A stretch of DNA of 59,706 bases, counting the filler. It is 4 parts of 4 records of this genome, joined end to end, with 100 filler letters (N's around TTAATTAATTAA, not from the genome) between each part and the next. Parts side by side here need not be neighbours in the genome. Positions count along the whole stretch, not along the records: positions 26,259 to 52,095 come from DRR723986_8315; 3 more parts are not named here. One strand, given 5' to 3'. The position numbers and the translations under genes are program-made. Below are positions 1-59,706 of this stretch, piece by piece (position 1 is the first letter of the stretch; each line of letters starts with the position of its first letter). A model generated the notes under the pieces. It was given only the letters and a program-made list of their open reading frames with translations. It ran no database searches and was not told the origin of the DNA.

Positions 1-65
1 TCTACTGGCTTTGAAACTCAATGAGTCCAGACCCTAGGCAATTCCACAAAAGTTAAAAACAAGAG

Positions 66-1178
66 ATGAAAACAGAGAATCGGCCTCCCAAAGATCTTCC
101 TCCGCGCAAACGGGTATTGATTGTCTTCGATAATTTCCACCACTATCGCATGGATCTTTGCGAATACCTTGGTAAGAATCTGGATCTAACGATTGTTCAC
201 GCCAGCCGACCATACGCGAGTAGCGACGCGAGCTTTCAGGAAATCTCAATACCCGCGCGCCGTTTTTGGAAGTTTCGGTATCAGCCCGGCTTGCTTCCCT
301 TGGTAAGAAAAGGCGATTTCGACGCCGTGATTTACATGTTCGATGTTGCCTGGGTCAGCACCGCTCTTGCATTCCTACTCGCGCCTCGCAAAGTGAAACG
401 AATAATTTGGGGGTTCTGGCTGACGAAATCCGAAGTGGCGAACAAGGTAAGGGCTTGGTTCGCCTCTCGCGCGGACGAAAATGTGTTCTACTCTACTTCC
501 GCAGCCAAGGATTTTCGCAATTTGGGCATCCCGGTAGAAAAACTATGGGTCGCGCGGAATTCCGTCAAAGTGGAAATGGACACCAGACCATCCCAGCCAT
601 CAAGACGAAATGTCTTGTTCTTGGGGTCATTTAACTGCCGCAAACGAAACGATGTTGCGGTAAGGGCTTTTGACAGCATTTGCGACAAACTGCCGGCGGA
701 CATCCAGTTCGTTTTTGTGGGGGATGGGTCTGCAAAGGCTGACGTCATACAGCTAGCAAAGTCTTTGAAAAACTCTGATCGATTCGTGTTCAGAAAGGGA
801 ACGATTGACGATGGTGAAATCCAGCAGTTGTATCGAAATGCAATCGTCTCGGTTTCTTTCGGACAGGCGGGATTGTCTGTCCTGCAAAGCCTCGGCTATG
901 GGGTTCCCTTTATCTCTTCGGTTGGAGCGATATCTGGCGGGGAAATCGAAAATATCCGAAACGGCGAGACCGGCATACTTTGTGAACCGACGGAAGCATC
1001 CCTAAGCAAAGCTATCTTGAAATTTTGCAGTGACCCGGTTTTTTGTGAACAGATCGGACAGTCTGCACATCAATACTACAAGAGCCGTTGCACCATCGAG
1101 AAAATGGCAAGTGGCTTCCTGGATGCCATAGACGGAAAGGCCAGCAATCTGATTGAGAAGGCTGAGATCAGTCAGTGA
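66..1178 (+). CDS. Glycosyltransferase family 4 (GT-B fold)
   Basis: 370-aa ORF with C-terminal Glycos_transf_1-like segment (FLGSFNCRKRND, FVGDG, GLSVLQSLGYGVPFIS, IRNGETG); polysaccharide-cluster context. Confidence 0.85.
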   Translation: MKTENRPPKDLPPRKRVLIVFDNFHHYRMDLCEYLGKNLDLTIVHASRPYASSDASFQEISIPARRFWKFRYQPGLLPLVRKGDFDAVIYMFDVAWVSTALAFLLAPRKVKRIIWGFWLTKSEVANKVRAWFASRADENVFYSTSAAKDFRNLGIPVEKLWVARNSVKVEMDTRPSQPSRRNVLFLGSFNCRKRNDVAVRAFDSICDKLPADIQFVFVGDGSAKADVIQLAKSLKNSDRFVFRKGTIDDGEIQQLYRNAIVSVSFGQAGLSVLQSLGYGVPFISSVGAISGGEIENIRNGETGILCEPTEASLSKAILKFCSDPVFCEQIGQSAHQYYKSRCTIEKMASGFLDAIDGKASNLIEKAEISQ

Positions 1179-1307
1179 ATTGTGACGCCTTTTCCATTTG
1201 CACTTGTGCACTTGGGGCGGCGGCTCACAAAGCAATCTCAAAACCAATTGCGCTCAAATATTTCCCGAATATTTGTGACGAAACCTCTTTCAAGGAGAAT
1301 CTGACCA

Positions 1308-2447
1308 ATGGATGCTAAGAGCATAACCGTTTGTTCGAACTGCGTCATGGACACTACTGACTCGGCGCTCACATTCGACAAACATGGCGTCTGTGATCAT
1401 TGCCGGGATTTCAAGGACAACGTCGAGCCGAACTGGCACACGGACGTACGCGGTCATGCGGCGCTGTCTCGCACCATCGACGAAGTTCGGAAGGCAGGCA
1501 AAGGACAGGACTTCGACTGTATCCTTGGCCTTAGCGGTGGCCTGGACAGCTCGTACATGCTGCACCTTCTGGTCAAGGAATACGGCCTGCGCCCCCTGGT
1601 CTTCCACGTCGATGGCGGCTGGAACAGCGACCTGGCGGTGAACAACATCCAGATGCTGGTCGAAAAGCTTGGCCTTGACCTTTTCACCGAGGTCATCGAC
1701 TGGGAAGACATGCGTGACTTCCAGCTTGCCTTCTTCAAATCGGGCATCTCGCAGATCGATATCCCGCAGGATCATGCTTTTGTCGCGACTTTGTACAAAT
1801 TCGCGAACAAGTATGGCGTCAAACACATCATGAACGGCGGCAACATTTCCACCGAATGTGTACGCAACCCGCTGGAGTGGCTGTATTACGGCACCGACAT
1901 GTGGCTGATCAACGACATCCGCAAACAGTTTTGCACGCGACCGCTGGCCAACTATCCTTTCAGTTCCGTGCTGTTTCACAAGTTTTATCTGCGTTATATC
2001 CGCCGGGTCCAGGTCGTGCGCCCGCTGAACTACATGCCGTATTCCAAGGAACTGGCGATCAACACGCTGCGCGACGAATACGGTTGGCGCGCCTATCCCC
2101 AGAAGCACTTCGAGAGCCGTTTCACCAAGTTTTTCGAAGGCTACTGGCTGCCGACCCGCTTTGGCTACGACACACGCAAAGTGCAGTTTTCTTCGCTGAT
2201 CCTGACGGGGCAAATGACCCGGGACGAGGCTTTGGAAAAGCTGAAGGTTCCGGCCTATGACCCTGCCACGATCGACGATGAATTCGCCTATATCGCCAAG
2301 AAACTGGGCATCAGCGTCGACGAGTTGCGCCACTATCACACGATGCCGCTGAAAAGCTACAAGGACTATCGCAATCAGGAAGCCCTCTTCAATGCAGGTG
2401 CCAAAGTTCTGCGCGCCGTGGGCATCGAACGCTCGATCAAGCGGTGA
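1308..2447 (+). CDS. wbpG: N-acetyl sugar amidotransferase (WbpG/WbuX family)
   Basis: CSNCVMD...CDHC N-terminus, PP-loop GLSGGLDSS, YPQKHFESRFTKFFEGYWLP; SD AAGGAG upstream; followed by hisH/hisF paralogs. Confidence 0.9.
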   Translation: MDAKSITVCSNCVMDTTDSALTFDKHGVCDHCRDFKDNVEPNWHTDVRGHAALSRTIDEVRKAGKGQDFDCILGLSGGLDSSYMLHLLVKEYGLRPLVFHVDGGWNSDLAVNNIQMLVEKLGLDLFTEVIDWEDMRDFQLAFFKSGISQIDIPQDHAFVATLYKFANKYGVKHIMNGGNISTECVRNPLEWLYYGTDMWLINDIRKQFCTRPLANYPFSSVLFHKFYLRYIRRVQVVRPLNYMPYSKELAINTLRDEYGWRAYPQKHFESRFTKFFEGYWLPTRFGYDTRKVQFSSLILTGQMTRDEALEKLKVPAYDPATIDDEFAYIAKKLGISVDELRHYHTMPLKSYKDYRNQEALFNAGAKVLRAVGIERSIKR

Positions 2448-3070
2448 CCGGCATGTTGTGCATCATTGACTATGGCTCGGGTAATGTTCGCGCAATCGCC
2501 AATATTTGCGAACGTGAGCGGATTCCGTACTTGATCACTCGTGATCCAGTTCGTTTCAAGGAGGCGACACATTTCCTGCTGCCTGGCGTCGGTGCCTTCG
2601 ATCCGACCATTGAAACCTTGCGTGACTCGGGAATCGTCTCGGCTCTGGAAACCGAGGTGAAGACGCATAACAAACCGATCATGGGCATCTGCGTCGGCAT
2701 GCATCTTCTGGCGAATGGCAGTGACGAGGGCCAGCAAGAGGGTCTTGGCTGGATTCCCGGCCATATCACACGCATAGACACCAGCACGCTGTCCAAGCCG
2801 CCGCATCTGCCGCACATGGGCTGGAACAGCATTGCCGGAAAACCGGACGATCCCTTGCTGGACGGCATTGATCAGGAAGGAGGCTTCTACTTTCTTCATT
2901 CGTATTACTTCGACGCGCAGGACCGCGACGATATTGTCGCAACCGTTTCCTACGGCCGCGACCTGGCTTGCATCGTGCGTAGCGGGCATATCATCGGGGC
3001 TCAGTTCCACCCGGAGAAAAGCCACTCCAACGGCATTCGCCTGATCAAGAACTTCATGGGAGTAACCTGA
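2444..3070 (+). CDS. hisH: Glutamine amidotransferase subunit, HisH paralog (WbuY-like); start may be ATG 2453
   Basis: IIDYGSGN, LPGVGAF, GICVGMH nucleophile, PHMGWN, QFHPEKS; overlaps upstream stop. Confidence 0.9.
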   Translation: MTGMLCIIDYGSGNVRAIANICERERIPYLITRDPVRFKEATHFLLPGVGAFDPTIETLRDSGIVSALETEVKTHNKPIMGICVGMHLLANGSDEGQQEGLGWIPGHITRIDTSTLSKPPHLPHMGWNSIAGKPDDPLLDGIDQEGGFYFLHSYYFDAQDRDDIVATVSYGRDLACIVRSGHIIGAQFHPEKSHSNGIRLIKNFMGVT

Positions 3071-3813
3071 TGTTGAAGTCGAGAATTACCCCGTTCCTGC
3101 TTTTGCGTGGCAATGGCTTGGTGAAAACCCAGAAATTCGCCGACCCAAAGTATGTCGGGGATCCGATCAACGCGGTGAAGATCTTCAATGAAAAAGAGGT
3201 CGACGAGCTGACGCTTCTGGACATTGATGCGACGGCATCGGGGCGGGCGCCCAACCTGGCCTTGCTGGAAGACATCGCAGCCGAAAGCCGAATGCCCTTG
3301 TGTTATGGCGGTGGCGTCAAGGATGCAGAAACCGCCGCCCAGATCATCGCACTGGGATACGAGAAAGTGTCCGTCAGCCATGCAGCGCTGGAGCGACCCG
3401 AGCTGGTCCGTGAGATGGCTGACCGCGTCGGGCGCCAAAGTGTTGTGGTGACCATTGACGTGAAGAAAGAAGGCCTGTTCGGAGGCGGCTACAAGGTCTA
3501 TTCGCGCAATGCCAAACAAAAGCACAAGGTTGATCCGATCGAATTTGCCAAGCGGTGTGCTGAAATGGGTGCCGGCGAGATTGTCCTGAACTCGATCGAC
3601 CGGGACGGTATGATGCAGGGCTATGATATCGATTTCGCCAACAAGTTGCGCGCAGCCGTCACAACACCTTTGACTATAGTTGGCGGCGCAGGCTCGGTCG
3701 ATGACTTGCGTGTACTGACCGACGCACTTGGGCCAATAGGCGCCGGCGCCGGCAGCCTTTTCGTGTTCAAGGGCAAGTACCGCGCGGTACTGATCAGCTA
3801 TGCGCGCCCATAG
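3070..3813 (+). CDS. hisF: HisF paralog (WbuZ/HisF2-type, sugar modification)
   Basis: LVKTQKF..PKYVGDPINAVKIFNEKEVDEL, YGGG, GAGEIVLNSIDRDG, AGSLFVFKG. Confidence 0.88.
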   Translation: MLKSRITPFLLLRGNGLVKTQKFADPKYVGDPINAVKIFNEKEVDELTLLDIDATASGRAPNLALLEDIAAESRMPLCYGGGVKDAETAAQIIALGYEKVSVSHAALERPELVREMADRVGRQSVVVTIDVKKEGLFGGGYKVYSRNAKQKHKVDPIEFAKRCAEMGAGEIVLNSIDRDGMMQGYDIDFANKLRAAVTTPLTIVGGAGSVDDLRVLTDALGPIGAGAGSLFVFKGKYRAVLISYARP

Positions 3814-3837
3814 CCCCCCAATGGAAAGCAATTCTTC

Positions 3838-5286
3838 ATGACAGACATTATTTATCCCGTTCTATTGTGTGGAGGGGCCGGTTCACGGCTCTGGCCGTTA
3901 TCTCGCCGCTCCTTTCCAAAGCAGTTCGTACGGCTTCTTGGGGAACAAAGCCTGTTCCAGGAGTCGGCGCTGCGACTTTCCGGGAATGGATTCGCCGCGC
4001 CATTAGTGGTCACCGGGGCCGATTTCCGCTTTGTGGTCATCGAACAGCTTGCGGGGGTGAACATCTCGCCGGCTGACATCCTGATCGAGCCCGAGGCACG
4101 CAACACGGCGGCGGCGGTCTGTGCCGCGGCCTTGTCCCTGCAGGCGCGAGCCGGAGACGTCCTGATGCTTGTTGCGCCTTCGGATCATATCGTCCCGGAT
4201 GCCGATGGCTTTCGCAAGGCGGTTGGGACCGCTGAAGAAATAGCTCGCGCTGGACGACTGATGACGTTTGGGATTCGTCCTACCCGGCCGGAAACAGGGT
4301 ATGGCTGGCTTGAGCTTTCTGAACCATTCGAGAATGGGTTGGACGGCCCCCCCGCGCCACTGAAGAGTTTTGTCGAGAAACCAGACAAGCCGACAGCAGA
4401 AGAACTGTTGGCTGGTGGGCGTCACCTCTGGAACGCCGGTATTTTCATGTTCTCCACACAGGTAATCCTTGATGCCTTTTCAATCCATGCGCCAGAGATA
4501 CTGAAAGCCTGTACTGCATCATTCAACGCGGCCCAAAAGGATCTTTCGTTCACACGCTTGGCTCCGGCTCCATGGTCCACGATCGAAGACATCTCGATTG
4601 ACTTTGCAGTAATGGAACGCGCCGACAACCTATCGGTCATTCCCTTTGGCGAAGCCTGGTCCGATTTGGGCGATTGGGAGGCCGTGTGGCGTGAAAGCGC
4701 CCAGAGCGCCAAGGATACCGTCGTCACCGGTGCGGCCACGGCAATCGACTGCCACGGCGCACTGTTGTACGCCACCAGCGACGCCCAGCATCTTGTAGGC
4801 CTTGGACTAACCGATGTCATTGCAGTGGCCACGCCCGACGCTGTTCTGGTCGCGCACAAAGACCGGGCGCAAGACGTCAAACAGGCTGTTGCAGCCCTAA
4901 AGGCCAAAGGCGTCGCGCAAGCCGAAATCTTGCCGCGCGATTACCGTCCGTGGGGCTGGTATGAAAGCCTGACCGTCGGTCCAAGGTTTCAGGTGAAACG
5001 AATAGTCGTACACCCCGGCCAAGCTCTGTCACTCCAAAGCCATCACCACCGGGCAGAGCATTGGATCGTGGTCGAAGGCACTGCGCGCGTGACAATAGAC
5101 GACGACGTTAGTCTGGTCAGCGAAAACCAGTCTGTTTACATCCCTCTCGGTGCGCTGCACCGGTTGGAGAACCCCGGCAAATTCCCCTTGACTCTCATCG
5201 AAGTTCAGACCGGAGCCTATTTGGGAGAGGACGATATTGTGCGCTATGACGACCGCTACGCACGTGGTCAAGGCGCAAAAGGATGA
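3838..5286 (+). CDS. manC: Mannose-1-phosphate guanylyltransferase / mannose-6-phosphate isomerase
   Basis: PVLLCGGAGSRLWPLSR..PKQF, FVEKP, WNAGIF, C-terminal cupin RPWG...SLQSHHHRAEHW. Confidence 0.95.
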   Translation: MTDIIYPVLLCGGAGSRLWPLSRRSFPKQFVRLLGEQSLFQESALRLSGNGFAAPLVVTGADFRFVVIEQLAGVNISPADILIEPEARNTAAAVCAAALSLQARAGDVLMLVAPSDHIVPDADGFRKAVGTAEEIARAGRLMTFGIRPTRPETGYGWLELSEPFENGLDGPPAPLKSFVEKPDKPTAEELLAGGRHLWNAGIFMFSTQVILDAFSIHAPEILKACTASFNAAQKDLSFTRLAPAPWSTIEDISIDFAVMERADNLSVIPFGEAWSDLGDWEAVWRESAQSAKDTVVTGAATAIDCHGALLYATSDAQHLVGLGLTDVIAVATPDAVLVAHKDRAQDVKQAVAALKAKGVAQAEILPRDYRPWGWYESLTVGPRFQVKRIVVHPGQALSLQSHHHRAEHWIVVEGTARVTIDDDVSLVSENQSVYIPLGALHRLENPGKFPLTLIEVQTGAYLGEDDIVRYDDRYARGQGAKG

Positions 5287-6653
5287 GGAATCTCACCTGC
5301 TTCAAAGCCTATGATATTCGCGGAAGGCTAGGTATCGATCTTGACCCAGGTGTCGCCTATCGGATTGGTCGCGCGTTTGCCAAGGCTCTTGGTGCCAGGA
5401 CAGTCGTCCTTGGCCACGATGTGCGCGCTTCCTCCGAGGAACTAGCACAGGCGATTACCAACGGATTAATCGACGAAGGTTGCGATGTCCTAAGCCTTGG
5501 GCTTTCAGGCACGGAAGAAATGTATTTTGCGACATCGCACTACCAGGCGGACGGTGGGATCTGCGTGACCGCCTCGCACAACCCGATGGACTATAACGGG
5601 ATGAAATTGGTGCGGGAGGGCTCCGCACCGCTTGATGCCGTGAACGCACTGACGACCGTCCGAACCCTGGCGGAAGCTGATGACTTTGGCGCCTCAAAAT
5701 CGGGAGGACGCGTCCGCGACATCGCCGCTGAAGCCCGTGACGCCTATGTCGAGCGCATCCTATCGTTTGTCGACATCAGCTCCCTGAAACCAATAAAGAT
5801 TCTAGTGAATGCAGGGCATGGAACGGCCGGGCCCACCTTTGATGCCATCGCCGATCGGATGGCCACCATGGGGTCACCCCTGCGGTTCGAGACGCTCTTC
5901 CACGCACCCGATTGCAACTTTCCTCAAGGTATACCGAACCCGCTGCTGCCCGAGAACCGCCCGGCCACTGCACAAGCTGTGAAAGAAACCGGCGCGGATT
6001 TCGGTGTGGCCTGGGACGGCGATTTCGACCGCTGCTTCTTTTTCGACCACACAGGGGAATTCATCGACGGAGAATATGTTGTCGGTCTGTTGGCGGAAGC
6101 CTTTTTGGCCAAAAACCCGGGCGAGACGATCATCCACGACCCACGCGTGATCTGGAATACGCGTGATATCGTGGCCAAAGCAGGAGGCTCCGCTGTTCAA
6201 GCGCGAACTGGACATGCCTTCATAAAGCAAGCCATGCGCGATCATCGAGCGATCTATGGCGGAGAAATGAGCGCACATCACTATTTTCGTGATTTCTTCT
6301 ATTGCGACAGCGGCATGATCCCCTGGCTTCTTGTAGCGGAACTGGTAAGTCGCCACGGTGCCCTGGCTGGTCTGGTGCGTGAGCGCAAGACGCGCTTCCC
6401 TTCGTCGGGGGAGATCAACTTCACGCTTGAGGACCCGCAAAGTGCAATCGCCAGAGTGTGCACAGAATTCGAACCTTTGGCCAAACGTGTTGACAGGATG
6501 GACGGATTTGGCTTCGACCTTGGAAGCTGGAGGTTCAACCTGCGGATTTCAAACACCGAGCCGGTTGTGCGTCTCAATGTTGAATCCCTAGGCGACACGA
6601 TAGCACTGAAAGAAGGCAACGCCCTCGTCCAGTCGTTGTTATCTGTTCAATAG
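5283..6653 (+). CDS. manB: Phosphomannomutase
   Basis: FKAYDIRG, TASHNP phosphoserine loop, DGDFDR metal loop, GGEMSAH. Confidence 0.95.
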   Translation: MRNLTCFKAYDIRGRLGIDLDPGVAYRIGRAFAKALGARTVVLGHDVRASSEELAQAITNGLIDEGCDVLSLGLSGTEEMYFATSHYQADGGICVTASHNPMDYNGMKLVREGSAPLDAVNALTTVRTLAEADDFGASKSGGRVRDIAAEARDAYVERILSFVDISSLKPIKILVNAGHGTAGPTFDAIADRMATMGSPLRFETLFHAPDCNFPQGIPNPLLPENRPATAQAVKETGADFGVAWDGDFDRCFFFDHTGEFIDGEYVVGLLAEAFLAKNPGETIIHDPRVIWNTRDIVAKAGGSAVQARTGHAFIKQAMRDHRAIYGGEMSAHHYFRDFFYCDSGMIPWLLVAELVSRHGALAGLVRERKTRFPSSGEINFTLEDPQSAIARVCTEFEPLAKRVDRMDGFGFDLGSWRFNLRISNTEPVVRLNVESLGDTIALKEGNALVQSLLSVQ

Positions 6654-6789
6654 GGGACGCGTTCGGAAGCCGACAGCCATAATGCGCTGGGCCAGCACCC
6701 GGCTTATGACCTTGGTCCAAACCGAGTTAAGACTGACACGACACCGAACCGCCATTGACCCCATATCCTTTCTTTCTAATGGACGAGCA

Positions 6790-8910
6790 ATGAAACAAAT
6801 CCTCCAGAACCTCTCCACCGGCGAATCCGAACTCGTCGAAGCTCCGGCGCCGCAGGCGCGGCGTGGCAGCTTGCTGATCGATACAGCCGTATCCCTGATT
6901 TCCACCGGGACCGAGAGGATGCTGGTCGATTTCGGCAAATCCGGCCTGATCGCCAAGGCGCGTAGCCAGCCTGACAAAGTGCGGCAGGTGCTGGACAAGG
7001 TGTCGACGGACGGGCTGATGACCACCGTCGACGCCGTGCGTTCCAAGCTGGGTCAACCGATCCCGCTGGGCTACTGCAATGTTGGCGTGGTACGCGACGC
7101 GGGTGCCGAGGGTTTCAAAGTCGGTGACCGTGTCGTGTCGAACGGCCCCCATGCTGATGTGGTCAGCGTGCCACGCAACCTGTGCGCGACGATCCCCGAC
7201 AGCGTCAGCGACGAGGCCGCCAGTTTCACCGTGGTGGCCAGTATCGGGCTTCAGGGGCTGCGGCTGGCACAACCGACGCTGGGCGAGGCCTTCGTGGTCA
7301 CCGGCGTCGGGTTGATCGGTCTGTTGACCGTGCAGATGTTGCGCGCTCAGGGTTGCCGGGTGCTGGCGATTGATTTCGACGCTGCGAAGCTGGAGCTTGC
7401 GCGCGGCTTCGGTGCCGAGACCTGCAACCCGGGCGCCGGCGAGGATCCGGTGGCCGCGGGTATGGCCTTCAGCCGGGGACATGGCGTGGATGGCGTGATC
7501 GTCACGGCCTCAACCAAGTCGAGCGATCCGATCACCCAGGCGGCACGCATGTGCCGCAAGCGCGGGCGCATCGTCTTGGTGGGCGTGACTGGACTGGACC
7601 TGAACCGCGCCGATTTCTACGAGAAAGAACTGTCCTTCCAGGTGTCCTGTTCTTATGGCCCCGGCCGTTATGACCCGGCCTATGAAGAGGGCGGGCAGGA
7701 CTATCCGCTGGGCTTCGTGCGCTGGACCGAACAGCGCAATTTCGAGGCTGTGCTGGACATGCTGGCCTCGGGCGCTCTGGATGTCACGCCGCTGATCAGC
7801 CACCGGGTGCCCTTTGACGAGGCCCCGCGCGCCTATCAGTTGCTCTCGACAGACAAGGCGGCGCTGGGGATCTTGCTGACCTATGGCCACGCGACCGCGC
7901 CGCGCCATGTGCGCAGCGTGGCCTTGGCCGAGACGCCCGTCGCGGCCTCGGGCAAGGCGGTGGTCGGGTTCGTCGGGGCGGGGAACTATGCCTCGCGCAT
8001 GTTGATCCCAGCCTTCAAGGCCTCGGGCGCGACCTTGCACAGCATCGCTTCGGCGGGCGGGACCAACGCGGTCGTGCATGGACGGCGGACGGGCTTTGCG
8101 CAGGCGACCTCAGACACCGACGGGCTGATCGCCAACCCCGAGATCAACGCCGTGGCCATCGTCACCCGGCACAACAGCCATGCCCGTCTGAGCGCCCAGG
8201 CCCTGCGCGCGGGCAAGCATGTGTTCGTCGAGAAACCGCTGGCGCTGACGCATGAGGAACTTGAAGACGTCAAGGCGGCCCATGCCGACAGCGGCAAGCA
8301 CCTGATGGTCGGCTTCAACCGCCGCTTTGCACCGCAGGTCCAGACGATGAAGCGCCTCTTGGGCGCGGTGACGGCACCGAAGAGCTTTGTCATGGTAATG
8401 AACGCCGGCGCGATCCCCGCCGATCACTGGATCCAAGACCCCGCGACCGGTGGTGGGCGGATCATCGGCGAGGCCTGCCATTACATCGACCTGATGCGGT
8501 TCCTCGCCGGGTCTGCAATCACTTCGGTTCAGGCGCGGCGCATGGGCGACACGGATGCCGAAGCCGTGACCGAGGACAAGGCCTCGATCACCGTCGGGTT
8601 CGAGGATGGATCATTCGGCACCATCCATTACCTTGCCAATGGCGGTGCATCCTTTGCCAAGGAACGGGTCGAGGTCTTTGCCGCCGGGCGCACCTTGCAG
8701 CTGGACAACTTCCTGAAGTTGCGCGGCTTCAACTGGCCCGGGTTCAAGAAGCAGAACCTATGGCGGCAAGACAAGGGGCAGACGCCTTGTGCGGCGGCCT
8801 TTGTCAAGGCAGTTGAGGCGGGCGGCACGGCCCCGATCCCGGCCGCAGAACTGTTCGAGGTCGCCAAGGTTACCATTGACGTGGCCGAGATCCTGCGCGC
8901 CCAGGCATGA
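6790..8910 (+). CDS. Bi-domain oxidoreductase (MDR dehydrogenase + Gfo/Idh/MocA), WeeE-like
   Basis: Start MKQILQ at ATG 6790; SLISTGTE, GVGLIG, SCSYGPGRYD; second domain GFVGAGNYA, HVFVEKP, VGFNRRF, GGRIIGEACH. Confidence 0.88.
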   Translation: MKQILQNLSTGESELVEAPAPQARRGSLLIDTAVSLISTGTERMLVDFGKSGLIAKARSQPDKVRQVLDKVSTDGLMTTVDAVRSKLGQPIPLGYCNVGVVRDAGAEGFKVGDRVVSNGPHADVVSVPRNLCATIPDSVSDEAASFTVVASIGLQGLRLAQPTLGEAFVVTGVGLIGLLTVQMLRAQGCRVLAIDFDAAKLELARGFGAETCNPGAGEDPVAAGMAFSRGHGVDGVIVTASTKSSDPITQAARMCRKRGRIVLVGVTGLDLNRADFYEKELSFQVSCSYGPGRYDPAYEEGGQDYPLGFVRWTEQRNFEAVLDMLASGALDVTPLISHRVPFDEAPRAYQLLSTDKAALGILLTYGHATAPRHVRSVALAETPVAASGKAVVGFVGAGNYASRMLIPAFKASGATLHSIASAGGTNAVVHGRRTGFAQATSDTDGLIANPEINAVAIVTRHNSHARLSAQALRAGKHVFVEKPLALTHEELEDVKAAHADSGKHLMVGFNRRFAPQVQTMKRLLGAVTAPKSFVMVMNAGAIPADHWIQDPATGGGRIIGEACHYIDLMRFLAGSAITSVQARRMGDTDAEAVTEDKASITVGFEDGSFGTIHYLANGGASFAKERVEVFAAGRTLQLDNFLKLRGFNWPGFKKQNLWRQDKGQTPCAAAFVKAVEAGGTAPIPAAELFEVAKVTIDVAEILRAQA

Positions 8911-10712
8911 GCCGTCGCCTGACACAGGCCAAGACCTACGCCCGGCTGGGTCCGGCCAGCATCGCGCGGGTTGCGGCCTATCGGCTGGGATTGAAAAGCG
9001 GGTGGCATCCGGTCCAGCGGCTTGCGGCGCCCGTGGCGCAGCCGCCGTTTTTTCGGGCCGTTGACACGCCCAGTCAGAACACCGACCGGAACCGCACCTG
9101 GGATGATCGCCTGTGGTGGTTCGGCTGGCATAGCGCGACGTTGCCCGACGCGCCGCCCAATTGGTTCGACAACCCGTTCTCAACCGCGCCGCAACCCGAC
9201 GCGACCCGCGACTGGTGGCGTGTCCCCGATTTCGGCACCGGGGATATCAAGGGGCTGTGGGAATTGTCCCGGATGGATTGGGCCGTCGCTTGGGCGACGA
9301 CCGCGGCCTGTGGCGATGCTCCGGCTCTGGAACGTCTAAACCTATGGCTGGCCGACTGGGCCGACTGCAATCCCCCCTACAGGGGGCCGAACTGGAAATG
9401 CGGGCAAGAGGCCTCGATCCGGGTGATGCACTTGGTCGTTGCGGCTTGGGTGTTGGGACAGGACCGGACACCTGAGGTGAGCCTGATCGATCTGCTGCGC
9501 GCGCATTTGCAGCGCATCGCGCCGACAATGTCTTACGCGATCGGCCAGCAGAACAACCACGGCACGTCCGAAGCCGCCGCGCTGTTCATTGGTGGCAGCT
9601 TTCTGGCGGGCCGCGATCCCCGTGCCGACGCCTGGGCGCGCAAAGGGCGTCGCTGGCTGGAAGAGCGCGCCGCGACCCTGATCGAGCCCGATGGCAGTTT
9701 CAGTCAGTATTCGGTGACCTACCACCGCGTAATGCTAGACACGTACTCTCTGGCCGAAGCGTGGCGACGCCATCGAGGCTTGCCTGAGTTTTCCGAGCGG
9801 CTCAGGGAGCGACTTGCAGTGGCGACGGACTGGCTTTGGACCATGACCGACGCCACGAGCGGCGACGCGCCCAATATTGGTGCAAATGACGGGGCACGCC
9901 TGCTGCAACTCACCGGTACCGACTACCGCGATTTTCGCCCCTCGGTCCAGCTTGCGGCGACCTTGTTTCGCGGTGCCGATGCATTTGGGCCCGGTCCTTG
10001 GTCCACGCCGCTCCGCTGGCTTGGCGCGGCGGATGGAAAACCGGGTGATGCACCCTCAAGCAAAAGCTTTGATCAAGGCGGCTATCACATACTGCGAAAC
10101 GCATCGACCATGGCGGTACTGCGCTATCCGCGCTTCCGCTTCCGCCCCAGCCAGGCGGACGCCCTGCATGTCGATCTGTGGCACAACGGGATCAACCTGC
10201 TGCGCGATGCCGGAACGTATAGCTACAATGCCGAGGGCGCCGAATGGTTCGCAGGCACGGCGGCACACAATACCATCGCGTTCGATGGACGCGACCAGAT
10301 GCCTCGCCTCGGGCGTTTTCTCTTTGGAGACTGGCTCAAGACCATTGCTGTCGAGCCAATCAAGGATGATGTCAAGGCAAGCGCGGCAGCGACATATAAA
10401 GACGCCCGCGGCGCCCGGCATCACCGTGCGGTCACCCTGAGCGCCGGCTCCTTGATTTGCGTTGATACGATATCGGGCAATTTCCAAGAGGCATGCTTGC
10501 GTTGGCGATTGGCACCTAGCGATTGGCATATTGAAGGTAACATCGTCCGAAATGGGAACTATTCGATTGCGATTGAATTCGATGGCATGCCGATCTCCCC
10601 GACACTCGGCACCACGGTGGAATCTCGCTACTACCTGCAGAAAACAGAGATTCCGGAAATCTCGGTCAAGTTGAGCCAACCGGGAACACTCGTCACCAAA
10701 GTTACCTTTTGA
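8907..10712 (+). CDS. Heparinase II/III-like protein, WeeF-like
   Basis: DIKGLWELSR, QQNNHGTSE, DGSFSQYSVTYH, GANDGA, QADALH, DAGTYSY, TAAHNT. Confidence 0.85.
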   Translation: MSRRLTQAKTYARLGPASIARVAAYRLGLKSGWHPVQRLAAPVAQPPFFRAVDTPSQNTDRNRTWDDRLWWFGWHSATLPDAPPNWFDNPFSTAPQPDATRDWWRVPDFGTGDIKGLWELSRMDWAVAWATTAACGDAPALERLNLWLADWADCNPPYRGPNWKCGQEASIRVMHLVVAAWVLGQDRTPEVSLIDLLRAHLQRIAPTMSYAIGQQNNHGTSEAAALFIGGSFLAGRDPRADAWARKGRRWLEERAATLIEPDGSFSQYSVTYHRVMLDTYSLAEAWRRHRGLPEFSERLRERLAVATDWLWTMTDATSGDAPNIGANDGARLLQLTGTDYRDFRPSVQLAATLFRGADAFGPGPWSTPLRWLGAADGKPGDAPSSKSFDQGGYHILRNASTMAVLRYPRFRFRPSQADALHVDLWHNGINLLRDAGTYSYNAEGAEWFAGTAAHNTIAFDGRDQMPRLGRFLFGDWLKTIAVEPIKDDVKASAAATYKDARGARHHRAVTLSAGSLICVDTISGNFQEACLRWRLAPSDWHIEGNIVRNGNYSIAIEFDGMPISPTLGTTVESRYYLQKTEIPEISVKLSQPGTLVTKVTF

Positions 10713-10714
10713 TC

Positions 10715-11932
10715 ATGCACGTACTTTATTTCCATCAACATTTCTCAACTCCGCAGGGATCAGCCGGCACCCGCTCCTATGAGATGGCCCAGGCACTAAT
10801 CCGGGCCGGGCATAGCGTCACGATGGTCTGTGGCAGCTACGCGCAGGGCAATACCGGACTGAGCATGCCATTTAAAAAAGGCAGGCGGCGCGGCGTGGTC
10901 GATGGGATCGACGTAATAGAGTTCGCTCTCCACTATGGCAATCACATGGGGTTTGTTCAGCGTCTTGGTGTTTTCCTGAAGTTTGCCAAGGGCTCAATTG
11001 GTGTGGCATTACGGGAGCCCGCGGATGTCGTTTTCGCAACCACGACACCGCTGACAGCCGGCATTCCGGGCATTTTTGCGCGCTGGTTAAGGCGAAAACC
11101 ATTTGTGTTCGAGGTTCGGGATCTTTGGCCGGAATTGCCCAAAGCGATGGGGGTGATCACCAACCCGGTCGTGCTGTGGCTTATGTCGGCGCTCGAATGG
11201 CTCTCTTACCGCTCGGCAGATCGGTTGGTGGGACTTTCTCCAGGGATCGTCGAAGGGATTGCGTCGCGCGGCGTGGAAAAGTCACGCATCGCCATGGTTC
11301 CCAACGGTTGCGATATGGATCTTTTCTCTGCAACAGTTGAGGCTTGGCGCCCTGAAGGCGTGGAGGATGATCAGTTGCTCGCGATTTTCACGGGAACTCA
11401 TGGAAATGCGAACGGTTTGGATGCTGTTCTAAACGCCGCTGCGGTTTTGAAAGAGCGTCATCGTGATGAGATCCGGATCGCCTTGGTTGGGCAAGGGCGT
11501 GAGAAGCCAAAACTCGTAGCCGATGCTAAAGAACGTGGCCTCGACAATGTTGTTTTCGTCGATCCGGTTCCCAAGACCAAGCTCACTGGATTGATGGCGG
11601 GTGCTGATTTAGGGCTGCAAGTTTTGAGGAATGTCCCTGCGTTTTACTTCGGAACATCTCCAAACAAATTCTTCGACTACATCTCTGCAGGGTTGCCAGT
11701 TTTGAACAACTATCCGGGGTGGCTTGCAAGTTTGATCAGCGAAAGCGATTCTGGGTTCGCTGTGCCGCCCGATGATCCATCGGCCTTCGCGGATGCACTG
11801 ATCGAGGCTGCAGAGCATCGGGACGCTCTGCGACAGAAAGGGGTTAACGCACGAAAGCTTGCCCAAACTCGTTTTGCACGCTCGGAGCTTTCTGAGGACT
11901 GGGTTAAGTGGGTGACAGGGGCAGCGTGCTAA
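10715..11932 (+). CDS. Glycosyltransferase family 4 (WbuB/WeeG-like)
   Basis: LYFHQHFSTPQGSAGTRSYE, FEVRDLWPE, SPNKFFDY. Confidence 0.88.
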   Translation: MHVLYFHQHFSTPQGSAGTRSYEMAQALIRAGHSVTMVCGSYAQGNTGLSMPFKKGRRRGVVDGIDVIEFALHYGNHMGFVQRLGVFLKFAKGSIGVALREPADVVFATTTPLTAGIPGIFARWLRRKPFVFEVRDLWPELPKAMGVITNPVVLWLMSALEWLSYRSADRLVGLSPGIVEGIASRGVEKSRIAMVPNGCDMDLFSATVEAWRPEGVEDDQLLAIFTGTHGNANGLDAVLNAAAVLKERHRDEIRIALVGQGREKPKLVADAKERGLDNVVFVDPVPKTKLTGLMAGADLGLQVLRNVPAFYFGTSPNKFFDYISAGLPVLNNYPGWLASLISESDSGFAVPPDDPSAFADALIEAAEHRDALRQKGVNARKLAQTRFARSELSEDWVKWVTGAAC

Positions 11933-11974
11933 GCCTTAAGCCAAATAGCTGACAATTTTGAACGAATACGGTAC

Positions 11975-12568
11975 ATGAAGCGCATCATTGATATTCTCGG
12001 AGCGGGGCTAGGCTTGCTCCTGTTCTCACCGGTCTTAGCAATTGTGGCCTACAGGATCGGCCGCGAAATGGGTTCTCCTGTGCTGTTTCGTCAGACGCGG
12101 CCTGGTCGCCACGGAAAACCATTTCAGATGATCAAATTCCGCACCATGCGCGATGCGATTGACACCGATGGCCGCCCGCTTCCCGATGCGGAGCGGCTCA
12201 CCAAACTGGGCCGGTTCCTGCGCGCCAGCTCGATCGACGAGCTACCTGAACTTTGGAACGTGCTGAAGGGCGACATGAGTCTTGTTGGCCCGCGGCCGCT
12301 GTTGGTGGAATACCTGCCGCTTTATTCCCCCGAACAGGCCCGCCGCCACGAGGTGCGCCCAGGCGTGACCGGCTGGGCGCAGGTGAATGGGCGCAACGCG
12401 ATATCTTGGGACGAGAAATTTGCACTCGACGTCTGGTATGTCGACAACCAAAGCCTGTGGCTGGATCTGAAGATCATCTGGCTGACCATTCGCAAGGTGA
12501 TCAAGCGCGATGACATTTCAGCGGCGGGTGAAGCGACCATGTCAAAGTTTACTGGGAACGAATCATGA
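11975..12568 (+). CDS. Initiating phosphoglycosyl transferase (PglC/WeeH-like)
   Basis: KRIID, KFRTM, IDELPELWNVLKGDMSLVGPRP, RPGVTGWAQVNGRN. Confidence 0.92.
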   Translation: MKRIIDILGAGLGLLLFSPVLAIVAYRIGREMGSPVLFRQTRPGRHGKPFQMIKFRTMRDAIDTDGRPLPDAERLTKLGRFLRASSIDELPELWNVLKGDMSLVGPRPLLVEYLPLYSPEQARRHEVRPGVTGWAQVNGRNAISWDEKFALDVWYVDNQSLWLDLKIIWLTIRKVIKRDDISAAGEATMSKFTGNES

Positions 12569-13191
12569 TCCGGCTGCACGGCGTTTACGGGGCTTCCGGA
12601 TGCGGTCGCGGCATCATGCCCTTGATTCGCGCGCAAACCCCCCGGGCCGAACTTGTCTTCATCGACGATGGCCAGGCTCCAGGCTACGTGAACGGCCATG
12701 ATATTTTGTCCTGGACAGATTTTCTCGAACGCCAAGCCGACGAAAAAGCCGTCAGCATTGCTATAGCCGCCTCACAGACTCGGCAGACCCTCGCGGAAAA
12801 ATGCGCCGCTGCGGACATCCCTCTGATCGAGGCACGCGCCGCTTCTGTTGTACAAATGGATGATGTCGTCATCGGTGATGGTGCCTGCCTGTCCCCTTTC
12901 GTGACCCTGACCTCGAATATCCGCATTGGCCGCTGCTTTCATGCCAACCTCTATTCCTATGTCGAGCATGATTGTGTGATCGGCGATTTCGTGACCTTCG
13001 CACCGGGCGCCAAGGTGAGCGGGAATGTCACCATCGGCGATCACGCTTATGTCGGCTCAGGAGCAATTGTCCGCCAGGGCATCACGATCGGCGCGGGCGC
13101 CATCGTCGGCATGGGAGCGGTTGTGACGCGTGATGTGCCACCGGCCGTCACCGTCGTCGGAAACCCCGCCAAACCTCTTATCAAGGACTGA
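12565..13191 (+). CDS. Hexapeptide-repeat sugar N-acetyltransferase (PglD/WeeI-like)
   Basis: GVYGASG N-terminus, FIDD, YVEHDC catalytic His, LbH repeats, VVGNPAK. Confidence 0.9.
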   Translation: MIRLHGVYGASGCGRGIMPLIRAQTPRAELVFIDDGQAPGYVNGHDILSWTDFLERQADEKAVSIAIAASQTRQTLAEKCAAADIPLIEARAASVVQMDDVVIGDGACLSPFVTLTSNIRIGRCFHANLYSYVEHDCVIGDFVTFAPGAKVSGNVTIGDHAYVGSGAIVRQGITIGAGAIVGMGAVVTRDVPPAVTVVGNPAKPLIKD

Positions 13192-13194
13192 TCC

Positions 13195-13344
13195 ATGCGC
13201 ATCTACCTCTCCCGCCCCCACATGTCCGGCAATGAGGAGCGACGCGTGGCCGAGGCCTTCGCGTCGAACTTTGTCGCCCCTCTCGGGCCCCAACTCGACG
13301 CATTCGAGGCATCAGTGCGTGACTACCTGTTCCATCCCGGATGA
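13195..13344 (+). pseudogene. 5' fragment of DegT/PglE-type sugar aminotransferase, interrupted near the contig end
   Basis: Manual translation MRIYLSRPHMSGNEERRVAEAFASNFVAPLGPQLDAFEASVRDYL-FHPG* matches PglE-type N-terminus, then stops at codon 50. Confidence 0.7.
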
Positions 13345-13357
13345 TTACATTTCCCCT

Positions 13358-13457
13358 NNNNNNNNNNNNNNNNNNNNNNNNNNNNNNNNNNNNNNNNNNN
13401 NTTAATTAATTAANNNNNNNNNNNNNNNNNNNNNNNNNNNNNNNNNNNNNNNNNNNN
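13358..13457. other. Artificial contig spacer
   Basis: N-run / TTAATTAATTAA (stops in six frames) / N-run, 100 bp; genes truncated on both sides. Confidence 0.98.
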
Positions 13458-13458
13458 C

Positions 13459-16400
13459 GAGCCGCTGCCACTGTCGGATGTGATGCCGATTTTCGACAAT
13501 CTCGGTTTCCGGGTGATTGGCGAGCACCCGTTTGAGGTGATTGATCGAACGGGTAAAACGGTTTGGATTCATGACTTTACCCTGCAATCCCACACCGGCA
13601 ATATGGTGGATATTCACCGTATTCGCCCGATTTTCGAAGAGTTGTTCCGCCGGGTCTGGCACGGTGAAGCCGAAAACGACGCCTTTAACCGCCTGTTGTT
13701 GTCCTCCTACATGAGCTGGCGTGAGATCGCGTTGCTGCGTACTTACGCCCGCTACATGCGCCAGATCCGGTTCTCCAACAGTCAGACGTTCATTTCCAAC
13801 ACGTTGGTCAACCACGTCAACCTGACACGGATCCTGCTGGAATACTTTGAGATCCGATTCAACCCTGAGCGTTTCAAGAGTAAGGGTAAAAGCGAGGCGG
13901 CCCAGCAGAAACTGGAAATCGAATTCAACGCCGGCCTGGATGAAGTGGAGAACCTCAGTGAGGATCGCGTGCTACGGCTGTATCTGGAGCTGATGCAGGC
14001 GACGTTGCGCACCAACTACTACCAGCCGGATGGCGAGGGCCAGCCCAAGCCCTACATCAGTGTGAAATTTGACCCGTCGCAGATTCCGGACATGCCGCTG
14101 CCATTACCCATGTTCGAGATCTTTGTGTATTCCCCTCGTGTGGAGGGGGTTCACCTGCGTGGTGGCAAAGTGGCCCGTGGTGGTTTGCGCTGGTCGGATC
14201 GGTTCGAGGACTACCGCACAGAAATTCTGGGCCTGGTAAAAGCGCAGCAAGTGAAAAACGCCGTCATTGTGCCGGTGGGCGCGAAGGGTGGCTTTGTGGC
14301 CAAGCGTCTGCCCGATCCGTCTGACCGGGAGGCATTCCAAGCAGAGGGTATTGCGGCCTACAAAACATTCATCCGGGGCTTGCTGGATATCACAGATAAC
14401 CTGGTGGATTCCGGCATCCAGCCGCCGGAGCGGGTAATCCGCCATGACGAAGACGATCACTATCTCGTGGTGGCGGCTGACAAAGGCACCGCCACCTTCT
14501 CCGATATCGCTAATGGCCTGGCCGCGGAATATGGCTTCTGGATGGGAGATGCCTTCGCCTCCGGTGGCAGTAACGGTTATGACCACAAGAAAATGGGCAT
14601 TACTGCCCGGGGCGCCTGGGTCTCCGTGGAACGGCATTTCCGTGAGATGGGCATCAACCCGGCCGTGGATGAATTTACCGCCATCGGCATCGGTGACATG
14701 GGGGGCGATGTGTTTGGTAATGGCCTGCTGTGCTCGGAAAAAACCCGGCTGGTGGCCGCCTTCAACCACATCCACATCTTCATTGACCCGACCCCGGACG
14801 CCGAACGCAGCTACAAGGAGCGCAAGCGCCTGTTTGAACTGCCGCGTTCCGCCTGGACCGATTACGACAGCAAGTTGATTTCAAAGGGCGGCGGCGTATT
14901 CAGCCGCAATGCCAAGTCCATTCCGGTCAGCCCGGAAATGAAAAAGCTGCTGGGCATCAAGGCGGACCGCGTTCCGCCCAATATGCTTATCAGTCACATA
15001 CTCAAGGCCGAAGTGGACCTGCTCTGGATTGGTGGTATTGGCACTTACGTGAAGGGCAGCGGTGAAAGCCACTCCGACGTGGGCGACAAGGCCAATGATG
15101 GCCTGCGGATCAATGGTGCCGAGCTGCGCTGCAAGGTTGTAGGTGAGGGCGGAAACCTCGGCTTCACCCAGATGGGGCGGATTGAATACGCCCTGAAGGG
15201 TGGTCGCCTGAATACGGACTTCATCGACAACTCGGGCGGCGTGGACTGCTCTGACCATGAAGTGAACATGAAGATCCTGCTCAACCGGGCGGTGGCCATG
15301 GGCGATCTAACTGGCAAGCAGCGCAACATCATGCTGGAGGAAATGACTGATGATGTTGCCTCGCTGGTGCTGAAGAACAACTACCGTCAGACCCAGGCCA
15401 TCAGTATCGCCAGCGAGGATGCCGCCACCCGGCTGGAGGAGTATCGTCGGCTGATGAATACCTTCGAGAGCGAAGGCAAGCTCAACCGGGCACTGGAGTT
15501 CCTGCCGGATGACGAAACCCTGTCAGAGCGCAAGCTGGCTAAGAAAGGGCTGACGCGGCCGGAACTGTCGGTGCTGATTTCCTACGTCAAAGGGGATCTG
15601 AAGCAGGTGCTGATCGACAGTAATCTGCCGGACAATCCTCTGCTGGCGGGTGAGATGTACAAGGTCTTTCCGCGGGATCTGACCAAGCGTTTCTCGAAAG
15701 AGCTGGGTGAACACCAGCTGCGACGGGAGATCATCGCAACCCAGATCGCCAACGACATGGTTAACCACATGGGCATTACCTTTGTGGAGCGCCTGAACCA
15801 GTCTACCGGGGCGGACGCAGCATCCATTGCCCTGGCCTGGATTATTGCCAGGGATGTGTTCCGCATCGACAGCTGGTGGGACAAGATTGAAGCGCTGGAT
15901 TTCCACGTTTCCGCGGATCTGCAGATGGAGCTGATGCAGGATCTGATGCGTCTAATGCGTCGGGCTGTGCGCTGGTTGCTTCGTAATCGCCGGGCAGAAC
16001 TCAATATCCAGAGTCACATGGAGCGGTTTGCCGACAGCGTCTGGGCCATTACCTCGGGTCTGCCGGAATACCTTGGCGACCAGGCTCGTGCCAATTGGGA
16101 AAAACGCAATGATCAGCTGATGGCTGCGGGTTTGCCGAAGGAACTGGCGTCGGTGCTGGCAGGAACCGGCTATCTGTATTCCTCTCTTGGTATTATCGAG
16201 GCACAGGAAGCCACAGGCATGCCGCTGAAAACGGTGGCCAACCTATACTACGATCTGGGTGACCGTCTCGACCTGACCTGGTTCGCTAATGCCATCGCAG
16301 CGTTGACGCCAAGTTCCCATTGGCAGGCCCTGGCGCGGGAAAGCTTCCGGGAGGATCTGGACTGGCAGCAACGGGCTCTGACCACCGGTGTGCTGAAAAC

Positions 16401-16608
16401 CGCTGAAAGCCCGGAGAAAGTCACCGATAGTGTGAACGCCTGGGAGCAGCGCAACCAGCACATGATTGATCGCTGGAACGCGATGCTGGCGGAACTCAAA
16501 GGCGTAAGGGAACCGGAATACGCCATGTTCTCGGTCGCACTGCGGGAGCTGCTGGACCTGGCGCAAAGCACCATGCACCAGAGCCCGGAAGATGTAACGA
16601 CCAACTGA
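13459..16608 (+). CDS. gdhB: Large NAD-specific glutamate dehydrogenase, 5'-truncated
   Basis: VEGVHLRGGKVARGGLRWSDR, KAQQVKNAVIVPVGAKGGF, AADKGTATFSD, DHKKMGITARG; frame open from contig edge. Confidence 0.95.
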   Translation, partial: EPLPLSDVMPIFDNLGFRVIGEHPFEVIDRTGKTVWIHDFTLQSHTGNMVDIHRIRPIFEELFRRVWHGEAENDAFNRLLLSSYMSWREIALLRTYARYMRQIRFSNSQTFISNTLVNHVNLTRILLEYFEIRFNPERFKSKGKSEAAQQKLEIEFNAGLDEVENLSEDRVLRLYLELMQATLRTNYYQPDGEGQPKPYISVKFDPSQIPDMPLPLPMFEIFVYSPRVEGVHLRGGKVARGGLRWSDRFEDYRTEILGLVKAQQVKNAVIVPVGAKGGFVAKRLPDPSDREAFQAEGIAAYKTFIRGLLDITDNLVDSGIQPPERVIRHDEDDHYLVVAADKGTATFSDIANGLAAEYGFWMGDAFASGGSNGYDHKKMGITARGAWVSVERHFREMGINPAVDEFTAIGIGDMGGDVFGNGLLCSEKTRLVAAFNHIHIFIDPTPDAERSYKERKRLFELPRSAWTDYDSKLISKGGGVFSRNAKSIPVSPEMKKLLGIKADRVPPNMLISHILKAEVDLLWIGGIGTYVKGSGESHSDVGDKANDGLRINGAELRCKVVGEGGNLGFTQMGRIEYALKGGRLNTDFIDNSGGVDCSDHEVNMKILLNRAVAMGDLTGKQRNIMLEEMTDDVASLVLKNNYRQTQAISIASEDAATRLEEYRRLMNTFESEGKLNRALEFLPDDETLSERKLAKKGLTRPELSVLISYVKGDLKQVLIDSNLPDNPLLAGEMYKVFPRDLTKRFSKELGEHQLRREIIATQIANDMVNHMGITFVERLNQSTGADAASIALAWIIARDVFRIDSWWDKIEALDFHVSADLQMELMQDLMRLMRRAVRWLLRNRRAELNIQSHMERFADSVWAITSGLPEYLGDQARANWEKRNDQLMAAGLPKELASVLAGTGYLYSSLGIIEAQEATGMPLKTVANLYYDLGDRLDLTWFANAIAALTPSSHWQALARESFREDLDWQQRALTTGVLKTAESPEKVTDSVNAWEQRNQHMIDRWNAMLAELKGVREPEYAMFSVALRELLDLAQSTMHQSPEDVTTN

Positions 16609-16676
16609 CTATTGCGTTATGTCGTTGATTCCCGTTCAATCCCGCAGCGGGAATCAATGGCAGGAGCAACAAGATA

Positions 16677-17354
16677 ATGGCACCACTGAAACATCTACTG
16701 GACAAGAACCGGGCCTGGGCCAATGGCATCAAGTCGGTGGACCCGAAGTTCTTTGACCGGCTCTCGAACCAGCAGGCACCGGAGTACCTGTGGATCGGCT
16801 GTGCCGACAGTCGGGTACCTGCGAACCAGATTGTGGACTTGCTCCCCGGTGAACTTTTCGTGCACAGAAACGTGGCCAACGTGGTTGTACATACAGATTT
16901 CAACTGCCTGTCGGTGCTCCAGTTCGCCATCGAAGTGTTAAAGGTCAAACACGTATTGGTGGTGGGGCATTACGGTTGTGGTGGCGTGCGCGCGGCATTG
17001 CTGAACGAAGGTTTTGGCCTGATTTCAAATTGGCTCCGCCATGTTCAGGACGTGCGTGACCGTCACCAGTCCGTACTGGACGCCATTCCCAATGTGCAGG
17101 ACCGGGTAGACCGCCTGTGTGAGCTGAACGTGGTAGAGCAGGTAGGGCATGTGTGCCAGAACAACATCGTTCAGGAAGCCTGGCGTCGCGGCCAGCCATT
17201 GACCGTGCACGGTTTCGTTTACGACGTGGCCGACGGTCTGTTGAGGGATATGGGGCTCTCGATCGCCAGTGAGGCAGACCGGGAAACGATTCGTCAGTCC
17301 AGTCTGGATGAGCTGATCGAACGACCGGTTCGCTCCGGGCGCCAAAAAATATAA
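16677..17354 (+). CDS. can: Beta-class carbonic anhydrase
   Basis: WIGCADSRVP, HRNVAN, GHYGCGG zinc ligands. Confidence 0.95.
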   Translation: MAPLKHLLDKNRAWANGIKSVDPKFFDRLSNQQAPEYLWIGCADSRVPANQIVDLLPGELFVHRNVANVVVHTDFNCLSVLQFAIEVLKVKHVLVVGHYGCGGVRAALLNEGFGLISNWLRHVQDVRDRHQSVLDAIPNVQDRVDRLCELNVVEQVGHVCQNNIVQEAWRRGQPLTVHGFVYDVADGLLRDMGLSIASEADRETIRQSSLDELIERPVRSGRQKI

Positions 17355-17480
17355 TGCGAAGAATGTCAAAAACTGTCAAAAAATCGTGATGTTCGTCACT
17401 TCCTGACCCGTGGCGTCATCACAGTAGTGACCTTCTGCGTCTGTTACAGTAGCAACTGTAAGCAGTAAGGGAGGTAAACC

Positions 17481-17654
17481 ATGAAAGAACTGATGCAGAA
17501 AGCCCTGCAGGCACTGGGAACCCGCAGAAACGAAAGTTCTGCCATGGATAGCGCAAGGGCTGAGGCCAAGCGCACCGAAGCACGCACCCCGGAAGATTGG
17601 GGAATGTCACCTGAAGACGCCCTGCGTGTGGGTACGGTTGCACGTTACAAATAA
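17481..17654 (+). CDS. Small hypothetical protein, 57 aa (absent from ORF track)
   Basis: SD TAAGGGAGGT 5 nt before ATG; MKELMQKALQALGTRRNESSAMDSARAEAKRTEARTPEDWGMSPEDALRVGTVARYK; terminator downstream. Confidence 0.7.
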   Translation: MKELMQKALQALGTRRNESSAMDSARAEAKRTEARTPEDWGMSPEDALRVGTVARYK

Positions 17655-17701
17655 TATCTGGCTCTTCCCGGGCGGCCCCAGAGGCCGACCCCGATAGCGA
17701 T

Positions 17702-17741
17702 AGCCCCGACTGATGCCACAGGGCAGACTCGGGGCTTTTTT
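17702..17741 (+). terminator. Rho-independent terminator after the small ORF
   Basis: AGCCCCGA...TCGGGGCT stem followed by T-run. Confidence 0.7.
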
Positions 17742-17787
17742 CCGGTTAGCATACGCGGCTCATGATTCTGGCAATGGTCCGCTACCC

Positions 17788-18843
17788 ATGTCTGCACTGC
17801 CCAATACCCACGAAGTTCTGCTCCGCAATGCGCATCTGTTGAATGGACGCCCAGCGCTGTTAGGCGTCTCGGATGCATCGCTTTTGCCCCGATGCCCGGT
17901 TCCCGGTATCGCGATGACCGAGCACGCCGGTCTTTGGCAAATCCTGTCCCATGACACTGACTGGGCTGGCTGTTTTGGTTACGAGCCTGATCGGCAGCAG
18001 CAGGGCTCTTGCGATACCGTGGTGGTATTTTTGCCTAAAGCCCGGGCTGAGTGTGAGCTCCGGCTGGCTTTGGCCCGTTACCTCGGCAAACCAGGTGCGG
18101 CACTGGTGGTTATTGGCGAGAAGAAGGAAGGCATTGCCGGTGCCATAAAGCAGTTTTCTGTCGTTGCCGGGGAGGTTGTAAAGGTTGACAGCGCCCGCCA
18201 TTGCCAGGTCTGGTGCGGCAGAAATACCCAACCCCTGACCAAATTCCGGTTGACTGACTGGCTCAGCTGGACGGAGCTTTCCTGCGCTGGCGTGGCGCTC
18301 TCTGTTGCCGGTTTGCCAGGCGTTTTCAGCCTGGGTCGACTGGACGATGGCACCCGGATGTTGTTGGAAACCCTGGCTGAGTCACCCCTGGGTGTCGATC
18401 GCGTGCTCGATTTCGCTTGCGGTGCAGGCGTTATAGGATCCTGGTTGCATGGTTTTCATCAGTTGGCGGGGAAGAAGCCGATTCGAGTAGATGGGACCGA
18501 TGTTCAGGCGCAGGCCGTGTTCTGTGCCCGGGAAAGTTACCGTAAGGCAGGAGTAAACGGTGAGATTTTTGCCGCCGATGGCCTGGCAGCCGTTCAAGGC
18601 AAATGGCCGGCCGTGATCAGCAACCCGCCTTTCCACACCGGTGTAAAAACCGATACCTCCATGACCGAGCAGTTCCTGGCCCAGGTGGCCGCGCATCTCG
18701 CGCACGGCGGCGAGCTGAGGCTGGTGGCCAACAGTTTTCTGCCGTATGAAGCCCTGATTCGACAACACATCGGCCCGGTTGAGAAACTTGCGCAGGACCG
18801 GCGGTTTACCGTTTACCGGGCATTTCGGAAAAAGTCGGGCTGA
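17788..18843 (+). CDS. rsmC: 16S rRNA m2G1207 methyltransferase
   Basis: [49 protein letters not shown] 17788 more plausible than 17713. Confidence 0.88.
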
Positions 18844-18854
18844 AAAACAGACAG

Positions 18855-18964
18855 AAAAAAGCCCCTGGGGTAAGGGGCAAAAGATCTTGTCCGGAAAAAT
18901 GCGGCCGGCCAGCCGGGTCAGGGCTGGGGCATGACCGGAAAGGGTGTTCGGCGTGAACACCCCT
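18855..18964 (-). ncRNA. Candidate small RNA with its own terminator
   Basis: Minus-strand terminator (GCCCCT/AGGGGC + T6) between two plus-strand genes, preceded by hairpin GGGTGTTC/GAACACCC and an AT-rich promoter-like tract. Confidence 0.5.
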
Positions 18965-19038
18965 AACTTAGGTTTAATTTCTAGAATAAACAGCCTAAAA
19001 GTGTTTATTTTCCCGAAAGCTGCCAACGGAAGCCCAAA

Positions 19039-20178
19039 ATGACAACTGCCAGACTCCAGACACCTGCCGGTGACCTCCGCCTGATTCGGCCTGGCGGAAC
19101 GGCTGGGCTGCGCGCCTGGGACGCTGCCGACGAGTTGTTGTTGTCGGCTGCGGAGCCTTATCTGGCAGACGGTTTGCGCGTGCTGGTGGTTGACGACCAG
19201 TTTGGTGCGCTGACCCTCGGGCTTGCCTGCTATCAGCCGCAGACAGTTGCCGACAGCGCGACGCTCGCCCACTCCCTGTTGACGAACGCTTCGCTCAATC
19301 CGGCGTTGCCCGACTGCCCCGCGGTTTTGAACTGGCGTCGGCCACCCTCAGGGCCCTTTGATCTGGTGCTGCTCCGTATTCCCCGTCAGGCCGGTTATCT
19401 GGCCTGGTTGTTACGGTGGCTCAACAGCGTGCTGGCGGAAGACGGACGCATACTGGCGGGCGGTATGATCAAGCATCTGCCCGATCGTAGTGTTGATGTG
19501 TTCGCCAGTGCGGTGGTTACCGAACAGGTGTTGCCTGCCCGCAAAAAGGCGCGGGTAGTGGTGTGTCGTGGTGGCTCGGCCACATTGCCGGAATGGCAGG
19601 AGCAATGGCGCGGCTACCCGGTGGCAGGATTGCCCGGGCCGGTTGAGGCACTGCCCGCAGTGTTTGCCAGAGAAAAGCTGGATATTGGCACGCGGGAGTT
19701 GTTACCGCTGATTCCTCAGGCGGTTAGTCGAGTGCCCCCGGCCGGGCGGATTCTGGATCTGGCGTGTGGAAACGGCGTGCTCGGGTTGTCTGCGCTTGCC
19801 GGCAGACCGGGTGCCGAAGTGCATTTCAGTGACGTGTCCAGCCAGGCCATTGCCAGTGTTGAGCATAACCTGAGCAGGTACGAGGGCGGCGATTGCGTAC
19901 GCTTATGGCATCAGGACGGCATTGCAGATGATTTGCCTGACTATCAGCTTATTCTACTGAACCCACCCTTCCATGAGGGTGGCGTGGTGGGCGATCACAT
20001 CGCACTGAGACTGTTCAGGGATGCCGCCCGGCATCTGGCACCGGGCGGTCGCGTATTGATGGTGGGCAATCGCCACCTGGGGTATCACCGTTCCCTGAAA
20101 CAGTACTTCAGCAGCGTTGAACAGAGAGCTGCAAGCCCGAAATTCGTGGTGTTCGAAGCCCGGAATGGCGCGGTGTGA
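19039..20178 (+). CDS. rlmG: 23S rRNA m2G1835 methyltransferase
   Basis: LRAWDAADE, DQFGAL, ARKKAR, VFAREKLDIGTR, LDLACGNG, NPPFH, VGNRHLGYH. Confidence 0.85.
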   Translation: MTTARLQTPAGDLRLIRPGGTAGLRAWDAADELLLSAAEPYLADGLRVLVVDDQFGALTLGLACYQPQTVADSATLAHSLLTNASLNPALPDCPAVLNWRRPPSGPFDLVLLRIPRQAGYLAWLLRWLNSVLAEDGRILAGGMIKHLPDRSVDVFASAVVTEQVLPARKKARVVVCRGGSATLPEWQEQWRGYPVAGLPGPVEALPAVFAREKLDIGTRELLPLIPQAVSRVPPAGRILDLACGNGVLGLSALAGRPGAEVHFSDVSSQAIASVEHNLSRYEGGDCVRLWHQDGIADDLPDYQLILLNPPFHEGGVVGDHIALRLFRDAARHLAPGGRVLMVGNRHLGYHRSLKQYFSSVEQRAASPKFVVFEARNGAV

Positions 20179-20181
20179 TTC

Positions 20182-20799
20182 TCAGACCGTCGCCGGGCGA
20201 TCGTAGCCGAGGCGCGCGAGGGTATCCACGATGGTCTGGGTTTGACTATCAATCTCGATGTTGACCTTTTGCCCCTTGGTGGCCTTCCCGAACGTGGTGG
20301 CACGCAGGGTCTCCGGGATAAGGTGGACGTTGAAGCGGTTACCTTCCACCTCGCCAATGGTCAGGCTAGCGCCATTGATGGCAATGTAGCCCTTGGGGAA
20401 GATGTACTTCGCCCAGGTTTCCGGTAGTTCGAACCAGAGGGTGACGTTGTTCTCCGGCCGCAGAACATCGACGATTGTTGCGGTAGTATGGATATGACCG
20501 CTGAGCAGATGGCCGCCGATTTCATCGCCAATGCGGGCGGCGCGCTCGAAGTTGGTTTCGTCACCGGGTTTCAGGTCGCCGAGGGTGGTCAGGCGCAGGG
20601 TTTCCTGCATGGCGTCGAAGTACAGCCGGTGGTCTTCCTGGCGGGTAACCGTCAGGCAGGTGCCGTTGATGGCAACCGAGGCACCGATGGTTACGCCCTG
20701 AACCCGATCTTCCGGGAAATCGATCAAAAAGGTACTCAGGCCGGGCGCCGCGATCACGTTTTCGACCCGTGCAATGCCCTGAACGATACCGGTAAACAT
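20182..20799 (-). CDS. ribC: Riboflavin synthase alpha chain
   Basis: MFTGIV N-terminal signature, GASVAINGTCLTV, GGHLLSGH; SD AGGAG. Confidence 0.95.
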   Translation of the reverse strand: MFTGIVQGIARVENVIAAPGLSTFLIDFPEDRVQGVTIGASVAINGTCLTVTRQEDHRLYFDAMQETLRLTTLGDLKPGDETNFERAARIGDEIGGHLLSGHIHTTATIVDVLRPENNVTLWFELPETWAKYIFPKGYIAINGASLTIGEVEGNRFNVHLIPETLRATTFGKATKGQKVNIEIDSQTQTIVDTLARLGYDRPATV

Positions 20800-20956
20800 A
20801 CATAATCTCCTGAAACCCGTTGATTGGCGCAAGCATACCGGTGCCTGTCAGTGTTGCCAAGAAGCCAGCAAGCCGCGTATGCCGGCAAAGCCGACATTCA
20901 AGAATTATTCGTAAAGGTCGATACTTGCATAAAGAACCTGAAGAACAGTGACCTCA

Positions 20957-21850
20957 ATGGCGGAAAATACTGCAGTAGACAAGACAGATCCGGCCAACGC
21001 ATCCGGAGCGGTGCTTCGCCCCGGCCGGGCCGCTGATCCGGTGCCGGCGACACCGGAATCCGCCCTCAATGCGGCGCAAAGAACCGCTGCCCTGCAGGCT
21101 GATGGTGACCAGGGCCAGAATACTGAATCCGGCAGCGAGCAGCCCGAGGCGCAGGAATCGCAGGATCGGACTGCCGAGACCGGGTCGGAGAACCCGGATA
21201 TCGAGCAGGCGCTGGCGGAGTCACGGCAGCGCAAGCTGCGTCTTATGCTACGGCAGTGTGACCGGGTTCTGCTGATGGACTTCAACTTGCTGGCTATGTC
21301 GGACTGGCCGGATAACTATCAGATGGCAGCTGCGCGGCGTAGCCGGGACCTCTGGATCTTCAGTGCCCTTTTGGCTGCGACGTTTTTCCTCAGTGGTTTG
21401 ACCGGTTTTGTGCCGGCCTGGGTAGCCGGTGGCGGTTTTGGCGCTTTCGTGATTATTCTGTTGCTGGGAGTGCCGTTTATCCGTCGGATTTACACGTCCA
21501 GCCCCTCCTATATGGATTTGATCATTCGCCGTCAGCGCATGCTTCGGGATGCCCGCAAACATGCGGCCCACCTGGAGGGAAAGGACGGGCTGATATGGCA
21601 GTGTGCGCGTATGTCAGAGTACAACCCGACACTGCGTCATACCCGCTTCAGTGAATTGCTCAGACTGTCTGAGCAACGGGTGTTGCCGCGTTATCTTACC
21701 CGGCGGGAACATGTTCGGCTGTATCTTATCTATCTGCTGGAAGCCGAGAAAGCCTATGGCAAAGTCCAGCAAGCGTTTTTCGACGGCAATCAGGACGCGA
21801 TAGACCGGGGTTGGCAGGCAGTGGCGGCGGTTCCTGAAGACCGAGCTTGA
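20957..21850 (+). CDS. Hypothetical membrane protein (acidic disordered N-terminus, two TM helices)
   Basis: ~297-aa ORF with hydrophobic hairpin LWIFSALL...LLLGVPF; no family recognised. Confidence 0.7.
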   Translation: MAENTAVDKTDPANASGAVLRPGRAADPVPATPESALNAAQRTAALQADGDQGQNTESGSEQPEAQESQDRTAETGSENPDIEQALAESRQRKLRLMLRQCDRVLLMDFNLLAMSDWPDNYQMAAARRSRDLWIFSALLAATFFLSGLTGFVPAWVAGGGFGAFVIILLLGVPFIRRIYTSSPSYMDLIIRRQRMLRDARKHAAHLEGKDGLIWQCARMSEYNPTLRHTRFSELLRLSEQRVLPRYLTRREHVRLYLIYLLEAEKAYGKVQQAFFDGNQDAIDRGWQAVAAVPEDRA

Positions 21851-21890
21851 CATGACAGACCTTCAAACGTATGTTTCAAACAGACGTTTG
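21847..21890 (+). promoter_or_regulatory. sigma70 promoter of psrA overlapped by tandem PsrA boxes
   Basis: TTGACA (21847-52), 17 bp, TATGTT (21870-75); CAAAC-N4-GTTTC and CAAAC-N4-GTTTG (21864-21890) match the Pseudomonas PsrA consensus. Confidence 0.8.
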
Positions 21891-21910
21891 CTAGAGGCTC
21901 TGACAACAAA

Positions 21911-22588
21911 ATGGCGCAGTCTGATACCGTTGACCGCATTCTTGACGCTGCCGAAGAGCTGTTTGCCGAGCGTGGGTTCTCGGAAACATCGCTTCGTATG
22001 ATTACCAGTAAGGCTAAGGTAAATCTGGCCGCTGTCAATTATCACTTTGGGTCTAAGAATGCCCTGATCCACGCCGTGTTCGCCCGGTTCCTGACGCCGT
22101 TTTCGGCCACCCTGGATACCGCCTTTGATGAACTCGAAGAGCGTTGTGATGGCCAGCCGCCCACGCTGAACCAGACCCTGTGGGCGCTTACGGAAAGTGC
22201 CGTGCGCATGCCTCAGCGTAATGAGAAAGGCATATCCATCTTCATGCGCCTGCTCGGTCTTGCCTATACCCAGTCTCAGGGCCACCTGCGTAAATTTCTC
22301 GAACAGGAATACAGTGAGCCATTTGGTCGTTTCATGCGCTTGCTCAAAGAGGCCACGCCTGAGTTGTCCTCGGTTGATCGCTACTGGCGCATCCAATTCA
22401 TGCTGGGAGCGACGGCCTTCACCATGTCCAGCAGTGATGCCCTGATTGATATTCTCGAAAACAAGCTGGGCGTTGAAACCACGGTTCAGGAAATTGCCGC
22501 ACGCCTGGTGCCGTTCCTGGCCGCAGGCATGAAGGCGCCAGACAAAATGCTGGTGCCGCCTACCGCTTCAGGCGTTTCGGTTGCCTGA
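21911..22588 (+). CDS. psrA: TetR-family regulator PsrA
   Basis: MAQSDTVDRILDAAEELFAERGFSETSLRMITSKAKVNLAAVNYHFGSK closely resembles Pseudomonas PsrA; upstream boxes; linkage to mfd. Confidence 0.85.
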   Translation: MAQSDTVDRILDAAEELFAERGFSETSLRMITSKAKVNLAAVNYHFGSKNALIHAVFARFLTPFSATLDTAFDELEERCDGQPPTLNQTLWALTESAVRMPQRNEKGISIFMRLLGLAYTQSQGHLRKFLEQEYSEPFGRFMRLLKEATPELSSVDRYWRIQFMLGATAFTMSSSDALIDILENKLGVETTVQEIAARLVPFLAAGMKAPDKMLVPPTASGVSVA

Positions 22589-22646
22589 ACTCCCCCGCCT
22601 CGGGTAGTCTTCCCTCTGGTTCGCAGCCGGAGGGAAGTCGCTACCA

Positions 22647-23147
22647 ATGCCCGATAACAAGCCCCCCGGGGTTACCCTGTCCATTGATATCGCCAATCAG
22701 TTCCTGACACTGGCTACTCAATCGGGTGATATCATTGCCCGCTACCCGGTATCCACTGGCCTGAATGGCCCCGGCCAGGCCGACGGCAGTGGCTGTACCC
22801 CTGTTGGCAAGCATTATGTCCGCGCCCGAATCGGGGCAGGGCAGCCATTAAATACGGTGTATCGCGGGCGCCGTCCCACTGGCGAGATCTACAGCCAGAG
22901 TCTGGCATCAGCGAATCCGGGGCGCGACTGGATTCTTACCCGTATACTCTGGCTTTGTGGCTGTGAATGGGGGCGAAACCGTGGGCCGGGGGTAGACACC
23001 TTTCGTCGTTTTATCTATATCCACGGCACGCCGGACAGTGAACCTATGGGGGTTGCCAGATCCCATGGCTGCATCCGGATGCGCAATACCGATATTGTTG
23101 AGCTTTTTGACCGGGTTCCAGCGGGGACCCCGGTCAGTATCTATTAA
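22647..23147 (+). CDS. L,D-transpeptidase (YkuD/ErfK family)
   Basis: YPVSTG, IYIHGT, SHGCIRM catalytic motif. Confidence 0.88.
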   Translation: MPDNKPPGVTLSIDIANQFLTLATQSGDIIARYPVSTGLNGPGQADGSGCTPVGKHYVRARIGAGQPLNTVYRGRRPTGEIYSQSLASANPGRDWILTRILWLCGCEWGRNRGPGVDTFRRFIYIHGTPDSEPMGVARSHGCIRMRNTDIVELFDRVPAGTPVSIY

Positions 23148-23170
23148 CCCGCATAATTCAGAGGGACAGG

Positions 23171-26001
<2,831 letters not shown>

Positions 26002-26005
<4 letters not shown>

Positions 26006-26158
26006 GATGCCTTTGCCGGGGCCTTGTCGGGCGCCAGTTCTTCGAGCATCGCTGCGATGGCGTCGAGTTTACCATCGGTTGAGTCATCATTCAGCCGGAA
26101 GCGAAAGCTGTTGGCGCCTTCGAGCCGGTATCGATCCGGAGCGGATTGCACTTTTTTA
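26002..26158 (-). CDS. mfd: Transcription-repair coupling factor, C-terminal fragment
   Basis: Manual translation KKVQSAPDRYRLEGANSFRFRLNDDSTDGKLDAIAAMLEELAPDKAPAKAS* resembles the TRCF domain end; mfd-csiV synteny. Confidence 0.75.
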
Positions 26159-26258
26159 NNNNNNNNNNNNNNNNNNNNNNNNNNNNNNNNNNNNNNNNNN
26201 NNTTAATTAATTAANNNNNNNNNNNNNNNNNNNNNNNNNNNNNNNNNNNNNNNNNNNN
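26159..26258. other. Artificial contig spacer
   Basis: N-run / TTAATTAATTAA / N-run. Confidence 0.98.
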
Positions 26259-26286
26259 GCTATACGTCCGTGCGACTCGCACTAGC

Positions 26287-26541
26287 CTACCGCGAATGCC
26301 TGTTGCCGGCGGATTCGGAAAACGCATCGGTCGGTTCACACAAAGGACGTTTCAGTAGATGAATCGCTTCCTTCGATCCAGAAGTTGCCGACAAGGCGTA
26401 TGCACTGACCAGCTCCCAACCGTCGCGGCCCAGAGCGTTTAGCTTAAGCTCCAATGCCGTAGCAACTAACGTGCCCTTCGCTCCGCCCCAACCTTGCTCG
26501 ACAGGAAACTGCAAACACTTATATTCCCACTTGACGATCAA
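26287..26541 (-). CDS. DUF4177-like small protein
   Basis: KWEYK...LNALGRDGWELVS...LKRP signature. Confidence 0.75.
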   Translation of the reverse strand: MIVKWEYKCLQFPVEQGWGGAKGTLVATALELKLNALGRDGWELVSAYALSATSGSKEAIHLLKRPLCEPTDAFSESAGNRHSR

Positions 26542-26591
26542 GATACTTAGTCCTTTCCAAGAGTCGCTAATCGCTGAGGCACGTTACTGCG

Positions 26592-26936
26592 ATGACAAAG
26601 ATCCTGCACAACCCCAGGTGCTCCAAATCCCGCAACGCCTTGGCACTACTTGAGGACCGAGGCTTGGAAGTTGAAATCGTTCGATTCCTGGACACACCAC
26701 CTTCAACAAAAGAATTGGCGGAGATACTGGACGCACTGGGCGCAGAGCCCTCTGCTATCATTCGCAAATCCGAAAAGCTCTACAAAGAGCTAGGACTGGC
26801 CGACAAGCAGTTGAGCCAATCCGAGTGGCTGAAGGTGCTTAGTGAGAACCCGAAATTGATCGAGCGGCCGATTGTGATCCACAATGGCAAAGCTGCCATC
26901 GGTAGACCCACTGAAAACATTGAAGCCATTCTGTAA
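26592..26936 (+). CDS. arsC: ArsC-family (glutaredoxin-type) arsenate reductase-like protein
   Basis: HNPRCSKSR, P.LIERPIV, AIGRP. Confidence 0.85.
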   Translation: MTKILHNPRCSKSRNALALLEDRGLEVEIVRFLDTPPSTKELAEILDALGAEPSAIIRKSEKLYKELGLADKQLSQSEWLKVLSENPKLIERPIVIHNGKAAIGRPTENIEAIL

Positions 26937-26975
26937 CGCCCCGCACAACAGCAAGCTTGATTATTCGATCGCACA

Positions 26976-29516
26976 TTGAACCTGGAAGTCGGCCTACACT
27001 TCTCGGTCGAGACGACGGATGGTAAAACAAGGCCTTTTCTACGAGCGCTCGCGTTGTCATACACGCCAATTCACCACCGAACTCTTCAAGTTGGGTGGGC
27101 TATTCTCTCTGCATTGACTTTCTTCTGTGAGACGGATTTAGCGGCGCAGGAGCGTCTACTAGATCATTTCCCTGCAGCGGCCGCCTCTGGTTGCATGACG
27201 TGCCATGCAGAAATCGAACCGATCCGCGACATCGGTTCCGAAATGCTTACGCAAATCATGGAACGGGGCTCTGAATTGGGAGATCCAGCAGGTTGTATAG
27301 TCTGCCACAACGGCGATCCGAATGAAAAGCTTGATAAAACGATCGCTCACGGCGGCAACGACTTCTATGCCGATCCCGGCAGCCCGTGGATCAACGACAC
27401 CACGTGCGGCCAATGCCACAAGGAGCAAGTTGGCACGCAGTGGCAAAGCCTGATGATGACCGAGGCAGGCAAGATCCAAGGCACCTGCTGGTCATTCGGT
27501 GCACTCACCGGTTATGAACATAAGTACGCAAACTATGCCGTTGAAAACCCCAAAGACCCTTTGGTTCGGCTTGGGACGGCAACGTACCGCAAATACATGG
27601 AACGCCTGAAGGAACTCGAACCGAACGTCTTCGTCGACTCCCACGAAGCGCTTCCGGACGCCGTTGGCTTTGACGAACTGGAAAAACTAGAGGAATCACC
27701 GGAGCTCGCCGCTTTCACTTACATACGCCAAGAGTGCAATCGCTGCCACCATGCGGTCAAGGGGCGATCTCGGAGAGGCGATTTTCGCGGCATGGGCTGT
27801 TCAAGCTGCCATGTGCCCTACAGCAACGAAGGTCTTTATGAAGGCCATGATTCGTCCATTCCCAAAGACACTCCTTCGCATCCACTAACGCACCAAATCC
27901 AGGGCACGCGTGACGCAACCGTAACTGTCAATGAAGTAAGCTACCACGGACTGCCCGCTGAAACATGTACTACTTGCCACAATCGTGGCAAGAGGATTGG
28001 TGTCTCGTTTCAGGGGCTGATGGAGTCTCCCTATGCATCGCCGTTCACCGAAGATGGCGACGAACAACCGGGACTGCACACCAAACACTATGTCGCGATG
28101 GAGCAAGACATCCATTATCAAAAGGGAATGAAGTGCCAGGACTGCCACACGTCGATTGACGTTCACGGAGATGGCTTCTTGGCACCAACAAATCTTGCAG
28201 CCGTCCAGATCGAATGTTCCGACTGCCATGGAACTCCAGATGCATTTCCCTGGGAGTTACCAATTGGGTTCATGGATGAGTTTTCGATGTCGTCGGCCGA
28301 GGGTAAAGCGAGAGGCGTGACTGACAAACAGTTGCCACACACCTGGGCGGGCATGAGCTACGACAGTCGCGACGGCTACTTGCTGACAGCTAGGGGCAAC
28401 CCGTATGAGAATGTCGTGCGCGATGGCGACGAAGTTATCGTGCATACTGCCGAAGGAAAGGACATTCGCCTGAAACCACTCAAGAAACTGGCTGACGAGA
28501 ACGCAATCAGCCAGCGTGGTTTAGTTTCAATGAAGAGCATCTCGAAGCACCTGGACCGCATGGAATGCTACACATGCCATGCAAGCTGGACGCCGCAGTG
28601 TTACGGATGCCATGTGAAGATTGACTACAGCCAAAAGGACCGTTGTCCTGAGATAAACGAATCCCGCCAGGGCTTTGACTGGGTCGCGGCGGGAAGAAAG
28701 CATTCCGATCCAGATCACCGGACTGATTCAGGAGAATCGGCTTACGATTTGATGATCCCCGGAAAGGTCACCGAGCAGCGCAGCTACCTGCGATGGGAAG
28801 AACCGATGATGGGCGTCAATGGAGAAGGGCGTGTAACGCCACTCGCGCCAGGCTGCCAACCTTCGGTAACAATCATTGGAGCAAACGGCAAACCTATTCT
28901 GACAAATCACATTTTCAAGACGCCAGCCGGTCTCGAAAACAGTTCAACCGGTCAGCTTGCGATCGATATGAGCCCTGTCCAACCACATACGATGACCAAG
29001 AATGCCCGCACTTGCGAATCATGTCACGCAAGCGACAAAGCACTCGGACTAGGCATCGATGGACCGAGACCGTGGAATGAAACACATTACGTTGACCTGG
29101 AGACAACCGACGGTACAGTGCTTTCCAAGCAAGCCCAACCTCAGATGAATGCGATTGAGAACCTAAATCACGATTGGTCTCAAATTGTCGATCGTGACGG
29201 TAACCAGCTAGCAACTGTCGGTCACCACTGGAAGCTTTCAAGGGCACTGAACAAGCAGGAGATTGAGCACATGCAGCGTGATGGCACTTGCATTGCATGT
29301 CACCAAGAGATCCCTGAAAACTCAGCCGCAATCAACCTGTTGCACCACGTTGCCAAGTATACCGGCGGGCTGCCAAAGACGAACGAAGAACATTCAAGCT
29401 TGGTTCACAAAATTGTCTTAACGAGCGCTTGGCTTCAAGTGCTGGGCCCTGTTGTTGCGCTTTGTGCGTGTTTCGCAGCAGGACGCTACGTATGGCGACG
29501 CCGCAAGAAACGCTAG
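26976..29516 (+). CDS. Membrane-anchored multiheme cytochrome c (12 CxxCH); start uncertain
   Basis: CMTCH, CIVCH, CGQCH, CNRCH, CSSCH, CTTCH, CQDCH, CSDCH, CYTCH, CYGCH, CESCH, CIACH; C-terminal TM helix + WRRRKKR. Confidence 0.88.
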   Translation: MNLEVGLHFSVETTDGKTRPFLRALALSYTPIHHRTLQVGWAILSALTFFCETDLAAQERLLDHFPAAAASGCMTCHAEIEPIRDIGSEMLTQIMERGSELGDPAGCIVCHNGDPNEKLDKTIAHGGNDFYADPGSPWINDTTCGQCHKEQVGTQWQSLMMTEAGKIQGTCWSFGALTGYEHKYANYAVENPKDPLVRLGTATYRKYMERLKELEPNVFVDSHEALPDAVGFDELEKLEESPELAAFTYIRQECNRCHHAVKGRSRRGDFRGMGCSSCHVPYSNEGLYEGHDSSIPKDTPSHPLTHQIQGTRDATVTVNEVSYHGLPAETCTTCHNRGKRIGVSFQGLMESPYASPFTEDGDEQPGLHTKHYVAMEQDIHYQKGMKCQDCHTSIDVHGDGFLAPTNLAAVQIECSDCHGTPDAFPWELPIGFMDEFSMSSAEGKARGVTDKQLPHTWAGMSYDSRDGYLLTARGNPYENVVRDGDEVIVHTAEGKDIRLKPLKKLADENAISQRGLVSMKSISKHLDRMECYTCHASWTPQCYGCHVKIDYSQKDRCPEINESRQGFDWVAAGRKHSDPDHRTDSGESAYDLMIPGKVTEQRSYLRWEEPMMGVNGEGRVTPLAPGCQPSVTIIGANGKPILTNHIFKTPAGLENSSTGQLAIDMSPVQPHTMTKNARTCESCHASDKALGLGIDGPRPWNETHYVDLETTDGTVLSKQAQPQMNAIENLNHDWSQIVDRDGNQLATVGHHWKLSRALNKQEIEHMQRDGTCIACHQEIPENSAAINLLHHVAKYTGGLPKTNEEHSSLVHKIVLTSAWLQVLGPVVALCACFAAGRYVWRRRKKR

Positions 29517-29522
29517 CGTCGG

Positions 29523-30335
29523 TTACAACTTCGGCTCGGAGTGCAATTCACCTGTGAGAACGATCTGCGCTTTTCCAGCCAGAACGACCCGGTCGCCCTT
29601 CGCCTGGCATTGCACATAACCGCCGCGGCGTGAGGCCTGATATCCAACGAGCGCGTCTTTCCCAAGCCTTTTGGACCAGTAGGGAGTCAGGCAACAATGC
29701 GCGGATCCAGTCACGGGATCTTCGTTCACGTCGCACTTCGGCGCAAAGAAACGTGAAACGAAATCAGATTCACCGTCCCCCTTGGCGGTAACAATGACTC
29801 CTCGGGCGTCGAGTGCTATAATGGCGTTCATATCTGGTGCGGCGCTGCGAACGTCTTCGGCGCTTGCGAGTGTTACCAAGTAGTCGAATTTGCTTTTCAA
29901 AATTTCACTACACTCTTGAATACGCAATGCTTCGAGTACCGACTGCGTCTCGGAACTGGCTCCGTCAGGCAGCTCCACCGGCGGAGTAGCGGGCATGTCC
30001 ATCTGAATCACGTCGTCAGCCACAGAACAAACCAATGTACCGCTACGCGTCTCGAACCGGCAACTCTCGCCTGTGAGCCGTCCCTCTTGCCGAAGTACTT
30101 GCATGGCCGCCATTGTTGCGTGCCCACACAAATCGACCTCAGTATTCGGCGTGAACCACCGTAGCTTCATTTGATCCTTACCGGTCGGAACCACGAATGC
30201 GGTTTCCGCGCAGTTCATCTCCATAGCGACATCTTGCATCCAGGAATCACTGGGGAACTCGGGAAGAATGCAGACTGCTGCCGGATTCCCGGTGAACGGA
30301 CGGTCCGCAAACGAATCAACTTGCCAAAATTTCAC
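29523..30335 (-). CDS. PhzF-family isomerase
   Basis: QVDSF..PFTGNPAAV, ETAF, EVDLCGHAT, EDPVTGSAHC. Confidence 0.92.
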   Translation of the reverse strand: MKFWQVDSFADRPFTGNPAAVCILPEFPSDSWMQDVAMEMNCAETAFVVPTGKDQMKLRWFTPNTEVDLCGHATMAAMQVLRQEGRLTGESCRFETRSGTLVCSVADDVIQMDMPATPPVELPDGASSETQSVLEALRIQECSEILKSKFDYLVTLASAEDVRSAAPDMNAIIALDARGVIVTAKGDGESDFVSRFFAPKCDVNEDPVTGSAHCCLTPYWSKRLGKDALVGYQASRRGGYVQCQAKGDRVVLAGKAQIVLTGELHSEPKL

Positions 30336-30507
30336 GTGCCTGCCTTTTCACTCAATTAGCGTTTCAAAATTTTTTGCGCGACCTATCGTCGCTCAAAACG
30401 TGTCACTTGGGCAGTAGGACACGCTCCGGGCCGGCGTGGGTGAATGGATTGAATCAGAAAACCCAAATTTTCTAGTCACTTTGGGTATTGCAGCAGCCGA
30501 GAATTAA

Positions 30508-30521
30508 AGTACAACTGTACT
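30508..30521. promoter_or_regulatory. BlaI/MecI/CopY-type operator
   Basis: Perfect inverted repeat AGTACA-AC-TGTACT (TACA-N2-TGTA core) 70 bp upstream of the blaI-like gene. Confidence 0.75.
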
Positions 30522-30591
30522 CAACGTAAGTGAGCTTGTACTTAGAAGTTCAATCTTGGAACGCGATTGCTAGCGTAAAGGCTCGGCCCGC

Positions 30592-30990
30592 ATGGAAAAC
30601 AGACCTTCACTGTCGAGAGGCGAAACGCAGGTGCTTAAAGCACTGTGGCGTCTCGAGAAAGGTTCGGTAGGCGAGATTCACGCCGCGGTGCCAGAGCAAT
30701 TGGAGATGGATTACAGCACGGTTCAAACTTACGTACGACGTTTGACTGCCAAAGGTTACGTATCGGCCCAAAGAATTGGCCGCAATAAAATCTACCGACC
30801 CGCAGTCCGCAAGAATCAGGTAATTGGCGAGGCGGTTGAAGACTTCCTTGACCACATGTTCGATGGCAAATTACTCCCCATGGTTCGCCATCTCGTTGAC
30901 TCGCGAGACGTTTCGCCTGAAGAGATTCAGGATCTAATGAAAATTGTTGAGCGTCTGCGGCGCGAGAAGGGGAGTGATGATGGGAAGTAG
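30592..30990 (+). CDS. BlaI/MecI/CopY-family repressor
   Basis: LSRGETQVLKALW, YSTVQTYVRRL..KG, FLDHMFDG; coupled to M56 gene. Confidence 0.92.
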   Translation: MENRPSLSRGETQVLKALWRLEKGSVGEIHAAVPEQLEMDYSTVQTYVRRLTAKGYVSAQRIGRNKIYRPAVRKNQVIGEAVEDFLDHMFDGKLLPMVRHLVDSRDVSPEEIQDLMKIVERLRREKGSDDGK

Positions 30991-32872
30991 TCAAGCTCTC
31001 CAGTTTGCGACCGCTCACCTACTGCAGCTTAGCGTTGTCATCGTGATTGCGGCCGTTGTCGTTCGCTTTGCAAGTCGTCGTTTGCCTCACCTGGCATTCC
31101 TGATTTGTATGCTTGCACTAGCAAAATGCGTGGTGCCGCCGGTGATTACAAGTCCCGCGGGACTGTTCACCCTTCACAACGCATTGTCGTTTTCGCCGCA
31201 GATGGATGTTCTCGACAGCGAGACCTTCCTGCAGCTCAAGCAGACCATGGGTGACGATTCCGCTGCTGCTAGTGCGCAGCCGCCGCTTTGGGGTTTCCCA
31301 ACATGGGGAGTGGTAACCCTGGCCCTTTGGTCGATCGGATCGCTGTTCCTGCTGTGCTATGCAGCGTGGAAGTACCGCAAAGTGACCAATATCATCGCTC
31401 GCTGCACACCGGCATGCCGTTCGTTTCGTGTCGAAACAGATCGACTCGCTGCCCAACTTGGACTCAAGCGGCGTGTCCGCGTCATGGTCTCGGCAGAGAA
31501 TTACGGCCCAGCGTGTGTAGGCGTGCTGCGACCGACGCTTGTACTGCCGCAAACCCTAGTAGCAAACTGGTCGAATCGCCTGCTCACGCCCGTTCTTGCA
31601 CACGAACTCGTGCATGCACGACGTGGTGATGCAGCCTGGGGTTATCTGCAGTTTATCGCTCAAATCATTTGCTGGTTTCATCCACTTGTATGGTGGCTTG
31701 GCCGTCACGCTCAGATTCTGTGCGAACGTTGCTGCGACCAAGAGGTACTCTCCTCTTTGAAGGTTGCACCAGCGGATTACGCCGAGAGCTTGGTGCGTGT
31801 TCTTGAAATGCAGAGCGTCTGCAAGCCGCTTCCGGTGGGATCTGGAATGTCGCCCGTTGAAATCACTGAACAGCGAATTCACCGATTGTCACAACCTGCC
31901 TCCACTCGGCGGACACATCGAGTCACCTGGGCCCTGGCACTCCTGTCAGCCGCACTTGTACTGCCGGGAATGCGGTGGGCGACCAATCCAATGTTTGAAG
32001 TCCAGATGGACCTCCAAGCGAACGATTACTCGCTACGCGTCAACGCGGCGATCGAACACGAGGACTGGAAGCGAGCAATTGCTCTGCTACGCCCTCTTGT
32101 TGAGAAGGACCCGCAAAACGCTGATGCCCTTTTCTTCCTGGGATATGCACTTCATGCGGAAGGAAGAATCGATGAAGCCATTGGTTATCACAGGCTGGCT
32201 GCAAAGTTTAAGTCTTTAAAGCCAATTGCGACCTACAACTTGGCGTGTGCTCTTGCGATCAAGGGCGACGAAGCTGAAGCGCTGGCGACGTTGAAGGGCT
32301 CCATTGCTGGCGGTTTTATCCCGCGAGACATGAACCTGACGGACGATCCTGACCTCAAGTCATTGTTCCGTTGTCCAGAATTTGCCGTGCTGAACGCCAG
32401 CGTGATCATGCAACGCATTACACCTGACATTGTCGAAAAGATTGACACGCGGACCGTTCGCAAATTGCTCAAGCTTCCTCCAGCTTTGCCTGCGTCTAGC
32501 GATTCCGCGGCGACCTTCAGGCCGGCGATGGCGAAACGTGCCGATGGTCCATCAGTGGCGACGACAACAGAGGTAACCCAAAATAGTCGTCGCCGAATAA
32601 TCGATTCACGCTACGTTACGAAATTACCTGAGAAGACTATCGCTGTTTTGTACCTTTCCCCAAGCAAAGACGACGTTTGCCTTGAGGCCAGGTTGAGGAC
32701 GCCAGGCGTTCCGACTGTTGATGCAGAAGTAAGAATGCAGCCTAAGGAAAACGGTTGTATTGAACAGACAATCGAATGCAAGATCGAGAGCTCGGGGCAC
32801 TGCTTCACTCGATCGATGCTGATTTCTCCCGAAGCTTTGCTACCTGTAGAGGGGGCATGGCAGACGATGTAG
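30977..32872 (+). CDS. BlaR1-like M56 metallopeptidase with TPR region
   Basis: N-terminal TM helices, HELVH zinc motif, WFHPLVW, ERCCD; then TPR (ALFFLGYALH, YNLACALA). Confidence 0.88.
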   Translation: MMGSSQALQFATAHLLQLSVVIVIAAVVVRFASRRLPHLAFLICMLALAKCVVPPVITSPAGLFTLHNALSFSPQMDVLDSETFLQLKQTMGDDSAAASAQPPLWGFPTWGVVTLALWSIGSLFLLCYAAWKYRKVTNIIARCTPACRSFRVETDRLAAQLGLKRRVRVMVSAENYGPACVGVLRPTLVLPQTLVANWSNRLLTPVLAHELVHARRGDAAWGYLQFIAQIICWFHPLVWWLGRHAQILCERCCDQEVLSSLKVAPADYAESLVRVLEMQSVCKPLPVGSGMSPVEITEQRIHRLSQPASTRRTHRVTWALALLSAALVLPGMRWATNPMFEVQMDLQANDYSLRVNAAIEHEDWKRAIALLRPLVEKDPQNADALFFLGYALHAEGRIDEAIGYHRLAAKFKSLKPIATYNLACALAIKGDEAEALATLKGSIAGGFIPRDMNLTDDPDLKSLFRCPEFAVLNASVIMQRITPDIVEKIDTRTVRKLLKLPPALPASSDSAATFRPAMAKRADGPSVATTTEVTQNSRRRIIDSRYVTKLPEKTIAVLYLSPSKDDVCLEARLRTPGVPTVDAEVRMQPKENGCIEQTIECKIESSGHCFTRSMLISPEALLPVEGAWQTM

Positions 32873-32879
32873 ATGGCCT

Positions 32880-32901
32880 GGGAAAAGAACCACCTTTTCC
32901 C
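32880..32901 (+). terminator. Hairpin after the M56 gene (possible terminator)
   Basis: GGGAAAAG-N6-CTTTTCCC; weak T-tract. Confidence 0.4.
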
Positions 32902-32963
32902 GAGAACTATTTTCAATATTTACCTTACAACAACGAAACACCACTGTGCATGCGGGCAACATG

Positions 32964-32973
32964 TACATGTGTA
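32964..32973. promoter_or_regulatory. Second TACA-N2-TGTA (BlaI-type) box
   Basis: TACA-TG-TGTA, overlapping palindrome ACATGTACATGT, ending just before the structured RNA candidate. Confidence 0.5.
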
Positions 32974-32974
32974 T

Positions 32975-33175
32975 GGTGCAGGAAAGACAGCTAGTTTGGC
33001 TGAGTGCGTTTTGATTGGTGTTCCTTGCCCTTTTAGGAAACGCCAGTTGGACGCGAGAGAGACTTAGCCGGCGAAAAGCAGATGGTTGGTGACCCCAGCG
33101 GATCAGTCCTCGTGACCTCATGGACCGGTTCTCTGGATCAGTAAAAAGCATCTTCGAAGCTGTCGATCCTGCACC
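32975..33175 (+). ncRNA. Candidate ~200-nt structured ncRNA (three-way junction), family not recognised
   Basis: Ends pair 16/18 (GGTGCAGGAAAGACAGCT / AGCTGTCGATCCTGCACC); two long internal hairpins with many G-U pairs; followed by CTCTTTTTT. Confidence 0.65.
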
Positions 33176-33259
33176 CTCTTTTTTGCTTGCGGCGAACGCA
33201 GTGGGATGAATTACAGCCGCTGGTGGAATAACCTGCCTGCGTGCGGTTTCTATCTTGGC

Positions 33260-33688
33260 ATGAATATTTATGCCATTCTTGCAGACGTCGTCGTAGCGAT
33301 TCATCTCGCCTACGTAGGTTTTGTCGTTCTTGGATTGTTCGCGATCCTCATCGGTCGGCTGGCGGGCTGGCAATGGATTCGCAATCCCTGGTTTCGCTTT
33401 ATACACCTCGGCATGATAGGGATCGTGGTCGTGGAGGCGTTGTTGTCGATCACATGCCCATTGACGACACTTGAATTCTATCTCCGCAGTGAAGCTGGCC
33501 AAACGTTCAACGAAGGAAGCTTTGTAGGGCGACTGTCTCACAACATCCTGTTTTTCGATATTCCTCAGGAGCAATTTACGACTGCTTACTGTTTGTTTGG
33601 GGCCCTAGTTCTAGCAACTCTCCTGCTCGTCCCGCCGCGAATGCCAGCAATTCTTCGCCGACAATCTGCTGGCCACGACCCCGAATAG
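33260..33688 (+). CDS. DUF2784-like membrane protein
   Basis: LADVVVAIHLAYVGFVVLG, IHL, CPLTTLE..LR, GSFV. Confidence 0.8.
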   Translation: MNIYAILADVVVAIHLAYVGFVVLGLFAILIGRLAGWQWIRNPWFRFIHLGMIGIVVVEALLSITCPLTTLEFYLRSEAGQTFNEGSFVGRLSHNILFFDIPQEQFTTAYCLFGALVLATLLLVPPRMPAILRRQSAGHDPE

Positions 33689-33964
33689 CGAAGCAATTCG
33701 GCGAGCCGCCGCGCCCCTCCCCGACGCAAATTGCTTTCTGCGCGGCCTGCAGCGCAGCGTGATGAGGCAGCCGGTGAACCGCGGAACTCAGGCCAGAGCA
33801 GCAAAACTCAACCTCAATGCCGATGCTCCCGCGCGTCAGCCGCGTAGCCTTACCCGCGGCCAGCGGTGATCGGCTATCATTTCACGAAGATGATTTGATC
33901 GGCAGCAGGTCGGTCCTTTCGCATCTGGCTGACTTATCTGTGAGTTCTCTTTGGCAAACGAGCA

Positions 33965-36121
33965 ATGATTAAGCGAATAAACTTGTTCAGTGTCCTCGTC
34001 ACACTCGTGACCGGCCCGGTAGTGGTTCTTATCCCGACAATGAAAAACGTCAACGCGCAGGAGTCCAGTTTGACTGGCACATTGAGTTCAATCGACGCGG
34101 TAATTCAACCTTGGACAGGCCCATACGGAGGTGTCCCGCCTTGGAACAGAGTGAATGTCGCTGAATTCCCAGCAGCCTTTGAAGCGGCCATCAAGTTGTC
34201 TGAGGATGAGATTGCCGCAATCGCGCAGAGCGACGAAGCACCAACGTTTGAGAACACGATTGTAGCCTTAGAAGAAAGCGGGAAGGCCCTACGACGACTG
34301 GAAACGCTATTCGATGTTCACTCCTCGAACCTCAACGTCGGCCCGATGGCGGACATTGAGAAACAAGTTGTTCCCATGCTAACCGCCCACCAAGATGCGA
34401 TCATCCAAAATGCGGAACTGTTCGCTCGTATCGAGTCCGTGCACCAGGGTTCGCTCGACTCCCTCAGTAGTGCTGAGAAACGATTGGTTGATGACTATTA
34501 CAAGCGGTTTGTGCGTCAAGGTGCAAAACTGAGTGACGAGCAGAAGTCACGCCTTTCGAAAATCAACACACGCCTTGCAACCCTTTTCACCGAATTTAGC
34601 CAGAACGTTTTAGCCGACGAAGGTGGCTACGTAACTTGGATCGAGAACGAAAAGGAACTTGCCGGTCTGCCGCAAAGTATTGTTGCGGCCATGAAAGCGG
34701 CGGCAAAGTCGAAGGGGGAGCCTGACAAGTGGGCGATCACCAATACGCGTAGTTCAATGGATCCCTTTCTAACGTATTCAGAAAATCGGCCACTCCGCAA
34801 GCAAGTCTGGGACCGCTATTACAGTCGCGGTGACAATGGCGACGCGCGAGACAACAATACGATCATTGCCGAAATCCTCAGCCTGCGTGCCGCCCGAGCC
34901 GAATTGCTGGGCTACGAAACTCATGCTCACTGGCGTCTTGAACCTCAGATGGCCAAGACTCCTGATTCAGCCATGGATCTGATGATGAAGGTCTGGCCTA
35001 AAGCGGTTGCACGCGCCCAGGAAGAAGTTGCTGACATGCAGCGGATTGCGGACGCAGACAACATCACCATAGAACCTTGGGATTATCGGTTCTATGCCGA
35101 GAAGGTTCGAAAAGCGAAATATGACCTCGACTTTAACCTTGTCAAACCATACATGCAGATGGAAAAGCTGCGTGAGGGAATGATGTGGGCCGCCGGTCAA
35201 CTTTACGGGCTTCGATTCAAGCAAATCAACGACGTTCCCGTGTTCCACCCAGATGTTCGTGTGTGGCGGGTGGACGACGCAAGCGGGCAGCTTGTTGGCC
35301 TCTGGTATTTCGACCCCTACGCGCGTGAAGGCAAGCGTTCGGGGGCATGGATGACCGACTATCAAGCTCAGGAACGACTGGGCTCCCCTTCGATTGCGAT
35401 CGTTTCCAACAACTGCAATTTTGTCAAGGGCTCTGAAGGCAAGCCAACATTAATTTCCTGGGACGATGCAGACACACTGTTTCACGAGTTCGGCCACGCT
35501 CTCCACGGGTTGCTTTCGGATGTTAAGTATCCATCGCAGTCGGGGACGAACGTCGCGCGTGACTACGTAGAATTCCCGTCCCAGGTAAACGAACACTGGT
35601 TACCTACTCCGGAAGTCCTCAATCAGTTCGCGGTCCACTACCAGACCGGCGAACCATTGCCCGAGGAACTATTGGAGAAAATCAATCGAGCGGCCACATT
35701 CAACGAGGGCTTCGCAACGGTTGAGTACCTTGCCAGTGCGCTGGTCGACATGAAGCTCCACTTATCCAAACAGAAGACGATCGATCCTGACAAGTTCGAA
35801 CGCGAGACTCTGAAGGAACTTGGGATGCCGAAGGAAATTGTAATGCGGCACCGCACCCCACACTTTGCGCACATCTTCGCTGGTGATGGCTATTCGGCTG
35901 GCTACTACAGCTACCTTTGGTCGGACGCGTTGACCGCAGATGCCGCCGAAGCATTCGAAGAAGCTGGAAGCTTCTACGACAAAGGAGTTGCTGGCAAACT
36001 GTACAAAGAGATTATGTCGGTCGGCGACACAGTGGATCCCGCTGATGCATTTCGCGGGTTCCGCGGCCGAGATGTCGACACGAAAGCTCTCCTGCGAAAA
36101 CGAGGATTCCCAATCGAGTAA
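33965..36121 (+). CDS. dcp: M3 metallopeptidase (peptidyl-dipeptidase Dcp-like), exported
   Basis: PTFENT, KRSGAWM, FHEFGHALH, DYVEFPSQ, YSAGYYSYLW, FRGRD; signal-like N-terminus. Confidence 0.9.
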   Translation: MIKRINLFSVLVTLVTGPVVVLIPTMKNVNAQESSLTGTLSSIDAVIQPWTGPYGGVPPWNRVNVAEFPAAFEAAIKLSEDEIAAIAQSDEAPTFENTIVALEESGKALRRLETLFDVHSSNLNVGPMADIEKQVVPMLTAHQDAIIQNAELFARIESVHQGSLDSLSSAEKRLVDDYYKRFVRQGAKLSDEQKSRLSKINTRLATLFTEFSQNVLADEGGYVTWIENEKELAGLPQSIVAAMKAAAKSKGEPDKWAITNTRSSMDPFLTYSENRPLRKQVWDRYYSRGDNGDARDNNTIIAEILSLRAARAELLGYETHAHWRLEPQMAKTPDSAMDLMMKVWPKAVARAQEEVADMQRIADADNITIEPWDYRFYAEKVRKAKYDLDFNLVKPYMQMEKLREGMMWAAGQLYGLRFKQINDVPVFHPDVRVWRVDDASGQLVGLWYFDPYAREGKRSGAWMTDYQAQERLGSPSIAIVSNNCNFVKGSEGKPTLISWDDADTLFHEFGHALHGLLSDVKYPSQSGTNVARDYVEFPSQVNEHWLPTPEVLNQFAVHYQTGEPLPEELLEKINRAATFNEGFATVEYLASALVDMKLHLSKQKTIDPDKFERETLKELGMPKEIVMRHRTPHFAHIFAGDGYSAGYYSYLWSDALTADAAEAFEEAGSFYDKGVAGKLYKEIMSVGDTVDPADAFRGFRGRDVDTKALLRKRGFPIE

Positions 36122-36211
36122 TCTAGTTCTCTGCACCTGAACCAAGTTGCCCGATTTGGGCGGCTTGGCTCATGACTTTTTCTTTGACTCCTCAAACAAG
36201 AGCCCATCAAC

Positions 36212-37648
36212 GTGTTACGCTTCCTTGCCGCCTGCGTCGCTCTTTTACTGGCCACCACAGCGACCACCGAAGCTCGTGGCCAACAGTCCAGTGCCCCCAA
36301 TATCGTCATCATCAACGTTGATGATTTGGGTTACGGGGATATTGAACCTTACGGCAGTCAGACGAATAGTACGCCCAACTTGATCCAGATGGCAAGGGAA
36401 GGGCGATTGCTCGCGAGCCATTACGGTGCTCCAGTATGTTCTCCATCCAGAGCATCGTTGATGACTGGCTGTTATCCCAAACGAGCACTGCCCGTCAAGC
36501 ATGTCCTCTTCCCAAACTCTGAAGTAGGGCTGCACCCGGATGAAGTAACAATTGCAGAAGTGCTTCGCGACGCCGGCTATTCAACGGCTTGCGTCGGCAA
36601 GTGGCACCTCGGTGACCAGATGCCCTTCTTGCCATTGCAGCAAGGCTTTGATGAGTACTATGGAATTCCATACTCAAACGACATGGGCACGATTGCGGAC
36701 GGTTCTAAGAGCAATTTTGGTGCTCCGCTGAAGCACCTCCGTCCATCGCCCGTGCCCGCCGAAATCCCAGAAGAGGGTTTACGTGGATACACGCAACCAC
36801 CACTTCCGTTGCTCGACGGCAATCAAGTTGTCAAACGCGTGACCGCTTCGGTGCAGGAGTCGATCACGCAGCTCTACACCGAACGGGCCGTGCGATTTAT
36901 CAGCGAACCTAGGCAGTCGCCGTTCTTCTTGTATTTCGCTCACTCCGCCGTACACTTCCCGCTTTACCCGAGTGAAAAGTTCCGCGGCCGCAGCCAGAAC
37001 GGCCTCCTCGGTGACTGGGTTGAAGAAGTCGACTGGAGCGTTGGCGAGATCCTGAACGCTCTAAAAACAACTGGAGTCGACGACAACACACTCGTTATCT
37101 TCACTAGCGATAACGGCGGAGCGACGCGACACGGTGCAAACAACGCTCCGCTTCGGGGAGGCAAGAGCTCGACTTGGGAGGGCGGCATGCGAGTCCCAAC
37201 GATCGCCCGCTGGCCCGGCAAGATTCCTGCTGGGACGAAAACGATGGCAGTCACGAGCATGATGGACTTTCTGCCGACTGCCGCTCGCCTGGTAAATGCA
37301 GAACTTCCAAAGGTCAAGCTCGATGGTCGTGACCTTGCACCGGTGTTATTTAGCAGTGAAGCCGATGCGAACAAACTGGGCCACGACGTATTTCTATACT
37401 TTAAGGGATTTCAGCTTGAAGCCATTCGAAAGGGTCCCTGGAAATTGGTGCTCAAGTCCAACGAACTCTACAACTTGGCCACAGATATTCGAGAACTGAG
37501 AAACGTGGCTGCCAAAGAAGCTGAAACCGTTCGGCTAATCCGCAAGTTGCTGCCTGAAATTGAGGCGGACCTGGGTTTGGATGACGTTGGAAAAGGATGC
37601 CGAGCAATCGGACGCTTCGCCGACCGCAAACCGCTCATCGCCCCCTAG
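36212..37648 (+). CDS. Formylglycine-dependent sulfatase
   Basis: Signal peptide, PNIVII.VDDLGYGD, CSPSR, GKWHLG, SDNG. Confidence 0.93.
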   Translation: MLRFLAACVALLLATTATTEARGQQSSAPNIVIINVDDLGYGDIEPYGSQTNSTPNLIQMAREGRLLASHYGAPVCSPSRASLMTGCYPKRALPVKHVLFPNSEVGLHPDEVTIAEVLRDAGYSTACVGKWHLGDQMPFLPLQQGFDEYYGIPYSNDMGTIADGSKSNFGAPLKHLRPSPVPAEIPEEGLRGYTQPPLPLLDGNQVVKRVTASVQESITQLYTERAVRFISEPRQSPFFLYFAHSAVHFPLYPSEKFRGRSQNGLLGDWVEEVDWSVGEILNALKTTGVDDNTLVIFTSDNGGATRHGANNAPLRGGKSSTWEGGMRVPTIARWPGKIPAGTKTMAVTSMMDFLPTAARLVNAELPKVKLDGRDLAPVLFSSEADANKLGHDVFLYFKGFQLEAIRKGPWKLVLKSNELYNLATDIRELRNVAAKEAETVRLIRKLLPEIEADLGLDDVGKGCRAIGRFADRKPLIAP

Positions 37649-37792
37649 TTGGCGACCGTCCTGGTTCGTCCTAAACACTACACGAGCGGCTCGAATTCCG
37701 ATTGCTTAAAACCGCAGTGGTGCGGATTCGCAGACATGACTATAAAGAAGCTGTAGCCGGTTTCAGCTCCACCCCTTCACTCGAGCAACCTT

Positions 37793-38062
37793 ATGTCGAG
37801 CTTAATGCGGAATGCCCCTGAAGGTCAGATACGTCAGGATAAGAGAATTGTCGGAACAATTTGCCTGCCCGAGGAGGACGCTGAGGAGTTTATTGACCAA
37901 TTCAACAATTGCTACGGCCCCCTGCGAATGCACATTGCTCCGCCGCCGGTAAGAATTGCCCCGGGAAGAAAGCCGATCGCTCCCGTGGGCGCAGCACGTG
38001 CGATTGCCAGCAATCCGACCTTTGTTTTTGACGCTTCTTCCGCGAACAAAAACCGTCAGTAG
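37793..38062 (+). CDS. Hypothetical protein, 89 aa
   Basis: ATG-initiated ORF filling the gap between sulfatase and convergent parE. Confidence 0.55.
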   Translation: MSSLMRNAPEGQIRQDKRIVGTICLPEEDAEEFIDQFNNCYGPLRMHIAPPPVRIAPGRKPIAPVGAARAIASNPTFVFDASSANKNRQ

Positions 38063-38140
38063 CCATAAACTGCCAGGTCCGCACGATCACAGACTGGTGA
38101 TTTTCAGCATCCACTTGAGCCTACGCCAGCGCTCAAGTCG

Positions 38141-40057
38141 TTAGACATCCAACTCTTCTGCGTCCTCAGCACGATCCATGATGAATCGGAATCTGGCCGA
38201 AGCATCGCGTCCCATCAAGTCGGATACCACGCGATCGGTTTCCAGTTGATCATCAACTTCAACCCGAAGCAGCCGCCGCGTTGCCGGGTTTAGAGTTGTT
38301 TCCCAAAGCGTCTTGGGCATCATTTCTCCAAGACCTTTAAAGCGGGTAATCTCAGCTTTGGATCGTTTATCAGCGTCGGCCAAGATGCGTTCACGGTCAT
38401 TGTCATCTGCGGCCCAGAATGTCTCTTTTCCAACATCGATTCGATACAGTGGTGGGACCGCGATGAACAATCTTCCGTCAGCGATCAGTCCCGGCATATG
38501 GCGGTAAAAGAGCGTCAGAAGCAGGGTTGTGATATGGTGACCATCAGAATCGGCATCCGCGAGAAGAATGATTCTCTCATAACGAATCTTTGAACCGTCG
38601 TAGTTCTTTCCGATTCCGCAACCAATGGCCGTGACCATGTCCTGAATTTCTTTGTTCTCCATGATCTTCTTCAGGGTAGCGCTCTCGGTATTGAGCACCT
38701 TACCCTTCAGTGGCAATATCGCCTGATGATTGCGATCGCGTCCCTGTTTCGCGCTGCCACCAGCAGAGTCACCTTCGACGATGAACAGTTCCGAGTTGCC
38801 TCGTCCAGCAGCCAAGCAGTCACTGAGTTTACCGGGCAACATCGCACCGCGGCTGGTCAACGATTTCCGCGAAACCGATTCACTCGCAGCTCGACTGGCG
38901 GCTCGTGCCCGAGCGGCCGCGATGATCCTGGCAACAACACTCTCGGCAACAGAACGGTTGTTGTTCAGCCACTGCTCCAGAGCTGCCCGCACTGCAGAAT
39001 CGACAATGGGCTGCACCTCAGGATTATTGAGTTTGTCTTTCGTTTGCCCTTGAAACTGCGGATCGGGAATGAAGACGGATACAATCGCAACCGCGCCCTC
39101 GCGGATGTCTTCGTGCGTAATCTTGACGCCGCGCGGAACAAGCGAGTGAGTCTCAAAATAGTTGCGAACCGCTTTGCTCAATCCTGCGCGAAAACCATTT
39201 TCGTGGGAGCCACCAGAACCGGTTGGGATGCCATTGACGTACGACCGAACATGTTCATCGGTCGATTCGGTCCATTTCAGTGTTATTTCAACGCGTTCAT
39301 CACCATCCTTGGCGATCGTAAATGGTGCGTCATGAATGCTCTTGGCACTGCGGTCATCGATGACTTTCTGCAGATAGTCGACGATCCCGTTTTCGTGGAG
39401 GAACGTCTCCTTCTTCTTGTTGACTTCATCAACGAAGATCACTCGCACATTCTTGTGCAGAAAACTCGTAACTTCCAATCGTGTCCGAATCGTTTCGGGA
39501 TTGAACTCGGTCCGAGGGAAAATGGTTGGGTCTGGAGTGAAGGTAATTGTCGTTCCTGAACCGCGAAAAGTTCCTTTGGCCTTCTGCAGTTTCTGAGTCG
39601 CTTTGCCTTGCGCGAACTCCATTTTGTATTGCGCGCCATCACGGCGCACGACCGCCTGCAAGTGCTTTGAGAGTGCATTGACAACCGAAGCGCCAACGCC
39701 ATGCAATCCACCGGAGGTCTTGTAGTTCTTGCCTTCGAATTTACCACCGGCGTGCAGCATGGTGAGCACCATTTCCAAAGCGCTCTTCTTGGTCTTTGCA
39801 TTTTTGTCGACCGGGATACCGCGACCATTGTCAGCCACAGTGATGGTCCGCCCGTCCTTGTGCAGCGTCACGGTCACTTCGCTAGCGTGACCATTCATTG
39901 CCTCGTCGACTGAATTGTCCAGGATTTCCCAGATCAAGTGGTGCAGCCCCGTCGATCCGACACCACCGATATACATCCCTGGCCGCTTACGCACGGGCTC
40001 GAGTCCTTCGAGCGCGACGATATCATCAGCACTGTAGTTCTTTGTCGCTGTAGCCAT
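38141..40057 (-). CDS. parE: Type IIA topoisomerase subunit B (ParE-like)
   Basis: LEGLEPVRKRPGMYIG, EILDNSVDE, DNGRG, EGDSAGG, PLKGK, DADSDG, RFKGLGEM. Confidence 0.85.
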   Translation of the reverse strand: MATATKNYSADDIVALEGLEPVRKRPGMYIGGVGSTGLHHLIWEILDNSVDEAMNGHASEVTVTLHKDGRTITVADNGRGIPVDKNAKTKKSALEMVLTMLHAGGKFEGKNYKTSGGLHGVGASVVNALSKHLQAVVRRDGAQYKMEFAQGKATQKLQKAKGTFRGSGTTITFTPDPTIFPRTEFNPETIRTRLEVTSFLHKNVRVIFVDEVNKKKETFLHENGIVDYLQKVIDDRSAKSIHDAPFTIAKDGDERVEITLKWTESTDEHVRSYVNGIPTGSGGSHENGFRAGLSKAVRNYFETHSLVPRGVKITHEDIREGAVAIVSVFIPDPQFQGQTKDKLNNPEVQPIVDSAVRAALEQWLNNNRSVAESVVARIIAAARARAASRAASESVSRKSLTSRGAMLPGKLSDCLAAGRGNSELFIVEGDSAGGSAKQGRDRNHQAILPLKGKVLNTESATLKKIMENKEIQDMVTAIGCGIGKNYDGSKIRYERIILLADADSDGHHITTLLLTLFYRHMPGLIADGRLFIAVPPLYRIDVGKETFWAADDNDRERILADADKRSKAEITRFKGLGEMMPKTLWETTLNPATRRLLRVEVDDQLETDRVVSDLMGRDASARFRFIMDRAEDAEELDV

Positions 40058-40142
40058 TCGATTTCCTTAGCGATTCAGCTTCTTGTCATCCAGTTCTGAA
40101 ACTTTGTCGATTCCCCGCTGCAACAGGTAATCGGCAACGACT

Positions 40143-42584
40143 CTAGCCATCAAATGCTGGGGGTGCCCCAGGTGGATCGACGATAATCTTTGCGATTTTG
40201 CCGTTCTTCTGTATTTCCGTTCCGCGTCCGCCTCGGCCAGTAACGCGATACTTCACTGTTGAAATCGTCTTTTTAGCTCCGCGGTTGGTTTCAACGACCA
40301 ACAGATCGCGATCGCCTTCGGACGCTTTGAAACCGATCAATCGATCGGTCTTGGAAAGCTTGATCAACATTACACCTTTTCCTGCACCGGAAAGGTAGTT
40401 AACTTCGTCGATTGCACAGACCATGGCTCGACATTCTGCCGTGATGGCCAGCACCGTTTCGGCTCCCGAGATCGGATTGAATCCAATGATCTCTGAACCC
40501 GCGGCGACACGCGAGAATCGCCTTCCTGTACGAGTCGACGGTTCAGCAAAACCGGCCAATCCAAACCGCAATGCGAAACCATTGCTTGCCGCGGCAAACC
40601 CGTGAACCTCAGGACACAAGTCAGGATGCTTGGGATCTTCGTGGATGTTACCGATCACTCGGTCGTCGAATGAAACCGCAGCAACGATTCGTTCACCGTC
40701 CTTCATCTTGAAGAGCTTCTGGACTGGCTCGCCGTAACCCGTCGACGCCGGAATATCGATGAACCTAGCCGTGTAGCAGACTCCCTGCGACGAGAAGAAA
40801 CCGATCGTAGAACGCGTTGATCCTGCCACGCATGCCAAGACTGAATCGCCTTCGCGAAGCCGACTCTTACTTGGGTCAACGATTTGCTTTTGACGCTTCA
40901 CCCAACCATCGCTACTTAGCAGGACATGACAATTTTCAGCAACGATAAAGTCTTCCGCGGAGTACTCGACCTCCTCTCCAACGGTAACGATCTTGGATCG
41001 TCGAGCGTTTTCTTTCAGCTTTCCGTATCGGTCTATGATCTGATTGATTTCGTCGCGTACGATTCCCCATCGCCCAGATGTCGTTGTGTCCAACGTATCC
41101 TCAGCAAGCAACTTCTTGATCTGTCGAGCTCGTTTTTTCTTCTCGTTGAACTCGTCACGAATGAGGTTGATTTCGAGTCGAGCGAGCCGGTAGAGCTTCA
41201 GCTCTAGGATTGCATCGGTTTGTTCTTCGTCCAAGCCTCCATCGTCGGCTGGAAAACGCCGCATGATTTTCTTCGCTGCATCGGCCTTACCTTCACTCTT
41301 GCGAATGATCCGAATGATCTCATCCAGAGCGTCGAAGATCAGGATGAAACCTTCGAGGATGTGCATCCGCCGCAGTAGACCTTCGAGTTCGTTTTCAAGT
41401 CGCGCGGTGACCACTTCCAATCGAAAATGTAGGAAGTGCCAAAGGATCTCCTTCAGTCCTAGTCGTTCCGGACGCCCAACCTCTGGGTTCTCCGTCGGCA
41501 CCAGACAAGTCATGTTGACATTGAAATTCGTCTGGAGCGATGTGTGCTTATAGAGGTATGCCAACACCTTGGCTTCATCTGCGTCCTTGCGAAGAGTGAG
41601 ATCAATGCGAATGTCTTCGGTCGACAAATCGCGAACATCCTCAATGAGCGGCATCTTGCTACTCATCACGATTTCGGCAATGCGTTCGACCAAGTTGGCT
41701 TTGTTCACGCCGTAGGGAATCGACGTAATCTTCAACGTCTTGTTCTTGGCAGTCTCCTCACCGGTTTCGGTCGTACCGCGCATCTTGACGGTTCCTTGAC
41801 CAACACGGTAGATCTCACGCAGCTCTTCCTTGGTATTGATGATCTGGCCGCCGGTCGAAAAATCAGGCCCTTGCACGGCGTCGTTGGCAACCAACTGGTA
41901 ATCCTTAATCTCCGGATCAGCCAGTAGTTTTAGCAGTGCCTTACAGACTTCTCCCAGATTGTGCGGCGGCATGTTGGTCGCCATACCAACAGCAATCCCG
42001 GTCGCTCCATTGACCAAGAGGTTCGGTATCCGACTGGGAAGGACAACGGGTTCTACGCGAGTGCCGTCATAGTTTGGTCGATGCGCGACAATCTTCCGGC
42101 CGAGGTCACGCAGGATTTCGGCCGCCATTTGGGACATGCGACATTCGGTGTAACGCATCGCGGCTGCATTGTCACCGTCGATCGATCCGAAGTTCCCGAT
42201 CCCTTGGACGAGTGGCGATCGCATTTGCCAGGGCTGAGTTAGACGAACAAGCGCGTCATAAACAGACGACTCACCGTGCGGGTGGAAGTTACCGGTCACG
42301 TTACCGCAGACGAAAGCACACTTTCGAGGCTTCGCTTCGGCGCCGATGTTCAGTTGGTCCATCGCATACAGGATCCGTCGCTGCACGGGCTTCAGCCCGT
42401 CGCGGACGTCCGGTAGCGCTCGGCTGGTAATGACCGACAGCGAGTAGTTCAGATATCGTTCTTGCGCGGCACTGCGCAGCGGTACCGGCTCGACGCCCTG
42501 CTTATCCGCATCTGCGAATAGGTCCGATGAAGCTTTTCCACGCCCTTTGCCAGTCTTCTTGCCGCCGCTTCCGCGTTTCGCCAT
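40143..42584 (-). CDS. parC: Type IIA topoisomerase subunit A (ParC-like)
   Basis: RALPDVRDGLKPVQRR, HPHGES, AAMRYTE catalytic Tyr; no GyrA-box after GWVKR; SD AGGAGG before ATG 42584. Confidence 0.85.
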   Translation of the reverse strand: MAKRGSGGKKTGKGRGKASSDLFADADKQGVEPVPLRSAAQERYLNYSLSVITSRALPDVRDGLKPVQRRILYAMDQLNIGAEAKPRKCAFVCGNVTGNFHPHGESSVYDALVRLTQPWQMRSPLVQGIGNFGSIDGDNAAAMRYTECRMSQMAAEILRDLGRKIVAHRPNYDGTRVEPVVLPSRIPNLLVNGATGIAVGMATNMPPHNLGEVCKALLKLLADPEIKDYQLVANDAVQGPDFSTGGQIINTKEELREIYRVGQGTVKMRGTTETGEETAKNKTLKITSIPYGVNKANLVERIAEIVMSSKMPLIEDVRDLSTEDIRIDLTLRKDADEAKVLAYLYKHTSLQTNFNVNMTCLVPTENPEVGRPERLGLKEILWHFLHFRLEVVTARLENELEGLLRRMHILEGFILIFDALDEIIRIIRKSEGKADAAKKIMRRFPADDGGLDEEQTDAILELKLYRLARLEINLIRDEFNEKKKRARQIKKLLAEDTLDTTTSGRWGIVRDEINQIIDRYGKLKENARRSKIVTVGEEVEYSAEDFIVAENCHVLLSSDGWVKRQKQIVDPSKSRLREGDSVLACVAGSTRSTIGFFSSQGVCYTARFIDIPASTGYGEPVQKLFKMKDGERIVAAVSFDDRVIGNIHEDPKHPDLCPEVHGFAAASNGFALRFGLAGFAEPSTRTGRRFSRVAAGSEIIGFNPISGAETVLAITAECRAMVCAIDEVNYLSGAGKGVMLIKLSKTDRLIGFKASEGDRDLLVVETNRGAKKTISTVKYRVTGRGGRGTEIQKNGKIAKIIVDPPGAPPAFDG

Positions 42585-43222
42585 CGAAATTGAACCTCCT
42601 TGTTCCTTCATTCGCGCCGAATTTGGGCCGATGCCTCATTCGGTCGGTCAAAAAGTGGTCGATCTTTGAGCCGTATTGGTTATGAATACAGAGCAATTGC
42701 TCCCATGTCCCCTCAGCTACGCAACTCTCCCGGCTACCGAGAAAATAAGCAGCCTAGGAAGACTTTGCCGGCTTCGGTTTGCGTATCTTAGCACGATTTG
42801 AGCTACCTTCAGAGCCTTCTTGTCAGCTTCATCAGCCCAGTTGCGGCGATAATTTGGTTTCCAGAGCGGTAGCAGAACGCTCCTGGCCACTTCCGTGGCG
42901 AGGGCGACACGATTTGGAGCCGTGATTGACTTTGACGATTGCCTACCTGTAGGGAACGAAGCGGGTATGCACACACTGGAAAGAAACGTACGGAATCTTA
43001 CCGGCCGGCGACGATGACGGGTGACAGCGAGTGGCGCACCACCATCGATGGTACCCTGCGCTGGCGGCAAAGGCAGCCGATTGCTCGCAAGAACGATCCC
43101 ACAAAGACCACTACTTCTCGCGTGAACTCGTTTGTGATCCAGCAACCGAGTTTGGTGACGGCCGACCTGCGGCAGTGTCATCAGGCGGGCAGAAATCAAC
43201 CCAGGAAGGGGAGTGCTCCATC

Positions 43223-43597
43223 ATGCAACTCGCGAAAAGGATTTTAGGCGTTGCAGTTCTCGTTGCGGCAGCTTCAACAGCATCGACCGCTGCAGCTCAG
43301 CAGTATGTCAGTGTTGGACAGCAGTTGTTTGCAAACCAGTACACACAGGGCTACGCTAATCAAGCGACCGCTCAAATGTACATTGCACCGGTACCAGTAC
43401 CCGCGTGGGTAGGCCACACGTACATCACGTACGAAGGCCTCTATCCACACGAAATGATGTACCGACACACAGATCGCTACCACAGTTACTACGACCATGG
43501 GCGCGGCCTGAACTCAACCAAAATCCACTACTCCACGTCCCCACTCCGCACGTCCGTCAAAGGGATCTTCAAATCAATTAGCCTTCCGCGACCTTAA
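43223..43597 (+). CDS. Secreted Tyr/His-rich hypothetical protein
   Basis: SD AGGGGAG, signal peptide ending AAA, 12 Tyr in ~99 mature residues. Confidence 0.75.
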   Translation: MQLAKRILGVAVLVAAASTASTAAAQQYVSVGQQLFANQYTQGYANQATAQMYIAPVPVPAWVGHTYITYEGLYPHEMMYRHTDRYHSYYDHGRGLNSTKIHYSTSPLRTSVKGIFKSISLPRP

Positions 43598-43670
43598 TCG
43601 GCGCAGATGTTAATACGATCGAAGACGTTTGCGACCACGCGTGGGGGTAGCCTCATTCAGGAGAATTCCC

Positions 43671-44051
43671 ATGAGAACCGCTCTCATATTTAGCTTGTTG
43701 TGCGTCGCGTTCGCAAGCGTATGTCCAACTGCCAATGCTGAACGATTCCGCCGCGGATTTTCACCGTCCAGCTTCGGAGATTCATGGGCGCAGCGGCACG
43801 CAGCCGGGCGTCCGTGGCACGGCCAGCACTATTACCTGCAGTACGGACAGCCGACGGCATTAGTCGTTCCACCAACTGCGATCATGCAGTCGAATTACTC
43901 GTGGGGCGTTTCGCGCAATACGATGACGCCGACCTACCACCAGTACGGCAGAGCGGCTACGCCAAGTGCCGGTGGTGCGTTCTACGGAACCCCGCCGTGG
44001 CCAAGTAGCACCTCGCAATTCGGTGTCTATCCGGTTCGAGCGCCCTGGTAG
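43671..44051 (+). CDS. Secreted Tyr/Trp/Pro-rich hypothetical protein
   Basis: SD AGGAG, signal peptide ending ANA, ends GVYPVRAPW. Confidence 0.75.
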   Translation: MRTALIFSLLCVAFASVCPTANAERFRRGFSPSSFGDSWAQRHAAGRPWHGQHYYLQYGQPTALVVPPTAIMQSNYSWGVSRNTMTPTYHQYGRAATPSAGGAFYGTPPWPSSTSQFGVYPVRAPW

Positions 44052-44140
44052 CTAGGCTATTTGCTCAATGAAGTGACAGGTTCCGCGAAGATTAGCGGCT
44101 TCGGACGCGACGCCGAACCTTGTTGATTCGAAAACTGTCA

Positions 44141-44175
44141 AAGCACCGGCTCGGTTGTTGAGTCGGTGCTTTTTT
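44141..44175 (+). terminator. Rho-independent terminator
   Basis: AAGCACCGGCTC-loop-GAGTCGGTGCTT + T-run. Confidence 0.8.
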
Positions 44176-44394
44176 CGTTTGTGCTTCTTCCTTACGTGTA
44201 CTTCGCATCCGCATCGTGCTAGCTTTTATATTTTCCCGATGGCCACGTCTTTCATAGATGCACTTGCGCGGCAGCCCTTGATATAAAGCCATGTCTTCGG
44301 CCGCTGACGAAGTTGATACAATCCAGGAAGCGGCAAATAGCTGAGCCTCCACAATTTAATTTCCACTTGGTTTCCTAATCTTACAGCTTGCTCC

Positions 44395-45255
44395 ATGTCC
44401 GAACCTCAGATCTATATCAGCGGCCAGTTCTTTCAAAAGTCCGACGCAAAAATTAGCGTTTACGATCACGGACTCCTCTACGGTGACGGCGTATTCGAAG
44501 GCATGCGTGCGTACTCTGGACGAGTGTTCAAGCACGAAGAACATCTGGACCGCCTCTATGAATCGGCTCACGCCATCCTGCTAGAAATCCCGATCTCGAA
44601 ACAGGAAATGGCCGACGCGGTGAACAAATCGTTGGAGGTGAACAATCTTTCCGACGCTTACATAAGACTGATTGTCACCCGCGGTGCAGGGGCCCTAGGG
44701 CTGGATCCAGGTCGGACTTCTGATCCTCAGGTTATCATCATTGCCGACAAGATCGCGCTCTATCCACAAGAGCTGTACGACAATGGTCTGGAGATCATCA
44801 CCGCTGCAACCATTCGCAATCACCCAGCCGCGCTCAACCCAAGGATCAAATCGCTCAACTACCTGAACAATATCATGGCCAAAGTTGAAGGGCTGAAAGC
44901 AGGCTGCGAAGAGGCTCTGATGATGAATCACAAAGGGGAAATTGCCGAGTGCACCGGAGACAACATCTTTCTAGTTCGAAATGGACGTGTCGAAACACCG
45001 CCGATCGACGCCGGAATTCTGGAAGGCATCACTCGAAACGCAGTCATTGATCTAGCCGGCGAGGCTCGCATCGAAGTCCTGCAGCACTCATTGTCACGAC
45101 ACGACGTCTACACCGCCGACGAGTGCTTCTTGACCGGCAGTGCTGCTGAGGTCATACCGGTCATCAAAGTCGATGATCGAGTTATTGGTGATGGAAAGGT
45201 TGGAGCAATCACAAAGCAACTGCACAAAGCTTTCCATACTCTCGTTCGAAATTGA
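44395..45255 (+). CDS. ilvE: Branched-chain amino acid aminotransferase
   Basis: DHGLLYGDGVFEG, IKSLNY PLP lysine, ECTGDN, ILEGITR, TGSAAEVIPV. Confidence 0.93.
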   Translation: MSEPQIYISGQFFQKSDAKISVYDHGLLYGDGVFEGMRAYSGRVFKHEEHLDRLYESAHAILLEIPISKQEMADAVNKSLEVNNLSDAYIRLIVTRGAGALGLDPGRTSDPQVIIIADKIALYPQELYDNGLEIITAATIRNHPAALNPRIKSLNYLNNIMAKVEGLKAGCEEALMMNHKGEIAECTGDNIFLVRNGRVETPPIDAGILEGITRNAVIDLAGEARIEVLQHSLSRHDVYTADECFLTGSAAEVIPVIKVDDRVIGDGKVGAITKQLHKAFHTLVRN

Positions 45256-45320
45256 GCTAGACGATTGCCAATACGCTAGAATGCGTCAAACGAATCTATG
45301 CCAGTGAACGAGGAAAAGCG

Positions 45321-46082
45321 ATGCTCAATTCAGCGAATCGATGGAGCCAGTTGATCAGGATCACTAGCATAGCAACCATCACGGCGCTCGCGGTCGGCAT
45401 TTTAACCCTCCGCAATCAAACCGATGCGGATGATAAAGCCGCCAAGCTGAATGAAAAAGTCCCTCCTGCAAAGCCGACCTTCTACGGACGCAGGATTGCC
45501 CAAACGATGAGCTACCATGGCGCCGGCTGGCTCATCCGCGAATCGCGGGAAAAGGAAGAACGGCCAAGTGTCGTCATGGAAGCCCTTGAGCTAAAGCCTG
45601 GCATGACTGTTTGCGACATGGGCTGCGGAAACGGGTTCTACTCTTTGTTAATGAGCGAGGCGATTGGAGAGAAGGGCAAGGTACTGGCTGTTGATATCCA
45701 GCCAGAAATGCTACGCCTGCTTGAAGCTAGAGCCAAGAAGGCGAAAGCCAAGAATATCAAACCTATTCTCGGCAGCTTGATCAATCCCAATCTCCCCAAG
45801 GGTGAAGTGGACCTTCTCCTGATGGTGGATGTCTACCACGAGTTTTCCCACCCTCGTCAAATGCTCCAACACATTCGGGATTCATTATCCGAAGACGGTG
45901 TGGTGGCACTTTTGGAATACCGCGGCGAAGATCCATGGGTTCCCATCAAACCGCTTCATAAGATGACCAAGAGGCAAATCTTGAAAGAGTACAAGGCAAA
46001 CGGGTTCGAGTTGGTCCGCGAGTTTGACGAACTTCCATGGCAGCACTTGATGTTCTTTGGTCGCGCCAAAGACAGTGAATAG
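45321..46082 (+). CDS. Class I SAM-dependent methyltransferase with N-terminal export/anchor sequence
   Basis: CDMGCGNG, AVDIQ, DVYHEF, PIKPLHKM. Confidence 0.85.
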   Translation: MLNSANRWSQLIRITSIATITALAVGILTLRNQTDADDKAAKLNEKVPPAKPTFYGRRIAQTMSYHGAGWLIRESREKEERPSVVMEALELKPGMTVCDMGCGNGFYSLLMSEAIGEKGKVLAVDIQPEMLRLLEARAKKAKAKNIKPILGSLINPNLPKGEVDLLLMVDVYHEFSHPRQMLQHIRDSLSEDGVVALLEYRGEDPWVPIKPLHKMTKRQILKEYKANGFELVREFDELPWQHLMFFGRAKDSE

Positions 46083-46208
46083 GTAGCGGCTACAATCAAT
46101 GCCGCACTTCACTTGAATTCTCGGAATAAAATTCACTCTGTTGATTTCTCCATCTTGTAGTCAGCTCCAATCCTCGGACGCGGACTCTACATCTTGGAGG
46201 ACAGATCA

Positions 46209-48692
46209 ATGACCGGTCGACATTCGTTTCGATTCCGCGGACAGCACGCTTTGCTTTCGCGATTTTCTTTGATCCCACTTCTGCTCTGCGGTGCATCACT
46301 GGCCGGGTGCTCCGGTAGCGCTGTACGCGAGGACCGGTTTATCGCAGTCGATCCTGGTGGGGACAGCCTCAGTTTTCAGCACGGGACTTCGGGCGTTTTT
46401 GTAGAGCAACCTGGTGTTTTTAAGAACATCTTCAAACCGGGGCCAGAGTGCGTCGCAGTCAGTTCACCGCGTTACAGCAGTGACGGCAAATCGCTGATCT
46501 TTTGCGTCGCACGACTTCGGAAACCCGATCAAGACAACACCTCTAGCCAAGCTGAAACAGATTCTGAATCGAGCGATGATCCAATCGTCGAATCCGACAT
46601 TGGCCAGACGACGCCCGACACCTGGGATGAATCTCCAGATGGTCGACGGTTCTTCCCGGCACCGATCACGTACACTGTGATGCACTATGTTTTGGATGAG
46701 CACTCCTCAGAGGAAACGCCGCCCAAGGAACTGTTCACAGCCGACGTTGATCACTCAGGCTACGTGGCCGGCAACATGGCAGTTGCATGGTACTCAAACG
46801 ACGAGAAGATCCTCTTCGTCGACAAAGATTCAGACGCGTCCGTTAGCCTATTTGAATTTGACCTCAATTCGCGCACAAAGGCTGCAACAGAGCTGCCTCC
46901 AGCAATTGCTGCGGTCCCGATCGTATCTCCTGATGGCCAAGGCGTGGTTTGTCTGACGACGAACGATCAACGCAGTGTCGCACTTTGGCAGCGAAACGCT
47001 AGCGACGGCCAGTGGGAGAAGCTCAACTTCTACACTTCTCAAGTTGACGACTTGGACATATCGGGCTTAGCCACAATCCAGAAATTGCAGCCCACGTGGA
47101 GCCCCGATGGCAGCCACTTCTTGGTGCAAAGCCTGCATTCCGTGGACGGCGAAGAGAACCTGCAATCGAAGCTTTGGCTTGTTGATCGAGAAGATCACGA
47201 GTCGCCTTCATTGCTGACCGAATCCCAAACCAGTATCACGCATCTTAGGTGGCATCCCCAAAATTCTTCGCTGGGCTACTGCACCGACGGATCACTTCAC
47301 TGCATCGATCCGATAACCACAGAAGAGCTTTGGTCAATCGATGACGTCCGAGCGTTTGCGGGATGGTCGAAAGATGGAAAATCGATTGCGTTCACTCGTG
47401 GTTGGAAACCCACCAACGGACGATTCTGCACACTTATCCGCCCTCAACCACTGCAACGCGACTCATTGATGGTGGCAGAATATACCGATGGCAAAGTTGC
47501 CGAGGCACAGATTTCTGAAGAGTTCACGGGGCTTCGACTCGCGTTCCCAAGCTGGGGCAAGTCGGAAGATGAGGTTCTTTTCTGGGGAACATTCACACCA
47601 GCCTATCAAGGCGTGCTTTCACGGCTAACAACGGCAGGTATGCCCTTTGGTGACCCTGCAGCCCGTCTTGATCTATCTAAGAATCCAGAGGCACGAATAA
47701 CGTGGATGCCGATTGACTCCCGCGAAACGGTTCAGATCGGACACTACTATCTGAGCATTAATGAAAATGAGACCGCTTGGCAGTGGTATGAGAAAGCAGA
47801 AAAATCCGACGCAGAGTCCGCGAGTGCCGAAACGCCGGAGTCGGATAAGCCACTCAACCGAAGTTACGATTTGCCGCACTTGCACAAATCAATTTGCCTG
47901 AGGCGGCTTGGTAGAACGGCGGAAGCAGATCAAGCACTGGAGAATTTCGAGACAAGCTACCTCCAGTGGGCTCGACGCCTAGCAGTTTTAACGGGCCAAG
48001 CAGGTGCCACTGACCAAGATGGCGAGCAGCCCCAGGGCGACAACTCGGATTCATCGATCAGCTCCGATCCTGCAACGTTCGATTCACTTATTCTGCCCTA
48101 CCTGAAGACCAACTACGAAGCGGAAGTCTTCTTAAGCCTAAATGCGGGTAGGGAGCTTGAGCAAGTCTTAGATCAACGCATTGCTTCAGAGTCGGGCGAC
48201 GCCATTCTGGCCGCTCAATTGGCCCGTTCGCAGGTCATGCTGGTCAACGGCGAAAGCGAATACGTATATGCCAAATGGGTGATTGAAAACCTATTCAAGC
48301 CGCTTGATCAGTTCAGCGACTTTGGAGATACAAACCTTGATGAAGCGGCTTCAGTCCAGGTCGAACAGTTTCGCCGAATACTTGCAGCCCACGCGATCAC
48401 ATTGACACTTCGCCCGCTGCTAGCTGGTGAATTCTTCGCCGAGCTAAGTGACGAAGAGCTTGAACAAATCATCGAGCAACTGCAGAGCTACAGAGAGAAC
48501 TCTCCATCTGTACTGTCCACCGAATTCGCTCGACGCAGCCTCGAAGTGGTGCAGCGATCGATGACGAGCCGCAATCTGGACTTCACCGAAGAGACAATTG
48601 ACATGCCAATCGATTCGACAACATCTGGCTACCTGGACCAACTGCTCTCCGTCGCTAGCATGCTGTCCGATGAAGCAGACTGGCTCCAATAG
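46209..48692 (+). CDS. Putative lipoprotein with TolB/PD40-like propeller and TPR-like helices
   Basis: Lipobox LAGC; repeats YSSDG, VSPDG, WSPDG, WHPQ, WSKDG; SD GGAGG. Confidence 0.7.
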   Translation: MTGRHSFRFRGQHALLSRFSLIPLLLCGASLAGCSGSAVREDRFIAVDPGGDSLSFQHGTSGVFVEQPGVFKNIFKPGPECVAVSSPRYSSDGKSLIFCVARLRKPDQDNTSSQAETDSESSDDPIVESDIGQTTPDTWDESPDGRRFFPAPITYTVMHYVLDEHSSEETPPKELFTADVDHSGYVAGNMAVAWYSNDEKILFVDKDSDASVSLFEFDLNSRTKAATELPPAIAAVPIVSPDGQGVVCLTTNDQRSVALWQRNASDGQWEKLNFYTSQVDDLDISGLATIQKLQPTWSPDGSHFLVQSLHSVDGEENLQSKLWLVDREDHESPSLLTESQTSITHLRWHPQNSSLGYCTDGSLHCIDPITTEELWSIDDVRAFAGWSKDGKSIAFTRGWKPTNGRFCTLIRPQPLQRDSLMVAEYTDGKVAEAQISEEFTGLRLAFPSWGKSEDEVLFWGTFTPAYQGVLSRLTTAGMPFGDPAARLDLSKNPEARITWMPIDSRETVQIGHYYLSINENETAWQWYEKAEKSDAESASAETPESDKPLNRSYDLPHLHKSICLRRLGRTAEADQALENFETSYLQWARRLAVLTGQAGATDQDGEQPQGDNSDSSISSDPATFDSLILPYLKTNYEAEVFLSLNAGRELEQVLDQRIASESGDAILAAQLARSQVMLVNGESEYVYAKWVIENLFKPLDQFSDFGDTNLDEAASVQVEQFRRILAAHAITLTLRPLLAGEFFAELSDEELEQIIEQLQSYRENSPSVLSTEFARRSLEVVQRSMTSRNLDFTEETIDMPIDSTTSGYLDQLLSVASMLSDEADWLQ

Positions 48693-48716
48693 TGGCACGT
48701 TCCTTCGGCACCTGAC

Positions 48717-51683
48717 CTACTCTGGGTAACGGAAATCCACGCTGCACAGCAGAGCGTGTACTAACTGAGCAACTCGTTCTTCGGTGCTTTCGTCCTTGGC
48801 GATTAAGAAGGCCAATGCAACGTTGCGTTCGCTAGGGCTTGGGACTCGCTGTAAACAAAGCTTGTAAATCTCCGCGACCATCCATTCTATCCGCCGCTCG
48901 TAGTCGGACTTAGCCGAGTATTCTTGCTCGTAGCTTTCGACGATTCTGTTCGCAGTCGCTCTAGCGCGCTCTTGCACCCACGGGGAATTTCGCAGAGCAA
49001 GCGCCTGTGTCGCCACCGTACTGCGAGGCCTTTTTCCAATCGATGCACTTGGGTCGGCGAAATCGAAAGCGTCAAACAGTGGCGGCAGTGAATTTCTCAG
49101 GACAGGCTGGTAGATGGACCGACGCGTCCCCTCGTGCTTGTAAGAATAGTCGGCTTTGGTACCAGGCCGGATTGTTGGTCCTCCCTTCGCCGAATCAAGC
49201 TCACCACTTGCAGTCAACATAGCATCACATAACATTTCAACCGACAGCCGTCGCTGCTGCGCTCGCCAATAAAATCTATTGTCTGGGTCGGATTGGCGAT
49301 TTGCTTCAACATTCGCGACAGAACGCTTGTATGCATCTGACGTAACGATAAGACGTACGAGCTCTTTCGTCGACCACTGTTTATCCATCAACTGGACGGC
49401 AAGCCAATCCAACAGTTCAGGATGCGTGGGGGCAAAACCGGTGGTGCCAAAGTTATTCGGCGACGCCACAATTCCTTGCCCCATCAACCAGCTCCAAACG
49501 CGGTTCGCGTAGACGCGTGCTGTGAGCGGGTTTTCGCGTGACGCAATCCACCTGGCTAGTTCAAGTCGACCGCCGCTTTCTTCAGAGATGAATACTCTGG
49601 GTCCTAAAGCTGTCAGCACACCTCGTGGAACGATCTCGGTTTGAGTGTGAACGTTTCCACGAACGTGAATCGCAACATTCCGGGGTTCTCCCGTTTGCAA
49701 TACAGTCAGGTACTTTGGCCGTCGGGCGATGGTTGCGGTGAGTTCCTTTTTCTGTGCCTCGATTTTGTTGAGCCGTTCTTGGATGGCAACCACTTCTTTC
49801 AGTTTTGCATTCCCATCGCTTTCCGCTACGGACTGCTTGCCCAATTCCGAGTCCCCTCGCGGAAGAAACTGAACCGCATCGGCGATGACGTAGCCGTCAG
49901 AACCTTCGGTCGAAATCATCACGTAGGCTTGTCCATTCTCTTCGAACCGAAACACTCCCAGCGAATGCCACAATCCGTCGATGACGGGCTTTTCGCGTTG
50001 ATTGACCAATACAGTCTGCTGTTCGGCAGCGCTAAAGACATCGAACTTGGCTCGAGAACTGCGGTTGGCATTGGATGTGTAGGAAACTCGGACTTCATAC
50101 TCACCAGCCGGAATTGCTGCCGGCTCGAAAGTAGCCGTGGAAGGTGATTTCGGAAGTGCATGAATGTAGTGATCGCCGACAATGCGCCCGACAAAGTCCG
50201 ACTCGGTCCAACTACCAACTAACTTCGCTGCGGTATTGTCCACAACGATGCCGTCGAGCGTCCCAATGCCCACGTGCTTCTCGCCAGCAACCAGCGACTT
50301 GCTTTGCGAAAGCTCCGCACGTAACGATTTTTCTTGGCGGGCCACCTTTTTCAGTTCAGCCTCAGCAAGGTCGAAAACCTTCTCCTCGGCCGGTTCGAGC
50401 GGTAGTGGATGATCGATCCATTTCGATACATTGTCATGCTCGAACGCTTTTGTCGAACGCATGATGCCAGCCAGCGCGTAGTAGTCCTTAGTGGGAATCG
50501 GATCAAACTTGTGATCGTGGCATCGGGCGCATCCGATTGTTTGCCCAAGAAAGGCTCGCCCCATTACCTCAAGCTGTTCATCGATATAGTCCATCTCAAG
50601 CTGCTCTTTGTCTTGCTGCTCGAGGTTCGTGTTGCCCAGCGCCAGGAAGCCAGTTGCTACTACTTGGCGAGCCCTTTCTTCGACTGAACCACTTGCGAGT
50701 AGGTCTCCAGCGATCTGTTCAAGCACCATTCGACTTAGCGGCATATCATTGTTATATGCATCGATTGTCCAATCACGGTAACGCCATGCATTGGGAAGCA
50801 CAAACCCGCGCAGAGTAATGGATTCTGCATATCGAGCGACATCCAGCCAATGACGTGCAAAGTGCTCGCCATATGCGGGGGACGCCAACAATCTTTCCAC
50901 AAGATTGGCATACTTTTCATCGCTCGAATCGGCGACGTAGTTTTGGATCTGCTCAAACGTCGGCGGCAAGCCGGTCAGATCGAGATACAATCGGCGAACC
51001 AGTACAGCCTCACTAGCTTGGCCAACTGGACGCAGATCATTGTCTTCCAGCTTACTGGCCACGAAGTCATCAATCGACTTCGAACTGCTCTTTAGTTTTT
51101 CAAAATCGATCGGACGATAAGCCCAATGCTCCTTCGCGCGATCGACCGTTAACGCGGTCGACTCAGGCTCTTCGGTAAGCCCAGGCGCTCGTGGGTCGGG
51201 AGCTCCACGTTCGACCCAGAGCCGAAACCGCTGAACGACATCTTCGGGAAGCCGCTCATCGGGAGGCATCTGTAAGTTAGGATCATTGTAGGAGATAACC
51301 TTCAACAGTAGGCTCTTGTCGGGATCCTTTAGATCAACGGCCGCACCTGAGTCTCCACCTTCTAGCATTTGTTGCTGCGAATCGAGCGATAGTCCACCGC
51401 TCAACTCAGATTCTGCAGAGTGGCAGTCAAGACAACTTTCGACAAGCACCGGACGAATGTGACTCTCAAAAAAACTCAGGTCGTCATCGGATATCCGTGG
51501 CTTTGCCGATCGACTTTCAGTTACCTCTTGCCCGCATGCCATCTGGGGCGTTGGGACTAGCCAGAGTGCAAGAATTAGAAGCGAGCCAACCTGTCGGGCG
51601 GCTCCCAGATTCAACGCATTGCATTCCGGTGAAGACTGAGGCGAGCCGACAGTCCGGGGAACGGAGGAAACTCGTTTACGCAT
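48717..51683 (-). CDS. Planctomycete cytochrome c / DUF1549 / DUF1553 protein
   Basis: FFESHIRPVLVESCLDCH, WLDVARYAES, CARCHDHKFDPI, PLTARVYANRVW, PTHPELLDWLA; start uncertain. Confidence 0.9.
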   Translation of the reverse strand: MRKRVSSVPRTVGSPQSSPECNALNLGAARQVGSLLILALWLVPTPQMACGQEVTESRSAKPRISDDDLSFFESHIRPVLVESCLDCHSAESELSGGLSLDSQQQMLEGGDSGAAVDLKDPDKSLLLKVISYNDPNLQMPPDERLPEDVVQRFRLWVERGAPDPRAPGLTEEPESTALTVDRAKEHWAYRPIDFEKLKSSSKSIDDFVASKLEDNDLRPVGQASEAVLVRRLYLDLTGLPPTFEQIQNYVADSSDEKYANLVERLLASPAYGEHFARHWLDVARYAESITLRGFVLPNAWRYRDWTIDAYNNDMPLSRMVLEQIAGDLLASGSVEERARQVVATGFLALGNTNLEQQDKEQLEMDYIDEQLEVMGRAFLGQTIGCARCHDHKFDPIPTKDYYALAGIMRSTKAFEHDNVSKWIDHPLPLEPAEEKVFDLAEAELKKVARQEKSLRAELSQSKSLVAGEKHVGIGTLDGIVVDNTAAKLVGSWTESDFVGRIVGDHYIHALPKSPSTATFEPAAIPAGEYEVRVSYTSNANRSSRAKFDVFSAAEQQTVLVNQREKPVIDGLWHSLGVFRFEENGQAYVMISTEGSDGYVIADAVQFLPRGDSELGKQSVAESDGNAKLKEVVAIQERLNKIEAQKKELTATIARRPKYLTVLQTGEPRNVAIHVRGNVHTQTEIVPRGVLTALGPRVFISEESGGRLELARWIASRENPLTARVYANRVWSWLMGQGIVASPNNFGTTGFAPTHPELLDWLAVQLMDKQWSTKELVRLIVTSDAYKRSVANVEANRQSDPDNRFYWRAQQRRLSVEMLCDAMLTASGELDSAKGGPTIRPGTKADYSYKHEGTRRSIYQPVLRNSLPPLFDAFDFADPSASIGKRPRSTVATQALALRNSPWVQERARATANRIVESYEQEYSAKSDYERRIEWMVAEIYKLCLQRVPSPSERNVALAFLIAKDESTEERVAQLVHALLCSVDFRYPE

Positions 51684-51789
51684 CGCGTGATTATTCTGCT
51701 ATCGAAGGGCTGGATCGATTGAGGTGGGACCTCCATTCTAGCAGAGTGCCCATGCAGTCTCAATTTCGCTCGCACTGCTCGGGCTACAC

Positions 51790-52095
51790 AGCCTGGAGGG
51801 CGAAACAATCATTGCCCAGCTCTGTCCGTAGTATGGTTGCAGCACCACATCAGCCGCCAAGCGCCAGCTTGCTGTTTCACACCAGCCGCTTAGCGCAAAC
51901 ATGCGGTTCCACATCGGCCGCCAGGCGCAAGCTTGCTGTTTCCACTGCTGCGCAACACATCCGAGCCCGGAGGGCGGCACATGGCAGTGCGTCAACAGCT
52001 TCTGAGCACGACTAATGTGTCGGCCTCCGGCCTGTCTTCCAAGGGAACTTCTGCACCGGTGGCTGACGCCACCGGCAGGGATTCTGCCGGGCTCC
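51790..52095. repeat. REP-like palindromic repeat cluster at contig end
   Basis: GCCCGGAGGGCGGCACAT (51965-82) inverted against ATGTGTCGGCCTCCGGCC (52015-32); palindrome CCGGTGGC-TGAC-GCCACCGG (52056-75); degenerate copy at 51791. Confidence 0.6.
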
Positions 52096-52195
52096 NNNNN
52101 NNNNNNNNNNNNNNNNNNNNNNNNNNNNNNNNNNNNNNNTTAATTAATTAANNNNNNNNNNNNNNNNNNNNNNNNNNNNNNNNNNNNNNNNNNNN
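52096..52195. other. Artificial contig spacer
   Basis: N-run / TTAATTAATTAA / N-run. Confidence 0.98.
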
Positions 52196-52196
52196 G

Positions 52197-52505
52197 AAAG
52201 GCCAGTTCGCTCAGGTGAACTATGCCGCAACCAAGGCCGGTGATCTGGGCATCGTGAAATCCCTCGCCCAGGAAGGCGCACGCGCCAACATCACTGCCAA
52301 TGCAATCTGCCCCGGCTACATCGGTACTGACATGGTGATGGCCGTGCCTGAAAAGGTCCGCGAAAGCATCATCGCACAGATCCCCGCCGGACGTCTGGGT
52401 GAGCCGGAAGAGATCGCCCGCGCGGTGAAATTCCTCGTGGCGGACGACGCGGGCTTTATCAATGGCTCGACGATCTCTGCCAATGGCGCACAGTTCTTTG
52501 TCTAA
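52197..52505 (+). CDS. phbB: Acetoacetyl-CoA reductase, 3' fragment
   Basis: KGQFAQVNYAATKAG (YxxxK), ICPGYIGTDMV, GSTISANGAQF. Confidence 0.9.
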   Translation, partial: KGQFAQVNYAATKAGDLGIVKSLAQEGARANITANAICPGYIGTDMVMAVPEKVRESIIAQIPAGRLGEPEEIARAVKFLVADDAGFINGSTISANGAQFFV

Positions 52506-52537
52506 GTGAGACACCCCGCCACGGCGGGTCTGAAAAC

Positions 52538-52572
52538 AAAAAGGCCGGCTCATCCAGAGCCGGCCTTTCTTT
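52538..52572. terminator. Bidirectional terminator
   Basis: AAAGGCCGGCTC-ATCCA-GAGCCGGCCTTT between convergent genes. Confidence 0.85.
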
Positions 52573-52596
52573 ATCCCGTAAGAACGCTGCAGTCGC

Positions 52597-52713
52597 TCAG
52601 CGGGAAGTCTTGCCCATCAGCCAGGCCCAGACGCCCTGAACGGCGGCGGCGCGTTCGGCATGGGCATTCTGCATGATGCTGCGGGCGGCGGGGTTTGTGG
52701 TCGCTTCGATCAT
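52597..52713 (-). CDS. Small protein, 38 aa, divergent from the LysR gene
   Basis: SD GAAAGGA; MIEATTNPAARSIMQNAHAERAAAVQGVWAWLMGKTSR; ends at the terminator. Confidence 0.65.
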   Translation of the reverse strand: MIEATTNPAARSIMQNAHAERAAAVQGVWAWLMGKTSR

Positions 52714-52834
52714 GATCTGGATCCTTTCAGAAGGGAAACGTGAGTACATTTGAACTGATCCTAAGATGTACCTTCCGTTCACAACTGACAAACGAGACTT
52801 TTCAACGCATCAGTTAAGTATTACTTGTGTGACT

Positions 52835-53773
52835 ATGCCCAACACCCTGCCCCCACTCACCGCCCTGCGTGCCTTTGATGCGGCCGCACGGCATATGTCC
52901 TTTGCCCGCGCGGCGGATGAGTTGAATGTGACCCCTGCCGCGCTGAGCTTTCAGATCAAGTCCCTTGAGGATCATCTGGGTGCGCCTGTCTTTCGCCGCC
53001 TCAATCGCGCGGTTGAACTCACAGATGCGGGTCGAGCATTGGCCCCGGACGCCCAAACCGCCTTTGAGACCCTGACGGCGGGATGGCGGGCCGCCTTGCG
53101 CACACAGGACCACCAAACCCTCACCGTGACCGCAGGCCCGGCCTTTACCGCCAAATGGCTGGCGCCGCGGCTTTATGAATTTGCCCAAAAACATCCCGAG
53201 GTCGAGCTTCGGTTTTCTGCCTCGCTCAGAATTATGGATTTTGCCCGTGACGATGTGGACGTCGCAATCCGGTTTGGCCAGGGGCCGGACGAAGGGCTGT
53301 ACTCCCTCCCTCTGGCGGCAGAATGGGTTGTTCCGGTGATGACGCCAGAGCTTGCCGCGCGATACCCCACAGCGCAAAGCCTGACTGACGCCGTGCTGAT
53401 CGTGGACAAATCCATTGATTTTGTACGCCCCGTGGTGAACTGGCAAACCTGGTTTGACGCGATGGGCGTTCCCATGACGCCCAATTACGGGCCGCAGTTT
53501 TCCCAAGCCGACCATGCCATTGACGCCGCCCTCGCCGGGGTTGGCGTGGCGCTGGGACGCCGTGCCTTGGTGATCAAGGATCTGGCGGACGGGCGGCTGG
53601 TTGCGCCCTACCCCTTTGTTCTGCCCACAGGCGGGCGGTTTCGCTTTATCTGTCCATTGGGCGCAGAAACCCGTCCGCAAGTGCAGGCCTTTCAAAACTG
53701 GATATTGCAAGAGATCGAAAAAACCGCCCATATCGCGGATGCAATGACCGCGCTGGAGCCGCCAAACCAATGA
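52835..53773 (+). CDS. gcvA: LysR regulator, GcvA-like
   Basis: LPPLTALRAFDAAARHMSF..AADELNVTPAALS.QIK.LE, DVAIRFG, GVGVALGR. Confidence 0.85.
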   Translation: MPNTLPPLTALRAFDAAARHMSFARAADELNVTPAALSFQIKSLEDHLGAPVFRRLNRAVELTDAGRALAPDAQTAFETLTAGWRAALRTQDHQTLTVTAGPAFTAKWLAPRLYEFAQKHPEVELRFSASLRIMDFARDDVDVAIRFGQGPDEGLYSLPLAAEWVVPVMTPELAARYPTAQSLTDAVLIVDKSIDFVRPVVNWQTWFDAMGVPMTPNYGPQFSQADHAIDAALAGVGVALGRRALVIKDLADGRLVAPYPFVLPTGGRFRFICPLGAETRPQVQAFQNWILQEIEKTAHIADAMTALEPPNQ

Positions 53774-54633
53774 CCCGCCCTCAAGCCACCGCAGTCGGCT
53801 TTGTCGCTGTTCTTCTTTGGGCGTTGCTGGCGCTGTTCACCGTCGGCTCTGCCCCGACACCGCCATTTCTGCTCAATACGCTGTGTTTTGCCATCGGTGG
53901 GACGCTGGGCCTGATCTGGGCTGCCGCCACGGGCGCGTTGCCGCGTCTGCGCGACGTTCCACTGCGCGTCTATGTTTTTGGCACGCTGGGGCTTTTTGGC
54001 TACCACGCGCTGTATTTTTCCGCCCTACGCCTTGCCCCTGCGGCTGAGGCGGGGCTCATCGCCTATCTGTGGCCCCTGCTGATCGTGATCTTTTCAGGCC
54101 TCCTGCCCGGAGAGACCTTGAAGAAAGGGCATATCATCGGCGCTTGTTTTGGCTTTGCCGGGGCTGCGTTGATCATCACGGGCGGCGGTGCGGGGTTTTC
54201 TGCCGCTTATGCGCCCGGCTATGCGCTGGCTGTGCTTTGTGCACTCACTTGGTCTGGTTATTCGGTTTTGTCGCGCAAGGTTGGCACAGCGCCCACCGCA
54301 TCTGTCGCGGTGTTTTGTCTGGCCAGTGCGGCCCTGTCCCTGCCCATGCATCTGTTGTTTGAGGAAACGCTACTGCCCCAAACAACGCTCGGCTGGGCTG
54401 CCATCTCGGGCTTGGGGCTTGGCCCCGTTGGTCTGGCGTTTTTTGTCTGGGATATCGGGGTGAAACAAGGGGATATTCAACTGCTTGGCACCAGCTCTTA
54501 CGCTGCGCCCCTGCTGTCCACCTTGGTGCTTGTGATCGCTGGTGTGGCCGCGCCCAGCTTTACCTTGCTCTGGGCGGCGGCCCTGATCACCGGCGGCGCC
54601 GCGATCGCAGCTCGCGCCAGCCTTCGTCAATAA
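53770..54633 (+). CDS. yddG: DMT/EamA transporter (YddG-like)
   Basis: AT.VG..AVLLW, EAGLIAYLWP, WDIGVK.GD, SYAAPLLST; multiple TM helices. Confidence 0.8.
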   Translation: MTRPQATAVGFVAVLLWALLALFTVGSAPTPPFLLNTLCFAIGGTLGLIWAAATGALPRLRDVPLRVYVFGTLGLFGYHALYFSALRLAPAAEAGLIAYLWPLLIVIFSGLLPGETLKKGHIIGACFGFAGAALIITGGGAGFSAAYAPGYALAVLCALTWSGYSVLSRKVGTAPTASVAVFCLASAALSLPMHLLFEETLLPQTTLGWAAISGLGLGPVGLAFFVWDIGVKQGDIQLLGTSSYAAPLLSTLVLVIAGVAAPSFTLLWAAALITGGAAIAARASLRQ

Positions 54634-54645
54634 ATTACAAAATCG

Positions 54646-54810
54646 TCAACTCGATAGCCGCGCAATTTCCTCTTTCAGTCGCAGCTTTTCCTTTTTCATC
54701 GTCGCAACTTCCAGATCATCAACTCCGGGGGCGCGTTGGGCGTTTTCGACAGCATCGCTCATCGCCTGGTGTTTCCGCTTCAGGGTCTCCAGATGTGCGT
54801 TAAGGGCCAT
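54646..54810 (-). CDS. DUF465/YdcH-family small protein, 54 aa (absent from ORF track)
   Basis: MALNAHLETLKRKHQAMSDAVENAQRAPGVDDLEVATMKKEKLRLKEEIARLSS; SD AAGGAGG. Confidence 0.88.
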   Translation of the reverse strand: MALNAHLETLKRKHQAMSDAVENAQRAPGVDDLEVATMKKEKLRLKEEIARLSS

Positions 54811-54920
54811 GTATTCCTCCTTGATGAATGTTTAGATCTTGAGTGGACCACACTCCCGCAAACATGTCACGCCGCCCTGCAGCAAATCTGTTACATCGGT
54901 AAATTTCTGCTTAACGGCAT

Positions 54921-55673
54921 TCAAAAGCGCAATGCAGCGCCGTTCCTTAAAACATCATCAATTTCAGGCGTATACCGCTTACCATCCTGGCCGTGATGCG
55001 CCCCTTCGTGCATGATCTTCGCCGCATGGAGACGAAACGCCGCACGGCCGTTTTTGCGGGCTCGTACGATCACCCTGTCGGGGTCGCGCCCCGCGCGGGC
55101 CGCCAGCGGCAAAACCTCAACTGACCCAAGATCATGCGGCATCGCCCGCAGCAGATCCGGCAGCCGCTCGACCCGGTAGATAAAATGCGCCTGCCCTTTG
55201 GGCGCCAGCCGCTTGGCGGCGGTTTTCACCCATTGCGCAAGCGGCGTGTCCTCGCCATGGGCGCTTTCCCGCGCCGGATCATCAGAGGCAACCGAGGCCG
55301 CGCGATCAAAATAGGGTGGATTGGCGAGCACATGGTCAAATTGCCGCTGCCGCAGGTGCAAAGGCATCTCGCGCAGGTCCGCCGTGACCACCTCAAGCCC
55401 ATCACCGCCGTTGCGCAGGGCCAGTTCCGCAAAGGCCGGCTCCCGCTCGACCCCGGTCAGCCGCAGCGCAGGCACCCGCGCCCCAAGGCAAAGAATCGCC
55501 GCGCCAACACCGCACCCCAATTCAAGCACCCGCTGTCCGGGCTCCGCCAGAACACTGGCGGCCAAAAGCACCGGATCAACGCCAGCACGGTATCCGTGAC
55601 GCGGCTGATAGAGATGCAGCAGCCCGCCCAGAAAGGCATCACACGTCAGTTCGTTGTCGCAAAATCCGGTCAC
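54921..55673 (-). CDS. tRNA1(Val) A37 N6-methyltransferase-like
   Basis: QPRHGYRAGVDPVLLA, LELGCGVG, ANPPYF. Confidence 0.85.
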   Translation of the reverse strand: MTGFCDNELTCDAFLGGLLHLYQPRHGYRAGVDPVLLAASVLAEPGQRVLELGCGVGAAILCLGARVPALRLTGVEREPAFAELALRNGGDGLEVVTADLREMPLHLRQRQFDHVLANPPYFDRAASVASDDPARESAHGEDTPLAQWVKTAAKRLAPKGQAHFIYRVERLPDLLRAMPHDLGSVEVLPLAARAGRDPDRVIVRARKNGRAAFRLHAAKIMHEGAHHGQDGKRYTPEIDDVLRNGAALRF

Positions 55674-55885
55674 AGACCCAGTGGGATGTCGTTGTCCCGC
55701 AGCACCTGCACCGCATCCTCGTGATCATTGGGATGCACCATCAACCGGCGCGGAAAGATACCGATGCCACCTTCCAGCACGCTCATGTTTACGTCCATTT
55801 CAAAGCAGTCTATATCCTCGCCCTGAAGAAGGGCCGTGGCAAAGGCGATGACCGTCATATCTGTGCTGCGCAAAAGTTCCTTCAT
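55670..55885 (-). CDS. DUF2007 family protein
   Basis: MKELLRS.D, MSVLEG.IG.FPRRLMV. Confidence 0.85.
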   Translation of the reverse strand: MKELLRSTDMTVIAFATALLQGEDIDCFEMDVNMSVLEGGIGIFPRRLMVHPNDHEDAVQVLRDNDIPLGL

Positions 55886-55941
55886 ACCAAAGATGTGGGA
55901 CAGGCAGACCGAATTGTCGAGCCTTGGGTGGGATCATATTC

Positions 55942-56940
55942 ATGAAAAACGGCAACGCATTGAAACCCCATGACCGCCTTGCGGCCTATCTGGCCGATGA
56001 TATGGCCGCGGTGGGGGATTTGATCCGTGAGCGGATGGCCTCGGAACACGCGCCGCGCATTCCCGAAGTGACTGCGCATTTGGTCGAGGCTGGTGGCAAA
56101 CGGCTGCGCCCGATGATGACCCTCGCCTCGGCGCAGATGTGTGGCTATGACGGGCCCTATCATGTGCATCTGGCCGCCACGGTTGAATTTATTCACACCG
56201 CAACCCTGCTGCACGATGACGTGGTGGACGAAAGCGCACAGCGGCGCGGGCGGCCCACGGCGAATCTGCTCTGGGACAACCAATCCTCTGTTCTGGTGGG
56301 GGATTATCTGTTTGCCCGCAGCTTTCAGTTGATGACCGAACCCGGTTCTATGCCAGTGATGCGCATCCTGTCCAATGCTGCCGCCACGATTGCCGAAGGC
56401 GAAGTGTTGCAGTTGACCGCCGCGCAGAACCTTGCAACGGGCGAAGACATTTACCTGCAGGTGGTGCGCGGCAAAACCGCCGCTTTGTTCTCTGCCGCAA
56501 TGGAAGTCGGCGGGGTGATTGCCGGGGCCGATGATGCCACTGTGAAGGCCCTGTTTGACTATGGCGATGCGCTTGGCATCGCCTTTCAGATTGTCGATGA
56601 CCTGCTAGATTATCGGGGCGAGCCGAACGCGACTGGTAAGAACATCGGGGATGATTTCCGCGAACGCAAACTGACGCTGCCGGTGATCAAAGCCGTGGCC
56701 AAAGCCGACGCCGAGGAACGCGCCTTTTGGGAGCGGACCATCGAAAAAGGCAAGCAGGAAGACGGTGATCTGGATCACGCCCTTACCCTGCTGGCCAAAC
56801 ATGACACCCTGAGCGCGACGCAGGCTGATGCGTTGGAGTGGGCCAGCAAAGCCAAGGCGGCGCTCGCCCCACTGCCCGATCACGATGTCAAAGAAATGTT
56901 GCTCGATCTGGCCGATTACGTGGTCAGCCGCATCAGCTAA
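55942..56940 (+). CDS. ispB: Long-chain polyprenyl diphosphate synthase (IspB/DdsA)
   Basis: GGKRLRP, LLHDDVVD (FARM), FQIVDDLLD (SARM). Confidence 0.92.
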   Translation: MKNGNALKPHDRLAAYLADDMAAVGDLIRERMASEHAPRIPEVTAHLVEAGGKRLRPMMTLASAQMCGYDGPYHVHLAATVEFIHTATLLHDDVVDESAQRRGRPTANLLWDNQSSVLVGDYLFARSFQLMTEPGSMPVMRILSNAAATIAEGEVLQLTAAQNLATGEDIYLQVVRGKTAALFSAAMEVGGVIAGADDATVKALFDYGDALGIAFQIVDDLLDYRGEPNATGKNIGDDFRERKLTLPVIKAVAKADAEERAFWERTIEKGKQEDGDLDHALTLLAKHDTLSATQADALEWASKAKAALAPLPDHDVKEMLLDLADYVVSRIS

Positions 56941-57739
56941 GCACGCAAGGACGCACCCACCACTCGGGCTGTGCAGCTGCAATGATTTGTGCCGCCTCTG
57001 CAGCATCTTGCGCTGTATCCATCAACGCAAAACAAGTCGCGCCAGACCCCGACATCCGCGCCAGGCGGCACTGCGGCAGGCCCTTGAGAGCGGTCAAGAC
57101 CGAAGTGATCACGGGCGCCACGGATTGTGCCGGGGCTTCAAGATCGTTGCGTTGGTCTTGCAAAAAAGCGATCGCATCCCCTGCCGCTGAGACATCCATG
57201 GGATCGGCAGAAATCTCAGGATTGTCTTTTTGTGTCAACGCTTTGAATACGTCTGGTGTCGCAATCTCCACCCCCGGATTGACCAGAACAGCATGCAGCG
57301 CGGGCCAGCCAGACAGCGGTGTCAGAACCTCGCCGATCCCCTGCATCCGCTGCGCTTTGGCCGCTTTGCAAACCGGCACATCCGCCCCCAGCGCCGCGCC
57401 GTCACCGGCATATCCGCAGTGGCGCAGCACCGCCGCCGCATCGGAAGATCCCCCTCCAATACCGGCGCCATGGGGCAGGTTTTTCTCCAACCGGATTGTG
57501 CCGTGAAACCCTGCCAGTTCCGCGGCCTGCCAAACCAGATTGCGCCTGTCCACAGGCACCCCAGCGGCAAATGGCCCGGTGACGGACATCGCCATGTCCT
57601 CGGCGGGGGAAAACCAAAGCCTGTCACCGACATCTGCAAACATCACAATGGAATCAAGCAGATGATACCCGTCACCCCGTTGGCCGGTCACATGCAGCGC
57701 AAGGTTGATCTTGGCCGGCGCGAATGCCTCAGATGTCAT
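56933..57739 (-). CDS. ispE: 4-diphosphocytidyl-2-C-methyl-D-erythritol kinase
   Basis: APAKINL.LHV, P.GAGIGGGSSDAA, LGADVP, MSGSG. Confidence 0.95.
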   Translation of the reverse strand: MTSEAFAPAKINLALHVTGQRGDGYHLLDSIVMFADVGDRLWFSPAEDMAMSVTGPFAAGVPVDRRNLVWQAAELAGFHGTIRLEKNLPHGAGIGGGSSDAAAVLRHCGYAGDGAALGADVPVCKAAKAQRMQGIGEVLTPLSGWPALHAVLVNPGVEIATPDVFKALTQKDNPEISADPMDVSAAGDAIAFLQDQRNDLEAPAQSVAPVITSVLTALKGLPQCRLARMSGSGATCFALMDTAQDAAEAAQIIAAAQPEWWVRPCVLS

Positions 57740-59447
57740 TGGCAACCTTGAGCGGGGGCGCGCCTTCTTCCTCCAGAACAACGTCAAGCCCAACCTCAAG
57801 CTTGCGCCGAATGCGGTCTGGATCGGCCTCTGTGTCGGTGTCGTCTTCGTCTATGAACGACAAGGCCCGGCTCCACTGAAACTCCGCCTCGCGGAAGCGG
57901 CCCACGGCCCAATAAACATCACCCAAGTGGTCATTCACGACCGGATCAATCGGGATCAGTTCAACCGCGCGTTCCATCTGTTCAACCGCCTCGTCATAGC
58001 GGCCTAGCCGGTAGAACACCCAGCCCAGCGAATCGACGATATAGCCACTGTCCGGGCTTGCCGCGACCGCCCGTTCGATCATATCCAGCGCCTCGTCCAG
58101 ATTGCGCTGCTGCTCCACCATCGAATAGCCGAGATAGTTCAACACTTGCGGCTGTTCGGGATTGATCGCCAAAGCGGCACGGAAGTCGGCCTCTGACGCG
58201 GCCTCATCCCCCATGCGTTCATAGGCAATGCCGCGAGAATAAAGCAGAACCCAGCGCAGCCGGGCTGTGTCTGACACACGTTCAATGGCACGGTCATAGG
58301 CCGCAATGGCACCTTTGAAATCATCCTGCCCGCGCAACACATCCCCCAATGTGGAATGCACAACCGCCAAATCCCCATGGCTGCGGGCCAATTGTTCCAG
58401 AACTTCAATGGCTTGATCCGCCTTACCGGACCGGCGCAGCGCATCTGCGCGGCCCAATTCAGCCGCGTGATAGGTCGGGCTGTCTGCGGGCACATCTTTG
58501 TACTCTTCGATCGCCAGATCCTGCTGCCCCAACCCTTCCAAAAGGCTGGCCGTCAGCAAAAGCGCATCCACATGATCGGGGCGCAAATAACGCGCCAGCC
58601 GTGTGTAGAGCAGAACGTAATAATCCCCCGCCGCCTCACTTTTTAGGACCGCAGCGAAGGTAAAGAACACCTCTGCGATGCCCGATTTCGCATCTCGGAC
58701 ATGGGTGAACGGCACGGGGTCTTTCGCATTGAGCGCGGCAATCAACACATCCAGCTCAGGGTCCGTGCTGCCACCAAAGCTGGCTTCGATCACTTGCAGG
58801 GCATCGCCGTGACGATCCAGTTGCGCCAGAATCTCCGCATGGGCCATCACGCCGCGGCGGGTTTGACCTGCGGCGCCGGCGATCTGATCACCAAAGATCT
58901 TTTCAGCCCCCTCGAAATCACCCACGCTCGCCAGCGCCAAGGCCTTGTGATACATCACAAACCCCTGCATGCCCGCCTCTTTGCTGAGCGTGTCAAAGGC
59001 GGCCATTGCAGCGCGTACATCGCCGGTGCCCATCAGCGCCCAAGCCTTGACCAAACCATCCACCCATGGGCCAATGCCGCTGCTGTCGTCTTCGCTGCTT
59101 AGGATCGCTTTGTAGTCTTCGACCTGCGCATGTCCGGCAGTCAACAACATCCGCGCGACCTGACTGCGTTGCTTTTTCGCTTCAAGCACGCGGGCCAGAG
59201 GCAAGGCGCGGTCAACCTCTCCCAACGACAGGTAGGACAATGCCGCGCTTTCCATCAATTCGACGTTCTGCGAATCCCGCGCCAAGGCTTGGGCATAATA
59301 TCGCGCGGCCTCTGAATAATCGCTGTTCACCGCCGCATGACGGGCCGCAAGATAGGAACCGGCAACGGATTGCGCCTGCACCGGCGCATTTGCCATTCCT
59401 GCCAGCGCCAGAACAGCGGCCATTCCCAAAGCTTTGCGCATCATCAC
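57729..59447 (-). CDS. Exported TPR protein
   Basis: Signal peptide, GSYLAARHA, LNYLGYS, DSLGWVFY, DHLGDVYW; upstream of ispE. Confidence 0.88.
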   Translation of the reverse strand: MMMRKALGMAAVLALAGMANAPVQAQSVAGSYLAARHAAVNSDYSEAARYYAQALARDSQNVELMESAALSYLSLGEVDRALPLARVLEAKKQRSQVARMLLTAGHAQVEDYKAILSSEDDSSGIGPWVDGLVKAWALMGTGDVRAAMAAFDTLSKEAGMQGFVMYHKALALASVGDFEGAEKIFGDQIAGAAGQTRRGVMAHAEILAQLDRHGDALQVIEASFGGSTDPELDVLIAALNAKDPVPFTHVRDAKSGIAEVFFTFAAVLKSEAAGDYYVLLYTRLARYLRPDHVDALLLTASLLEGLGQQDLAIEEYKDVPADSPTYHAAELGRADALRRSGKADQAIEVLEQLARSHGDLAVVHSTLGDVLRGQDDFKGAIAAYDRAIERVSDTARLRWVLLYSRGIAYERMGDEAASEADFRAALAINPEQPQVLNYLGYSMVEQQRNLDEALDMIERAVAASPDSGYIVDSLGWVFYRLGRYDEAVEQMERAVELIPIDPVVNDHLGDVYWAVGRFREAEFQWSRALSFIDEDDTDTEADPDRIRRKLEVGLDVVLEEEGAPPLKVANDI

Positions 59448-59556
59448 TGATCGTCCTCATCGCGTTTTTTCAAAGGCTATCAGATCAGCGGCCAAGCGCA
59501 ATGGTGGCAAAAGCAGCTCAAGGGGTTGTGAGGGCCTGTCGGCGGAACCCCGCAAC

Positions 59557-59583
59557 AAAAAAGGCGGGGTTGCCCCCGCCTTT
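59557..59583 (-). terminator. Terminator after ETF-QO
   Basis: AAGGCGGGG / CCCCGCCTT stem with T6 on the minus strand. Confidence 0.75.
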
Positions 59584-59606
59584 GGTTTGTCGCGCTGACC
59601 GGCTGA

Positions 59607-59705
59607 TCACATGTTGGGATAGTTCGGCCCATCGCCGCCTTGCGGCGTTGTCCAGGTGATGTTCTGGCTCGGGTCTTTGATGTCGCAGGTTTTGCAATGC
59701 ACGCA
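59607..59705 (-). CDS. ETF-ubiquinone oxidoreductase, C-terminal fragment
   Basis: [32 protein letters not shown]. Confidence 0.92.
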
Positions 59706-59706
59706 G

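Follow-up and report, generated by a model that had tools for sequence, protein, structure and literature searches.

The closest described relatives of the locus analyzed here are the BlaI–BlaR1 and MecI–MecR1 systems of Staphylococcus and Bacillus, with which it shares a PF03965 repressor, an HExxH M56 protease, a TACA-N2-TGTA operator lying over the promoter, and a predicted M56 fold that matches BlaR1 cryo-EM structures. According to the accessible part of a study of CenIR in C. difficile, only ~6% of M56 proteins carry a transpeptidase domain, ~94% of M56/BlaR-like proteins lack a beta-lactam sensor and have mostly unknown outputs, and the target with the strongest induction is found 215 bp downstream from cenIR; “sRNA” and “noncoding” occur nowhere in its main text (PMC13492132). 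PvmSR of P. aeruginosa is another noncanonical BlaIR pair (bioRxiv 10.64898/2026.08.03.742534). A small RNA at the end of a signaling operon is known from Bacillus, where PhoS, encoded in the 3′ UTR of phoPR, pairs with the phoP RBS (accessible part of PMC11522486).

We analyzed a stretch of 59,706 nucleotides (hereafter the window) composed of contigs joined by N spacers, in which the contig relevant here spans positions 26259–52095. Rereading of the sequence together with Pfam and folding checks bore out where the initial annotation had placed the genes, two BlaI-type boxes (box 1, AGTACAACTGTACT, and box 2, TACATGTGTA, both read directly from the window sequence), and a structured RNA (Table 1).

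Table 1. Features of the locus, in window coordinates
Feature	Position	Strand	Basis
Inferred sigma70-type promoter of the blaI operon (TTGCAG, 16 nt, TACAAC)	30488..30515	+	TTG(C/A) hexamer recurring in aligned leaders
Box 1, putative BlaI operator AGTACA-AC-TGTACT, overlapping the −10 element	30508..30521	.	Conserved in blaI leaders, 20–26 bits
Degenerate second operator in the blaI leader	30528..30543	.	7.2 bits and recurring half-site
blaI/MecI/CopY-family repressor, 132 aa	30592..30990	+	PF03965, E 1.8e-29
M56 membrane metalloprotease with TPR repeats and degenerate C-terminal beta domain	30980..32872	+	PF05569, E 5e-35; TPR_16
Weak alternative-sigma-like promoter candidate, CAA-N13-ACAACGAA (lead only)	32908..32940	+	3.1 bits
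Box 2, TACATGTGTA, probably a chance match	32964..32973	.	2.3 bits
Predicted structured ncRNA, three-way junction	32975..33175	+	Folding z, 13 homologs, covariation
Invariant loop or bulge L2, GAGAGAG	33055..33061	+	Alignment of 13 copies
P3 terminal hairpin GUCC-(UCG)UGACCUC(AU)-GGAC, invariant URACCUC	33106..33125	+	Alignment and covariation
U-rich tail right behind P1, likely 3′ end	33176..33184	+	9 T in 14 nt
DUF2784 gene, local neighbor	33260..33688	+	PF10861
M3 peptidase (Dcp-like), frequent but inconstant downstream neighbor	33965..36121	+	PF01432

The protein components combine a BlaI-type repressor with an atypical sensor. The winged-helix match of the repressor lies above the gathering score, and the protein does not reach the cutoff of any curated equivalog model for BlaI, MecI, or CopY. 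The blaI stop overlaps the start of the M56 gene, whose product carries an HExxH motif (H208/E209/H212) invariant in 23/23 aligned proteins and has a predicted structure (mean pLDDT 74) matching BlaR1 (8exq, E 1e-4). Against the blaR1_generic model it reaches 81 bits (cutoff 400), and a C-terminal penicillin-binding transpeptidase sensor was not found in it, TPR repeats standing there instead. In one relative, the beta domain is DUF1579-like (G432 M56 fragment, E 6.6e-5). The M56 tree is largely unresolved. As initially annotated, no beta-lactamase or PBP lies nearby (0 among the six proteins near the locus scanned against Pfam), and no linked beta-lactamase or PBP2a target was seen among the neighbors scanned.

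Conservation marks box 1 as a real, if putative, autoregulatory operator of blaI. The AGTACA-AC-TGTACT site previously reported before this gene is present over the −10 element, its consensus GTACANN(T/C)GTAC is kept in 11/11 readable blaI leaders (one with a single mismatch), and it is the top-scoring operator site of the contig. A TTG(C/A) hexamer recurs ~16–17 nt before the TACA across aligned blaI leaders; a simple consensus promoter scan did not call a sigma70-type promoter for blaI. The degenerate second site is the third best in the contig, and a second TGTACT/GTACT half-site ~21 nt downstream recurs in the blaI leaders of several homologs. Because GTACANNTGTAC occurs at 38 sites in 10 genomes versus 34 in the control, and the 32 loci read lie mostly before blaI-type genes (16, by eye) or inside ORFs (14, with 2 in other intergenic positions), we saw no wider BlaI regulon or other conserved BlaI target among these sites.

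Our main finding is the RNA behind the M56 gene, which folding and comparative analysis predict to be a real, tightly folded, and previously undescribed ncRNA. Positions 32970–33190 fold with a z of −4.5 on the + strand (0/200 shuffles as good) and −2.3 on the − strand, and the window RNA itself with −5.8 sense versus −2.8 antisense. Sense folding is clearly better than antisense in long copies but not in all, being equal or reversed in G406, G384, and G432:C31. Copies measure 120–200 nt and are enclosed by a closing stem, P1 (32975–32992 with about 33158–33175), that is variable in sequence and 7–27 bp long (at least 11 bp in 13/14 copies), which is long for a switching aptamer. P2 covaries, and in P3 86.7% of cells are paired, with double changes in 7/11 pairs; 0/500 shuffles reach its covariation score and slid registers attain at most 52%. 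G-U pairs and compensatory changes are present in the stems. Two loops, G[U/A]GAGAG and URACCUC, are invariant, a state in which covariation cannot show: L2, which reads GUGAGAG in short variants, keeps G1, G3, A4, G5, A6, and G7 in 13/13 aligned copies (the G406 copy, with a degenerate L2, was left out of this alignment), and a triplet in L3 reads without exception as a stop codon, either UGA or UAA. The tail averages 6.8 T over 13 copies, versus 4.4 on the antisense side.

The RNA matches no known class that we searched. Rfam 15 gave 0 matches at gathering over the window, with 6S, SRP, RNase P, tmRNA, riboswitches, ribozymes, and orphan motifs included, and 0 at E up to 10 over 32800–33300; at E up to 5, the 12 homologous loci gave only three weak matches, all away from the RNA, and ARAGORN gave 0. 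A 6S-like housekeeping RNA, expected as one copy in nearly every genome, was rejected for so sparse a motif (4/401 family genomes, 10/121 relatives). Pairing with local start regions in the manner of an anti-SD was rejected; the complement of the ACCUC loop is absent from the blaI and M56 start regions in most loci, and GAGGT occurs in 2/30 readable start regions (one more ran off its contig), a count covering local regions only. CsrA-type ANGGA sites fail because the GGA is paired and is lost in two variants, and a small ORF with a start codon at NUG or a stop at URA fails because no frame is conserved. Literature searches, covering open-access text, turned up neither this RNA nor any ncRNA linked to BlaI/M56.

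All 14 known copies (13 homologs and the window) belong to one genus of Pirellulaceae (planctomycetes), at one to two per genome and in fixed positions. The co-conservation of blaI, M56, and RNA that the initial annotation had proposed to check is found: the RNA directly follows the M56-TPR gene in 10/11 testable homologous loci (G217:C130, whose contig ends 96 nt after the M56 gene, is outside this set), in the window, and in a broken cassette, G432:C31, where it is intact although the cassette lacks blaI and has a fragmented M56 gene. Thus, 12/14 copies sit behind M56 or what is left of it, a PhoS-type placement at the 3′ end of a regulator operon. The M56 stop lies 76–182 nt before P1 in the four loci measured, and the M56 reading frame of G362 extends into the RNA. 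G351, the exception among the testable loci, keeps blaI–M56 without the RNA and has a plain long hairpin in its place. Two copies are divergent from an ECF sigma/Ser-Thr kinase pair, with no blaI, M56, box, or upstream gene on their own strand; both are followed by LRR genes that are homologous to each other (39% identity). Unlinked, box-less homologs had earlier been named as grounds for refutation, and these two copies count in part against the initial proposal, although their siting makes the RNA more interesting, not less. Since these copies and the one in G432:C31 lack blaI, BlaI control is not obligatory.

The flanks of the RNA vary, with just two homologous pairs among nine upstream regions and downstream homology restricted to 5 of the 12 M56-linked loci, those in which a co-oriented M3 peptidase gene starts at most 2.5 kb downstream. 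A convergent gene comes next in 5/12 loci, four of which retain the conserved loops, and the RNA is therefore no leader of a fixed gene; a riboswitch lying 5′ of a coherent gene set was rejected on the same count, next genes being otherwise unrelated. Co-occurrence of the RNA with LRR genes (10/11 versus 4/38, P = 1e-6) is confounded by kinship and incomplete genomes and serves as a lead only.

A first, strict search pattern for the RNA matched 4/401 genomes versus 10 control matches, and two of the four proved real; inspection of 10 further covariance-model matches left three as real and dismissed seven. In a phylum sample of 331 genomes, seven other matches (versus two controls) all lacked the fold: a script placed six of them within long ORFs, and the last sits at the edge of an ORF. 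An M56-TPR profile run on an order sample of 141 genomes gave one new M56-only match, at a locus without the RNA. A metagenome scan gave 19 matches, none with a GAGAG loop or a blaI/M56/DUF2784 neighbor. Phage records held no match to the RNA region, and the one plasmid match, of 25 nt, was put down to chance. None of 80 loci read from a viral pattern scan had the closing stem, and further viral scans gave 0 matches, 3 without the conserved fold, and 2 inside a 904-aa frame.

We favor, with a probability of about 0.4, the reading that a BlaI-repressed transcript yields, from its 3′ end, a stable RNA that acts in trans. Starting from the observed conservation and position of the operator, the fold and covariation of the RNA, its linkage, and its variable flanks, we infer BlaI binding and cleavage, co-transcription, processing, and trans action on a partner. 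BlaI would repress the sigma70-type promoter through box 1, and that promoter would drive blaI, the M56-TPR sensor-protease, and then the RNA, with the transcript ending at the U tract behind P1. By analogy with BlaR1, the outward TPR/beta domain would sense a signal, the protease would cleave BlaI, and the operon would be induced, so that the RNA could accumulate as a stable product and act in trans via its two invariant loops, most likely by protein binding; a GAG/CUC contact between L2 and L3 is possible. A paralogous copy would have been recruited beside the kinase-linked ECF sigma factor. Comparison of the loci indicates that the RNA is the only conserved nonsensor product of the cassette. 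If BlaI controls it, the route is most likely box 1 plus co-transcription, and the lack of a TTG(C/A)-type promoter before any of the 14 copies counts for co-transcription. Against this reading we count the RNA-less blaI–M56 cassette of G351, the missing strand bias in some copies, and the restriction to one genus; no partner or target of the RNA was found. More tentatively, and somewhat doubtfully, the RNA could represent a new class of structured effectors that is the sole dedicated output of BlaI/M56 and has been rewired to a kinase-activated ECF sigma, a portable module common to two unrelated envelope-signaling systems with a protein-binding surface made by the GUGAGAG and URACCUC loops.

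The main rival, unlikely but to be taken seriously, is an independent RNA gene with its own alternative-sigma promoter that travels with signaling cassettes without direct BlaI control. Both the intact copy beside the decayed, blaI-less cassette and the two copies divergent from the ECF sigma and kinase speak for it, as does a motif learned from 13/16 LRR-gene leaders, which scores 13.8 bits before the G217 copy, gives at 32908 the fourth-best score among the 51,608 positions of the window contig, and has its best sites 167–192 nt before URACCUC in 10/14 copies. However, scores before the RNA are far under those of the training sites (32–42 bits) and negative in 9/14 copies, the ECF-linked copies are at or near the bottom of the range (−11.1, −8.0), and the relaxed motif, relaxed after the site was seen, is barely enriched (60 versus 49 in the control). 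The operon-end position, the U or pyrimidine tract after P1, the plain hairpin at the same place in G351, and the M56 read-through in G362 would also suit a cis element of the blaI–M56 mRNA, a terminator plus stabilizer or protein-docking domain tuning its lifetime or localization. We consider this improbable, given retention of the RNA beside a broken M56 gene and ECF-linked copies that have no upstream gene on their strand. A riboswitch-like attenuator that governs read-through into whichever gene follows (the M3 peptidase, alone or together with DUF2784, or the LRR and DUF1559 genes) would fit the co-oriented peptidases, the homologous LRR genes, and a three-way junction with a T-loop-like GUGAGAG, presumably as in several aptamers; it is rendered quite improbable by the convergent next genes, downstream genes unrelated between contexts, 14/16 LRR loci without the RNA, the long P1, and the absence of Rfam riboswitch matches with the threshold relaxed to E 5–10.

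The initial annotation had proposed the ncRNA and/or DUF2784 as the output of the cascade, with box 2 as a dedicated operator, while cautioning that its 8-bp core might be a chance occurrence. Its RNA half gains from the co-conserved unit, but DUF2784 lies behind the RNA in just 2/12 M56-linked loci (the window and G003), as expected of a local neighbor that, on this distribution, is no conserved part of the blaI–M56–RNA unit. That BlaI directly represses the RNA or DUF2784 through box 2 is very improbable. The exact core does stand 1 nt before P1, where it would follow the weak promoter candidate by ~25 nt, and chance seldom produces even one such match in the window: TACANNTGTA matches only boxes 1 and 2 in 59.7 kb, and shuffled windows average 0.11 matches (0/100 reached 2). 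Box 2, however, scores 2.3 bits versus 20–26 for true operators and has three flank mismatches to the family operator, its position in G003 (the closest ortholog, 81% identical) is changed to TTCTTGTGTA and scores −10.8, and the exact core precedes 1/14 RNA copies and is absent before the 13 others. In the CopY operator, the 10-bp core is required but does not suffice (PMC7253601). Box 2 is thus probably a chance match, as that caution allowed. Scarcely credible, finally, is a nonfunctional or DNA-level remnant (a REP/MITE-like repeat) or a small coding frame, for which the long terminal stems and the constant stop triplet might be cited; the low, fixed copy number, unconserved terminal sequences, and the G-U pairs and compensatory changes oppose a remnant, and no frame, length, or start is conserved on either side of the L3 triplet in 14 copies.

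An undescribed structured RNA as the sole conserved nonsensor product of such an M56 cassette offers a direct, testable output: an RNA behind a repressor–protease pair may be what the switch turns on. Its second location beside a kinase-linked ECF suggests that RNA outputs move between signaling systems. It further contributes a motif from a phylum that goes unmentioned in the accessible main text of two Breaker-lab genome surveys, and its narrow range (one genus) limits its general importance for now.

Comparison with known systems places the novelty in the RNA. T-loop-bearing three-way-junction RNAs include TPP, FMN, and T-box RNAs, and the GUGAGAG loop, or 7-nt bulge, 3′ of a variable helix recalls what we take to be the UGAGA T-loop of TPP J3/2. 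Unlike these, our RNA has no Rfam match, a 3′ position, a long P1, and an unrelated second arm. PhoS likewise lies at the 3′ end of a signaling operon, whose system controls it, but this small RNA is 66 nt long where ours is 120–200 nt and heavily paired (accessible part of PMC11522486). In contrast to BlaI–BlaR1 and MecI–MecR1, a TPR plus beta domain replaces the penicillin-binding domain, no beta-lactamase occurs among the neighbors examined, and a conserved predicted ncRNA lies behind the operon. CenIR and PvmSR are likewise noncanonical pairs with no beta-lactam sensor, and the outputs described for both are protein-coding genes; the absence of a beta-lactamase is therefore unremarkable, and what is new here is the conserved RNA.

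The contig that holds the blaI/M56-TPR pair (26259–52095) is most closely related to MAGs of planctomycetes, which carry the labels Pirellulaceae, Planctomycetaceae or Planctomycetales, and Pfam agrees with the initial annotation in its placement of blaI, the M56-TPR gene and the DUF2784 gene. Immediately upstream, a multiheme c-type cytochrome gene is convergent with a PhzF-like gene. Window genes left of 26159 are apparently another organism's, and the spacers stand between unrelated contigs.

Features of the window and their coordinates
Feature	Position	Strand	Source
Spacers (N44+12+N44)	13358–13457, 26159–26258, 52096–52195		
Multiheme c-type cytochrome (846 aa)	26976–29516		
Box 1	30508–30521		
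blaI	30592–30990		Pfam
M56-TPR gene	30980–32872		Pfam
Diverged M56 C-terminal domain	32440–32872		
Box 2	32964–32973		
Structured RNA	32975–33175	+	
DUF2784 gene	33260–33688		Pfam
M3 peptidase gene	33965–36121		Pfam

The pair is an ordinary non-canonical BlaIR. Its M56-TPR protein belongs to a small subfamily, with about 25 close clusters, that keeps HExxH in 23/23 aligned proteins and has a predicted structure whose protease part resembles BlaR1, whereas the penicillin-binding domain of BlaR1 is here replaced by TPR repeats and a C-terminal beta domain, the latter in most relatives. In the window this domain has diverged from the relatives' conserved DFWVGxW-type beta domain, and the M56 protein of the related genome G001 has lost it. 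Sensors without a penicillin-binding domain are the rule among M56 proteins; the available text of the CenIR paper (PMC13492132) gives a transpeptidase domain for about 6% of them, so the absence of a beta-lactamase is unsurprising.

Both BlaI boxes lie where the initial annotation saw them; the window holds two matches to TACANNTGTA, at 30510 and 32964, where 0.11 would be expected. Box 1, before blaI, is on sequence evidence a real operator; GTACANN(T/C)GTAC lies upstream of blaI in 11/11 loci with a readable leader (G003 is cut by a contig end, G406 and G432:C31 have no blaI), and the left half of box 1 coincides with the −10 element, downstream of a TTG(C/A) hexamer. Across 10 genomes the operator 12-mer occurs 38 times versus 34 in controls, and of 32 inspected loci 16 lie ahead of blaI-type genes (judged by eye), 14 fall within ORFs and 2 are otherwise intergenic. 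These sites point to autoregulation, and no wider regulon was seen among them. Perfect 12-bp operators, intergenic and not preceding blaI, occur at L167 (G001:C388) and L181 (G362:C3), possibly as lineage-specific targets. A second blaI paralog group (loci L162, L174, L175, L182, L189, L190 and L191) has the same GTACANNTGTAC operator, so paralog cross-talk is possible; a genome-wide pattern search found no RNA copy at these loci.

The proposal that BlaI acts through box 2 on the RNA or on DUF2784 fared worse. Box 2 is probably a chance match: the family matrix gives it 2.3 bits (true operators, 20–26), the 81% identical G003 ortholog has TTCTTGTGTA in its place, and the exact core lies upstream of 1/14 RNA copies. 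For CopY, the available text of PMC7253601 reports a 10-bp core as necessary, not sufficient. DUF2784 follows the RNA in the window and G003 only, which argues against it as output.

The expected co-conservation of blaI, M56 and RNA was recovered. A profile search of 81 relatives yielded 12 M56-TPR loci, 10 with the RNA behind the gene; it is absent in G351, which has a plain hairpin there, and G217:C130 is uncountable, its contig ending 96 nt past the gene. A covariance model over 150 genomes added three copies, and the total is 14 in 12 genomes, window included. The G432:C31 copy lies behind a fragmented M56 gene without blaI. Two of the three, G432:C30 and G217:C399, are homologs unlinked to blaI/M56 and lack the box, which speaks in part against the proposed system. 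Each is divergent from an ECF sigma factor gene paired with a Ser/Thr kinase gene, and the LRR-like and DUF1559 genes downstream of one are homologous to those downstream of the other; the other 12/14 copies sit at M56 genes or their remnants. Upstream flanks form 2 homologous pairs among 9 regions, downstream flanks are homologous among five loci with an M3 peptidase gene only, and the gene after the RNA is convergent in G001, G002, G362, G406 and G432:C31; because flanks differ between loci, the blaI-M56-RNA cassette is taken to be kept as a unit. Decaying cassettes without blaI and with split M56 occur at L194:4129–6079 (G406; degenerate RNA preceded by a long REP-like inverted repeat) and L234:4556–5609 (G432:C31; intact RNA).

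The motif occurs in 10/121 relatives (0 controls) and in 4/401 family genomes, all carriers falling within a single genus of 49 genomes. Searches at phylum and order level and in viral and metagenome sequences, which diverged homologs may escape and in which many genomes are incomplete, gave chance matches only. In a quick-method marker tree of 40 genus genomes the carriers occupy several branches, as would be expected from an ancestral origin followed by losses, or from transfer. A GTCCTCRTGACCTCAGGAC hairpin that seems to be intergenic is shared by four related metagenome contigs (L136, L138, L146, L148); it lacks the GAGAG loop and probably has no relation to the family.

In the window, the stretch behind M56 has a folding z of −4.5 and no Rfam match was found for it. 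The RNA is predicted to form a three-way junction, 122–204 nt long, with a closing stem (7–27 bp) that varies in sequence and in most cases runs into a U or pyrimidine tract. Short variants cap the P2 arm with the loop GGUGAGAG; long variants, including the window's, insert an extra helix and have GAGAGAG as a bulge. The P3 arm ends in GUCC...URACCUC-RN-RGAC, and the two loops, L2 in P2 and L3 in P3, are invariant across 13 aligned copies, the G406 copy (degenerate L2) lying outside the alignment. P3 shows 86.7% pairing (slid registers, ≤52%), with both sides changed in 7/11 pairs, and P2 covariation is seen in the 7 short copies; these counts are support rather than a significance test, because kinship is left out of the shuffle control and the two G384/G421 variants may be out of register. 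In most copies, though not in every one, the sense strand folds better than the antisense. The GUGAGAG loop may be a T-loop; a GAG/CUC pairing between L2 and L3 is conceivable, and an internal UG/CA mini-stem would account for L3 equally well. In G362 (L199:5081–7108) the M56 frame reads through most of the RNA until it meets a stop, the UGA within the invariant L3.

The most economical reading, with a probability of roughly 0.4, is that BlaI at box 1 would control a single transcript whose last element, the RNA, would be the effector of the BlaI/M56 switch. The RNA is the sole conserved non-sensor product and is kept even where no gene follows it, and no sigma70-like promoter was found ahead of it in 14 copies, all of which argues for this reading. 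Transcription of the RNA from its own promoter we consider rather unlikely; it is kept in view by the copy that is intact although blaI is missing, by the ECF-linked copies and by a weak signal for an alternative promoter. A 3′ cis element is more doubtful, and attenuation of the M3 or LRR genes by the RNA a shade more doubtful again. Neither a coding role nor local anti-SD pairing found support when checked.

Upstream of 13/16 LRR-like membrane protein genes in the genus lies a conserved bipartite motif, GCAACAA-N13-GYAACGAAT, that looks like an alternative-sigma promoter; its leader copies (L270–L282) precede unannotated genes homologous to P0121, and it is missing from both RNA-bearing LRR copies and L269. 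An LRR-like gene is present in 10/11 RNA-bearing genomes versus 4/38 others, kinship and incompleteness being uncontrolled. Close to the ECF start, the two ECF loci (L233:4700–4800 and L235:2050–2135) have the motif GCATGTCACACTTT-N6-GACTTGCGATTA in common, which may be an autoregulatory promoter and lies on the opposite strand; kinase-associated ECF groups are already described in the available part of PMC7826278.

No account of the RNA was found in open-access text, and the accessible main text of PMC11109978 and PMC8632094 holds no match for the terms searched. Comparative sequence analysis points to a new structured RNA family on a non-canonical BlaI/M56 cassette. For this phylum, a table passage of PMC2864571 gives Rhodopirellula-1 as the only named motif. 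The missing beta-lactamase is ordinary for a non-canonical BlaIR, and the RNA is the new part. The outputs described for CenIR and PvmSR, both non-canonical BlaIR pairs, are proteins, whereas here an RNA is proposed as output; beside them, the nearest precedent is PhoS, a 3′-UTR sRNA of phoPR.

Follow-up and report, generated by a model that had tools for sequence, protein, structure and literature searches.

Several described systems bear on the RNA reported here. 6S RNA is a rod-like helix whose large central bubble mimics an open promoter. CpxQ, which is derived from cpxP, exemplifies the sRNAs encoded at the 3′ end of an envelope-signalling operon, and RsaE/RoxS and the alphaproteobacterial CCUCCUCCC sRNAs carry pyrimidine-rich, anti-Shine-Dalgarno loop motifs. 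BlaI/BlaR1-like sensor operons of the type described below are abundant in planctomycetes. The operator core of the BlaI/MecI/CopY family is a TACA/TGTA dyad which is by itself insufficient for binding (PMC7253601). Annotated regulatory RNAs are few in the Planctomycetes-Verrucomicrobia-Chlamydiae group, for which one survey counts 8 distinct sRNAs vs. 345 in Proteobacteria (PMC9029176). A table of candidate RNA motifs by Weinberg et al. (2010) lists ‘Rhodopirellula-1’, an uncurated motif from Planctomycetes that also occurs in Proteobacteria, as possibly cis-regulatory and without an Rfam accession (PMC2864571); the comparison with the present RNA covers the description in that table. The literature on small or structured RNAs of Planctomycetes and Pirellulaceae yielded no description of the element, and no paper on Pirellulaceae sRNAs was found.

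The whole stretch of DNA that was analysed (59.7 kb, hereafter the window) contains, on the + strand at 32975-33184, a genuine small structured RNA that has been unclassified until now. Relatives of an M3 peptidase encoded in its neighbourhood place the locus in the Pirellulaceae. The RNA folds into a Y shape made of a closing stem (P1) and two arms (A and B), as detailed in Table 1, with a free energy of −88.3 kcal/mol (RNAfold; z = −5.16; none of 200 dinucleotide shuffles is as stable). P1 has 16 pairs over 18 nt, in which 32975-32983 and 32986-32992 face 33158-33164 and 33167-33175, and its first base is likely the 5′ end of the RNA. Measured from P1 to P1, the RNA is ~202 nt long in the window and 121-205 nt long in its relatives. 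All the helices listed in a preliminary description of this DNA are present, both in the sequence and in the minimum free energy (MFE) fold, and the shuffling test that it proposed as a check of the structure is the one just given.

Table 1. Coordinates of the RNA, its upstream region and the adjoining genes (window positions unless another locus is named).
Feature	Position	Strand	Basis
P1, 5′ strand (9 + 7 pairs with 33158-33175)	32975..32992	+	MFE fold
Arm A	32997..33070	+	fold, family model
Arm A base helix, 9 bp	32997-33005 with 33062-33070	+	MFE fold
Arm A distal hairpin, 9-nt loop; variable, missing from short forms	33006-33054	+	
GAGAGAG bulge of arm A, 7 nt; conserved	33055-33061	+	
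Junction segment GGCGAAAAG between arms A and B	33071..33079	+	identical in window and G001
Arm B, long irregular helix with conserved hairpin cap	33080..33153	+	fold, family model
Arm B capping hairpin, GGATC/GGTTC + GTCC/GGAC	33100-33131	+	
Arm B 12-nt loop containing TGACCTCA	33110-33121	+	
P1, 3′ strand	33158..33175	+	MFE fold, covariation
U-rich tract TCTTTTTT directly 3′ of P1; putative intrinsic termination site	33177..33184	+	
Block also conserved in G001; may be a promoter or processing region	32907..32974	+	22-27 identical per 30 columns
GGCAA at −20 of the window copy	32955-32959		
Operator-like TACATGTGTA	32964-32973	+	pattern scan; ends 1 nt before P1
TACAACTGTA operator-type palindrome, blaI promoter	30510..30519		pattern scan
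Two-part operator before blaI-like gene	window 30495-30550; L107 ~3652; L108 ~3531; L109 ~3809; L141, L144		
blaI-like repressor gene (Penicillinase_R family), first operon gene	30592..30990	+	Pfam PF03965, E 1.8e-29
blaR1-like M56 peptidase gene with TPR repeats	30944..32872	+	Pfam PF05569, E 5.3e-35, plus TPR families
DUF2784 gene, downstream of the RNA	33206-33688		

None of the RNA families in Rfam accounts for this structure. Rfam 15 at gathering scores has no match on the whole window, and at E≤10 there is none on the element within 32700-33400, where the sole match is an irrelevant 12.6-bit snoRNA upstream; at E≤1, eight member loci are also without a match. There are no tRNA or tmRNA genes in the window. 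The preliminary description had proposed either a novel + strand structured RNA or a divergent 6S-like RNA. The former is upheld by the compensatory changes found in homologues (see below) together with the lack of an Rfam match. The likeness to 6S RNA, namely a similar length and a long closing stem formed by the 5′ and 3′ ends, does not carry over to the rest of the molecule: RF00013 (gathering threshold 46.4 bits) matches neither the window, nor 32700-33400, nor the eight member loci, and in both the MFE fold and the consensus two long arms branch from a three-way junction, in place of a bubble-containing rod. The distribution is also narrow (a loop motif in 6/401 relatives; 3 true members in an order-level sample of 401 genomes) and linked to a blaI-blaR1 operon, unlike that of a housekeeping-type RNA, and the 6S reading was dropped. 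When RF00013 was run on five related genomes, no match was above the cut-off. In one genome (G003, L084:1501-1718, +) a rod-like hairpin of 218 nt (z = −2.10) with a T run after it reaches 28.1 bits with the full 6S model, and is possibly a divergent 6S RNA of the Pirellulaceae.

The remaining systems resemble the window RNA in part. As with the sRNAs at the 3′ end of envelope operons, its place is immediately 3′ of an operon for a membrane sensor, on the same strand, and its end is formed by a stem and U tract; by analogy it would be expected to extend a regulon post-transcriptionally. It differs from them in being larger, Y-shaped and from another phylum, in that its processing or co-transcription is putative, and in that two paralogues in one genome (G432) are found away from an intact operon. 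It shares with the anti-Shine-Dalgarno-loop sRNAs an invariant hairpin loop with two CCUC-type motifs, but there is no sequence or Rfam relation, a single conserved loop takes the place of several, and target pairing is putative. Finally, the bacterial Y RNA/YrlA group also has a closing stem from both ends and branched modules, whereas no Rfam match to it was obtained and a tRNA-like module was not recognised in the window RNA.

G-U or U-G pairs make up 10 of the 72 predicted pairs, the same number as was estimated earlier, and the opposite strand would have A-C at these places. The − strand of 32975-33184 folds with −67.7 kcal/mol (z = −2.56), and a covariance model scores 239.5 bits on the + strand of the window vs. 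17.9 bits on the − strand. The G-U pairs and the strand-asymmetric scores indicate a feature that exists at the level of RNA, as opposed to a DNA inverted repeat.

The comparison of homologous sequences gives the same structure. In a seven-sequence alignment fitted to the family model (A9, 328 cells), 92.4% of the cells pair and both sides have changed in 35 of 50 pairs. These values are not reached in any of 500 column shuffles, and when partners are slid by 1-3 columns, 31.6-41.2% of the cells are paired and 6-13 pairs are double-changed. The double changes occur in 12 of the 14 modelled pairs of P1 and in all 9 pairs of the arm A base helix, and in arm B the 5-bp helix below GTCC/GGAC covaries; GTCC/GGAC itself and TGACCTCA are invariant in 7/7 sequences. 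A six-sequence alignment shows the same covariation picture, while one made by MAFFT only, in which the short forms are misaligned, yields no more than the base of arm A and the tip of arm B. The substitution pattern thus indicates that the Y-shaped fold is maintained by compensatory changes. Since A9 was fitted to the model, unbiased support comes from independent single-sequence folds: the topology of P1, arm A and arm B is retained in eight further copies with z from −2.7 to −7.2 (−4.61 for G001 folded alone, and −7.02, −6.40, −5.22, −5.31, −7.17, −2.71 and −3.52 for the other seven). A shorter, two-hairpin form is found in G405 (z = −5.05). With the boundaries chosen for G047, the Y topology is not formed (z = +0.70).

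According to the family model, there are two conserved elements predicted to be single-stranded: GAGAG in arm A and UGACCUCA in the loop of arm B. Arm A consists of a 7-9-bp base helix capped by the purine element, which in long forms is the GAGAGAG bulge with the variable hairpin inserted, whereas in short forms arm A ends in a GGGUGAGAG loop. In arm B, the loop is 10-14 nt long and has the near-invariant UGACCUCA as its core, preceded by a second CCUC in most members. The junction segment GGCGAAAAG shows little conservation in more distant members. A pseudoknot between loop and bulge (GAGAG with CCUC) was considered and rejected, as by eye it amounts to at most 3-5 pairs and is inconsistent. 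The same applies to a conserved small ORF starting at the AUG of the loop, for which the start varies (AUG, GUG, CUG) and the stops are unaligned. The 20-codon ORF at 33082-33144, which had been called probably incidental, does exist and is not conserved, having a frame shift in G001.

The limits of the RNA are seen both in its closest relative and within a single genome. Between the window and G001, whose M3 peptidase is 87% identical, 24-28 of 30 columns are identical over the RNA except in distal arm A, vs. ~19-25 per 30 columns in neighbouring coding sequence and 3-17 in the next intergenic spacer; conservation also reaches ~65 nt upstream of P1. The similarity between the two G432 paralogues spans the first base of P1 to just past the U tract and their flanks are unrelated, which marks the ends of the RNA unit. 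Most copies have a T-rich tract 3′ of P1 (weak in G361 and absent from G417). A terminator consensus scan did not call the U-rich tract because P1 closes a multi-branch loop, and P1 with its U tract is an unusual geometry for a terminator. Sequence and structure are conserved on one strand and between defined ends, as is expected of an sRNA gene. The case for a new RNA family is well supported: its boundaries are clear, its fold is defined and it carries two conserved single-stranded elements.

Among the genomes searched, the family is confined to a sub-group of the Pirellulaceae. Ten further copies, of which two are weak or partial, came from nine Pirellulaceae genomes by means of covariance-model, motif and synteny searches, which also gave one doubtful copy. 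Using nhmmer on 80 loci around relatives of the M3 peptidase, the RNA was found in one (L001, that is G001), which is also the only place where the gene order of the window is kept. In 401 Pirellulaceae genomes, blastn gave matches in three, of which only G001 is real; those in G043 and G143 are short, lie inside coding-looking sequence and were dropped. A covariance model built from the window and G001 (R1) and run over 151 relatives found full-length matches in G002 (62.8 bits), G408 (56.8 bits) and G432 (two copies, 35.5 and 29.7 bits), and weak matches in G434 (E 0.16) and G016 (E 0.5) that were treated as noise. The loop motif with ≤1 mismatch occurs 7 times, in 6 of 401 relatives, vs. 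once for the reversed control, and its search added G405, where the match is limited to the arm B hairpin (32 bits), and G047, which is a weak member (23.1 bits, and the positive z-score given above). Behind orthologues of BlaI, model R2 identified copies in G361 (63.5 bits), G417 (21.5 bits) and G217 (17.6 bits), and G383 has the doubtful candidate (E 0.15, z = −3.66). In an even sample of 151 genomes of the family, with 16 of several hundred first-look candidates scored per genome, R2 found G001 only, which given this scope is a weak negative.

In the order-level sample of 401 genomes, the loop motif gave 4 matches (3 of them known members) vs. 3 for controls, and no new true member; the match in G571 was rejected by the model. 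A metagenome scan with the exact 20-mer of the window returned 0 stretches, and its relaxed form gave 8 loci, in coding-like or low-complexity contexts, which were all dropped as chance; in 4 the model match is confined to the 20-mer, and the remaining 4 have no model match. No RNA run is listed among the sequencing runs that contain the stretch, and the contig sets of two metatranscriptomes gave 0 matching records, which is uninformative as to expression. The DNA contigs of sequencing runs X5 and X8 match parts of the RNA stretch only. One of these, a 151-nt contig (record 3 of X8), matches the arm B hairpin only (window 33097-33135) with 5 differences and unrelated flanks, and may represent an additional, divergent family member in an aquatic metagenome.

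The main functional lead, which the preliminary description did not contain, is the link to the blaI-blaR1 operon. In the window, the RNA starts 103 nt after the end of the blaR1-like gene, on the same strand. Eight copies were found without the use of synteny (window, G001, G002, G408, G432a, G432b, G047 and G405), and 6 of these lie 40-180 nt 3′ of an M56-TPR gene on the same strand (the gene is split in G405). In the case of G432b, an M56 fragment is ~0.9 kb away, and G432a has no blaI/blaR1 or M56 gene within 7 kb. Conversely, among the 8 genomes (window included) with a BlaI of at least 70% identity, 7 have the RNA behind the operon. The exception, G350, has an operon that ends with a simple 11-bp hairpin and a T-rich tail (L143:2150-2255, −), which is either the ancestral condition or the result of losing the RNA; model R2 detected no Y-shaped RNA behind the operon in G350 or G421. 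The genes that follow the RNA vary, namely: DUF2784, a convergent SecA, an amino-acid kinase on the other strand, DUF84 and ROK. The constant position is just 3′ of the blaI-blaR1 operon and on its strand, as for 3′UTR-derived sRNAs. The G405 locus looks decayed: its blaR1-like gene is in two frames and only a remnant of blaI is left. A long near-perfect palindrome (L103:1640-1700, −) also separates its TPR gene from the shortened RNA.

The operator sequences provide a second possible connection. AGTACAnnTGTACT, followed ~20 nt downstream by TGTACTTA, precedes blaI in the window, G002, G408, G361 and G217, and this two-part arrangement is compatible with a predicted autoregulation of the BlaI/BlaR1-TPR operon. 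In the window, TACANNTGTA occurs twice in 59.7 kb, vs. 0.11 times expected, once in the blaI promoter and once just before the RNA, where the site matches 11 of the 12 positions of the operon's own operator palindrome. The RNA-proximal site is peculiar to the window: G001 differs from the 12-mer at 3 positions, and within 230 nt upstream of the RNA in the other genomes nothing has fewer than 3. As the site is not kept elsewhere, we treat it as suggestive only; it may be due to chance or be specific to the lineage. What recurs upstream of the RNA is GGCAA(C/G): in the 80 nt before 10 copies, GGCAA occurs 14 times vs. 1.8 expected, often at ~−20. Readings of it as part of a sigma-70, sigma-54 or ECF promoter were rejected, as the spacings misfit by eye. 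The scan of the RNA region gave no sigma-70-like promoter site, planctomycete promoters being outside the models of the scan.

On comparative evidence, then, the locus encodes a discrete, strand-specific and structurally constrained RNA gene tied to the blaI-blaR1 operon. Its almost constant place after a BlaI/BlaR1-type operon makes a role as a regulatory RNA linked to that signalling system probable. The reading we favour, at a little short of an even chance, is that the RNA is made together with the operon or under the same repressor, and that its pyrimidine loop pairs with GAGG-type ribosome-binding sites or binds a protein. The BlaR1-type sensor-protease would relieve repression by BlaI and the RNA would be produced, either from a promoter of its own, which in the window genome would overlap a copy of the operator motif of the operon, or from an operon transcript that reads through and is processed. 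The contact surface would be the pyrimidine-rich loop of arm B, with its two CCUC-type, anti-Shine-Dalgarno-like motifs, which could base-pair with target mRNAs at ribosome-binding regions that contain GAGG; binding of a protein by this loop is held to be less likely than mRNA pairing. A more specific version, possible but doubtful in our judgement, makes the RNA the non-coding output of the BlaR1 pathway, repressed by BlaI through the operator here and produced by read-through elsewhere, with the UGACCUCA loop silencing mRNAs when the sensor fires. If true, such a BlaI-repressed output arm would give Planctomycetes their first described sRNA regulon and BlaI/BlaR1 systems their first RNA effector. 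Through its operon partner, the RNA offers a concrete way to approach how planctomycetes regulate genes after transcription and how they signal through BlaR1-type proteins.

Other explanations of the locus differ in how far the same observations accommodate them. The RNA could act in cis only, as a module at the 3′ end of the blaI-blaR1 mRNA that terminates transcription, blocks 3′ exonucleases or guides processing, with no function in trans. The same-strand position 40-180 nt past the stop of the M56-TPR gene and the U-rich tract after P1 are in keeping with this, as are the plain terminator-like hairpin at the equivalent position of G350 and the U tract that directly follows the conserved arm B hairpin in G405. 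However, a terminator needs neither an invariant 8-nt loop, nor a conserved GAGAG, nor three covarying helices; the G432 copies persist apart from an intact operon with unchanged boundaries, 65 nt of upstream sequence are conserved between the window and G001, and in G405 a long palindrome separates the gene from the RNA. We therefore regard a purely cis-acting module as unlikely. We are similarly sceptical of an RNA that binds or sequesters a protein in the manner of 6S RNA, Y RNA or CsrB, with the loop and the purine element as recognition sites. The GTCC/GGAC pairs that flank the loop are invariant rather than covarying, which suggests sequence-specific recognition of the hairpin, and for an sRNA that acts by base-pairing the molecule would be unusually large and structured. 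Against this, no Rfam family matches, 6S and Y-RNA-like models included, the lack of a rod with a central bubble speaks against 6S in particular, the narrow distribution tells against RNA polymerase or any other housekeeping partner, and no candidate partner gene besides blaI and blaR1 is linked.

Two further readings fit far less well than a regulatory RNA of the BlaI/BlaR1 system. The RNA could be a 5′ leader or riboswitch of the DUF2784 gene, whose start is 21 nt from the end of the U tract, an arrangement retained in G001. Yet the downstream gene differs among genomes and is often convergent, and only the upstream operon is constant; the variability of the gene after the RNA in effect excludes a leader, and we give it very little weight. 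The long, complementary terminal arms might also be read as the inverted repeats of a MITE or of another DNA-level structure, or as a chance fold, and this has next to no probability in our view. The RNA occurs once in the window, with no second copy within it, and once per genome except for the two copies in G432; there is no target-site duplication, the flanks of the G432 paralogues are unrelated, and the G-U pairs, strand-asymmetric scores and compensatory changes all argue for an RNA. The earlier view that this is not a MITE is thus borne out by its single copy in most genomes.

Some features of the window lie apart from the RNA. Runs of N around TTAATTAATTAA at 13358-13463, 26155-26259 and 52090-52199 show that contigs were joined by artificial linkers, and the RNA sits on the piece from ~26260 to 52090. 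Just before the end of that contig, at 51838-51942, there are three ~41-nt direct repeats with 32-nt spacing that are 71-85% alike. At 26976-29516, the + strand encodes an 846-aa multi-haem cytochrome with c7, c3 and MtrC/MtrF-like domains, adjoining a PhzF-like gene.
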